Source of the DNA: Eledone cirrhosa
Taxonomy: Eukaryota
Assembly: GCA_964016885.1 (NCBI GenBank)
Contig: OZ024751.1
Span: 1,550,001 to 1,614,000 of the forward strand
Direction: 5' to 3'
DNA length: 64,000 bases
Positions 1 to 64,000 of the stretch are shown here, piece by piece (within the stretch, counting starts at the first letter, position 1; each line of letters opens with the position of its first letter). The notes under the pieces were generated by a model. It was not told the DNA's origin and ran no database searches. It saw only the letters and a list, made by a program, of their open reading frames with translations. Both the position numbers and the translations under genes were made by a program.

Positions 1-105
1 TGTTATGCATCCTTTTCCTATAGCCTTTCTCCTTGGGGTTACTCTTCAGGTAACATTGCATAACAGTTCTATTCAATTCTTTCGTCAAGTTATTATTATT
101 ATTAT

Positions 106-3100
106 TTGCATTTATCTTGCTTTATGTTTATACGAGTTATCACCAAGTCACAACCAGTGACCTCAAGAGACAACAAGGTCCGCCATGTTCAAGAAAGAAC
201 ATACATACTCACACATGCATCTTTAGTGTTTAGACTTGTGATGTACTTATATTGACAGAATCTTCCTTAGTATATGGGCAGTTCCCATTAGTACTATCTT
301 TTGTATTTCTCATATACGCGGGTTTCCTGGGATTTGCGATAAGTAGTCGTTAGACCCCTTAGGTATCATTCCCAGAGCGCCTACAACCACTGGTATTGTT
401 TTAGTTCTCAATTTCCACATTTTTCCAATTTCTATCTCCAGGTCCTTATACTTGCTCAATTTTTCAAATGTTTTTATAGATACATTCTTGTCTATTGGAA
501 CAGACATATCAATTAGCAGGCATACCCTCCTTTGAAAGTCCTTCAATATTATATCAGGTCTATTTGCATCTATTTTTCGGTCTGTTTGGATGCTAAAGTT
601 CCACAAGATTGAGATGTGATCTTTTTCAAGTATGGGAGGTGGTTGATGCTCCCACCAATTCTTTTGATGGGGCAGGTCAAAATGCTTACACATTATCCAA
701 TGTATGTATTGTGCAGCTCTGTCATGCCTGTTTAGGTATTCGGTTGGAGCTATAGGACTGCACATTGAAATTATATGGTCAATGGTCTCTGGTTGTTTTT
801 TGCATACACGGCATAATGGGCTGCACCCATTTTTTATTATGTTGGCTTGGTAATTTTTTGTTGGCAGACACTGATCTTGTGCCGATATAATCAGTCCTTC
901 AGTCTCCGATTTCAGTCCAGAGGATGCCAACCACTGATGGGTTAAAGTTTTGTCAACATCAGGATTATTAGCTCGCTCTGGGTATTTTCCATACAGAGGC
1001 TTTTCTTGCCATTTCTTAGCCAGTTTCTGTAGCAGTTCTTTCTTTGCAGTTACTTTTACCTGCTTTGCTTTTTCTGTGTTTTCCATTTCAGCAGTAAATG
1101 GGACTTCTGAAATTTGTAGTCCATTACTGTATATTTGTGCATCTTTTGTAATGGAATATGATCTTTTGGTGCTTTCGTGTTTCAAAACGAGTTTGATCAT
1201 CCAATCATGTGATTCCCTTAGATATGTGGATAATCCAATTGTTGCAGTTTTCAACGCAATGTCTAACTGGATTAACCCACGTCCTCCTTCTTTCCTAGGG
1301 AGATATATTCTATCTATGTCTGCCTTAGGGTGATGCATTCTGTGCATGGTTAAGAATTTTCGGATTTTTGTATCGAGCCTACGGATCTCTGTGCTTGACC
1401 AGTTGATGACATTGTAACTGTAGGTTACTACTGGTATGGCAAGCGTGTTTATGGCATCGATCCTATTCCTTGCATTCAATTCCGTTCTTAAGATTGCTCT
1501 GACTCTGCGGTAACATTCCTTCCTTATCCTTTCCCTCATTGTCGAGTGCTTGATTCCGTCTCCTTCACAAACACCTAGATATTTGTAAGTTTTTTCTTGA
1601 TCAAGCTCTCTTATCACGTTCCCCCGATCAAGATTAATGTCTGAACTCTTCAGCAGCTTTCCTCTGGTGAACGTTGCTTTGGCGCATTTATCCAGTCCAA
1701 ACTCCATTTTAATGTCATCACTGAACTGCTTCACAGTGGATAATAGCCCTTGCAATTGTTCATCATTTTTTGCAAATAGTTTCAGGTCATCCATGTAGAA
1801 CAGGTGATAATGGTTTTGTCATAGACTCTATATCCATGTTTTGTTTCATTGAGCATTTTACTTAATGGTATAAGTGCGATGCAGAATAAAAGCGGTGATA
1901 AAGAGTCACCCTAAAAAATTCCACAATTAATGTTAACTTCTCCAGCTTCCAGTGATTTTGTTTCACTATTCAAAAGGAGTGTCGTTCTCCATGTCCTCAT
2001 ACTGAATGACAAAAACCTCCTGACAACGGGGGATATTTTGAAAATCTCTAAACATTTTTCAATCCAACTGTGTGGCAAACTATCGAATGCTTTTTTATAA
2101 TCTATCCAAGCAATCGATAGATTTTTGTGTCTATTATGACAATCTTCCAGTATCATTTTGTTAACCAGAAGCTGATCCTTACAGCCATATGAGCCTCGTT
2201 TACACCCTTTCTGCTCAATGGGAAATAGGTCATTTGTTATCAGGTGGTCATATGTGTATTCAGTTAGGACTGATGTTAACATTTTATACATTGTGGTCAA
2301 GCAGGTTATCGGTCTGTAATTTTTGGGATTGTTTGTCTCATCATTCTTCGGTAGCAGGAATGTAATGCCGTTAACTAGCCATGATGGTATCTTTTCTGGC
2401 TCCTTAACTATTTCATTGTAAAGTTGGGCTAACAGCTCATGAGACTCTGTGAAGGCATTTATCCAAAATGATTTCTTGTGGGAATTCCTTTGTTTTTTCA
2501 TCTACACTCCACATAAGTGAGTGGTGACTTTAGCCGATGCATAATAGAGATGATTTAAGTCAGTAATGTTTAGTTTGTTTGTGATGATAATGTTTTTGAG
2601 AATTATGTTAGTCTTGTGTATTATCTTTTGGTTCTGTTTGGAGTTCTGGATCTTAGGGGGGGTGTCTCGTTGCCCCATGTCAGATTCTTTCATTTTCATC
2701 CATTCGATCATAATTTCATCCTTCAAGTTGGCAAGTTCATTCTCATTCATTTCTTTATCATCTACGATCTCATTATTTTCATTTGGAGTTTCATCCTGAG
2801 CATGCACTCCCTCCACTTTTTCGCTCCTTTCTTTAATTTGTTCTGTTGCCAGTGATTCCGCCCCTGGGATTCGAAGTGTTACAGTTTACCTCGTTTTCAC
2901 TGACACATGCTTCATTTTCCCTTCGCTGACTTTGTGCTACTAGCTTGATCTGATCAATTTCTATATCAGTTAGTAACTTTTTTCTTACAATATTTCTTCG
3001 TATATTGGCTAGTTTGTTACTGTCAATATAGCCTCTGTTTTCGGGATGTTTCTTTTTCCAGTTGATATATGTTTGTTCTGTATTCGATTTATTTGATGGG

Positions 3101-3524
3101 TAGTACATGGCAGTGTAGAAAGCCTCAAGGACTTCTTTATTATCTTCCCTTGACCATTTTTCTCTCTTTTTCTTTGGATTTCTTGGTGGTGAGCATGGAG
3201 GGCCAACAGTAGGAGTATTCCGGTTATGGGAGGTCTCCAGCTCCGAAGTGATGGGAAGGTTTGAACCATTAGCTGATTTTTCGACCCCAGTCTGGTTCCT
3301 CTCTGAAGGACGCGGCCCTTTTTTACCCGGGTGACGGCCGATCCGGTATGAGATTTTATCATTAGACATTTACTTTATTTTGTCGCGTTTTATCCTTATC
3401 CGCCAAGGGGTAATCATTTCGTGTTACCACTTCTAGAACGAGTGTCAACCAAGACTAGAGGGTTCGTTCTCCCCTAGAGACATGGCTATTCCCCGCCGGC
3501 CGCCATCCCGGTATTTTTTGGTCA

Positions 3525-3525
<1 letters not shown>
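106..3525 (-). mobile_element. R4/Dong-clade RLE non-LTR retrotransposon with both ends present, frameshifted and internally deleted, inserted in (TAA)n
   Basis: ORF pieces 2833-3369 (N-terminus, KWSREDNKEVLEAFY), 1911-2501 (RT: NYRPITCL, WIDYKKAFDS) and 310-1794 (YMDDLKL, CCHC knuckle CRVC..H..C, RHD, RPDI nuclease motif). (TTA)n at both junctions (~90-105 and 3526-3560). Confidence 0.9.
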
Positions 3526-3561
<36 letters not shown>

Positions 3562-3564
3562 GCT

Positions 3565-4097
3565 GTTGCTATTCCTTGAATCTCAGTCATTGATGTTGGT
3601 TAACTGGAAAGTCCGTTGGATTGAATATCAAGCCACTACCTGCAGCCTCAGATATTCAGGACGTATCGGAGGGTTCTTGCTGTTCCAAGCAAGCATGCCT
3701 TTGCTCTGATTGACTTTTTCAAATTTCATTTGAAAAGGAAAATCAGAGTAGAGAGGGAAGTGCTCTCTTCCCAGCATTTTGTTGAAAGATGGGTGAGAGA
3801 AGCAAGAATGGCCCGAGTGAATGGGCCTACTCTGAGCATATATCTGTAAATTAAAGGTGGAAAACTGGGAGAGGGCACTTGCCTTGGTGGTCAGGGTCAT
3901 TGTGGCTTTTTACTGGGCTTTCTCCACAAATGTCCCTCCGAAGTCTCCCCCCTATTGGGGAATTTTTCATTGTTATTTTTTGTTACATCCTCTGTTTTTG
4001 TTTTTTACACGCAGAAATGCCCATTTGTACCGTCCTGCATTGTCCTGCACTGTCCTTAATGTCTACTTTATGTAAACCCTTGTGGTTAATAAAGAAA

Positions 4098-4140
<43 letters not shown>
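3565..4140 (+). mobile_element. 3' fragment of an L1/Tx1-like LINE ending in (TTA)n
   Basis: Degenerate C-terminus KRKIRVEREVLSSQHFVERWV. Ends ATAAAGAAATCA-(TTA)n, like the terminus at ~35200-35225. Confidence 0.5.
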
Positions 4141-4153
<13 letters not shown>

Positions 4154-4317
4154 TAGTTAAAGCTTATTCAGGAACAAAAACAGAGGCAGTACAAATAAGA
4201 GTTTATTAGGTTCACGCTTGTGAGAGTGGGGGTGGGTGTGGGGATATATATATGTGTGTGTATATATATATATATATATGTCTATTGTGTGTGCACGTGT
4301 ATATATATGTGCGTATT

Positions 4318-4363
<46 letters not shown>

Positions 4364-4623
4364 TATATGTGTATGTGCTTGTACGTGTGCGTGGCAGTGA
4401 GGGCATTTGTGTGTGTGTGAGTGTATTTTGTAGGCACCTGATCATTTGCCATTGCTAGCTTTAGTGATCTTAAAAATCAGTGTGAACTTGTCTATAGAAT
4501 TATTTCTGCCTTTGTTACTCTAAATTCTTTAAACCCATCAACCAATGACCTCCACCCATCCCAATCACCACCTTCTCCTACCACCAGAAAATATATAAAT
4601 ACCACCATATTACTTGGAGAGTC

Positions 4624-4674
4624 GGCTTCCTGATGATTTCTCCTGAATGAAACAGTTTTAGTCCTATAGAAGCC
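4624..4674 (+). ncRNA. Type I hammerhead ribozyme motif, slightly degenerate
   Basis: GGCTTC-CTGATGA-tTTC(tcct)GAAt-GAAACAG..CTATA-GAAGCC. Stem I is 6 bp. A partial homologue on the minus strand at ~53552-53580 has the intact CTGTA (GUA) site. Confidence 0.6.
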
Positions 4675-4756
4675 ATTTCTATATTAAATATTTATACTCT
4701 GCTTTGTATTGAGTACCTTACTTACTGTGGTTACCCCCGATTGAACTCGGGATAAA

Positions 4757-4809
<53 letters not shown>

Positions 4810-6739
4810 GTGCATGTGCGTATATGTAGTGTGTCTGTTTTTGCCGGTGTAAATCGGTGTGAATTGCTTTTCTTTTGGTATTTGCACCATTTAACTCCTG
4901 TATGTGTAGTAAGAAATGTGAAGAGGTGGGCTTCCAGTGAGTCGAGATTTACAATCTGTTTTCAATTTCCGACTAAGGAAACTGTTAAACAATTTTATTT
5001 TATCCCCGCTCCACTCTAAATCCGATATGATTAAGTCGAATTGAAGAAATCAATAACTATGCTACTGATTTATACTAAACTGATAGGTTTCTTTGATCAT
5101 CAGCTTTCTCAGATCACCTAGTTTCCGTGATCAGTGGATTCCTGGAATTTATGGTTTCCGAAACTTATTAGATTCTATACAGAAATTCGCGAGAGTTGAC
5201 CTTTAACATACAAACAATGCCGACATTATTCTTTTGACCAAATATATCATCAATCTTTCGTTTATACCGAGTCTTTATTAAGCATTAATGTTTTGAACGT
5301 CTTATTTTTATTAATAAATTTCCGCTCATAATTTTTATTCAATTCTTCAAATGGCAAAAACCGGAAGCGCACCAGCAAGTGACCGGAAACAACTCCATAA
5401 GATTCTGGCTGGTTATAGTGCAGTCGAAATATTCTTTCCGATATCTATTTATTTTTGACCGGGAATAGACTCAATGTCTGGTGTTATTTAAGTTTATTTA
5501 GTTCTGTCAAAGAAGAAATATAACATTTAAGGTAATCGTCTGACTGTCAGTAAAATATTAATCCATAAGATAGCTTGTGGTAGAGCTCGATAAGTTCAGT
5601 TGTTGTAAGGAATAAAGAATATAATGTTTCGGAACGTTGCCTTCCGTCTGAGAATAGAGGAAGATAAAAAAGTGACGTACATTGTATAATGGATTCCTAA
5701 ATACACTATATCTGAATAATGACGACAATGAGAGTATAATTAGATCTGGGATCATGGATCTGTTAAAACACAACGCAAATAACTTGGGTGGAAGACTTAA
5801 TCCATCACCTGATTTAATACCACCTTGGATACTTTTAGTAGAATTCACTTTATTACAAAAACTGGGGCTCCTTTTTCCTCTCTGACTAAGTGATAACAAT
5901 AGCTATGGGGGAAGAGAAGGTGGTTAGCTAGAACGCGATGTTCTTAACATTCGAACCCGTAACTATAACATCGCTTTCTAGCTAACCACCTTCTCTTGCC
6001 CCACACTACAAGACAATACACTGCTTATCACTATAAATGGTAACTCAGTGCAATTCGCAGATTACTACTACGAACCCAAAGTTCACTCACCACATAGACT
6101 TCGTCTGTCCCCTCTCTATCTCTCTCTCTCTCTACATCCATTACACTCTCTCTCGCCTTTGGCCTCCCTCCCTCCCTCTCCACATCTATGAACCTGCCCT
6201 CTGGGGCAATAAATAATTCCGACCATAACTATCAACGCATCTCTCCAAAAGTAACAGTATAATAAAAAACCCCTACCATAACATTTTGATTAAGATATCT
6301 ACAAACCACTCTCTCCTATTTCTCCAACCCCTGCATATCTTTTCTCTCTTTCCTTCTCCCCTACTTTTCTCTCTTCCTTTTCTACTCTATCTTCTCCAAC
6401 AACCCCACTTAAGGGTATTTACATTGTACATTTTAACCATTCTGCTGCTGAGGATACAGTGGTCACAGCATTGGATATTTGAGTTCTGCAAATAGTTGTA
6501 AATTTGCACATAGCATAACTAGGCTGTAGTACCACCGTGGAAACATTTGTAAGCACACGGAATAAATTACCTTTTTATGATGTCTACCTGTTATTATTCA
6601 TTCTTTATATACACTCCGGAATACAGAAGGATCAAGAACTAAGTTTCTTCAACAATTCTTCCATAACTCGTAGAGTAACCTCTCACCGTACGTCAACCAT
6701 ATCCAGTGTAGTAATTAACAATTACTACATCTAGGATAA

Positions 6740-7258
6740 TCCTATACCTAATATATATTATATATATATATATATATTATATATATATATATTATATATA
6801 TATATATATAAGAGGGTGTTGTTTGAAGCATTGTGTAAAGCGTAGAAAATAGTGTTTTATATTAAGGCTACCACTATGTTAATTGGGCAGTAAATGTTTA
6901 AAATAAGCACAGCAAATCACGTTATATATATATGTATAATATACTATTATATATATCTACTCTATACACTATATAATTATAAACATATCTGTTGTCATAT
7001 TTTAAACATTTACTGCCCCAATTAACATAGTGGTAGCCTTAATATAAAACACTATTTTCCTACGCTTTACACAATGCTTCAAACAACACCTCAATTCTCA
7101 TCTATATATATATATATATATTAATATATACTATAATCTATATATATATACTATATATATATTAGGATATAGGATTACCTAATAATATATCTATAATATA
7201 TAATATATATATATATACTATATATATATATATATATATATAATCATATATACTATAT

Positions 7259-7294
<36 letters not shown>

Positions 7295-7317
7295 AATATA
7301 TATATATACTATATAAT

Positions 7318-7348
<31 letters not shown>

Positions 7349-7440
7349 TATATATATTTATATATATATATCTATATCTATATATACTATATATATATAT
7401 ATAATATATATCTATATATATTAGGATAATCCTAATCCAC

Positions 7441-7477
<37 letters not shown>

Positions 7478-7600
7478 TATATACTATATATATATATATA
7501 TAAGAGGGTGTTGTTTGAAGCATTGTGTAAAGCGTAGAAATAGTGTTTTATATTAAGGCTACACACTATGTTAATTGGGCCAGTAAATGTTTAAAATAAT
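6740..7600. repeat. (TA)n-rich block with three copies of a ~95 bp unit (6812-6906 +, ~6998-7092 -, 7503-7598 +)
   Basis: Unit GGTGTTGTTTGAAGCATTGTGTAAAGCGTAG...AAATGTTTAAAATA in direct and inverted orientation. Confidence 0.85.
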
Positions 7601-7820
7601 CAATTGGTTATTGTTGGATCATTGCTGAAAACTTCGTTTTAAGTGTATTACATCGCCCCAGCTTTGAATTACCTTTAACAAACTCTTCTCTTTCGCAATC
7701 AATGAAACCCAATCTTCGAGCTGAGGATAATCTCCTCTTATCGTCCCATCAACCTAGAAGTTCATGAAAACGATCAAAGATCACAGTTTATGCTGGTTCT
7801 CCTCTGTGTATGTGAGCAAA

Positions 7821-7855
<35 letters not shown>

Positions 7856-8987
7856 ACAAATAAAAGAAAGCAAATCAGCGTGGCAAAAACCTTTCCAGGA
7901 TCCTTTTGAAACACTCGTAAATTATTCAGTGTTCCCACTAATTACAATTATAGACCGCAACTACTCAACTACTTCGGTATCTATTTACATCGAAATGATC
8001 ACAAACAGCTGTGATTCTCATTAATACTTTAATATTTTACAGGGATACTTTATCTAAACAGATTTATTATTCCACTAATAGTTCACAAAAACCGCCATGT
8101 TTTTTCTTCTTTATCTTATACTCCCGCTGATGACGAACACGTATAGCTAAGTTTCATTAATTATTTATTAATTTCGAGCATATTTAAAAAGAAAAATCGA
8201 GAAAAGTGATTGATTAATAAATTTTTATTATATTACCATTATAATATTAGCATTATTATATTAACGATGATAATAATAATTCTAAAAAAAGGGTCTCATT
8301 AATACCCTTTATTAAATATTCAGACAATATAGTTATTTTTTCTTCTTCAAAACAGACGACCAGTGATTGAATTACAATCTTCCCCCTTTATAAGTACTCA
8401 GATTCTTTCACACAACAACAAAGAATAAATAAAGAAATACTATTTATTAACAGATTTAAACCAAAATTAAATATGTAATCACCGCTATTAGATTCTCTCT
8501 CTCACTCTCTCTCTCACACACTCTCTCTCTCTCACACACACACGCGCGTGCGCGCACACACGCACACCACGAAATAAAGAGGAAATTGTTCATACACATA
8601 TTTTCAAAAAATTCCTGATCGAAGCCATCACTGATCCTTTGCACAGACACACCGCACTTCAAAAACAAACAAATATATATATCGTTTCTACTTTTGGCAC
8701 AAGGCCAGCAATTACCCAATGCATTACTGGTACTTTTTTGTTCTTTTTATTCTTTTTAATTCTTTTTAATTGTAATACATTTGATAAGATGGATTCGACT
8801 GATACAACGAAACCGGTTATATTTTATATATGTTATATACATTATAAAACTCTCTTTTCAAAGAATTGTTCCTCTCATTTTTTCAATAATGTTACTTTGA
8901 CGAATCAAAGAAGAAAAACAGAAAAACAGATCCTTAAATATATTTTCCGTGCTATTTCCAATTCCACCGTTTCTCTCTCTCTCTCTT

Positions 8988-9082
<95 letters not shown>

Positions 9083-9089
9083 AAGAATC

Positions 9090-11090
9090 AAAAAGAACAG
9101 AAAGATGCAGTAAAAGAGATTTATTCGGTTCTAACGTACGTTTCAATAGACATCAATTTGCCTAGATCTCGCTGAATCTATAATATTATATAGTTAGTAG
9201 AGCATTCGACATCCAATGCACAATCGATTCCATATCATCAGAGATTATGTTTACCGTACCAGAATGTTCAGGTTTTTATAGGAATTCATGTGAAGTTGAA
9301 GTAGAGAAGAAGGAGGATGTGACAAAGACGAGAGAGATAGGGGTTTTTTTCATGGTTGTTGAGGTAAAACAGAGGGGAGGATAAAATACGATAATGAAAT
9401 CTAGATATGGACTAGTCCAACTGTGTGTGCTAGGGAGATGGTAGACGTTGATAGGTTTATGATCTATGATAGATGGAGGCAGGGGAGATTAGGCCGAGTG
9501 AGTTGTAAAGTATGTAGGAGGAGATGTTGAATAGGGGAGATGTGGTCAATAGAAGGCATAGCAATAATCCATGGGGACAGATAGAGGAGGTAGAAGGAAG
9601 ATAGAGGAAAGCAGAAGTCGCAGGATCAAATCAAGCCAGGTTTGTATTTCGAGAACGTAGCCTTGAGTCTGTGATTGCAATATAGAGTCCTTTCCGTTCT
9701 GTTGTTGAGAAGAGTATAATTCGATTTTAGTATGTAAAATAGCTCCATATTGCATAATCGGCAGTAAGGCTGGCCTGCACGATATGCAGAAGCACTAGAG
9801 AGTTTTGTCCATTTCAAAGTGTATTGCAGGTTACTTTCGCGCAACTGCCAAATTGTATTGGCTAAGGTAGTTACGGAACGGTATTTGATGTTCTTCATCG
9901 AACTACGGTGTTGGTACCAACGAGATTTAAAAGTGGTAGAGGTACAGCCGATATAGTGCCATCTCCGGTTATCCGATTCAACGGTGCATTGATACACCAT
10001 ATTGGATTCCATGCATTTGTTATTCAGAGGGCAACGATCAGGTAGGTTGCAGTTGCACTTATCAGCTCTTGTAGTATTATTATCTTGTACAGGTTGCGTT
10101 AGGTTTATATGTGTGTCTGCTGCAGGAGGGTTTACATTCAGTAGTTGAGAGTTTGAGGAAGTGTTAATGTAGTTTGGGGTGCTTCGTGTGGATGTGCTGA
10201 CTAATCGTTTGGAGTTAAGTTTTTTAATAATTAGATCGAGATTGGGTGCTGTAGAATATGAAAGCTTAATGGACCTTAGATTTAGTATTTTAGCGTATCG
10301 ATGTGCAGGAGGAAAATGTGTTTTGATTAAATTGAAGAAAAGTGAAGACATTTTAGGAGATGTTGAGGCATTGTATATTGGGTTGTACCAAAGGTAGCTA
10401 GGATTCCGCTTTCTAGCTAGGTTGGGTTGTGTGCTTCTATTTCGACTATGCCTGTGCGGAAAGTGTATGTTGTGTATCGTACCTATATTATTGTTTATGC
10501 TAGTGCGTTGTGAGCCCTTATTTCTATCTTGGTGTGCTGGATCTATGTACTCTATTTTGTGTTGGTATCCAGCCGCCTTAAGCGCGTTGTTATAGTAGTA
10601 AGCGTGCTCACTAAAGACCTGGGGGGTAGATGACAGGCGTGATATTCTAAGGGAGATGGCCCGAGGGATAGACCGTATAACTGAGGGTGGATGATTAGAT
10701 TTATGGTCAACATACATAATATTTTCATTAGATTTATGGAATGGGCGGATTTCCCCTGTCTCTAGATTAAATGTTACATCCAAGAAATTTGTTTCAGTCA
10801 GGTTGTACTCAAAAGTAATGCTAAAACCAAGACTGTTTAAAAATTCGCTAACTTGCTTACGTAATCTTTCTATTTTCTGGTTGTTTAGGTGTTTAGCTAA
10901 AAGGAGCGCATCGTCGCGGTAGATTCCCCCTTGTAGATTGCGGAATTTTTTCTCTAGTGCTTGAGCGATGAAGATGCCCACTACGTCTGTAACTTCGGCC
11001 GAATCGTTTGAGCCCATCGTGATATCAAAGAAAGATGGCCGATCTTTGCGCACCCAGTAGCTATCATCGAACTTAATTATGGTTTTTTCT
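9090..11090 (-). mobile_element. Penelope-like element, 5'-truncated, with 3' UTR/pLTR
   Basis: ORF 9626-11053: RT motifs TMGS, YRDD, FLDV, SNHPP, a Cys-rich CNC..CPL..C segment and a GIY-YIG nuclease (MVYQC..HYIG). Confidence 0.92.
9130..9244 (-). ncRNA. Type I hammerhead ribozyme with long stem II, in the 3' region of the adjacent PLE
   Basis: Minus strand: TCT-CTGATGA-tATGGA-ATCGATT...AATTGAT-g-TCTATt-GAAACGTACG-TT-AGA. Palindromic stem III (AACGTACGTT), GUU site. Confidence 0.65.
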
Positions 11091-11099
11091 GGCCTATGT

Positions 11100-12230
11100 G
11101 TATGCTTGTGTGTATGTGTATGCTTGTGTGTATGTGTGTGCGCCTATGTGGAGTCTCTTTCTCTTAATTTTGAGTTTATTTTTCACTGACCAACTTCATG
11201 GTGGCAAGCTTGTGAAAAAAGGGGTGGGTGGGGGTATCTTTTATGCAATCGTTCGTCCTTGGAATCATGAGAATGTTGTACAGATTTTGAAGGTTCCAGA
11301 TATGGTGGTCTTTTGTAGTTTAGGAATTAAGGAGCTACGTTCTTTCTTCACAAATGACGTTCTTTCAATCTGCCTAGGCAGATTGGTATATAACCTGAAG
11401 CTTCAATAGCTATAGATATGACATTAAATGGGTGCTTGATTTGCTTGCAAACTCTACATAAATGGTCCGTAGGTATCCTTCTTCTGTTGTATTTTTCTTA
11501 CTACATTAACATCAAGTGGAAAGCTGATTTCTACAGCAGAGCATGTTTTCAATGTGTAGCCCCAAACACCAATATCAGGCTGGTTGTTTTAATTTGGTGG
11601 CAGTTTTATTAATTTTTAGCTTCTACCAGTATTCTGACTCAACGTATTCCTCCCTTTTTGTTGTTATTTTCGTCATCAGTAGAACATTTCAGATTGGCTA
11701 CCATATAGGCAGGGATTTAGAACTTGGGAGGAGGGGTGGGGCAAGGCATTTCAGTTTTTCTTTTGTGTGGGGGGTGGGGGCTCATATATAAAACGATTAG
11801 AATATACAGCAAACACACCAATTTTACATTTCAAAGTCAGTTTGGTGCAAGTAATTGGAATTGAAAAGTTATACATACAGGTATTAAATAAAAAAAAAAT
11901 TGAACCAACCTAAAACTAAAACGCCTAGCAGAGGACACAAATAAATTGCTACGGTGGTCACTAGTTGTGCCCCCTCCCCCATTGCAGGGCGCCCAGGGCA
12001 ATTGTCCCATTAAATCTGGCCCTGCATATAGGGATGTAGTAATGTAGAAACATTTTTTCAATTAGTAATAATCTGGATAACTTCTTCGGTCTTTGTTTTG
12101 CATAGCCTACATTTATTATCGACTGGTGACTTTCCACTTTTGTGCAGCAGGTACGTGGGCTTCTTCTTCCTGGATTGAATGGAGGTATCCTTCAAGGTGT
12201 GATGTTATGATCCTAGCAGAACTCCATCTA
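11100..12230 (-). mobile_element. Degenerate 3' fragment of a third R4-like RLE retrotransposon family, interrupted by a MITE
   Basis: Minus-strand remnants ITSHLEGYLHSIQEEE, DNKCRLCK, NQPDIGVW, EISFPLDVN and LIPKLQKTTISGTFKIC align with the C-terminus of ORF 16408-18675. Confidence 0.75.
11710..12024. mobile_element. hAT-type MITE (315 bp)
   Basis: Imperfect TIRs CAGGG..ATTTA / TAAAT..CCCTG. Perfect 8-bp TSD CATATAGG at 11702-11709 and 12025-12032. Confidence 0.85.
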
Positions 12231-12231
12231 T

Positions 12232-15200
12232 GCCGGAGGAAAAACAAAACTCGACAAAGGGCGGAGGAACTCAATAGAGTCAACGGCCATCCAAATACTG
12301 TGTGCGTGGGTGTGTATGAGTACTCTATTTGTATATACTTATGTATATGCATTTTTTAAATATATATATGTATATTTGATATATCCTCGGGTGTCTGTTT
12401 GCATAAGTATACCTTTATGTATGAATTTAACATTTTTTTTTACGTTTTAAATCTTTAAATCTTTCATCTTTTATATATTCTCGGATGTAGAAGATGTGTT
12501 TTTGTATATACATTTCAATTATTTTCTTTTAAATAGTGTGTACACATGTGCGCGGGGACAAGAAATACCTGGGTCGGCGTCCAGGCACACAGATAGCCCG
12601 CTGGAGTGAGATGCCCTCTTAGCTGTTACAACACTTCTCCAGGAGAGGAAAACTCCGAATAAACACCTGCAGTGTTGAGGGCACCCTATGATGTTGACCA
12701 GTTCTTCTATTCGGTACATGCTCTTCATGCTGAGAGAATGGTATTAGTTCTGTGCAAGGCTTTTCTTCACTTAAAAAAATGTTCAAGCATAGGCATCGCC
12801 TGATCAATTTGAAACAAATAATTTGTTGCATTGTGGCTGAACCATGATAATGTACGAATTAATGGAAATGGGGGCTCTGGAACTGATGATGAAAGGGTCT
12901 GGTCTGAGAGGTGCCCCATGGCCCGGTCGATATCTTGTCAATGCGAAGAAGTTGAAACCTATGAATATTGGTTGCTGGAAGATCCGGACCTTATTAGATT
13001 TGGTGTCTTCAGAATCAGAGTCACGACCAGAAAGAAGATCAGCTCTTGTTGTCAAAGAACTGGAACGATACAATATAGACATTGATGCCTTACCTGAAAC
13101 AAGGCTACTCGAAGAACGTCATATCACTGAGATGTCCAGTGGCTACATGTTTTACTGGAGTGGTAGATCAGCAGGATGAAAAGGGGAAGCAGGTGTGGCT
13201 TTTGCAGTGAAAACATCTTTGGTGTCGACACTTGACCAGTTTCCAAGTGGCATCAGTGATCACCTCATGACAATGAGAAATCCTCTGATGTACAATCGCT
13301 ACCTTACCATTGTCAGTATATATGTCCCGTCGATGAATTCCAATGAAGACGAGAAATTCACCTTTTACAGGTCTCTGAAGGAACCTGTCAAAAAGATTCA
13401 TTCAGCAGTTGAAACCTATGAAATTGTCGTACTTGGTGATTTCAACGCACGCAGACATGTCATAGGGAAATGTAACAGCACTGGTCTCCTCTTGCTACAG
13501 ATATGTGTGGAGTTAGATTTGTTCATTACAAGCACGATGTTCCAGCAAAAGGATAATTTCAAGACAACATGGATGTACCCAGGGTCGAAAATGTGGCATC
13601 TGATCGACTATGTTCTTGTGAAGAAATGTGACATGCAGGATATCAAGAATGTTCGTGTTCTGCATGGCGTAGAGGCTGGACAGACCATCGTCTGGAGCGT
13701 GCCAAGGCAAACTTCGTGATAAACTTCAAACAAGCGCAAATGGTGTCAAGATTCCAAAGCGCTTGAATATAGATCGTATGAAAGATAAGGGTGTCAAAGA
13801 ACAACTGGAATGATTTGAGGAGCTCTGTCTATGATGTTTCAGTAGAGGTCCTTGGCTTTGTTACAAGAAAACACAAGGACTGGTTTTATGAGAATGATAA
13901 GGAGGTCAAGGCTCTACTGGACAGAAAACAAAAAGCACTCAATGCAGTTCTTAAAGGTGGTTGTTCTGTTGTTGACAATTATGAGCATTACAGACAAGTA
14001 AAGAAGGAGGTGCGGGTGAAACTCAGGGCCATGCAAAATACCCGGTGGAACAACAAAGCAGATGAAGTTCAAGTAGCATCTAATGGTAACAATGTGAAAC
14101 TGCCTCACACTCTACTCAGAGAAGTGTATGGCCCTTTCAGCTCACCAGTGGCACCTTTGAGATCGAAAGATTGCAAGCAATTACTGCGCGACCCAAAAGA
14201 CACTCGACAGGTGGAGAGATCCCTTTGATGAGCTCTTGAACCAGCCATCCCAGGTTGATGATTTCATTTGCTCCATTCCTATTGAACCAGAGGTGAGTTC
14301 TGCTGTGCATAAGCTGAACTGTGGTAAGTCTCCTGGTATGGATGGTCTGAGTGAGGAGGTTTTGAAGTATGGTGGTGAAAACTTCACGCAGCGCCTGACT
14401 GACCTCATGAAAGAGGTATGGGAAGATGAGGGTGTCCCACAAAATTAGAAGGATGCGTTCATGTTGAGTCTCCACAAAGGAAGGGGTGGGAAAGACAAAT
14501 GTGGCAATTATCGTGGCATATCACTTCTTTCAGTAGTTGGTAAAGTCATGTGTCGAATTTTGATGGATAGATTGGTCTATCGAACTACGTTGTGGAAAAT
14601 TTTGGAAAAGCTTGGCTGCCCTCCAGAGTTTGTGAAAATTCTGCGTCTTTTTCGTGATGACATGAAGGCTTGGTGGTAGCATATCTGAACCAATATCAGT
14701 TGAAAATGGAGTGGAGCCGAGGGACATTCCGGCTCCAACTCAACCTTCCATATATTTTACGATAGTGTTTCTCATGGCATTCAGGAAAAATTGTTCCCAT
14801 GGTATCACACTTCAGGAAGGTTGTTCAACATCAGGCGCTTTGGTGCAAGCACGAAGGTATTAACATCTATAATCCGAAAGTTTTAGTATGCAGATGACTG
14901 CGATCTTTTTGCTCACTCACAAAGTGACATGCAGCATATTATGAACACTTTTTCTGAAGCTTGCAGCGCTTTGGGCCTGGAAAAGATTATTGTGATGTAC
15001 CAGTCAGCACATGGGAAAGAATACACTACACCAAGTGTGTTCGTGTACGGAAAGAGGCTGAAAGTTGCCGACAAGTTTGTTTACCTTGGTAGTACGTTGA
15101 ACAATTCATGCACACTTGATGATGAGATATCCTTAAGAATCAAGGAAACCAGTGATGCTTTTGGACGGCTGAATGAACGTAAAAGTGTCTCTGACTTGTG

Positions 15201-16260
15201 TCGTCTCCTCTTTGCTTTATGCTTGTGAAACGTAGGTCACACACAGAAAGCACCTCAAGGAACTGGAGAGGTTGCACTAACAATCTCTTCGTAAGATACT
15301 TGGGGTGCGATGGAAAATGTTTGTCAGTGAAGTTCTCGAACGGAACAGGTGCATGAGTATAGAGAGGATGATCTTTCGGCATCGGTTGAGGTGGTGCAGT
15401 CACGTGGTCTGGGTGTCTGATGATCGTATTCCAAAACAACATCTCTATGGTGAACTGTGCGAAGGAAGGCGACCACCACACAAACTAAAAACGCGGTACC
15501 AGAACTGTGTCAGGAGCACCTTGGCTTGTGCTGGAATTTCATCTGACAAATGGGAGAAAATGGCTGAGGTACGTGTGAAGTGAAGACGTTTGATAAAGTC
15601 GGGAAATTAACATTTTGAAACTCGTCGAAGAGAACACATAACACTGAAAAGGAAGGTTAAAAAAAATGGACTGTTCTAAACTGCCTGCTGTTGAGCCTCA
15701 TCTGGTTTGCCAGCTCTGTGGTCGAGTCTGCCTGAGTAAAGCTGGTTTGACTAGACATGAACAAAGTCATATCAGTAGACCTCATGTAGATTAGGATCTG
15801 AAAAGGTGTAAGGAATGTGTTAGCATGGGAGGTCTTAAAAGACACGTGAGAACACACAGTCAGAACCAAGCTATGGAAAGTCACAGAAGAGCCTACAGTT
15901 GCCATGCGTGTGCTAGAGGGTGCTGGTTTAAAGATCCACATTCGTGCCTCACATTTTTTAGCAGTTTATCAGGCGATGGAAAAGCTCGAACACGAGTTTG
16001 CAGCCATCATGAATTTATGTATGTATGTATGTATGTATGTATGTATGTATGTATGTATGTATGTATGTATGTATGTATGTATGTATGTGTGTATGTATGT
16101 ATATATGTATGTATGTATGTAGGTATGCATGTATGTATGTATGTATGTATGTATGTATGTATGTATGTATGTATGTATGTATGTATGTATGTATGTATGT
16201 ATGTATGTATGTACGTATGTATGTATGCATGTTTGCATGTATATATACATGTATGTATGA
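12232..16260 (+). mobile_element. Near full-length degenerate RTE-clade LINE with C-terminal C2H2 zinc fingers and (ATGT)n tail
   Basis: APE endonuclease (MNIGCWKIRTL, LPETRL, LGDFNAR, WHLIDYVLV), RT (KSPGMDG, NYRGISLLS, YADD at ~14887), CxxC..H..H remnants at 15700-15950, tail GCAGCCATCATG-(TATG)n. Many stops and frameshifts. Confidence 0.9.
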
Positions 16261-16280
16261 ATGTATGTATATACACACTA

Positions 16281-16335
<55 letters not shown>

Positions 16336-16388
16336 CATACATACATACATACATACATACATACATACATACATACATACATACATAC

Positions 16389-18907
16389 GAAAACACCAGG
16401 AAGAGACATGATTGTCGGCTACTGGTACAAAAAACTAATATTCTATCGGAGGTATCTTACTGACCTCTACCAACAAGTTCTTAAGGGAGATACACTTATA
16501 CCAGAATGGTTGACATTAGCACAAACGTTACTGGTCCCCAAGAACAAAGACACCCACTTGGCAAAAAACTACCGACCCATTGCATGCCAGAACCTGATGT
16601 ATAAGATGTATACAGCCTGCCTGAACCTATTCCTCCAAGATCACTGTGAAAATAATAACATCATCACAGATGAACAAGCAGCTGGAAAGAAAAGGGTTTG
16701 GGGATGTAATGAACAACTCCTAATCAACAAAACTGCGATGTCGGAGGTGCGACAACTTAGGAGGAATATGACTACAGTCTGGCTGGACTACAAGAAAGCT
16801 TTCGATTCTGTTCCCCACTCTTGGATGATAGAGGCCCTCCAACTTGCTAAAGTCCCAGATATTATTGTCAGAGCCATAGAGAGGCTGTCTTCTTCTTGGG
16901 CTACTATCCTAAGGTTAAAGACAGAGAGGGAGGACTCTATTTTCACTGATAAAATAAAATATTGCAGGGGTATATTTCATGGGGACAGTCTCTCTGTGAT
17001 ATTGTTCATCTTGTCATTAAACCCCTTGTCCTTTCTGCTCAAGAAATGTGAGGGATACATTATTGGCTCACAAGAGGACAGAAATACAAACCTAACCCAT
17101 AACTTCTTTGTGGACGATCTGAAACTCTATGCCAAGAACATGGATGGGATGAAGAAAAATCTTGACCTGGTTACAACGTTCTCAAAGGATATAGGAATGG
17201 AGTTTGGCCAAGATAAATGCTCATACATAACTGTAAAGCGGGGAAAAACAACAACCCAATCTAGCAACATTGTCATCAATGGTCTAACTGTTTCACCGAA
17301 ATCTGATGAGGACTGCTACAGATACCTGGGGATAGATGAGAACATATCCTATAATGGTATCTGTAATAAAGAACGCGTAACCAGGGAATACTACACCCGA
17401 TTAAGAAAGATCTGGTCATCGGAACTCTCTGCGCAAAACAAAACAGTGGCTCACAATGTGTTTGCTGTGCCTGTCCTAACACCAACGTTTGGAATACTCA
17501 ATTGGACGATAGACGAAATCCGAGCAGTTGATGTTGGAACTCGAAAAATACTGAACAACACCGGAAACTTCCACATCAACAGTGACATAGACCGCCTTTA
17601 CTTGAAACGTAAGCAGGGAGGCAGAGGCCTAACATCAGTCCAGACAACATTTGAATGTCGCATCATATCTCTCCGACAACATCTACGAACCTCGAAGCGT
17701 AGGAGCCCGCTTCTCGAGCAAGTCTATCTACATGAAACAGATAAGATCATGAGAGTTTGGAAGGAACTTCTTGAGAGATATTCCCTGTGTGATAATCAAA
17801 TACTGACACCCAGGGAAGTCGCTCAGCAGTATCGCAGTGAATCCATGGATGAAAAACTGCATGCCTATCAGCAAAAAATCATGCATGGATATGTTGCCAG
17901 GAAGCTCCAGAGTGAGAGTAATATAGATAAGGAAAGTAGTCTCTCTTGGACCAACAACCGCTATATTGGCTCCCACTTTGAAGGATACGCTTTTGCAATC
18001 CAAGAACAGGAGATTAGCACGAAATACGTGATTCACAAAAGAGATAGGGATGCAGGCAAAACACCTAGATGTGATACCAAGTGCAGACTCTGCAGAACTA
18101 ACATCGAGGATATCACCCATGTCATCAGCAGCTGCCCAAAGATGTCATCGCGGTACTATCTACCTATGAGGCATGATGTAGTGGCCAAAACACTGTACAA
18201 TGCAATCCGTAAAAAAGATAGCCCCGATAATAAACACATTAAAAGCTACAACAATGTGGAAGACATCCATGTACATAATATGAAAGAGTACTGGTGGAAT
18301 GTTCCAGTAAAAACCCCAATAAAATGCAGGCATAACAGACCAGATATTATGATATGGGACAGGGAGAAGAAAACATGCACAGTAGTGGAAATTAGCTGCC
18401 CAGCAGATGCCAATATAATATCAAAGATTAGTGAAAAGGAGAATATTTATGCAGAACTGATGAGAAATCTGCAGATACTCCACCCTGATTACACCTTCAG
18501 ATTTATGCCTGTGATTATTGGGGCACTGGGATATGTTAGTAACTGTCTCAATACAAATCTTGAGAAGCTAGGCTTCACAGGAACAGAAAGAACACAACTA
18601 GTTAGGCAATTACAAGTACAATCCATTAATGGAACAGTAAAAATATGTAAAACATTACAAAATGTTTGCATCTAATAACTGCATATACACATGTACAAAT
18701 ACAAAGCATATACACATGCACACATACAACTCAAAACATACACATCCACACATACAATAACATCCATATATACACATGCATGCATGCATGCAGACATACA
18801 TATCTACCTAGTTGATGTGTAAATTCCAATGAGAGAGTCTTGTGTCTATGTTAGAAACCGACTCTCTCTCTATTGGTAAAACTTTGTGAAATTATAAAAC
18901 CAGAAAA
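16389..18907 (+). mobile_element. 5'-truncated R4-clade RLE retrotransposon with an uninterrupted 755-aa RT-RLE ORF (16408-18675), flanked by (ACAT)n
   Basis: NYRPIAC, WLDYKKAFDS, GIFHGDSLS, FVDDLKL, CRLC..H..C, RHD, RPDI..E..K..Y. (ACAT)n at 16330-16388 and 18908-18970. Confidence 0.93.
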
Positions 18908-19335
18908 ACATACATACATACATACATACATACATACATACATACATACATACATACATACATACATACATGGTGGCTGCCAACTCGTTTTCGAGTACGG
19001 CCACTACTTTATATCCATGTAGGAGAACCCCTACCGATGCGCTGAATAAGTGTGACTTTTTAGTCCAGCCAGCGACTTGAAAACTCTGGTACAAACACTA
19101 CACTTGTGACAATTATTGACACAGTGCTGGGCCCATAGTACCATGTGACGACAAGTGCAGAGAGATCTCCAGATATAAAGCAATGCCTGTGCTGTGAAGC
19201 TTTTATAGTGAGCAAAGGCACTGCACAAAGCCAGTCCCACTCTCTTAACCAAGATGATATTTACCAAAAAGAAGAACAAGTCAACATCATTGGAAACCAT
19301 CAGGGTTGCAGGTGTTATATCAGAGTTTTCCTTCT
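18908..19335 (-). mobile_element. Bipartite RTE-derived non-autonomous element with (ATGT)n tail and a retained zinc-finger segment
   Basis: 3' end CTCGAAAACGAGTTGGCAGCCACCATG matches the RTE end at ~15985-16012. Body matches the RTE 5' UTR at 12640-12800. 19071-19146 encodes HKCSVCTRVFKSLAGLKSH. Confidence 0.8.
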
Positions 19336-19347
19336 CCCCCCCCCCCC

Positions 19348-19384
<37 letters not shown>

Positions 19385-19386
<2 letters not shown>

Positions 19387-19551
19387 CGAAGGAAATGTGG
19401 TAAGGAACCAGGTGGACCATAACGCACCAAAGTACTCAATACTTAGGGTAGTAGAGTGGGTAATAGGAACAAGTAAGACCCCGACGGCTGAGCTCAAGCC
19501 GTTTCGACGGCTAATTCTGGACGGCTAATTCTAGTCCAGAATTAGCCGTCG

Positions 19552-19555
<4 letters not shown>
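19385..19555 (-). mobile_element. Short PLE pLTR end of the same family as 61304-63768, with only the 3' half of the hammerhead and a short inverted tail
   Basis: Near-identical to the reverse complement of 63630-63768, flanked by (TA)n. Confidence 0.85.
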
Positions 19556-19587
<32 letters not shown>

Positions 19588-19589
<2 letters not shown>

Positions 19590-21645
19590 CAGATTAAAGT
19601 TTAAGCAAAGAATCGCTGCTTTCACCCTTAACGGGATCTTCTGAAAGAAACAAAGTCAATCTGTAAACGCAGAAGTGGATATTTCAAAAAATGTTGCAAC
19701 CGGAGGAAGACAGGAAGACGATACTTTGGTTCGTGGAAACGTTCACTGGCAAAGAACGGGAAAAAACGAATAAGATACGTCATTAATAGAAGCGGTGAAA
19801 AACAATTACGCGCAAACACAGAACCACGTTTATGGTATAAAAGAGGTCGTAGACTAATGTTCTCTTAGGTGGTTCATAGAGACGTTTTCTGGCAATGAAC
19901 GAAAAAAACGAAGATAATACGTCATATGTGGAGCGTGGAGAACAATAGCACGCAAAGACAAAACCACGTAAATGGTATAGCAGAAGTCGTAGACTAAAAT
20001 TCTAACTAGGAGACCGAATGAATCTCCGCTACAGAGTTAAGAACAAAGTAAATAAATACAATACAGAAGTAATAGAAATAAATAAATAAATACATACACG
20101 CAAACAAATACGTACATACACAAGCATACGCAAAACACTTACCATAGGTATACAAAACCACGCACATATAAAAATGTGTGTGTGTATGCGTGTATACAAA
20201 TAAATAAATAATTATATAAACGTATATAAATAAATAAATACGTATATAACAAGCGCACACACATACCTATATGTAAATACACGAGAGTTCGGAGACGTAA
20301 GTCATCCAAAACATGAAGTACGCATATACACACACCCTACATACGTACGAACCTGCATACTCACACAGACGCAAAACTCCCGTATACACATAGCCAAACC
20401 ATATGTACCACAATAAAAAAATTATACGCCATAACATAAACAATCAAATATACATACTAGAAGGTATACGTACCTTCACGAAACATACGGGTAATATATA
20501 CTTTTGCAAATAAGTAATGGTATAAACAAAACATATACTTAGCTCCCACATCAAGACGTAAAATATCCACGTATAGATCGTACTATCCTATCGTACTATA
20601 AAACTTTCCTGTATTACAGCCCCACGTTATACCCTAACGGATAGTACGATCTATACGTGGATATTTTACGTATTGATGTGGGAGCTAAGTATATGTTTTG
20701 TTTATACCATTACTTATTTGCATAGGTAAGTATATATTACCCGTATGTTTCGTGAAGGTACGTATACCTTCTCGTACGTATATTTGATTGTTTATGTTAT
20801 GGCGTATACTTTTTTTATTCTGGTACATATAGTTTGGTTATGTGTATACGGGAGTTTTGCGTCTGTGTGAGTATGCAGGTTCGTACGTATGTAGGGTGTG
20901 TGTATATGCGTACTTCATGTTTTGGATGACTTACGTCTCCGAACTCTCGTGTATTTACATGTAGGTATGTGTGTGCGCTTGTTATATACGTATTTATTTA
21001 TTTATATACGTTTATATAATTATTTATTTATTTGTATACACGCATACACACACACACATTTTTATATGTGCGTGGTTTTGTATACCTATGGTAAGTGTTT
21101 TGCGTATGCTTGTGTATGTACGTATTTGTTTGCGTGTATGTATTTATTTATTTATTTCTATTACTTCTGTATTGTATTTATTTACTTTGTTCTTAACTCT
21201 GTAGCGGAGATTCATTCGGTCTCCTAGTTAGAATTTTAGTCTACGACTTCTGCTATACCATTTACGTAGTTTTGTCTTTGCGTGCTATTGTTCTCCACGC
21301 TCCACATATGACGTATTATCTTCGTTTTTTTCGTTCATTGCCAGAGAACGTCTCTATGAACCACCTAAGAGAACATTAGTCTATGACCTCTTTTATACCA
21401 TAAACGTGGTTCTGTGTTTGCGCGTAATTGTTTTTCACCGCTCCTATTAATGACCTATCTTATTCGTTTTTTCCCGTTCTTTGCCAGCGAACGTTTCCAC
21501 GAACCAAAGTATTGTCTTCTTGTCTTCCTCCGGTTGCAACATTTTTTGAAATATCCACTTCTGCGTTTACAGATTGACTTTGTTGGTTTCAGAAGATCCC
21601 GTTAAGGGTGAAAGCAGCGATTCTTTGCTTAAACTTTAATCTGTT
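19588..21645 (+). mobile_element. ~2 kb palindrome formed by a PLE 3' end (20602-21645) and its inverted copy (19588-20590)
   Basis: Arms of ~1 kb are nearly identical. The spacer encodes TFLYYSPTLYPNG*, matching the C-terminus of PLE ORF 49026-49322 (TFLYYNTTLYPNG*). Confidence 0.9.
21586..21634 (+). ncRNA. Hammerhead-like motif with variant core CAGAAGA (copies at 19599-19647 -, ~22553-22601 -, ~22602-22649 +)
   Basis: GTTT-CAGAAGA-tCCC(gttaa)GGGt-GAAAGCA(gcgattctt)TGC-TT-AAAC. All three stems pair. Confidence 0.5.
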
Positions 21646-21759
21646 TTTTTAATAAATATTTGCTCTACAGTTCTTATATATTTGATATATATTTATCCTT
21701 ATCGAGCCCTCTTTGGATTTTAGTCTTCAAATTTATTATCATTACTATATATATATATA

Positions 21760-21950
21760 GGGCGGTGGATTGGCAGTATCGGTAAGGGTCGGACGCCATG
21801 CTTTGAAGCATAGAGTTACCTCCCTTTATGATCTGAGTTCAAATCCCGCCGAAGTTAACTTTGCCTTTCATCCTTACGGGGTCGATAAAATAAAGTACCA
21901 GTAACGCACTGGAATAATTGCTGGCCTTGTGCCAAAAGTAGAAACAATTA
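21760..21950 (+). mobile_element. tRNA-derived SINE
   Basis: A-box-like TGGCAGTATCGG, B-box GTTCAAATCC, central GCCTTTCATCCTTACGGGGTCGATAAAATAAAGTACCAG resembling the Meta/Sauria-type SINE core. Multi-copy in this window. Confidence 0.85.
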
Positions 21951-21961
21951 CTATATATATA

Positions 21962-22519
21962 AGAGAGTATTGAAGTTTGCTTGAAGCATTGTGGAATAAT
22001 AAGGTAAATTTCTTTAAGTCGTTTGGAAGCCTCGACGATGCAAATGGGTAAATCTCCTGGTAACAAGATCCGGTGGTGGAGAGAGAGATGTAAGTGGGTG
22101 TACGTTTGAGATGCGTGGCGTGTATAAGACGTGTAGAGGAATGAAGGAAAGAGCGTAACGGATAAAAATAAAAATAACAACACGAGAGAGAGATATTCAA
22201 AACAACGAACAGCGGAGGACACGTTTCGCACCTTTCCGACAGACAACCTTTCCCCCACCCCGGAAAAAACCCCAGTTGATGGATGTGAATCCGAAATATA
22301 TAGGGACAATTAAATCTCTCCCAAGGTAACTCTCTCTCGTGTTGTTATTTTTATTATAATCCTTTACGCTCTTTGCTTCATTCCTCTACACGTCTTATAC
22401 ACGCCACGCATCTCAACGTACTCCCACTTACATCTCTCTCTCCACCACCGGATCTTGTTACCCAGAGATTTACCCATTTGCATTGTCGAGGCTTCCAAAC
22501 GACTTAAAGAAATTTACCA
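21962..22519. repeat. Inverted-repeat element (arms ~21962-22192 and 22332-22519, third copy 23655-23864), probably a PLE pLTR end
   Basis: Reverse-complement match between arms, bounded by (TA)n. Confidence 0.75.
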
Positions 22520-22762
22520 TATATATATATATTTATTAAAATAACAGATTAAAGTTTAAGCAAAGAATCGCTGCTTTCACTCTTAACGGGATCTTCTGAA
22601 ACTCAGAAGATCCTGTTAAGGGTGAAAGCGACGATTCTTTGCTTAAACTTTAATCTTTTATTTTAATAAATATTTGCTTTATGGTTCTTATATATTTGAT
22701 ATATATTTATCCTTATCGAGCCCTCTTTGGACTTTAGTCTTCAAATTTATTATTATTACTAT

Positions 22763-23654
22763 AATGAAAGGTATAGAAATTGTTTTAGCGAGAAGCTAAT
22801 AGTATTCTATAACATATACGCGACTATGTCGTCAAGATGGGAAAAGTAGTTAACGTAAGATTTGGGAAAAATAATTCAAACTCATCTCAAAAGAGAATCA
22901 GGATACAAATTCATCCACAGAATTTAGTGAAATCCAGGGAAAAATCAATAGACCCTTAACTCATGATAAAATAAAGTTTAAAATACTTATCCTTCACTTT
23001 GGAAAAACATCAAATGCTCTGTATAGTCTTAAAGACTATTTCATGAAAACTTTCAGTGGAGATGGTGACGGTTGGATTTCAATCGTCAGCAGAGCTCAAT
23101 AGATAACCAGGGCTACCACAGAATTATAAACCAAAAAGGGAATTCTAAAACTGGCTAGTTCACCATCATGCGTGATTATGAAAAACGCACATGAGGAAAA
23201 TCGGGGCTAGTGACGTCAGGATGAAAGTGAATGTTTATTTACAAGAAATAACAGTCAAATACATTCTGAAAAAAACTCTACAAAAGGAGTTCAGCAAGAA
23301 GCAATATTATCGCAGTTTTTATAAAAAAACCGGGATTAGTCACTGATAATTTAAGCACTCTAGGAAAAGAATCCGAGTATAAGTATAAATGAAAGGTATA
23401 GAAATTGTTTTAGCGAGAAGCTAATAGTATTCTATAACATATACGCGACTATGTCGTCAAGATGGGAAAAGTAGTTAACGTAAGATTTGGGAAAAATAAT
23501 TCAAACTCATCTCAAAAGAGAATCAGGATACAAATTCATCCACAGAATTTAGTGAAATCCAGGGAAAAATCAATAGACCCTTAACTCATGATAAAATAAA
23601 GTTTAAAATACTTATCCTTCAATTTGGAAAAACATCAAATGCTCTGTATAGTCT
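22763..23654. repeat. Non-coding unit with 267-bp direct terminal repeats (period 625 bp)
   Basis: 22763-23029 is nearly identical to 23388-23654. Confidence 0.9.
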
Positions 23655-23859
23655 ATTTTTATTTTATCCTTTATACTCTTTCCTTCATTCCTCTACACGT
23701 CTTATACACACCACGCATCTCAACGTACACCCACTTACATCTCTCACTCCACCACCGGATCTTGTTACCCGGAGATTTACCCATTTGCATTGTCGAGGCT
23801 TCCAAACGACTTAAAGATATTTACCTATTATTCCACAATGCTTCAAGCAAACTTCAATA

Positions 23860-23950
<91 letters not shown>

Positions 23951-24035
23951 AAAAGGTAAGCAGAAATAACAACACAATCGGTTCTGTATATGGAAGGTAT
24001 ATATTAGGTTAACGCTTGATATAGCAGGAAGAGGG

Positions 24036-24071
24036 TCTTAACGTTTCGGACGCTAGTCCTTCATCAGAAGA
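24036..24071 (-). ncRNA. Minimal type I hammerhead (36 nt) of the PLE type
   Basis: TCTT-CTGATGA-a-GGAC(tagc)GTCC-GAAAC-GTT-AAGA. Palindromic AACGTT stem III would need a dimer. Confidence 0.75.
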
Positions 24072-24161
24072 AAGAATGTGAAATAAAATAGATTGAGGGG
24101 ACGGGAAGGTTGGAATTGGAAAAAAATGTCTTTAGATAAAAACAACATATTTTTATATATA

Positions 24162-24505
24162 CTAGCAGAAAAACCACCTTTCGGGTGGTTTTCTGCTAGC
24201 ATGTGTAGTGTGTATATTGATATTATACGCAGGTATATATACATGTTGATATGATACATCAAATAAAATCGTAATTGACAATATATAATACATAGAAATT
24301 GAACGAAGACTGCGTTACACTGTCTTATTTAATCAGTAACGTAATCCATGATACATTAAAAAAGACGATATTATATATAAACTGCATTAGGAGAAAATTA
24401 GTGACAGAAAATTAGTATGTTTATTTAAGCGATGGCCAACCGGAAGTGTTGACATTTCAGAAATTTTAAAGAAGTCCCGCGCTCCTTACTGTATTATAGT
24501 TTAGA
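24162..24505 (-). mobile_element. Non-autonomous Helitron (344 bp)
   Basis: Minus strand begins A|TCTAAACTATAATA and ends CTAG|T. Subterminal hairpin AACCACC..GGTGGTT, no TSD. Confidence 0.8.
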
Positions 24506-24574
24506 TGAGTTTGAAAAAAGAGTTAATAAATAAATAAAGAGTTAATAAATAAATAAAACTTTATACTTGTTTTA

Positions 24575-25060
24575 CCCTCCCATTTCCAATTAAACCGAAC
24601 GCTATCATGACTGTAAATGTATATGTATGAATGTATGTATGTTTGTGTAAATGTATATGTGAATGTATGTATGTTTGTGTGAAAGGATGTGTGAATGTAT
24701 GTATATTTGTCTGAATATATGTATATTTGTGTGAAAGTATATCCTCCCATCTCCAATTAAACCGAACGCTATCATGACTGTATGGGTGTGTTTGTGTAAA
24801 TGTATATGTATGAATGTGTATATGTTTGTGTGAAAGTATATATGTGAATGTATGTATATTTGTGTGAAAGTATGTATGTTTGTGTGAAAGTATGTGTGAA
24901 TGTATGTATATTTGTGTGAAAGTATACCATCCCATCTCCAATTAAACCGAACGCTATCATGACTCTATGTGTGTGTTTGTGTAAATGTATATGTGTGAAT
25001 GTGTATATGTTTGTGTGAAAGTATATATGTGAATGTATGTATATTTGTGTGAAAGTAGGG
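24575..25060. repeat. Three ~170-185 bp tandem units
   Basis: TCCCAT(C/T)TCCAATTAAACCGAACGCTATCATGACT recurs at ~24578, ~24746 and ~24930, separated by TGTGTGAAAGTAT/TGTGAATGTAT subrepeats. Confidence 0.85.
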
Positions 25061-25099
25061 AGGATGGAACCATAGGACATTACGTTGGCGGTTACGCGT

Positions 25100-25900
25100 A
25101 GCTGTGGGCTAGCTAAGGGTCGTGTTGGCTAGGTAACCGTTCCTATTGTTGCTACTGTACTGCAGCCTATTGCGCGACCCCTTCCCTTTAAGCTCGGGTG
25201 CACACGCCTTCCTTCCGTTACGTTTATATGTAGCTAAACGCTGGTTAGAGGGTGTAGGTAATAGGCCATCGCTATTGTTAATCTTATAGGTAGGGAATAC
25301 TTCTAGTAGGCTACCGTTACCTGTATCATGACCCTTATCATGCGGTACGTCTTCTACACCACCACACATGTAGTTAACGGTACGGCCGTGTTTCTTAGTG
25401 CGATTCTCTATACTGTAGTTATTGCCTCTGTCATGGCCGCTGCGTAATCGGTTATAGGTATGGCTTACTATAACATTAGTCCTATGAGGGGCGTGGTTTC
25501 TAGAGTTAGCGTTAAGGATGTAGGAGATTCTTCGGTTATATCCGGCATCTACCAAGGCTTTATTGTAGTAGTCAGCCACTTGGTTGAAGATATTCTCGTT
25601 GGTAGAAAGCCTCGAGATCTTATGGGATATGCTATATACTATGGAGTTGAGAGCAGACTTAGGGTGGTTGGATGCATAATTAATATATGATAGAATCTCG
25701 CCGAGCTTGTGGTATGGCTTGTACAGGCCCGTACCCAACTCCAGGGTCACGTCCAGGAAGTTGACTATCTGGTGGTTGAGGTATATAGTTACGGATAGGC
25801 CATATGATTTTTATTTAAACATGTTCCAACAGTATATATTCTCCTTTGTAATCCTTTCATTTGTAACCGCTCTGCTTATATTCTCGCCCGCTAGATATTA
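25100..25900 (-). mobile_element. Penelope-like element fragment (RT C-terminus and linker)
   Basis: VNFLDVTLEL, YKPYHK, ASNHPK, YYNKAL, homologous to ORFs 9626-11053 and 40054-40896. Confidence 0.85.
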
Positions 25901-26113
25901 ACGCTTCTGATATTTAACCCTGTAGGCACAAGTGTTGAGCACAAATGCACCAGCCTTTGGCAATTAACTATATGTATCGCTTATCCCTTTAAACCTCTAC
26001 TCTCTCACGATACTAAAATATTCTAAATTATATATATATTAATTTGAGTAATAAGCACGTATTTCTCTCACCACACGCGGAAGACTAGTTTCTAACTAGA
26101 CACGTTGTCTGGA

Positions 26114-26192
26114 ACACCTGCTGAAGAACTATAGATAATGTGATCATTGTAGCTGATTATCGAAACAATCATACCATGGACTGTACATGTGT
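26114..26192 (+). ncRNA. Degenerate type I hammerhead motif
   Basis: ACACCTG-CTGAAGA..GATAAT..ATTATC-GAAACAATC..GACTG-TA-CATGTGT. One mismatch each in stems I and III, GUA site. Confidence 0.45.
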
Positions 26193-26415
26193 CATAGTTA
26201 TGGAGGCACTCTTTAAATTTTATTAATCTCTTTGATTATGATGTTTTTCTCGTAACTTTCGCAGTTTATGTCTTTCACTCTGGTGGTAAAAATACCCTGT
26301 AATGAAAAAGCATGTTCTTTTCATGTATTCTCTCCTATATATTTTGAAGAGCCCGGAAAAAATGTCCTTTAGCTCATAAGGGAACAACGCGAGTCCTTTA
26401 CTCCGTTGCTTCATT

Positions 26416-26461
<46 letters not shown>

Positions 26462-26468
26462 TATCGAT

Positions 26469-27153
26469 AATCGCATTTCGGCCCACGAAATAACGAAAAA
26501 CAACCTCCGAGATGTGTGGCAAGTGCTCAATGATTCAGATGAACCAGAGCTATAACAAACGTTAAAGGCCAAACACACTGAGACGATGGTTAAACAATCA
26601 TTCGCACAGCCCCCAAAACGATCAAGTAATTCGGGTCAAACAAATAACAAATATCTGTGATGGAAAATTTACCCGGACCCCTGGAAGGTTGGTAAAATCC
26701 ACCATTTGGGTTTCTGCGGCTCCTAAATCAATTACTGTCCGCTTACATAAATAATGTTAGGCTTCTGGTAAGATGATTGAACAAGGAAGCCACTTTCTCA
26801 ACAGGTTTTAGTTCAATGTTAATACAAGGACTGACTATTGCTGACCCCAGGTAGGGATCGGCAAGGGAGCCAACCCCTATACCAGGCGAATGAATTCAGT
26901 TGTGTATGTTATTGCAAGAATGCAAAAACATCACAAATCGAATAGAGTTCTCAACAGAAGGGTTAAAATTAACATAAGCTATTCATCAGTCAATAGAATC
27001 AACTAAAAAGTCAAGACAATTAACTGGTCAATAGCTAGAGTCTGGAGATTAATATAAATATAAATGATCGAGAATCGCATTTCGGACCACGAAATAACGA
27101 AAAACAACCTCCGAGATGGCAAGTGCTCAATGATTCAGATGAACCAGAGCTAT
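26469..27153. repeat. Non-coding unit with ~85-bp direct terminal repeats (period 604 bp)
   Basis: AATCGCATTTCGG..CACGAAATAACGAAAAACAACCTCCGAGATG..GAACCAGAGCTAT at 26469 and 27073. Confidence 0.85.
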
Positions 27154-27790
27154 TGCAATGAAATACCTATGACCGTTGGTAAATCACTGATGAGGGACTC
27201 ATTTTATAACATGTTATCCATGTGCAACCATGCATAATTCTTCTCCCCATTTTTTCACATATATTTACCTGAACTGCGATTCTGTTTTTCTCTCTCTCTC
27301 TCTTACTGCTCCCTCGTTCTCTCTGTTTCTCTTACTTTATTTCGTCCCCTCTGTCATGTCAGTTAACACTTTCTCTCTACTGACCTCTTCCTCACACTTC
27401 CACTCACTCACTCACTGTTTCTCCCATTCTCCCCCCCCCCCCCGTTCGTGACGTTAACGATTCCTTCTTTCTTACATCGGATTCATCTCGAAAGGTCTAT
27501 TTTCTACTCGTTCATATATTCACCCAGCTTATACTGATAGAATAACTATGTAGCTTGTGTCTTTTCCTATCTTCGGTTAGCTTTCCTCTATGTTGTTTAC
27601 TTGTCTCACTCGCTTTACGCGTTTTAATTGTCCTAATAACTTATTTTAGTTATTATTGCGCCAACGTGAGGTATACGATTTTTAATGCAATGAAATACCT
27701 ATGACCGTTGGTAAATCACTGATGAGGGATTCATTTTATAACATGTTATCCATGTGCAACCATGCAGTATTCTTCTCCCCATTTTTTCAT
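27154..27790. repeat. Non-coding unit with ~100-bp direct terminal repeats (period 532 bp); diverged homologue at ~31735-32105
   Basis: GCAATGAAATACCTATGACCGTTGGTAAATCACTGATGAGGGA... at 27155 and 27687. Confidence 0.85.
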
Positions 27791-28299
27791 ATATATATAT
27801 TTATGTAGTGATGTGGTTAGTGGGTCTGGTCACTACTTCTGATCGGATCTTAGAATAGCCCTTAATAGGACTGTTATAACATACGGTAAGGATGAACAGA
27901 CTAAGGAAGAAGTTGAAAGGACGAGCAGGCAAGAGATGTAGTTTCGTTCAGCGATTTATTCCATACATGAAGCAACGATACAGAGGTACAAGGCGTGTGT
28001 GAGTAACATGTGTGGCGGAGGAGAGAATCAACGATACGCTAGCTGACACTGCCAAAGGTCGACTGGCGAAAGCGTTTGGGACCACTCTATTTATACAAAA
28101 ATAATCGTTTGATGTTTAGCCGCTGTGTAGGCGTTTTATTTTGGTGGCCTAAGGGTTGTTTGTTTCACTGGGGCGAGGTAGCTAGGTAGGCAGATAGAGT
28201 TGTTTGTTTCACTAGGAAATGACAGATAGGTAGCTAGATAAGCAGATAGATAGAGTTGTTTATTTCACTGGTAAGGACAGATGTTATTTCCGGTGGCTG

Positions 28300-28380
<81 letters not shown>

Positions 28381-28383
<3 letters not shown>

Positions 28384-29370
28384 GAAGGTAAACAGAAATA
28401 ACAGCACAATCGGTACTGGAAGGAATATATTAGGACGACCCTTGAAATAGCAGGAAGAGGATCTTAACGTTTCGGACGCTAGTCCTTCATCAGAAGAAAG
28501 AATGAGAAATTAGATAGATTAGGTGGGGTGGAATTGGAAAAAAAATGTTTTTAGATAAAAATAACAGGTCTATTCATGTTGCCATCTCTTGCAAAACTGT
28601 TGATTTATTTTTATTAGAAAAGTGGATGATGGAGCGGATCTATCTGAAATGAAAAAAAAAAACGTTTTGTAAAAAGAGCTATACTTATGCACGTGCGTGT
28701 GTGTGTGTACATGTGTGTGTGTTATACGTCCGTACGAAGCTAAAAGGATATGTGTGTGTATATGTAAGTAAAAGTGTGTGTGTGCTTGTGAGTACGAAGC
28801 TATGAGCAAAAGTATGTTAATATAAGTGTGTGTGTTTGTATACATAGCTGTGAAGGGAAAAGAGGAGTGTGCGTATTTTGTTGGTCAGTATTAGCTGTAA
28901 GAGTATATGTTTCTGATCATAAGAGAGCCATATGAATCTAGGGGTGAATGTACAAGCGCGTGTTATAATGGTCGGGATATTAAAGAAATTGGGGAGGGGA
29001 GTTGAGTCCATGAGGGAAATAGGACCCAAGGCGGTAAATCAAACTCTGTTCAGCCCTGGTGCGCGAGGCCTGGACTGAGACATGTAGGGAAGAATGACCA
29101 GGAGAACAGAAATGACGGGTGACGGGAGTATCCAAACCGAATCGTATATCCCTCAACTGTTCAGCAAAACGGTCCGCCATTCGGCGTCCCGTTTGTCCGA
29201 TGTATGAGGACCCGTATAGGGAACACCGGAGGGCATAGACAACGTGGATGGAGGTACAGGTGAAGGAGTGGCGGATACGGAATGACCCGTTGGGGCATGT
29301 GAGAGTGGAGTGATGAGGGTGGAAATGAGAGGACAAGTGTTACAGCGGGGACGAGAATAAGGATCAGGGC
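28381..29370 (-). mobile_element. PLE 3' fragment: GIY-YIG remnant, 3' UTR and pLTR
   Basis: ORF 28980-29336: TCTSIHVVYALRC..YIGQTGRRMADRF..P.GLN. The terminal region matches 23950-24150. Confidence 0.85.
28462..28497 (-). ncRNA. Minimal type I hammerhead, identical to 24036-24071
   Basis: Same 36-nt sequence, downstream of and co-oriented with a GIY-YIG ORF. Confidence 0.75.
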
Positions 29371-29533
29371 CAAATATATATATATGACCAAAAGTTAAAC
29401 AAGGTTAATTAATTAATCAATGAATATAGTTTTATAATAGATTAGAAGCACTCAGCAGTGAACATTTTCTGGAGTTATTAATATTAATTAAAAATATTAA
29501 TAAACATAGACATTTATGTAATCAAATATATTG

Positions 29534-29715
29534 GGGGATTGGCAGTATCAGTAGAAGGTCGGACGCCATGCTTTCCAGCATAGTTACGTCCCTTTACGGT
29601 CTGAGTTCAGATCCCGCCAAGGTTAACTTTGCCTTTCATCCTTACGGGGTAGATAAAGTGAAGTATCAGTAATGCACTGGGTAGTTGCTGGCCTTGTGCC
29701 AAAAGTGGAAACAAT
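29534..29715 (+). mobile_element. tRNA-derived SINE inserted into the left arm of a palindrome
   Basis: Same family as 21760-21950. Confidence 0.85.
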
Positions 29716-29872
29716 TATATATATTTCGGAGGTACTGTTCTGTTTCCTCAGTACGTCCTCATCAGATAAAATATATAAATTGATGTATGACATACCTCAA
29801 GTGTCCAGTCTTGGCAGTCAAGACTGGAATTGAACCATCAGCACAGTTGAGGTATGTCATACATCAATTTAT

Positions 29873-29940
29873 ATATTTTATCTGATGAGGACGTACTGAG
29901 GAAACAGCACAGTACCTCCGAAATATATATAATACAATAT
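29873..29940 (+). ncRNA. Type I hammerhead ribozyme (inverted, SINE-disrupted copy at ~29715-29775)
   Basis: ATATTTTAT-CTGATGA-GGAcGTACTG(11 nt)CAGTACcTCC-GAAATATATA-TA-ATACAATAT. AUA site, predicted cut after 29931. Confidence 0.7.
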
Positions 29941-29980
29941 ATTTGATTACATGAATGTCTATGTTTATTAATATTTTGAA

Positions 29981-30057
<77 letters not shown>

Positions 30058-30131
30058 TAACTAAATGTATTGTGTGGAAAATTGGCTGTATTATTTCATA
30101 TGAGATATATCAAATATATCTCTTCCCAGAC

Positions 30132-30757
<626 letters not shown>

Positions 30758-30770
30758 CATATATATATAT

Positions 30771-31640
30771 GTCCGTCTGGGAAGAGATATATTTGATATA
30801 TCTCATATGAAATAATACAGCCAATTTTCCACACAATACCTTTAGTTAGCACCCGAACGTTTAATTAGGAATATATTCACTTATTTCCTAATGTTTGTTG
30901 AGTGAGTTGGGATTTGGCCGGAGTATCGCTATTAGCTTTCTCCGATAATGTATTTATATATTTACTCTTGGTGCAACGGATATGAACTTCCCGATATAAG
31001 GTTTGACTATCTTTGTTTATTTTTATATATGAATATTGATTGTTTTTTGTATCTCATTCTGTTATTTTGCCCGAGAAAATATCTGTGTGTCATCAAACGA
31101 TGTACGCATATGGATATTTTTTCAAATTCCAATTGAGTTCTAGCACGTGGCTTGAATTCCTTTTAGAATTCATTGTCCTGCGCATGTATTGTTTTTTGGC
31201 GGTAATCTCCTTCCTCATTTTCGAGACAGTATGAGAATTTCTTTAGAACTGCTGGGCTAGCAACCTAGCTGCTACCTCAAGCACTGATGGTGATTATCGC
31301 TAAATATTGATGTTGATTTGATTATCAATATTAATATTATTGGGCACCCACTGAAGAATTATAAGAGCCCACTTGAATAAGTATCTGTTGATCTTATACA
31401 AGCTTCTACATAAATTGGTATAATTTCACCCAACTTGTAGGAATCTTATAATGAAACGAGACGTCCGTCTGGGAAGAGATATATTTGATATATCTTATAT
31501 GAAATGATACAGCCAATTTTCCACACAATACAATTAGTTAGCACCCCAAACGTTTAATTAGGAATATACTCACTTATTTCCTAATGTTTGTTGAGTGAGT
31601 TGGGATTTGGCCGGAGTGTCGCTATTAGCTTTCTCCGATA

Positions 31641-31645
<5 letters not shown>
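30771..31645 (+). mobile_element. Retrozyme-like / non-autonomous PLE unit with ~183-bp direct repeats (period 692 bp) and a hammerhead
   Basis: 30771-30953 matches 31463-31645, bounded by (TA)n. Inverted partial copy at 30056-30135. Confidence 0.75.
31347..31473 (+). ncRNA. Type I hammerhead ribozyme with canonical core and expanded stem II
   Basis: CCCA-CTGAAGA-ATTATAAGA(77 nt)TCTTATAAT-GAAACG(agacgtc)CG-TC-TGGG. GUC site, predicted cut after 31469. Confidence 0.85.
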
Positions 31646-31736
<91 letters not shown>

Positions 31737-32104
31737 CTTCTCACTTCCTTCCGTTTGGCCTGTAGTGGGTTCTCTTCTTGCTCACATCTCACTCACGTCG
31801 GATGGTCTGTATCCCGCTCGCTCATGAAATCCATCCAGTTTAAGCTGACCGGATTCCCATGCTGCTTGTTTTTTTCTATCTTTGCGTTGCTATTATCCTT
31901 CTATGTTTGTTTACCTGTCTCGCTCACTTTACGCGATTTACTTGTCCCAATAGCTTTATTTAGCTATTGCTCGCACCAACCAGAGGTATATGATTTTTAA
32001 AGCGATGAAATACCAATGAAGGTTGGAAAATCACTGACGAAGGACTATTTTTATCATATGTAACCCATGTGCAACCACGCAGTATTCTTTCTTCTCATGT
32101 TTTT

Positions 32105-32158
<54 letters not shown>

Positions 32159-32395
32159 TGTGGTGGTGCTGAGAGTGTTTGAGTTTGTGTTGTTGTTGTT
32201 GTTAGTGGTGGTGGTAGAGATGGTGTTAGTGGTGGTGGTTGATGGTGGTGTTAGTGGTTTTTGTTGGTGGTGGCTTGGTGGCGGTGGAGACGGTGATGGT
32301 GGTGGTGCGGAGGACTGTTAATCGAGACTCTGTATCAGTGGAATATGTACGATTTAGTCTGTTGTCATTCTAGCTCTGTTCACACGTACACGCAC

Positions 32396-32464
<69 letters not shown>

Positions 32465-32639
32465 TACACACATACATATTTCACACATCAGGCACACGCA
32501 CACACTCATTTACTCGTTCACACATTCACACACATAAACACATATCACACACAACACACACATTTACATTCACACCCACACACATTATTTTCTTCATTAT
32601 TATTGTTATTATTGTTTGTCTTTGAACGATACACCACGC

Positions 32640-35225
32640 CTGTTTACGCTCCGTAAGTGTTCTTTGTGTACATCTATTTATATTGTTTTTTTTTTGTTTG
32701 AAAATCTTGTTACATAGGCTTGAGTCTCTGCCCTGAAGTAGGGACTAACCATAATACTTGGACCTTGGACCCAAATATATGAACTTTTGATTTGAAATTG
32801 TGCTATAAATTTTTTTTTTGTAAAACAAAATAGAGGTTACCCCCCTCCCCCCTCCAATTTCTGCCAATGCGGGAAAATTCTCGAAAAAAAACGTGCGTCA
32901 CGAAAGTGATTCGGACGGCGTTGTGAAGAGAAACAACAAAAATGTCACCACCACCACCACCACCGCCAGCACTATCACCATTACAGACATCACCAACAAC
33001 GCTACCGTCGCCAGCAAAAGCAACAGCAGCAGCAGCGGCAACGATAACAAGAACGATGGAACCAACAGGAACAGCAACGACAGCTACAACAACAACAACA
33101 ACAATGACAACAACACAATCACCACCACCAACAACAACAACAACGTGAACAAGGACAACAATACCAACAATAACAACAACAACAACCTGAACAAGGACAT
33201 CACTACTAGCAACAACAACAACGTCGACAACAAGATTACTTATGCAGCCACAGCTGGAAAAGCTCAAACCTATCTGACTAAGAATAAAGAACGTTTCGCC
33301 CAGGAGAAAAAGATTATCACCAAAGAAAAGATGTGGGCCAACTTAAACGTCCTGGCAAAAGAGATGGCAGCAAAGGAGAGGAATGACATCGAGCATATAG
33401 CAAGGGTCAAACAATTCGGGAGCATCACGCTACTCTTTAAAACTGAGGTCCTTGCTATCAAGCATTCAGTGGTTCCCTGCAAGACGGACCAAATGATGAT
33501 GTACCCGTTCTACATGAGGAGGAGGACAGTAACGTTCTGTGTTGTGTTCCCAGTATTCCGCCAGGACTGGACCTATGGTGGCTCCTGTGAGGCGTGGTGG
33601 CAGAGGGTCCTGACACCTTCCTCGATGTCAAATTTGCAAAGAGGGAGATGTGGGCCGGGACTGGTTTGGAGATTCTTCTCCAAATCAGACCCGAAGACAT
33701 TAAAAGTATCCCAGACCACATCAAACCATCGGACGGGTACGAGATCCAAGTGATCATGAAGGGAAAGAGGCCGCACTGTTTCGTTTGAGGTGAAGCTACA
33801 CACCCGCGAGCCTTTTACCCTCAGCTGAAAACTGCAGGGAGCGACAAACCTTCGTTGCCGCCAACAACGGTGCCGAGACAAACAACATCAGAACAGTAGA
33901 AGAGAAAGCACCCCCAGCAACAGCAGCAACAACACCAACATTGACCACCAATACCACCCAGGGAGTCGCCCAAACAAGCTCTCCCTCCTCCTCGTTCAAA
34001 CACACACACAGACCAACACTCACACACCTGTAAGTACACTCTCACTCCCCTCTGACACAGGGCCCCCAGACACCAGTTCCTTCTCATGTCCAAGTGAAGA
34101 TGAGTGGGGAACCCCCAAAACACAAGAAATAAAAACGAAAACGCAAAATAATACATTTTCACACACACCAACAAACACACAAAACATACCCAAAGCAAAC
34201 ACAGACACACTTACAACAACACCAGCACCACAACCGTCAACAAAAATACAACTACCATCAACAACACAGACACAACCGCAAGAAAGTAAACGAAAACTTA
34301 CACAACCACTGACAAAAACGCATTGCTTAGAAAGAGCAAAAAAGACCTAATGGCTCTCGCAACACAAGAATGAGGGAGAGATTTTCGGCATATGCACCTT
34401 CAAGGTGCCCAAACTCTTTTAATAGTGCAGATATCGCTAGAAACTTACAAAACCTTAGGGAGAACTTCCCCCACGACATGGGGACCACAATGATAAATGC
34501 CTCGAGCAGGCTTTTAAAAGGATTCCCAAGGGAACCCAACCAGCCAGAAATGCAGGCCGAACAAACGGACGTCAACAAGTTCCCGGAAGGTAAGCGAACC
34601 TTTCATCGCTTATTTAACCAGTCAGCATAGCTATCTTAAGAGTCAGCTTAAATATTTGTGGCTGGGGGTCGCACTGGAAGCAGGGTCACTTGCTGAATGA
34701 CCTCAGGTCATTAGATATGGTTGTGACTGCTAACAGCGAGACCAGGATTTCCAACATACGTGCACTAGCCACCATTTTTCGACGACTATCAAATCTTCGC
34801 TTCTTTTAGTCGGTCAGGAATGGAAGGTAGGGGTGTGTACTGTTTAGGAAAGGTGTGGATTTAGAGATAATGATGATCTTCCTGGACCCTGACGGTAAGT
34901 TGGTGACCCTGGACGTGAGCAATAGCAAATATGGTGCCTTTCGACTGATGACCGTCTACGCCCCGACGGCCGCATTTCTTTAGACGCCCGAAAGCCTTTC
35001 TGGAAACGTCATGCCCTTTACTGCTAACGGGGGACTAGAACGGCAACTCAGATACACGCTGGGATTGTGTGAGAGGAGCGTAGGGTACAAAATCCCGAAG
35101 TACATGATCAGTCAGTTCCAACTGTCTAACTAGATTTCGCTAATATTTTTATTTTGTTTACTCGATTTTATTGTCTCCTATATATAGGCTATTGTGCCTA
35201 TAAAGAAATCAATATTATTATTATT
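32640..35225 (+). mobile_element. Degenerate L1/Tx1-like LINE: Asn/Thr-rich ORF1 with CCHC remnant, APE endonuclease start, then deletion to a (TTA)n end
   Basis: ORF 32893-33753 plus frameshifted GKRPHCFV*GEATH..SC. APE-like SLNICG, SETRI, MTVYAPT, LTGD*N at 34640-35045. Confidence 0.6.
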
Positions 35226-35236
35226 AACGGTGGTGA

Positions 35237-35822
35237 GGGCGGTGGATTGCCAGTATCGGTAGAGTGTCAGATACCATGCTTTTCAGCATAGAGTTATGGC
35301 CCTTTACGTTCTGAGTTCAACTCCCGCCGTTAGCTTTGCATTTCACCCTTACGGAGTCGATAAAATAAAGTACCAGTGATGAACTGGGGTCGATTTAATC
35401 GACTTTCCTCTCCCCTTCAAATTGTTTCCCTTGTGTTCAAATCTGAAACTATAATTATAATAATAGTTTCTACTTTAGACACAAGGTCAACAATTTCGGA
35501 GAGAGGGGAAAGTCGATTAAATTGACCCCAGTGCTTGACTGCTACTTTATTTTATCGTTCCTTTTGTATTATTATTATTAGACCAGTAATGCACTGGGTA
35601 ATTGCTGGCCTTGTGTCAAAAGTAGAAACAATTATTAGTAGATTGGCAGTATCGGTAGAGGGTCGGACGCCATGCTTTCCAGCATAGTTACGTCCCTTTA
35701 TGATCTGAGTTCAAATCCCGCCGAGGTTGACTTTGCCTTTCATCCTTACAGGGTCGATAAAATAAAGTACCAGTAATGCACTGGGTAATTGCTGGCCTTG
35801 TGCCTAAAGTAGAAACAATTAT
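35237..35822. mobile_element. Cluster of tRNA-derived SINE copies (35237-35455 +, 35460-35565 - partial, 35580-35822 +)
   Basis: Same head and core motifs as 21760-21950. Confidence 0.85.
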
Positions 35823-36346
35823 TAGTAGTAGTGGCAGTTATTGTAATCCATGTTAGTTCAGCATGTGTGTGTGAGTTTTTATGGATTTACAAAGTCTGTA
35901 TATGTTTGTGCGTGTATTTATATAAACGCGTATATATATGTATTTATAGTCTTGGACGCGTATATATATGTATTTATGTAGTCTTTGTACGTCTGCGTGC
36001 ATTCCTATAGTTTCCTGTCTGTATATTTATATAATCGTGTGTGTATGTATTATGGTACGTGTGTAATTAGTCTAGTGTGTGTATCCGCATTGTCTTGTGT
36101 GTGTATGTATGTTTGTGTATGTATGCGCGCGCGCGCGTGTTGTGTGTGTGTGTGTGTGTATGCATGTGTGTGTGTGTGTATTTATTTATATTTACTTTTA
36201 TATTTGTCTGGGAATGTATTTATATTGGCATCTAACAGTATATTATATCTATATATATTTACATTTGCATTGAAGTGTATATTTAATTATATTATTACGG
36301 GCTAAAAATCTTTTTTCTATACGTAAACTTCTATCAAATTATCAAG

Positions 36347-36395
36347 GCAGTTATGCTGACGAGGCACAACAATACTGAAACATATCAGTAACTGC
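36347..36395 (+). ncRNA. Degenerate minimal hammerhead motif
   Basis: GCAGTTAtg-CTGACGA-GG(10 nt)CT-GAAACATATC-agTAACTGC. The distal 7 bp of stem I pair. Stem III has probably decayed from ACATGT. Confidence 0.45.
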
Positions 36396-37147
36396 TTCTT
36401 TCAAATAAAGTTGAAACTCCTCAATCCCAAGCATGTAAATCAAATTCCCTGAAATTAATTCCTTGAAATTATCTCCCCTGTTTTGTGAAAAGTCTCTATC
36501 AATTACGCTCAGGTTGTTTGTTTTCTGTGTTCAACTAAGAGGCAAAGTTTGAATATGTAACAATGCTTTACACACATCACCTCAACCTATGCCTTCTGCT
36601 TACATGGTTGTATATATATGTTTTATAATTGTTTTTGTGTCTAAAATGTGCTAATATTGTCTTGCGAGTATGTGTTTGTGAATCTGTTTATCTGTTACCT
36701 TGTGTGTTTATTTATTACCTTGTCTGTTTTATGTGTGTATATCTATATTGGCTTGTGTATGTGTGTATATTTATGATGCCTTGTGTGTGTGTGTGTATTT
36801 TGGCTTGTGTGTAAGTATGCGCAAGGACTATGTTGCTTTGTGTGTATTCTTGTATATGTATTTTTATTAGCTTGTATGTGTGTGTATATGTTAGCTTGTG
36901 TGTGTGTATGATAGCTTGTGTGTGTATAGTTAGCTTGTATGTGTGTGTGTTAGATTGTGTGTGTATATGTTAGCTTGTGTGTCTATATGTTAGCTTGTGT
37001 GTGTATATGTATCTTGTATATGTATATGTTAGCTTGTATGTGTATAAATATCTCGGCCTGAGTGCACATTTATACGTACTTGTTTGTATGTGTATATTTG
37101 TGTTTATATTCAGTTATGTGCTTTTTACATGTTTGTCTATGAATGTG

Positions 37148-39582
37148 TATGTATGTTCTTCTGGTTTTATAATTTCACAAATTAGATAGAGAGTCGGTTT
37201 CTAACATAGACACAATATTCTCTCATTGGAATTTACACATCAATTAGGTAGATATGTCTGTCTGCATGCATGCGTGTGTTGATAGGGATGTTATTGTATG
37301 TGTAGATGTGGATGTTTTGAGTTGTATGTGTGCATGTGTGTATGCTTTGTATCTGTACATGTGTATATATGCAGTTGTTAGATGCAACATTTTTGGAATG
37401 TTTTACATTAATGGATTGGACTTGTAATTTCCTAACTAGTTGTGTTCTTTCTGTTCCCGTGAAGCTTAGCTTCTCAAGATTTGTATTGAGGCAGTTACTA
37501 AAATACCCCATGCCCCAATAATCACAGGCATAAATCTGAAGGTGTAATCAGGGTGGAGTATCTGCAGATTTCTCATCATTTCTGCATAAATATTCTCCTT
37601 TTCGCTAATCTTTGATATTATATTGGCATCTGCTGGGCAGCTAACTTCCACTACTGTGCATGCTTTCTTCTCTCTGTCCCATATCATAATATCTGGTCTG
37701 TTATGCCTGCATTTTATTGGGGGTTTTACTGGAACATTCCACCAGTACTCTTTCATATTATGTACATGGATGTCTTCCACATTGCTGTAGCTTTTAATTT
37801 GTTTATTATCGGGGCTATATTTTTTACGGATTGCATTGTTCAGTGTTTTGGCCACTACATCATGCCTCATAGGTAGATAGTACCGCGATGACATCTTTGG
37901 ACAGCTACTGATGTCATGGGTGATATCTTCGATGTTAGTTCTGCAGAGTCTGCACTTGTTATCACATCTAGGTGTTTTGCCTGCATCCGTATCTCTTTTG
38001 TGAATCAGGTATTTCGTTTTAATTTCCTGTTCTTGGATTGCAAAAGCGTATCCTTCAAAGTGGGAGCCGATATAGCGGTTGTTGGTCCAAGATAGACTAC
38101 TTTCCTTATCTATATTACTCTCACGCTGGAGCTTCCTGGTAACATATCCATGAATGATTTTTTGCTGATAAGCATGCAGTTTTTTATCCCTGGATTCACT
38201 GCGATACTGCTGAGCAACTTCCCTGGGTGTGAGTTTTTGATTATCACACAGGGAATATCTCTCGAGGAGTTCCTTCCCAACTCTTATGATCTTATATGTT
38301 TCATGCAGAGAGACTTGCTCGAGAGACGGGCTCCTACGCTTCGAGGTTCGTAGATGTTGTCGGAGGGATATGATGCGACATTCAAATGCTGTCTAGACTG
38401 ATGTTAGGCCTCTGCCTCCCTGCTTACGTTTCAAGTAAAGGCGGTCTATGTCACTGTTGATGTGGAAGTTTCTGGTGTTGTTTAGTATTTTTCGAGTTCC
38501 AACATCAACTGCTCAGATTTCGTCTATCGTCCAATTGAGTATTCCAAACGTTGGTGTTAGGACAGGCACAGCAAACACATTGTGAGCCACTGTTTTGTTT
38601 TGCGCAGAGAGTTCCGATGACCAAATCTTTCTTAATCGGGTGTAGTATTCCCTGGTTACGCGTTCCTTATTACAGATACCATTACAGGAAATGTTCTCAT
38701 CTATCCCCAGGTATCTGTAGCAGTCCTCATCAGATATCGGTAAAACAGTTAGGCCATTGATAACAATGTTGCTAGATTGGGTTGTTGTTTTTCCCCGCTT
38801 TACAGTCATATATGAGCATTTATCTTGGCCAAACTCCATTCCTATATCCTTTGAGAACGTTGTAACCAGGTCAAGATTTTTCTTCATCTCATCCATGTTC
38901 TTGGCAGAGAGTTTCAGATCATCCACAAAGAAATTATGGGTTAGGTTCGTATTTGTGAGCCAATGCGAGCCAATGATGTATCCTTCACATTTCTTGAGCA
39001 GAAAGGACAAGATGTTTAATGACAGATGAATAATATCACAGAGAGACTGTCTCCCTGAAATATACCCCTGCAATATTCTATTTTATCAGTGAAAATAGAA
39101 TCCCCCCTCTCTGTCTTTAACCTTAGGATAGTAGCCCAAGAAGAAGACAGCTTCTCTATGGCTCTGATAATAATATCTGGGACTTTAGCAAGTTGGAGGG
39201 CCTCTATCATCCAAGAGTGGGGAACAGAATCGAAAGCTTTCCTGTAGTCCAGCCAGACTGTAACCATATCCTTCCTAAGTTGTCGCACCTCCGACATCGC
39301 AGTTTTGTTGATTAGGAGTTGTTCAGCACATCCCCAAACCCCTTTCTTTCCAGCTGCTTGTTCATCTGTGATGATGTGATTATTTTCACAGTGATCTTGG
39401 AGGAATAGGTTCAGGTAGGCTGTATACATCTTATACATCAGGTTCTGGCATGCCATGGGTCGGTTATTTTTTGCCAAGTGGGTGTCTATGTTCTTGGGGA
39501 CCAGTAATGTTTGTGCTAATGTCAACCATTCTGGTATAAGTGTATCTCCGTTAAGAACTTGTTGGTAGAGGTCAGTAAGATA
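37148..39582 (-). mobile_element. Second, frameshifted 5'-truncated copy of the R4-clade family at 16389-18907
   Basis: ORFs 39016-39525, 38513-39073 and 37466-37894 are near-identical to ORF 16408-18675. Same 3' end ATAAAACCAGAA(A/G)AACATACATAC. Confidence 0.93.
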
Positions 39583-39799
39583 TGTGTGTGACGTCTTAGT
39601 ATCATTTCGTCCGATCGTTTTTCTATATTTTTATTTTATTTTATTTTGTATTTTTCCCCTTGTATTTGTGTGTATATATATATATGTCTGCAGACTAGTG
39701 TGTTAATACACTTCTTTCTATGCCATGTATATATATATATATGTGTGCACGTGAGTATGTATGTGGGTATGTATATGTGTGTGTGTCTGTAAATGCCTA

Positions 39800-41390
39800 G
39801 TGACTCAGCATAGGTTACGGATCTCGTCAGACTGTACCTCCTAAATGAGTTACACGAAACATTCCCAAACCTCCGCGGTGGGCTGTATTGAGACGACGCT
39901 TTATTCACTCTTGAACATAAAAGGCACAATATTGAACGAAACAAGAAACACCTGCATAGATTCTTTAAAAGTTTCAAACTTAGTATTACCATAGATAAGA
40001 CTAGTAAAACAGTTAACTTCTTAGATGCAACCCTAGATTTAGAAAATAAAACATTGACACCGTACCATAAACCTAATGAAAAACTAACCTATGTAAATGC
40101 CAGCTCCAACCATACTAAATCGGTTCTAAACGCTATTATTAAAGGAGTTTCAAATATAATTAGCAGGCTATCGTATAGGGAGAATGCATTCAACTCCAAT
40201 GCTGGATACTATAACGAAGCCTTAGCAAAATCCGGTTATAAAAATAAGCTATTTTATATACCCAGCAACTCCCAAACCACCCATACTAGGCTAAATACTA
40301 TAATCACACATAATATGTCTATAAATAATAACCGTAATAGAAATAGAAATAAGAGTAAGAATCACACCGTAAATAATCCAGCCCGGCCAAAGCCATATAG
40401 GCACCCCAACAACCTACCCAATACCAATGGCAGTAATACTAGTAACGGCATGATTGGAGTTAAAGATAGGAACCAAGGAAATGGAAACGACAATGGCAGT
40501 GGTAGTAACCTAAATAACACAGAACAGCCGCATCAAGTAAACCCTAACAGTAATAACCCCCTAAATAGGAGAAATAGGAAAAATAGAAGAAGGCGAAACG
40601 CTTATTTCAACCCACCTTATAACTCTGAAGTCCTTACCAACCTTCCTAGAACATTCTTCTCGATACTAGAAAAGACCTTCTCGCCAGGCAGTAGATATCA
40701 CAAGATTATTAATAAAAATACAATTAAATTATCCTATTCTACTACACCTAATCTAGCCTCACACTTAGCACACACAAATAATAGGAACATTAGGGAAGGT
40801 TTTGAGACCATCAGATCTGCAAATAACCACCAACCACCTAACCCACTGGGAAATGGGTTGCATGTGGAGGTAGTGACCCACCAAATGCACAAGTAATGCC
40901 TCGGGATAGTGCAAATAGCCACTCGTCCCGACGCATGTTGAATGATACAATCCACAACTGTAATTGTAGGCGGAGAGATAGTTGCCCTCTCGGGGGCTAC
41001 TGCTTCATGAAAAATATAGTCTACGTTTGTGACGTCACAACACCTACCTCTACCAAAACCTATATTGGCTGAACATCCACCTCGTTTAAAACGAGATATA
41101 ACTCACATAGAAGCACCTTTAGAAATGATAAGCTTAAGAATACAACCTCGTTGGCAGGCGATATTTCTGTTTTAAAAAAAGCCAGCACCTCTTATACTGT
41201 TAATTGGAGACAGGTGGCCAAGTCTGCACTTTATCACCCACCGAGCAAAATGTGTAACCTGTGCCTTCTGGAAACTCACGCCATAGTTTACTCCAGACAA
41301 AACCTGCTCAATAGGAAATCTGAGATATTTTCCTCCTGTCAGCACAGAATCCTAAGCTCTTTCTTCTATTTTAAGCCGAGTATCTAGATA
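39800..41390 (+). mobile_element. Penelope-like element coding fragment (RT, Asn-rich linker, GIY-YIG), degenerate
   Basis: GGLY*DDAL, VNFLDAT, ASSNH, IKLSYSTTPNL, CNC..CPL..C, IVYVC..YIG, CNLCLLE. Confidence 0.9.
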
Positions 41391-43171
41391 AGCCGTTCTT
41401 AACTTAGGTTATTTTTATTTTTATTTTCTTTAGCACTCATTTATCTTTTTCTTTAGCACTCATTTATCTCTTCAACTTGCATACCCCTTAATGTTCCCGC
41501 ACCCAACTGGTATGAAGGGCGATCCCAACTTCGATCTCGTTGCATTTGACCTGAATTTGAGGAATGCTACACCTTAGTGTGGTAAGATCACCCTGCGTTC
41601 ATAGAGATCAATCAATGTAGAAATACTGCGAACAACAGTGGTATATATATGGGTCCCAAAAGGATTGCTCCTATAGCAGACTCTAGTGATTATTAATGTC
41701 TCGTGCTATGAGTGAACCCGACATTGATGCCATAACCGGCCTCAGTGTGAGTAAACAGCTCATACCAGGGGCATTTGATATTGCGTTGATTGTCTCTGGC
41801 GGGTTTGGTCAAAATGGGTACAATCTAGAGTTGTCCCCCTTTTCACGGAATGATTTAATATGTATCTTCGTAAATAGACAGCCGGACTGACCTCCCTTCC
41901 CCCTCCCCCAAGGGAATGGCCGGCCTGCTAGGAGTGTTACGATGCCCACTTGAAATGTTTACTACGACATTATATTCTGAGTGTTGATCTTTGAATGTGG
42001 GCAGAGTGAAGAACACAGAAGCGCCGGAACACCGTAAACACTGGAATTAAACGGTCAATTGATTTGATTTAATTAATTAGATTAAAACATATCGGATTAC
42101 CATTGTACCAGGTTGGAATATAATAGGCGATACAGTGGATGCGCCGAACGTACCTTACAGCTTGATATGTATAAAACATCTATACCTATATGACTTGGAG
42201 AATTTAAGTCATTCGTTACACCACGTGGTATGCTGGGAAACTTAGGATTGCAGGGATTCACAGCCCCACAGCTATGATGCGGAGATATTGATCACGGCAT
42301 GAGACTGGAGTAGATGATATTGTAATCGTAAGGGATAACACGGACGAGTGGAACACGTAAATACATGTATGTATATATATATATGTGTATGTGCGTGTGT
42401 GCGTGGGTCTATGTAGACTAACACACACGCACACACACATACAAACGTTAGGTTCTACTGATATCTATGATGATTGCTTTCACCTGCTTCCACTACACTT
42501 TGCTTTACCGACCTATATGTTCTGTGAACCACACAAATGAATTGCATTTGAACGCCACCTATAACACTTGTCGCCATACTGTGATGGATACATGGAGTTC
42601 CACTATATGATCGCTTTATCTGGCTCCCGCTATATCTGACTCTGCTTACATTCACTTTGGTTGATACCATTCTTAAACTGTCACCTCTGGAATTCTCTAC
42701 TGTCTACAACCATATTTACTTGCATTTATTTGCATTGCTTATATAATCTGTTATCTTTTATGTTTCATTTTTATTTTTATTTTTATCACCTCCTATTTTT
42801 TATTCTAATGTTTATTTTTATTTTTATTTTTATTATTTGTTATTATTTTTTTATATTTCCTTATATTATCATCAATTTATTGTTATCTTTATTTTATCCT
42901 TACTTCTAGACTCTACCCTTTACGTTTTATCTCTTATCTTTAATTTCCTTATCTTTTATTTTTCCTCATCTTTAATTATTTTTCCTTATTTTTTCCTTAT
43001 TTTTCCTTATCTTTAATTATTGTAACTGATTTTGGTCTTAATATGTATCGGCTTCTGGCGGTGACGCGTCGTCCAAGCACCCCACTCTCCTTAGTCCTCT
43101 GTGCCACATATGAATCATTCTTGTGATATAGGTCGGTAGAGTTTATACTATTGACCTAATTCCTTTATAAC

Positions 43172-43216
43172 GCTCTGATGAATCCTGCAATTATGCAAGG
43201 ACGAAGCACTGTCAGC
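43172..43216 (+). ncRNA. Degenerate hammerhead motif downstream of the PLE at 39800-41390
   Basis: GCT-CTGATGA-aTCC-TGCA(atta)TGCA-a-GGAc-GAAGCACTG-TC-AGC. GAAA has become GAAG, GUC site. Confidence 0.55.
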
Positions 43217-43288
43217 AAATACAGATTAATTGATGATGTAAGCGCTCTTTGTTTTTGTTCCATATGTATATATATATATGCTTAAATG

Positions 43289-43319
<31 letters not shown>

Positions 43320-44156
43320 ATATATATATATGTATGTATGTGTGCGTATGTATGTATATGTTTTTATGTGTGTGTGTATAGGTGTGTGTATATATGTGTA
43401 TGTCCATTTACATGCATGTTTGTGTGTATACATATATATATATATATTAGTTTTGTGAGGTTTTTGATATGACGATGTTGCAGATGTGCAACGAAAGAAC
43501 TTTGTTAGACTATATATATGTGTTTGTGTCTATATTATATATGTATTTTTGACCGTTGGTCAGTCAGTGGTAACATTCAGGACCGAATAAATTAAATTGA
43601 CCGATATAAAAGACACAGAAGCGAAAACCAACCAAACAGTGAGTGTGTTCTGTTATTAATTCAGGTAATATTATTACAAAAATATGACCCTCCCCAAGTA
43701 TAACAATATATATATATATATATTTTTTTTTTTCTTTTTATCTTAATGTGTGTTTGTGTGTGTATATGTATGCGCACATGTCTTTTTCTATATTGCTATA
43801 TATTTTTATAAATTATTTTTATTACCCTTCTTTTCTTATGTATATTTTCCGTTATTTTTCCAGCCTCACTTCCAATTTTAAATCTCATTTCATATTTTTT
43901 ATCCATAACATCTGTCTGACGACCGATCCAGACATGTATTATTATTGTCTGAGATGCAGAAACCTTTGGTAATGGAGTAGTTATATTTTGTGTTGTTCAC
44001 TTTCTAAATATATATATATGTATATATATGTATATATATATATGTATATATATATATATGTCGCTATTTCTGTGTCGCTATTTCTAGGAGGTTCAACAAC
44101 TTATAGAGGCTCGCTTTTTGGCTCATGTTGGCCGTGAATGTGTATGTATGTATGTA

Positions 44157-44650
44157 TGGTCGGGTCGTCGGCGACTAAACTGGCAACCACACCAAATTTA
44201 CTTGGTGAGGAGGGTGATTTTGGACACCCTGCAGGACAAAAAAACAAAACCTGACAAAGGGCGGAAGAACTCATAAGAGTCAACGGCCATCCAAAAGTGT
44301 GTAAATGTGTATATACACATGTACCGCGCGGTTAAACCACTGGGAGTGAAGGACCCCTAGCCTTTGTCAGGGATATTCTCGGAGAAGGCAACTCAAGAAA
44401 CTGGGATAACTCCGATATAAAACCTGCGGCTCAGTAGTTACCGATGATGTTTATCTTTTCTTATTTTCGGGTTATAGCTACTGTCGCTCAGAGAGTGGGA
44501 TTGGCTCAGTGCGCAGTCTTTCCTCACTTTAAAAAATATCTTCACGCACAGGCATTGAACGATAGAATTAATTAATAATTATTAATAATGGTATATCGTG
44601 CAATGGCCATACTCGATAACGAGGGGGCAGCCATCATGTATGTATGTAAG
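44157..44650 (+). mobile_element. Bipartite RTE-derived non-autonomous element (diverged subfamily) flanked by (TATG)n
   Basis: Starts TGGTCGGGTCGTCGGCGACTAAACTGGCAACC and ends CTCGATAACGAGGGGGCAGCCATCATGTATGTATG. Confidence 0.8.
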
Positions 44651-45084
44651 TATCATATATATTTGAGTCTGTGTTAATATTTAATAAGTTGCTATTTCTA
44701 GCAGGTTGAATGATTTATAAAGTCCTATATTTTGGCTCATGATCACCATGTTTTGTCGAACGTATGTGAAACCGAAGTATATTGTATTCCTTGGAGGATA
44801 TTTTACAGTATCAGAATTGAATCTTTTATGGATATTCATCCACCATTCTCCAATTTTATATTATTATTTAGTTAAACAATGGAAAAATTGGCACTTCCTT
44901 CCTGTTTTGTTTATCGAGGTTACATGTTCAAGGAAATCTCTTTGAGAGATATAACATCAAATTTCCTTCCACAACGACTAAAATCTCGTTATATTCCTGT
45001 CTACTTCTGCATTCTAACATGTGATATTTGTCTAAACACATGGCAGACTTGTTAGAGGAAAGTAACAATGCTTTATAATATTTG

Positions 45085-45390
45085 TTTCTGTACTCTCCTG
45101 GTTCTGAGTTCCATTCTCACCGAGCTCAACTTTGCTTTCCATTCGAAAATGGAGTCGATAATAATGATTTCTATTATAGGCACAAGGCCAGAAATTTCAG
45201 GAGAGGGGAAAGTCTTTTAAATCGACCCCAATGCGTTACTGGTACTTTATTTTATCGACCCCATAAGGATGAAAAGCAAGGCTAACCTCGGTGGGATTTG
45301 AACTCAAAACATAAAGGGCCATAATTATATGCCACAAAGAATGTTGTCCGACACTCTACCGACATTGCCGATCCATCCACCCTTGAAGGC
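45085..45390 (-). mobile_element. tRNA-derived SINE (45165-45390 -) with a partial + copy at 45085-45160
   Basis: Reverse complement of the SINE head and core (CTGGTACTTTATTTTATCGACCCC..GGATGAAA..GGGATTTGAACTCA). Confidence 0.8.
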
Positions 45391-46086
45391 GATAATAATA
45401 AAGATCCTATCGAGAGTTATAAATTGGTGGAATTGTTAGAATGTCAAATGAGATGCCTTGCAGTATTTGTTCTGACGTTTTGTGTTCTGCTTTCTTTGAA
45501 TTGTAAGACTGAATCAGTTGAATCAAGCTGTTGGTTTTTTCTGGTTTCTTCGCATCTGTTGCAAAGCTCGCGTTGTTTTCATTGTTCTAGCTTACGTATC
45601 TGACTCCCTTGTTTTTTAATTTCGCTTTGCTTCGATAGAATATTCGTATCAACACTACTTATAGTTCTGATAGGGTTATTATATATATATATATATATAT
45701 ATATAGGAGGAAATTGTAGTTTACTTGAAGCATTGCGTAATGAGCTATAAACGTTTGGAGTTAGAAGGCCAAAACAATGCAGGTATGTATATAGAATATA
45801 AATACTAATGCAAAAGATATTGCTGACAATTAGTCTTTTACCTTAAATTTATTTGAATATCCTTAATTTTTGAGATAATATCTCTTCTTCGGAGGGAAGT
45901 AAAGGGGTTAATCCAGTGTTCTAATTAGCTTGCCAAGTCATGCTGACAGGGAATGGTATAGAAATTCCATTCTATTTCTAATGTCAAAGAGTGAAGGTTA
46001 AGTGGATAAAGAGTTGTCTCCCTTTAAAAAGGGGTTTGGACATGTATGTTTAAGTGTATGTGGGAGAATACCTGAAGGTGTAAGCA

Positions 46087-46122
<36 letters not shown>

Positions 46123-46379
46123 TGTGAGAGGATATGTTTATATGTAAATGTGGGGCTAGATACTCTATCATGTTAAAACTGGTATTTGTGTGTGTATATG
46201 TGTGTGAGAGAGAATAAGTGGAGGCGTAAGCATGTGTGTGTGTGAGAGAGAGGGTACGTGGAGGTGTAAGTGTGGGGCTAGGTGCTCTATCATGTTAAAT
46301 TGGGTGTTGAGTTCTAGTCTGTTATTGATTGGTGGTTGCGTTTTGTCTATAATCATATTAACATATTACGGAAACAGAA

Positions 46380-47852
46380 GAAGATAGCCCAAACCTCTCC
46401 AGGACGCAACAACTCGCTCTGAAGAACCTGCCATCCGACAAAGGTAAAGAGTTTTGTGTCATCTCTCGAGCCACATACAACAACCTAGCCTTTGAACACT
46501 TAAGCTACAACGAACTGTATACAGAGATCTCGGACATAACTGCAGCCCAGATCGAAAAACAGGCCAACTCCATCTGGTTCGACATCTGTAGTAGAAGACA
46601 ACTCCCAAATAAATTTAAGTTCAATTACACCACTAGAAATAGCAGACTGCCCACTTTCTATTACCTCATCAAGACCCACAAGAATAGTACTAAGACACAA
46701 ATAAGACCCATCGTCTCTAGTATAGAAGGACCCCTATATAAAATCTCCTGGCTCCTCTCCCAGATTCTCAAGCCTCTACTCTCCACCTTTCCCGGGCATG
46801 TCAGTAGCTCCGACGAGATCATACGTAGACTACACCAACTCCAGCCAGAACAACTTAAACTAAATAGATACGCCTTTAGCCTCGATGTTGTCTCCCTCTA
46901 CACTACAGTCCTCACTCTTCCAGCTATTGATTTATTGACGGACTGCGTGGTCGCAGAGGACGTCCACTGCTACGGCCTCCATCTGACGGACATACACCAG
47001 CTTTTGTCCTTCACAGTGGACAACACGTACTTCACCTTCCACCACCACACATACAGACAGACAACAGGATTACCCATGGGATCCAGCGTATCGGCCCTGC
47101 TGGCCTTCACTTATATGAACCAGCTAGAATGCCGAGCCCTCAACACCTACCATTCCTATGCCTTCTTCACCCGATATGTAGATGACATACTCATCCTTAC
47201 ATCATCGCGTGAAGAAGCGGATAAAATATACACGACATTCTCCAGCATGGACGCCAGTATAAAGTTCAGCATGGAACACCCCGATGACCGCGGATCCCTA
47301 TCCCTATTGGACTTCCAACTCAGGGTAACAGAGGAAGGCAACATCCACACCTGCTTCTATAAAAAAAAACCGCCAGCAGGGACCTGTTCGTACATTTCAG
47401 ATCGGCCCTCCCAGCCAGCGCTAAGTTCGGATACATAAGGAATGAACTAACACGTATCCGGAACAAATGCACTGACGCAAGAGACCGAGACACACACACC
47501 ACACATTTCCTGGAAGTACTTAAACTGAACGGATACCCGACGTCCACCGCGAACCGTGCCAGAAACAACAGAGGACCCCACACCCGAGGCACTAACACCT
47601 GCTTCCTGAAGCTCCCACACTTCATTGACGAAACAACAGCCATCCGCAGAGCTATCAGACAAGAGGCACTAGATATCCAACTAGCCCACTCAGGACCTTC
47701 TCTACGTGGACTGCTAACCAAAAGACACTCCACCAGACATGACAGCCGCTGCAGGCTAGCCAACTGCCCCATCAACGACACAGACCTATGCCACCAGGCT
47801 TACGTCGTATACAGATTAGAGTGCGACAAATGCAGCAATTTCTACATAGGTC
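46380..47852 (+). mobile_element. Penelope-like element (RT plus start of GIY-YIG), a different lineage from the YRDD-type PLEs
   Basis: PSDKG, FYYLIKTHK, IRPIVSS, FSLDVVSLYT, GLPMGS, RYVDDIL, LLDF, VVYRLEC..C..FYIGQ, with frameshifts. Confidence 0.9.
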
Positions 47853-48069
47853 AATTTTATAGTTCTGGTATCTCAAATTAATACCATTGAACAACACATG
47901 TATTATAGACACCCTATATATTTCCGTGGGTACTTAGTACCTGTGGGGATATTAATCTCATTTTATATATATATATGTCAACATGAATGGACCTGTTATT
48001 TTTATCTAAAGACATTTTTTTCCACTTCCACCCCACCCGTCCCTTAAATCTATCTAATTTCTCATTCTT

Positions 48070-48105
48070 TCTTCTGATGAAGGATTATCGTGCGAAACGT
48101 TAAGA
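48070..48105 (+). ncRNA. Degenerate copy of the minimal hammerhead of 24036/28462
   Basis: TCTT-CTGATGA-AGGATTATCGTGC-GAAACGTT-AAGA. Stem II is mutated. Confidence 0.55.
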
Positions 48106-48114
48106 CCCTCTAAA

Positions 48115-49560
48115 AAAAAATCAATCTGTGAGCGCAGAAGTAAATATTTCGAAAAACTTTGCAACGGAAGGAAAACAGGAAGACGATACTTTGGTTCGTG
48201 AAGACGTTCCCTGGCAATGAACGGAAAAAAGCGAAGATAATACGTCATTATGTGGTGCGTGAGAACAATTACACGTAAAGACAAAACCACCTTTATGGTA
48301 TAAATTAAGTCATAGACTGATATTCTATTTAGGAAACCGAATGATTCTCGGCTTCGGAGTTAAGAATAATGTAAATAAATTAGTAAACGAAATTGACAGA
48401 GGTTATTAAAATCATAAAAGTAATAACAATTAAATATATGCATCATATACGTACATACACGTGCATACGCGAAAACACCCGCCATGCAAGCATATACATG
48501 CACGTACACATAAACACGCGCACACATACATAAACCCACGCAATACATGTACTCGCACACATACGAATGTATACACCAAATACACATAACAAATGTGTGT
48601 GTGTGTGTGTGTGTGTGTTGGTGTATACATATAATTATATAAATGTATACAAATATACACACATAAATACGTATATAACGCGCACACACACATACCTACA
48701 GGTAAATACACATATGTTCACCAAACGTATGTATACCAAAACACAATGTACACATATACACACCTTACATACGTGCAAACACGCATACGAGCATACACGC
48801 ACAAACATAAAATACACATATACACATAACCATTATACACCTATACCAGTATATATAATATATACACTTATAACAAATACAAGCATATATACGTACGAGA
48901 AAGTATACGTACCTCCACAAAACATACGGGTAAGATATACTTACGTATACAAATAAGTAATGGTATAAACATAAAATATACTTAGCTGCCACATCAAGGC
49001 GTAAATTATCCGCGTATTGTTCGTACTATCCGTTAGGGTATAATGTGGTGTTGTAATACAGGAAAGTGTTATGCAATTTGTGTTTACAAGCCGAAATTGC
49101 CTCAGATGTTTTTTTTAAGATGTGATCACTGGCGTAGAGTATTTCCAGGGCTTCAGCGGCGCAAAGATCGCATGCTCTTTTGTTTCCGTTATACGATCTA
49201 ACTTTAGCTAGAATATCCCAGTGTAACCTATATTGGGTGTGGTTGTCTTTTAGACTCCAGATATAAGCTGAAAGTGACGTTATATTCCTTCTTAAAGGGT
49301 TAAGAAAAGAATGGGTGTGCATGTAAAGACGCTGCTTGAATCTATTGGCGGTTAGCCCTATGTAGGCCCTACTAGATGTGGGTGTTTCGACCTTACATTT
49401 GTAGACAATGTTACTGGAGAGGCATTTCCCGGGTAGGGGACAGTCAACCCGATCCTTATCGAGCCCTCAGGGCAGTCAACCCGATTCCTACAATTACAGT
49501 TAGTACTAGCTACAGGGTTGCACGTGTTCCTACGGCTACGTAATTTAGCTAACTTTGAAG
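48115..49560 (-). mobile_element. PLE 3' fragment (GIY-YIG and long 3' UTR) related to the 19588-21645 palindrome
   Basis: CPLPGKCLSSNIVYKC..YIG, ORF 49026-49322. UTR 48120-49030 is collinear with 19655-20590. Confidence 0.85.
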
Positions 49561-49589
49561 CAGGGATGTTATGTGAAAGACTAGTTAGG

Positions 49590-50900
49590 CAGTATAACTG
49601 GCCCTTATACCTGACCAGCTGATATTTTCACAGATTCTCATCTACGTGTAGCTGCAGATATGCCAACTTTAAGTCGACAATCGTGGAGGCCCCCGTCATT
49701 CGTCTCCACTCTCGCAAGGTTTCTCTACAGACATCCGTGCCTCATCGCTTGTGTGGCATGACACGTGTTCGTTCAGCTCACGAAAGTCCAACACCGGCCT
49801 AACCTTGTTATTCGTGGGCTGCACCACTGCTGTTAACAGCAACACTCCACACTTTACCTCCTCCTTCCAAGGAATCAATAAACCCTCCCTGATCCATCTC
49901 TGTACCTCTCCCTCAAATTCGCTTCTGGCATCTCTTTTCAGAGTATGCTGATAGCAGCCCACTCTATTCTTCAACGTTGGTGCTTCACCCTTTCAGTACC
50001 ACTCAACTACCCACCGCTGCCCATAGAACACAGCCCTGAAATCCTTATCCTGTATGTGTTTTCTTCGTGGACCTCCCTGTTCTTCGTGGATTCTCCCTGC
50101 ACACTCACGGCACATGATGTCTCCTCGCTACCAAACGTTACCCCGACTTCACTCACTGTAACACCTCCTAAGCAGCCAATCACATCCCTGCCCATTACTA
50201 AATCGATTCCGTCAACCACCTGGTCAATCAGGATCGCCCGAAGCCTTATTTTTCTTCCCCGTACCACCATCAACACATCACTGCTACATTTCCATCAAAT
50301 CTCCCTGCTGTCGACTGCCCTTATACTGCTTATCCCGCTCCACTTTTTAATCATCTCTGTGGTCACTAGTGTTGTCGTGCAGTCCGTGTCCACGAGTGCT
50401 CGCGATGATTTCTCCCTCACCAGAAATTCCACTACGGGTGCGACTGCAAAGGCGCCTCTACTCGCTTTCAGGGATGGCTACCGGAGCAGTAGCCCCCCTT
50501 GGACCATTTCCCTGGTCGTAATTATTGGCGATATGGTCTGGCTGCTGGCAACGGTAGCAGATTATGGTTGGCTTCGGCTCTCTGCAGTCCTTTGCCATAT
50601 ACGGGCCCTGGCACCTGAAGCACCAGCCTCCGAACGCACGCGGATGACTATTCACAGCGGCCGTTCTCCTTTCGTCGTACGTCGGTCGCTGTCAACTGCC
50701 ATACGCTTTCATCGCTGCCAGCGCGGCAGCATTCCACCTCGTGTCCTGTGTTATTACACGGGCCTGCACGATTAGCTCGCTCGTGCTCATCTCTCTGTTG
50801 CCAGGCAGCTGTTGGAGTCTCACTGAAATTTCGTCCGGGAACCCGTTCATAAACGTCGCCCGCACGGCCCATTCACGTTCTACCGCGAATCCGGCCAACG
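49590..50900 (-). mobile_element. Gypsy-like LTR retrotransposon internal fragment (gag zinc knuckles, protease, RT start)
   Basis: CFRCQGPYMAKDC and CYRCQQPDHIAN, ARALVDTDCTT, KVRPVLDFRELN, IVDLKLAYLQL. Confidence 0.8.
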
Positions 50901-50904
50901 GATT

Positions 50905-52560
50905 CCCGCCAGGGAGGGAACCACCGATTGAAGGTCATGGCAGACAGTCTCCACGGGCTCGCCCAGCGTAGCATGATCCAGGTACCGAACGTTGAGAGGG
51001 GCCGTGATAGTCCGGGCAATGTGGTCTATACCAAGGGCAAACAGGAGGGGCCTAAAGGGTCACTCTGTTGGGCTCCAGTGGCCGAAGGTATGACCATTTC
51101 AGCAGCAAGGAACATGCTCGGGGCTCCATATGACAAGTAGGCCAGTGGGTACGCGGAGGGGGCTCGGCTGAGACAGGCATTGAGCAGATGGTCCCGGCGT
51201 ATGCAGTTTAAGGCATTCCTCATGTCACGCTTGACAATGTGGTGCCTGGAGTCCTTGGATGCCGGTTCCAGTGGACAGCTATTGAGAACTTCCTGGCTGC
51301 ATGTGCGACCCCCTCACAGCCACCGGACACGCCGACACCCAGTTGCACCGGACTGAAGTTCTCATCCAGTTCAGGTGATATGAACCTGCAGACCACCTTA
51401 GCAGCCAGCTTCCGGAAGACATTGCCCACAGCGATGGGGCGTATACCACCCTCTTTCTTCCTGAGAGCGGTCAGGCTAGCCGAAAAAAAGAGGCCTCGAA
51501 CGTGAGGATCCAGGGCGCCAGGGATAAGCCTATTGGTGAGTACCACAATTGCACTCAGAAGGCGGCGCCCGGCCTCAGTGGAGAGGGGGTTAGCAACTCC
51601 TTGAGGTGGCCTTGTCGGTGATAATCAGCACCTCCGCTGCTGCTAGCTGGGAAGGACTTGATGGCAGACATGATGTCTGCGTCGGAAGACACAAGGAGCA
51701 GGTGGGGATCGGGTGGGGGTATGGGTCGGAGATCAGCGGGTGGCTTAGGGTGCTTGAGTCGCAGGGCAGCTAGGACCTCCTCAGTGGGTTGGAGGACAGT
51801 GTCCTCAGAGGCAACCACTCTGACTGCGGCCTTGACATCACCCATGATAAGTTTAACGTTTACGAGGTCACGCAAACGCTTGGCGCTAGCATCAGGGGTG
51901 GAGGATTGGAGGCACGCAAGAGCAGGGTTGTGGCGTCCTTCGGCACGCTTGGAATAGGCGCTTGCCCAAAGGACGAAAAATTGGCCTTGACAAAGGCTGC
52001 TGTCGACAGGCAAGGGTCAGTGGGGCGAAAAAAACGAGGCGCTCCCAGTCGCTGGCTCGATTGGAGTACAGAGCACTCTCGATCGAGGAAGCGAGGGAAT
52101 CAGCTACTGGCACCCGGGCCGCTCTCGGAATCCTGAGCGGAATCTTCCAGAGCCGCCTGAGCCGGGCGATGTTGACCAGCGAGGCTTGGGTTTCAGGCAA
52201 GCTCGCTGTCTCATCTGGTGGAGTGCCAAATGGCCGTGGCTGGGCAGACGAGTGGAAGAGACAGTTTCTGCATCTCCACGCTGCGAGGGCTCTGGAAGCT
52301 CGACGCGTCAAGCCAACACAGTTGAGGTGGTGGAAGCAGCCGCACTCCGAACAGTTCCGGCCCCTCTTCCGTCTGTTCGTGGTACTCCAAGTGCTGCAGA
52401 TGTCGACTGGTGGGGTTGGAGGATGGGGCGTGGAGCCGGAGACTGGGGAATCAAGCGGCATCAGGGGTGAGTGGCTGGTTGTCAGCAGCCTAGGTGCTAG
52501 GCACACTGCACGTGGGTGGAAGTGAAAGTGTTGATATGAGTGAGGCCTCATAGCTCACCT
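50905..52560 (-). mobile_element. CRE-like non-LTR retrotransposon fragment with an N-terminal PHD-like finger, 3'-truncated
   Basis: CSECGCFHHLNCVGL..WRCRNC. RT motifs ALRKKEGGIRPIAVG, QLGVG..GGCE, DMRNALN, GAQQSDPLGP, YLDH. Confidence 0.8.
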
Positions 52561-53198
52561 ACATCAGATATGGAGGCGACAAAAGACAAGAATATTTATT
52601 GCCGTTTGTTTAAAGCAAATCATGTAGATAAATATATTATTAGTTCTGATTTTTTAATACTGCTCCCTATTAGTCAGCATATATAATGCTTCACACTTGG
52701 AAGAATCATTAGGTATGTTGTCAGGGAAAAGAGCATGACCAAAAAAATAAATTTAGATTATATTTATTTATTTATTTTTTGTTGCATAATCAGACCTCTG
52801 AAATTCAAACAAAATGTGGAGCCTATTTTAAAAAGCATAAATAAAATAAAATAAAATAAAATAAAATAAATAAATTTACCATTGGTTTATGAATGAATAA
52901 AGAACTTACTTACTCCTCTCTCTCTTATCCCCTTTCTCTATTTCTCTACAGAATGAAGAACAAAAAACAAACAAACAAATAAGTTGTTGCCTCGTTTCGG
53001 AGGACTGGGTTGTGGGAGGAGGAACGGGAGTAGTAAGAGGGGGGTTTAATATCCCCAGGGGTTCCATTATTGATTTTTATTGAAATCTAATTAGTCAGTC
53101 TTGTTCCTGAATATTAGCTTGACATGTGTGTAAAGTATTATCAGGATCGGATCACTGGTTTAGACGGCAACTGGTTACACACAGACAGACAGAAATTG

Positions 53199-53280
<82 letters not shown>

Positions 53281-53423
53281 TATATTATATATATATAATA
53301 TACATATACTATATAAATATATATATATATAGTTCGGAATAACAGAAAACAAAAAACACAAACGCAGTAGTAAATGTTACAAATATTATTAGTTTCACGC
53401 ATGGTGAGAGTGGTTGTGTGTGG

Positions 53424-53459
53424 TTGCGACGTTTCGGGCATAAGCCCTTCATCAGTAGA
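53424..53459 (-). ncRNA. Minimal hammerhead core with unpaired stem I
   Basis: CTGATGA-a-GGGC(ttat)GCCC-GAAAC-GTC. The flanks CTA/GCA do not pair. Confidence 0.45.
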
Positions 53460-53924
53460 GTGGGGGAGGAACTCCGAGAAGGAATGAGGGGGAGTTAAAA
53501 ACGGTACTAAATATGTTGGTCGAGTGTAGGCATCTTTATGTAATCAGAAATGACTTCTACAGGACTAGAACTGTTTCATTGCTCTGTGTTTATGTCTGTC
53601 CTACTACCCTTTTCTCCCTAAGAAGTTCCTATTTCTCTTCAGACTAATATATAAACACATTGAGCTATTTCTAAGCCGTTTGGCAATTATATATTACCAT
53701 GTATAATTCCCCACATAAATTTGAGTTATATATATTTTTACCTTTGATGTATGTATGTATGTATGTATATATATATATATATAGGAAAATGTGTGAAATT
53801 CTTGGAAAAGAATGACTTCACTTGTAGTTCTATACAAATTAATTTTATGATATTATGATTTAACAATTTGGTTTTGTAGATCTAGTAAGTCCTTCGGTGG
53901 GGAGATTTATATATATATATATAT

Positions 53925-54112
53925 ATAGGAACGAGTAGGACCCCGACGGCTGAGCTCAAGCCGTTTCGACGGCTAATTCGGAATTAGCCGTCGAAAGGGC
54001 TTGAACTCAGCCGTCGGGGTCCTACTCGTTCCTATTACCCACTCTACTACCCTAAGTATTGAGTACTTTGGTGCGTTATCGTCCATCTGGTTCCTTACTA
54101 CATTTCCTTCGC
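53925..54112 (+). mobile_element. Short palindromic PLE pLTR end of the 61304-63768 family, containing only the hammerhead 3' half
   Basis: 53925-53979 is an inverted copy of 53981-54035. The remainder matches 63690-63768. Confidence 0.85.
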
Positions 54113-55087
<975 letters not shown>

Positions 55088-55091
<4 letters not shown>

Positions 55092-55205
55092 TATATATAT
55101 ATGATTATATATGTGATTATATATGATTATATATATGATTATATATATGATTATATATATGATTATATATATGATTATATATGATTATATATATGATTAT
55201 ATATG
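55088..55205. repeat. Minisatellite of GATTATATAT(AT) units derived from (TA)n
   Basis: About 10 tandem units of 10-12 bp. Confidence 0.85.
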
Positions 55206-55877
55206 CTCTGATTATTTAATTTATTAATTCATCATTGAGCCACATCGTGAATGGTTGCCAAAACATATATATCTGTGACTTTGTCTAGTTTGTGTATATG
55301 TAAATATTTATATTTGATAATATCCCTTAAGGTTGAGATGCAATTTGGGCAATATTCGGCTGCGCTTTCTAGCAACCAGCCCACTCGCTGTAAGCCACAA
55401 ATCACATTCTTTCTGACTTGACCACGTCACAGTTCTTACCCATTTTGAATTCGTTTCTGGCGGGGATCATTTAAGAAATATGTTTGTCCAAGTGAGTTTG
55501 TTTCCTGATGAGTTAGAAGCTCGAGAATTTATCCTTGATAGGATATTTCCGAAAGCGAACGAAACCCTAAGGGTAGAAACGTTATCCTGGTATGTCTATA
55601 TGAATTTTTTCTTCTAACTTTAATTTTATACCTAATTGTGTATGGTTGACGGTATATTTAATCGATTTCCACATGATATTGAAATGTTGGGTAAATATTC
55701 TATAGCGGTTGATCGCGAATAGATTGCTGTCGTTTATTTATCTACTATTTCTTCATAGGTGACTTTTAATCTTATAGCCTGGTTTAATTGTTTTTTTTGT
55801 GTGCGGTTGATTTTGTTAATTGGGAGAGTAAATGGTGTATATATATTATCAAATGATTCTATGGACATACTTTATAG

Positions 55878-55879
<2 letters not shown>

Positions 55880-55909
<30 letters not shown>

Positions 55910-58769
55910 AGTTGCGCGTTGTTTGTTTGTTTGGTGTCCCGAACTTGCAGGCTACACCGTTCATCCGATTTTCATGAAACTTGACACATATATAAAACTC
56001 AACCCTTAGATTGGAGTAGGCTACTTTAAATTTTCAAAAAATCGATAATCGACGCAAGTGTGTATTTTGATCCGGGGATGAACGTGGGCTACATTAAATT
56101 TTCGATAATCGGACCCCCAGAGGCAAATCGATATTTTCAGAATTCGTCCGATTTCAATGAAATTTGATATTACCACAATAATAGATCCATTAGGAGTTAC
56201 TCCAAGGCTGAAAAAATTCAGAAAGTTTTTTTAAACTCATAAATCATGCGTTAAATAAGACCTTTAAGAGTTAGGGCAGACAATTATTTATAGTTTAATT
56301 ATCAATGGCGCAATATTATGGAAATATGCAAATCTACGCCTTTCTTTATGGGAAAATGCAAGGCTTTACAAACAGATATTCAGGGTTCTTTGTGTAGAAT
56401 TCTTAATTCTTAAATAATTGTACAGTCAACAAAATATATGACAGAATTTTTTTCATATTTTTTTCAAAAATCTTTCGATTTCAATGAAATTTAATGTGTA
56501 TTTATTCGAACACAAGCACTTTTAGTTTACACCTGGCGCAATCAAAATCAATTTCATATGCCCATATAAGCACGCACACACTGTGACTCACGTGCGTTAT
56601 TGATTGGACGGCCTGTCTATACGACGAGCAGTATGTTTTCTCAACGATAGATACACAAACAGGTATGCACGCACGTGCGAATCGCCTTTTTCTCTTTGTG
56701 TTTATCCGCTTTTTGTGAACAACAATAAATCCGGCCGTCTCACTAAACGGACCTTTACAGAATTTGCCTACTTACTTATCGGTGAGTTAGTGCTTATTTA
56801 TTTAGACTACTTGCATGCCATTTCAGTTAAATTTAATTCATTTTTCGCCTTCCTTAAATTAAAAAATCCCCATTGGGACTAGGGGATTGTCGACATCTTA
56901 GCGTTAAACTTTTCATATTCTTCCTTATTCAAGTGCAAATACAGTATTATCCCTATCTGAAAGGAAACCAAATTTAATGGTGTCTTTTGTGATGTCAAAA
57001 GCTAAAAGCGGTGAGTAAATTTTCAAACAGACTTAAATAATCATGCTTTTTGAAAAAAAATACTAAATAATACTTTGACCAAGTTGTATTGGACACATAC
57101 AAAGTTATAAAAAATGTTACCTCCGTACCAATTTTTTCCTTTTTTAAACAAAAGGTTCTAAAAAATTACTTAATTCATAACACTACTGTCACAGCCTTTT
57201 GCACAGGAAGTGAGTAAGTTTTCGGGTTTTTAAACGTAAGTTCACCAGGGTTTGTGTCTTTTTCATTATTAGCCCACATCTAATGGCATTTTTTGTTCTG
57301 TTTACGACTAAATGTTATGAGCGTATTTGCAAATTGCTATTGTTCTTTAATTTTTTAATTAGTTGTCATAGACCATCTGCATGCAGTGCAATTGATTGCG
57401 CACACGTACACACCTGCATGCAGATAAGCACTGACAGCTAATAAAAATCGATAATTTGCTTATTAAGACATCGGTCAAAAAGAGAGATTGAATGTACTTT
57501 AAAATTTTTGAATATATTGTTCTTTTTGGCATGATATGTCCGAAATATAGCTACTATTCACTTTGGTTATTTTTTGTAACTAAGAAACAGTTCCTTTTGG
57601 GTGGATAATAGCTATATTCACCAGTAACCATGCTAGCGAATCTGGTGTCACCTCTCTCTGTACTTAATCACCCCTATCTAACCTAACAGCTTCGTTACAC
57701 GTCGTTATGACCACACGGAAAAGTTCAAGACTTACCTCCAAAAAAGATACAGCTACTGCTTTGAGACGACGAATTAGGCGTTCTCAGGTATGCGTTCATT
57801 CACAATTTGTTAATCATTTATGCAATATTCTCCCTTAATGTTAACAAATACTGCGTTTATCCTAACTGTTACCACTTTTAAGCAACTACAACATTCTAAT
57901 CGTAGTTATATCAAATTTATTGTCTTACCTTGATTCCCGTTTGTTCATATTACACTTTTCTCATTTACTATTGGCAGAGTTCCTTTGGCTTAGCTAACCA
58001 ATAGCATTAATTAACTTTCTCTAGGAAACACCTGCTGAACGCGAATCTCGACTCGCTGATAGACGTCTTTCCCGGCTGGTTGAGTCACCAACATCCCGTA
58101 CGTCAAGGCTTGCTGATGTTCTCCTTCCTCACCAACAAGCGCTGGCGGAGGATTCAGCAACATCCCGTACTACGCGGCTTGCTGGCGTTCGCCTTCGTCG
58201 CCAACAAGAGCTTGCAGAGGATTCACCAACATCCGGTCAGACGAGGCTTGCTGGGGTTCGCGTTCATCGCCAAAAAGCGCTTGCAGAGGAGTCCACGGCA
58301 GACAGAGACAACAGGCTTGCTGCTAAGCTTTCCCGGCATACATTAGCTACTGCTGCCAAGAGCTCAGGCTGGGTAAAAGCAGCCTTCAGATATAACCCCT
58401 CTGAGGATTACGGACTTCTGCCTACAGTTTCCATTGGTAAAATGGATAATGTCTGTACATCCTGCAAGGCAATGAAGTGGCCAGGCGAGGCGCCTTCTAT
58501 GTGCTGTGCAGGAGGTAAGGTGCAACTAGAGGCATTGGCTGACCCGCCAAACGTTCTTCTGAATCTACTTACAGATGACGACACTACGGCTACAATGTTC
58601 CGCCGTAACATGTGGAAATACAACTCCTGTTTCATGATGACCTCCTTTGGTGTAGACAATAACAACAACAGCAACGTTGCACCTGTGATGCGCGGGAAGT
58701 AACTTTCACACATTTTAACAACAGAGCAAAGGTCGACTTACACCCGAGCAACGCCGGGTACTTCTGCTA

Positions 58770-58770
<1 letters not shown>
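55880..58770 (+). mobile_element. Internally deleted Helitron
   Basis: 5' (TA)n-AAAC..GTTTGTTTGT..CCGATTTTCATGAAACTT. RepHel N-terminal zinc finger present. 3' hairpin ACCCG(agcaacgc)CGGGT followed by CTAG|T. 5' TC not resolved. Confidence 0.85.
57707..58702 (+). CDS. Predicted two-exon ORF (57707-57787 and 58025-58702, ~252 aa): Helitron RepHel N-terminus with 23-aa repeats and zinc finger
   Basis: Phase-0 intron CAG|GTATGC..CTTTCTCTAG|GAA. Open frame through FRYNP..IGKM..CTSCKAMKWPGE..CCAGGKV..YNSCFMMTSFG. Confidence 0.6.
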
Positions 58771-58825
<55 letters not shown>

Positions 58826-59016
58826 TCAGAGCAAACAGCACGGACACTCTATCTCAAAATTATTTTTGAAAAGCATTTAGAAATGCGCAACCGGTAAAAA
58901 CTTAAAAACTTAAAACCACAACTGAATACTAACCCATACAATCACTAATACTCTTTTATTCCTAATTAAACCATTTTTCAACTGTGAACAATTTGTCAGC
59001 ATTTTCTATTCGTTTA

Positions 59017-59092
<76 letters not shown>

Positions 59093-59197
59093 CATACATA
59101 TGTATATAGGTATGTGTGTGTGTGTATATATAAACATATTCATATGTGCACATATTTATATATCTATATACACACACACACATATATAAACGCACAC

Positions 59198-60660
59198 ACG
59201 GAGCAGAGATGGATGGAGCACGTCCGGGTGACGCTGAAACAACCAAATCCGGTCGCCCTGATAGACTTGACCGCAGAGACTCCAGCAACCACTGAGGTAC
59301 TCAAAGTCTGCGAGGACCATATCACCAAGCAAGAGACGATTAGCCACTTGAGGAACGGCAAAGCAGGCGGACTGGATGAGATCTCTGCAGAGCTGCTCAA
59401 ATTCGGTGAGGAGAACACGATAACGGCGTTGACAGACTTGATGAACCACTGCTGGAGGGTTGATCAGGTTCCCCTTGAGTGGCAGCGCGGTGTCATCGTC
59501 AAACTGCCGAAGTAGGGAAACCTGGCAGACCGCAACAACTGGCGTGGTATCACATTGCTGTCAGTCCCAGGCAAGGCGTTCTGCACTGTGCTGCTGCATT
59601 GACTCCCGCAGGCTGTCAACTCTGTGCTCCAGGAGCAACAAGCCGGCTTCCGAAAAAATCGATCTTGCACGGAACAGATCTTTACACTACGCAACATTCT
59701 CGAACAATGCGTTGAGCTACAGCAGCTTTAGCGGTTTATTTTATTGATTTCCAGAAGGCATTCGATAGTGTACACCGGGAGTTGCTGTGGAATGTTACAC
59801 AACTGTACAGCATTCCTGCAAGATTCATCGCTATGTCCAAGGCCCTGTATGAAAACTCCAGCTGCTGCGTGCGGACTGAGTCCGGTGTGACGGAGTTCTT
59901 TAACATTGTCTCCGGAGTCAGACAGGGTTGCATTCTCTCTCCACTGTTGTTCTTGCTGGCAGCCGATTTCGTACTAAGGCGAATAGTTTAAGGGCCCAGT
60001 CGAGTAATACCATGGAGAGGGCAGTCGAGGCTGAGGGACCTGGCATTCGCCGACAACAACGCTTTGATCGCTGAAAACAGTGCTGATCTGCAGGCCCTAA
60101 CAACATCCCTACAAGAGAGTGCTGAAAAAAGATCGGCCTGAGAATCAACACCAAAAAGACCAAGGTCATGATAACGGCCAGCAACACAGGTCCAGTGATC
60201 AGAGTCAACCAATAGGACCTCGAGGAAGTCGATCACTTTACCTAACTGGGCAGCATCCTGACAATCAGCGGCGACGCGGAGCTCGACATCAACTGTCTGA
60301 TCGGCAAAGAAGCCGCAGTTTTCCAGCGGCTGTGCCCAGTCTGGTCGTCTTCATGCATTAGCACCAAGACCAAGCTCCAGCCGTACAAGAGCATCGTGTT
60401 GCCGACAGTGCTTTATGCGAGCGAGACCTGGAAGAGTACGGCAAAAATAGAGAGACGGCTGAACGATTTCCATCAGCGGTGCCTGTGAAAGATCCTTCGT
60501 GTGTCCTGGCGCGACCGAGTGCGAAACGAGGAGAGCCGAGTCGTGGAATCTACAGAGAGTGTTCACGGAGCGTCGGTGCCGTCTGGCTGGCAATATTCTG
60601 CGTCTGCCAAATGAGCGGCATTCGAAAACAGCGATGAACTGGACTCCGCCTGGCGGTAAA
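59198..60660 (+). mobile_element. RTE-clade LINE RT fragment, degenerate
   Basis: GKAGGLDEI, NWRGITLLS, QAGFR, IDFQKAFDS, GVRQGCILSP, DLAFADN, LYASETW, with stops and frameshifts. Confidence 0.88.
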
Positions 60661-61012
60661 CTCTAAACATAAGTTTAACGTTCCAATTTTCTATTCACAC
60701 ATTATACCATACAGACACCCACTATATGCCTCTGTTAAGATATAGGTTCTTTGGAAAAACATTTTTCGCGGCAATTTCTAGCTTGATTGTAGCATGACTT
60801 TAACGCTGACTTTTCTTCTTTCTTCTCTTTGACGGGAAGGTAGTAGTACATTATAAGCTTTCGCCCCCTCACCAGATGGTCATAAGTAGACCGAATAGCC
60901 AACACTTGAGGGCGACCGACTAAGGTAGAAGATGCTAGATGGTCGGTCGTCCTCTTGTTTATGATTTTGAGCCCATGGATTTTGTCTGTTATATTCCTTT
61001 GTTATATTTCGA

Positions 61013-61070
61013 ATACCTGATGATATCACCGGATTCATACGGAACCCGGTCATTGAAATGATCATAGTAT
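61013..61070 (+). ncRNA. Type I hammerhead ribozyme
   Basis: ATAC-CTGATGA-tATcACCGG..CCGGTcATt-GAAATGATCA-TA-GTAT. Palindromic stem III ATGATCAT, AUA site. Confidence 0.75.
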
Positions 61071-61258
61071 AATAAACCTTTCAAAGATTTACACAAGTCC
61101 AGCCTCCTGCTATTTTATTATAATAATTAACTCTGTACTCGCACAACCAACTACACAAACGAAGACGGGTGAGCTGCATTACGTTGAGTACTCTCCATAA
61201 TATTACATCGAGATTGACCATACGGAATGACCAATTCTATCCAGTGGTGAACCACAAA

Positions 61259-61308
<50 letters not shown>

Positions 61309-61318
61309 AACAAGTAAG

Positions 61319-61412
61319 ACCCCGACGGCTGAGCGCAAGCCGTTTCGACGGCTAATTCTGGACTGAATGAAAATTTATTCTGGTATTTAAATAGCCGAGC
61401 TTATCAAGGGGT
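61319..61412 (-). ncRNA. Hammerhead with U3-A8 core (inverted copy)
   Basis: Reverse complement of 63582-63675 with one loop III change. TTATCAA at 61401-61407. Confidence 0.75.
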
Positions 61413-63581
61413 AATTCCATATATGGTCAAAGAGATAATCACCAGGATTGGTCACATCACAAGTTAGTAGTAAATCTGTGATGGCAAATTGGTAGGGGAA
61501 GGGGTAGCTGAACTTGCCGGTAGGAGAAAAAGGGAGAGGGGGTGGAGTAGACCCATTCATGCGTTGGTAGTGCCGGCTACAGCTGGGTGTGAGGTCAAAG
61601 AAGATACTGGGGAGGGGGAGGGGGAGGAAGTCGAAACGGTAAGTAGAACAATGATGGGTAAAACTATAAAAAGTACTGAGAGAGAAAAAAAAAATAAGCA
61701 AAGTCTGGTTACTAAGACTTAAGTCTCTCGCTATTGCTAGGCTAAAGAAATACATAAATAAATAAATAAATAAATAAATAAGTGAATAAAATAACTTCGC
61801 ACAAAACATCGTCTCCTCCAACAACAAAAAACTCAACCCCGATGGAAGAAACAACCTAAATAGCAGTGGAGAGCCGACCAGGAGGTGCAACTGTCCTGAT
61901 AGATCCAGTTGCCCCCTCGACAACAGATGCAGAGACCGTAATGTGATCTACCAGTGCAACGTGAGCACGGACACCTCCAACAAAGCTTATATAGGATTAA
62001 CCGCATGTGACTTCAAGACCCGGCTATACCAACACAGACATACCTTCCGAAACCCGGCCCGGCGTCACGCCACTACACTTTCGGCCCACATATGGGACCT
62101 CAAGGACAACAACATCAACTATGATCTCACTTGGAAATTACTGTCCAGAGCCAACTCTTACACGGGAGGACGCCGTCCGTGCAATTTATGCTCGGAGGAA
62201 ACTTTACAAATGTTGTTTTCGACGGACCAACTCCTAAACAAGAAAGATGAACTGGTTACTGCATGTCAACACCGATTACGTAGGACTTACCTCGCCCTCA
62301 AACCCCATAATGACCCGGGGAGTAGACTAGGGCTATAACACCCCACTTGCCTATTTTGTAAGGGGTAACCCCTGCTTGCCAATGGAGACGTAAGATCTTC
62401 TTTTACTTTTTTTATCGCTTCCTCTATATTTCCTCCTTCCCCTCATCCCTCCCTAGTCCTTCTACCCCAGTTCCCTTTCTTTGTCGTCGTCTTTTTCTCG
62501 CCCACCCGAGGTAGCCCCTCGGTCCCTTGTAGCTTCAGCACCACCACCCCCTCCCCTATTCTATGATAGATTTGGCTGACTCCGCTTTTTATAGCAGAGG
62601 TGTTAGACCTCGGATACTTGCCCCCTTCTCCGACCGCTGTCCCTTTTTTCCGTACCTTCTATATTTCTTAGTGGCATCTTTGCTTTAATTTCTCGTTTAT
62701 CCAGTATTTCTTTCCTCTTTTTCCCTTTTTCTTGGGGGGGGGGGGGGGGTCTGTATTCATTTTCCGTTCTTTACTTTTACTTCGTACGATCTTTCATGTA
62801 GCTTGTATAAGACTTTTTGTTTCGTGGCGGTACCCTTAGAGTTAGCACGAGTATTTTTTGCGGGACCCTGAATGATATTCTCGTACTAGTTTACTTTCTT
62901 GCTCTGGGTGGTTGCTGGCCATGTGATTGGGGTAGAAACCTTTATTATTTCGTGGTAGTCTCTTTAGTATTTTGCCCCCCTTTGTTGATCCGTCACCGTA
63001 CGATACACGCACTTATACCCCGTATAAGGGTCCCTTTATTTCCGTCCCACCTAGTTTATTTTTATTTATTTTTTATTCTTCATTATGACTTTGCCTTTCA
63101 TCCTTACGGGGTCGATAAAATAAAGTACCAGTGAGGCACTGGGTAGTTGCTGGCCTTGTGCCTAAAGTAGAAACAATTATATATATATATTTTTTTTTTT
63201 TTTATTTATCCATTCTTTTATTCACTTATTTATTTATTTATGTATTTCTTTAGCCTAGCAATAGCGAGAGACTTAAGTCTTAGTAACCAGACTTTGTTTA
63301 TTTTTTTTTCTCTCTCAGTACTTTTTATAGTTTTACCCATCATTGTTCTACTTACCGTTTCGACTTCCTCCCCCTCCCCCTCCCCAGTATCTTCTTTGAC
63401 CTCACACCCAGCTGTAGCCGGCACTACCAACGCATGAATGGGTCTACTCCACCCCGTCTCCCTTTTTCTCCTACCGGCAGGTTCAGCTACCCCTTCCCCT
63501 ACCAATTTGCCATCACAGATTTACTACTAACTTGTGATGTGACCAATCCTGGTGATTAACTCTTTAACCATATATGGAATT

Positions 63582-63675
63582 ACCCCTTGATAAGCTCGGC
63601 TATTTAAATACCAGAATAAATTTTCATTCAGTCCAGAATTAGCCGTCGAAACGGCTTGAGCTCAGCCGTCGGGGT
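63582..63675 (+). ncRNA. Type I hammerhead with compensatory U3-A8 core (UUGAUAA)
   Basis: ACCCC-TTGATAA-GctCGGCTA(37 nt)TAGCCGtC-GAAACGGCT(tgagctc)AGCCG-TC-GGGGT. GUC site, predicted cut after 63670. Confidence 0.78.
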
Positions 63676-63766
63676 CTTACTTGTTCCTATTATCCACTCT
63701 ACTACCCTAAGTATTAAGTACTTTGGTGCGTTATGGTCCACCTGGTTCCTTACCACATTTCCTTCG

Positions 63767-63807
<41 letters not shown>

Positions 63808-63848
63808 CGAAACATAAGTCAATTGCATGAACTCATAATCCTTTATTT

Positions 63849-63904
63849 ACTGCTATATATATTTCGATGATAACCATTGAATGGCTATGACCTCATCAGG
63901 CAGT
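63849..63904 (-). ncRNA. Type I hammerhead ribozyme
   Basis: ACTGC-CTGATGA-GGTcATAGCCA(ttcaa)TGGTTATcATC-GAAATATATA-TA-GCAGT. AUA site. Confidence 0.8.
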
Positions 63905-64000
63905 TATTCAGTTCTTAGATATGCCAGCTCTGTGTTTATAGTATTGATGGTATCAGAGCCTTGGGACATATGAGCTTGTTAGGAATAATTTAATGTTGTC

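What the first reader, a model, noticed from the sequence alone, without database searches (positions are those of the whole stretch)
63582..63675. Penelope pLTR hammerhead with a natural compensatory U3-A8 catalytic core
Seen: complete type I hammerhead geometry (5-bp stem I, 6-bp stem II arm, 6-bp stem III, GAAA, GUC site) in which CUGAUGA is replaced by UUGAUAA. It is present in both inverted pLTRs (also 61319-61412), and the 3' half recurs at ~19478-19515 and ~53940-54020. Known: C3 and G8 form a Watson-Crick pair in the active hammerhead fold, and PLE pLTRs carry hammerheads. Inference: the two changes hit exactly the two pairing positions, so this looks like a functional covariant that CUGANGA searches would miss. 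The two full copies come from one insertion event and are not independent evidence.
Basis: partly seen in the sequence, partly recalled or inferred. Interest (0 to 1): 0.82.

Follow-up and report, generated by a model that had tools for sequence, protein, structure and literature searches.

The report
Retrotransposon hammerhead with fossil cut sites
A hammerhead self-cutting RNA motif with an already published U-A core sits in a very abundant jumping gene, and about 150 genomic insertions begin exactly at its predicted cut site, which likely records cutting in living cells, apparently even in lineages whose core pair is mismatched.

Summary
The motif is real: a type I hammerhead in the pLTR of a 5'-truncated Hydra-clade Penelope-like element. 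U3-A8 is inherited, not decay: 3,736 of 5,128 exact core matches genome-wide. Natural U3-A8 cores are already published, also in PLEs (PMC3088659, PMC4209133), and this scan noted them before in other genomes. "Compensatory" fails within the family: only 6 copies are C3-G8, 1,352 are C3·A8, and the endonuclease tree suggests U3→C3→U3 with A8 fixed.

Not found in my literature searches: (1) about 150 mini-insertions whose two arms stop at the first base after the predicted cut (274 strand matches; control 4 nt upstream: 1), likely a fossil of in-vivo cleavage; (2) 13 of 54 listed such insertions resemble the C3·A8 lineage, about its share of full cores; (3) most of about 44,000 3'-half copies start inside loop II, the likely transcription start.

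Best reading: a leaky ribozyme that cuts a minority of transcripts and tolerates wobble at 3·8. No RNA or bench data; the footprint rests on one control position.

The parts
63582..63675 (+). Complete type I hammerhead motif, U3-A8 core (63587-93), predicted scissile bond C63670/G63671
61319..61412 (-). Second complete copy in the inverted arm of the same insertion; not independent
63603..63639 (+). Loop II (37 nt) with an AT-rich TATA-like box near 63601-08 and an initiator-like TCAGTC at 63628-33 (consensus recalled); A63630 (+1) is the inferred transcription start, where most mini-copies begin
   Evidence: promoter role inferred
63671..63770 (+). Tail after the cut site, with two inferred reverse-transcription start points, +61 (63690) and +141 (about 63770), each followed by (TA)n in genomic copies
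   Evidence: 55 and 76 of 246 alignment ends; model from PMC11167929
61790..63770 (+). Forward arm: 5'-truncated Hydra-clade PLE (endonuclease end, 3' UTR, pLTR, tail)
61790..62338 (+). ORF remnant: C-terminal GIY-YIG-type endonuclease with CxCx5C linker, CxxC and CxH; 96-99% identical to the other 149 scored genomic copies
61304..61790 (-). Inverted pLTR arm ending at +61 in (TA)n; 97.3% identical to 63205-63690
63085..63189 (+). Fragment of an unrelated dispersed repeat, absent from relatives' 3' UTR; later insertion
   Evidence: (D19, D20)
19380..19554 (-). Mini-insertion of the same family: +1..+141 arm plus short inverted piece, in (TA)n; 3' half of the hammerhead only
53925..54112 (+). 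Two-armed mini-insertion (inverted +61 arm, forward +141 arm); tail haplotype of the class that mostly carries C3·A8

Best explanation
This is a type I hammerhead motif with an inherited U3-A8 core in the pLTR of a recently active Hydra-clade Penelope-like retrotransposon, and it likely acts as a leaky ribozyme that cuts a minority of element transcripts after C63670. Shown: geometry, family membership, lineage-wide U3-A8, no 3-8 covariation, and about 150 insertions whose arms stop at the first base after the predicted cut. Inferred steps: (1) transcription starts at A63630 inside loop II, so ordinary 5' ends carry only the 3' half, and a whole ribozyme forms only in read-through RNA at the downstream or tandem pLTR. 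[quoted passage not shown] (3) Both start points lie downstream of the cut, so complete cleavage would detach them from the ORF unless the RNA is re-ligated into a circle; slow cleavage would therefore be tolerated or favoured. (4) The 3·8 slot needs pyrimidine·purine geometry rather than a Watson-Crick pair here (U·G, U-A and C·A lineages exist, no C-G lineage was found), possibly helped by the element's own protein.
For: Core counts. Cut-site footprint: 274 strand matches (54 loci in the first 100 rows; 47 with both arms exactly at +42, 7 with a C before the second G run; counted by eye) against 1 for arms stopping at +38. The 14 first-listed loci all read +61 arm and tail-bearing arm joined at +42, beside TA-rich flanks; in 34 fetched loci the spacers are 0-4 nt, mostly A/T, and 63 of 68 arms have exactly four G. 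The cut site was named before the test. +1 wall: 73 of 85 3'-half anchors stop at -6..+6 (upper bound set by the anchor); 54 of 100 tail anchors stop at -3..+7, 9 run through the core; 43,853 3'-half matches against 5,128 cores. C3 grade is not one clade on the endonuclease tree (40 rows, p-AU 1e-6). Of 16 CCTAC-class footprints 13 are nearest to C3 copies, 1 to U3, 2 tie. Across 11 lineages the stem changes at +15 and +38 keep G·U pairs, and the youngest lineage gains A10.2-U11.2 and has the hammerhead as its minimum-energy fold. PMC11167929: two internal start sites, protein-assisted hammerhead, cleavage not needed for insertion in vitro.
Against: No RNA data and no assay. One control position for the double-ended test; the single-arm test is weak (939 against 239, with 10 of 20 fetched hits not being junctions at the cut site), and only 5 of 36 intermediate stops in the unbiased sample fall at +41..+43 (about 2 expected), several explained by microhomology. 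In vitro, a natural CUGANAA hammerhead was inactive (PMC8490949) and all core mutants but the G-C swap, U3-A8 included by implication, had low activity in a type III construct (PMC9901934). Assigning footprints to C3 lineages rests mostly on one tail base (+135; margin 1-2 nt), and an unsampled U3 lineage could share it. This subfamily's minimum-energy fold is not the hammerhead. Old CATAC-class copies give few footprints (3 of 54 against 30 of 84 classifiable tail copies), which a reverse-transcriptase stall at a stronger stem III would also predict. Core invariance is partly built into my search pattern; the tree has no outgroup.
Confidence: 0.6

Rival explanations
1. A Watson-Crick 3-8 pair is required. 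C3·A8 cores are dead, and their RNAs were cut in trans: because the start site lies in loop II, each capped 5' end is a free substrate strand that can pair through stems I and II with a U3-A8 enzyme strand from another copy.
For: Positions 3 and 8 lie in the 5' half and the cut site in the 3' half, which are split at +1. This predicts equal footprint rates for C3 and U3 lineages, as seen. The lineage returned to U3. CUGANAA was inactive in vitro (PMC8490949). One locus has one arm at +1 and the other at +43 (L212 = L232).
Against: Only 5 + 6-8 bp would hold the strands. The free 5' end is predicted to hide its stem II strand and GAAA in a hairpin (+12..+27, low ensemble frequency). During the C3 phase enzyme strands could come only from older, decaying copies.
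Confidence: 0.2
2. The motif is catalytically dead or irrelevant. It is kept as promoter and RT-recognition sequence, and the +42 ends come from RT stalling, a protein nuclease or a minor start site.
For: C3·A8 and U·G lineages amplified. Most templates were copied through the site uncut. Footprints rise with the longer stem III. PMC11167929 found no RNA-seq ends at the cut site of another PLE, and cleavage was dispensable in vitro.
Against: A stall at stem III should copy unpaired C17 and end at +41, and a stall at stem I at +47; 47 of 54 listed loci end at +42 on both arms. An extra G is seen before +1 in 15 of 74 arms (0 of 116 read-through copies) but in only 5 of 68 arms at +42 (weak, some +1 cases are microhomology). 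The youngest lineage's changes favour the ribozyme fold.
Confidence: 0.17
3. The locus is a canonical CUGANGA hammerhead with two decay mutations.
For: None found.
Against: 6 C3-G8 against 3,736 U3-A8 matches; copies with an intact ORF, picked by protein, all carry U3-A8.
Confidence: 0.01

Closest known systems
U3-A8 hammerheads of Cercyon Penelope-like elements, Schistosoma mansoni (Cervera and De la Pena 2014, PMC4209133; main text read)
   Same: U3-A8 core in a PLE pLTR, type I, short stem I, more than a thousand genomic copies
   Different: Those are minimal motifs without a real stem III; this one has a 6-bp stem III, a 37-nt loop II and a bulged stem II like the D. virilis motif. That paper reports no C3·A8 lineages and no cut-site footprint.
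Natural U3-A8 covariants (Perreault et al. 2011, PMC3088659; section 8 and passages read)
   Same: Same base change, described there as compensatory and active in vitro (citing Przybilski and Hammann 2007, which I could not open)
   Different: Here positions 3 and 8 vary independently; 26% of cores are C3·A8.
Hydra-clade PLEs, nearest listed Hydra-1_Obim (Craig et al. 2021, PMC8557442; section 11, passages, supplement tables read)
   Same: RW-K/R, DKT, CxCx5C, no CCHH, CxxC and CxH, (TA)n targets, hammerhead near the 3' end; the ORF aligns by eye along the roughly 400 residues shown
   Different: Another family: all 26 Hydra rows in their File S2 have CUGANGA cores and short loops II; the unit here is 3,531 bp against under about 3 kb.
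Poseidon element PAc of Anolis (Frangieh et al. 2024, PMC11167929; main text read)
   Same: Two internal RT start sites that define a tail; both target strands extended; uncut RNA is the main template
   Different: Canonical core; 30-40 nt tail described for PLEs against about 80 nt here; no ends at the cut site were found in RNA-seq, whereas genomic copies here stop at it.

Membership tests
Type I hammerhead ribozyme | Three helices around the core, stem I open | tested here: met
Type I hammerhead ribozyme | U4 G5 A6 A9, G12 A13 A14, A15.1-U16.1, H17, G10.1-C11.1 | tested here: met
   (partly fixed by the search pattern)
Type I hammerhead ribozyme | Watson-Crick pair 3-8 | tested here: met
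   U-A at this locus and in 3,736 of 5,128 cores; not met in 1,386
Type I hammerhead ribozyme | Covariation of 3 with 8, and compensatory changes in stems | tested here: not met
   No 3-8 association; only one-sided G·U-keeping stem changes among 11 lineages
Type I hammerhead ribozyme | Match to an Rfam hammerhead model | tested here: not met
   none at E<=5; the two canonical minimal motifs in the window were missed too, so sensitivity is low
Type I hammerhead ribozyme | Self-cleavage 3' of H17 | tested here: inconclusive
   Indirect only: genomic ends at the site; no assay
Type I hammerhead ribozyme | Loop I-loop II tertiary contact | not tested
   No candidate looked for
Hydra-clade Penelope-like element | Single ORF, RT then C-terminal GIY-YIG-type endonuclease | tested here: met
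   717 aa from the first ATG in L042, with RDD and endonuclease motifs read directly; Pfam and PDB searches were blank
Hydra-clade Penelope-like element | RWK-like and DKT motifs, CxCx5C linker, no CCHH, CxxC and CxH | tested here: met
   RWR, DKT, CNCPDRSIC, CNLC, CKH in P0001 against the definition
Hydra-clade Penelope-like element | pLTRs from tandem or inverted copies; insertion in (TA)n | tested here: met
   (five motifs at 3,531-bp spacing, adjacent units 1 mismatch apart)
Hydra-clade Penelope-like element | Placement in the clade on an RT tree | not tested
   Published proteins compared by eye only
Minimal dimer-type PLE hammerhead | Stem III of 1-2 bp, needing a dimer | tested here: not met
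   6-bp stem III, though its loop holds a 6-nt palindrome

The most novel reading that the evidence does not exclude
The genome holds a fossil read-out of in-vivo cleavage by a Penelope-element hammerhead, lineage by lineage, and it shows that a C3·A8 core, which is inactive in vitro in other hammerheads, cut at about the rate of U3-A8. The element's promoter fires from inside loop II and splits the ribozyme, so that only read-through RNA is cut, and leaky cleavage sets the balance between junk mini-insertions and full-length or tandem copies.
Probability: 0.35. Interest if true: 0.8.

Novelty: new variant of a known kind. Interest (0 to 1): 0.58.

Why it matters
The U3-A8 swap alone is old news. 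But whether PLE hammerheads cut in vivo, and what for, is open: Craig et al. call their function unclear, and Frangieh et al. found no RNA ends at the cut site. Insertions that stop at the scissile bond would be direct-looking evidence, countable in any assembled genome without RNA. A natural lineage series U·G, U-A, C·A, U-A in one sequence background gives a ready set for testing how strict the 3-8 pair is in cells. CUGANGA descriptors miss over 5,000 cores in this genome.

Tried and rejected
Rfam scan: no hammerhead; hits were microsatellite-driven miRNA models. Pfam and PDB: blank for the ORF. Single-arm count at the cut site: confounded by G-run slippage and microhomology, so given little weight; its 100-row listing was classified only roughly by eye. 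Loop II as poly(A) signal: AATAAA occurs only in this subfamily, rejected. Loop II end as splice acceptor (YAG): considered; the sharp pile-up of genomic 5' ends fits an RNA end better, but splicing was not tested. Two seemingly mixed-subfamily arms (L280, L281) are later point mutations. The short pLTR tree has an artefactual midpoint root (rows running into TA repeats) and was used for topology only; the 3' UTR tree lacked the old lineages (53 of 170 rows kept). Rolling-circle origin of the five-unit array: compatible, not distinguishable from read-through. The folding loop stopped after 4 lineages, so no C3 lineage was folded. Not held: PMC3334697, PMC1986816, PMC5785218, PMC2271363. No look-alike or same-genome earlier notes.

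Full report
1. Observation. The motif is as described: stem I 63582-86/63671-75, core TTGATAA 63587-93, G10.1-C11.1, a 2x1 internal loop, six more stem II pairs around a 37-nt loop, GAAA, a 6-bp stem III, and GUC with C17 at 63670. The minus-strand copy at 61319-61412 belongs to the inverted arm of the same insertion (97.3% over 487 nt). The recurrences near 19.5 kb and 54 kb are 3' halves only. Rfam does not see the motif. Alone it folds at z = -1.8, and an alternative fold built on the hairpin at 63641-56 is 2.4 kcal/mol better than the best hammerhead fold.

2. Host element. The arms flank the end of an ORF (61790-62338). A protein search of the genome gave 65,262 candidates; the other 149 of the 150 scored are 96-99% identical. 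Full copies have a 3,531-bp unit and an ORF of 717 aa from the first ATG; one array has five motifs at unit spacing, adjacent units one mismatch apart. The protein has RWR, DKT, a CxCx5C linker, CxxC and CxH, and no CCHH, and copies end in (TA)n. These are the Hydra-clade marks in PMC8557442. By eye it follows Hydra-1_Obim along the part shown but is another family with another hammerhead. Pfam and PDB searches were blank, so the assignment rests on motifs. The host is not identified; likeness to an octopus element is only a hint.

3. Is U3-A8 inherited and compensatory? Exact 24-nt patterns with fixed flanks gave U3-A8 3,736, C3 with A or G at 8 1,358, of these C3-G8 6, and U3·G8 34; reversed controls were 0. 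These are lower bounds and count both arms of an insertion. So decay is excluded, but so is covariation: 10.6 C3-G8 are expected under independence, 6 are seen (p = 0.11). The C3·A8 copies form true subfamilies with linked diagnostic bases. A tree of the endonuclease end (40 rows, at most 5 per haplotype, hammerhead columns not included) is a ladder: diverged U3-A8 copies, a C3·A8 grade, then the young U3-A8 clade (98/95) holding the window's subfamily. Holding the 10 C3 rows together is rejected (p-AU 1e-6; one sporadic C3 row, L070, was left out of that group). There is no outgroup; direction is read from midpoint rooting and terminal branch lengths. A further diverged lineage has U3·G8 (16 of the 34 rows). 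Among 11 lineages sorted from 158 of 170 cores, positions 3, 7, 8, 10.2, +15, +35, +38, loop II and the first base of stem I (2 of 3 copies in one small lineage) vary; +15 and +38 keep G·U pairs. Part of the invariance is imposed by my pattern. That C·A+ and U·G wobbles are isosteric is recalled knowledge.

4. Where the RNA starts and where reverse transcription starts. The 3' half occurs 43,853 times and the tail 39,004 times, against 5,128 cores. Of 85 anchors from the start of contig C1, 73 stop at -6..+6 relative to A63630 and 12 run on. Of 100 tail-anchored copies, 54 stop at -3..+7, 36 at +12..+63, 1 at -16, and 9 run through the core. A TCAGTC or TTAGTC word spans +1 and an AT-rich box lies about 29 nt upstream (resemblance to initiator and TATA consensus is recalled). 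An untemplated G precedes +1 in 15 of 74 arms, never in 116 read-through copies, as copying of a cap would give; some cases are microhomology. I infer a start site in loop II. PMC2377424 reports an internal promoter in the D. virilis Penelope pLTR. 3' ends fall at +61 and about +141 (55 and 76 of 246 alignments), matching the two internal RT start sites of PMC11167929. The commonest product is a two-armed mini-insertion in (TA)n.

5. Footprint at the cut site. If cleaved RNA served as template, arms should stop at G63671 (+42). The single-arm test was weak: 939 against 239 at +47/48, but 10 of 20 fetched hits were not junctions at the cut site (mostly G-run slippage) and some junctions were microhomology; in the unbiased sample 5 of 36 intermediate stops lie at +41..+43. 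The double-ended test was strong: 274 strand matches (about 150 loci, scaling from 54 loci per 100 rows) with the first arm ending exactly at +42 and the second within 4 nt, against 1 with the first arm ending at +38. The control pattern is 8 nt longer and covers one position only. By eye, 47 of the 54 listed loci stop at +42 on both arms. The 14 first-listed loci all show a +61 arm and a tail-bearing arm joined at +42; 4 are of the window's own subfamily. In 34 fetched loci (those 14, plus 20 chosen mainly for the rarer classes) spacers are 0-4 nt and A/T-rich, as untemplated addition at a template end would give. A stall at stem III should end at +41 and at stem I at +47 (inference). Roughly 2% of tail arms start at +42 and 9-14% run through an uncut core, so perhaps one in five or six whole-ribozyme templates had been cut; this is a crude estimate.

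6. Which lineages were cut? Of the 54 listed loci, 35 are CTTAC class, 16 CCTAC class and 3 CATAC class (after), against 41, 13 and 30 among 84 classifiable copies of the unbiased 100. In the CCTAC class, base +135 is T in 15 of 17 C3 copies and C in 6 of 6 U3 copies; 13 of the 16 footprints are nearest to C3 copies, 1 to U3, 2 tie. That is 24% of footprints, against 26% of cores and 16 of 100 tail copies. So RNA of the mismatch lineage seems to have been cut as often. The margin is 1-2 nt and an unsampled U3 lineage with T135 could blur it. This sits badly with in-vitro data: a natural CUGANAA motif did not cleave (PMC8490949), and only the G-C swap rescued the pair in a type III construct (PMC9901934). 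Either the cellular context or the element's protein relaxes the pair (protein assistance is shown for PAc), or cutting was in trans, or the ends are not ribozyme products.

7. Mechanism. Best (0.6): a leaky cis ribozyme, whole only in read-through RNA, tolerant of wobble at 3·8. Both RT start points lie 3' of the cut, so efficient cleavage would turn templates into 120-bp stubs unless circles form; weak cores cost little and may help. Rivals: strict pair with trans cleavage through the split at +1 (0.2); dead motif with non-ribozyme ends (0.17); decay (0.01).

8. Known and new. U3-A8 in nature: PMC3088659. U3-A8 in PLE pLTRs: PMC4209133. Earlier scan notes report it in other genomes (seven findings, unchecked AI notes). 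I found no report of C3·A8 PLE lineages, of genomic copies ending at the scissile bond, or of a start site in loop II in searches; the library lacks key papers, and supplements of PMC4209133 and PMC11167929 were not opened and may bear on this. Seen: PMC4209133 parts 1-3 of 4; PMC11167929 parts 1-2 of 4; PMC8557442 passages, section 11, supplement part 2 and search hits; PMC3088659 section 8 and passages; PMC9901934, PMC8490949, PMC6765202 and PMC2377424 passages; bioRxiv 10.64898/2026.07.22.740005 part 1 of 5.

9. Verdict. Observation confirmed; interpretation partly supported. The finding as written is a known kind. The family-scale evidence around it makes an open question testable. New variant of a known kind, interest 0.58.

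Noticed in passing
window 28493 (-) and 24067 (-), core starts: Two identical minimal hammerhead motifs with canonical CUGAUGA core and CG-only loop III, likely another Penelope-like family.
   Followed up: no
window 29882 (+) and 29765 (-): Inverted pair of CUGAUGAG motifs with a possible long stem II and GAAA running into (TA)n; looks like a truncated canonical hammerhead of a third family.
   Followed up: no
window 55505-55570 (+): CUGAUGAG followed about 50 nt later by GAAAC and a short hairpin; did not pass the descriptor.
   Followed up: no
window 16453-18530 and 37506-39582: About 2.1-kb element in two opposite copies, 95-96% alike; reads like coding sequence of a retroelement.
   Followed up: no
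window 63085-63189; relatives at 21814, 29582, 35686, 8661-8739: SINE-like dispersed repeat; one fragment is inserted in this element's 3' UTR.
   Followed up: partly
L001:2724-2912, just right of the window end: Another two-armed mini-insertion of this family, about 0.8 kb past the window.
   Followed up: partly
L041/L042 (G000:C1:437.198-437.215 Mb): Head-to-tail array with five hammerheads at 3,531-bp spacing and intact ORFs, ending at +61 in (TA)n.
   Followed up: partly
window 19574-21659: Nested long inverted repeats (690 nt at 92%, 341 nt at 97%) right beside the mini-insertion at 19.5 kb.
   Followed up: no
L313: One insertion whose two arms differ at position 3 (U in one, C in the other), a sign that sporadic change at this base also occurs after insertion.
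   Followed up: no
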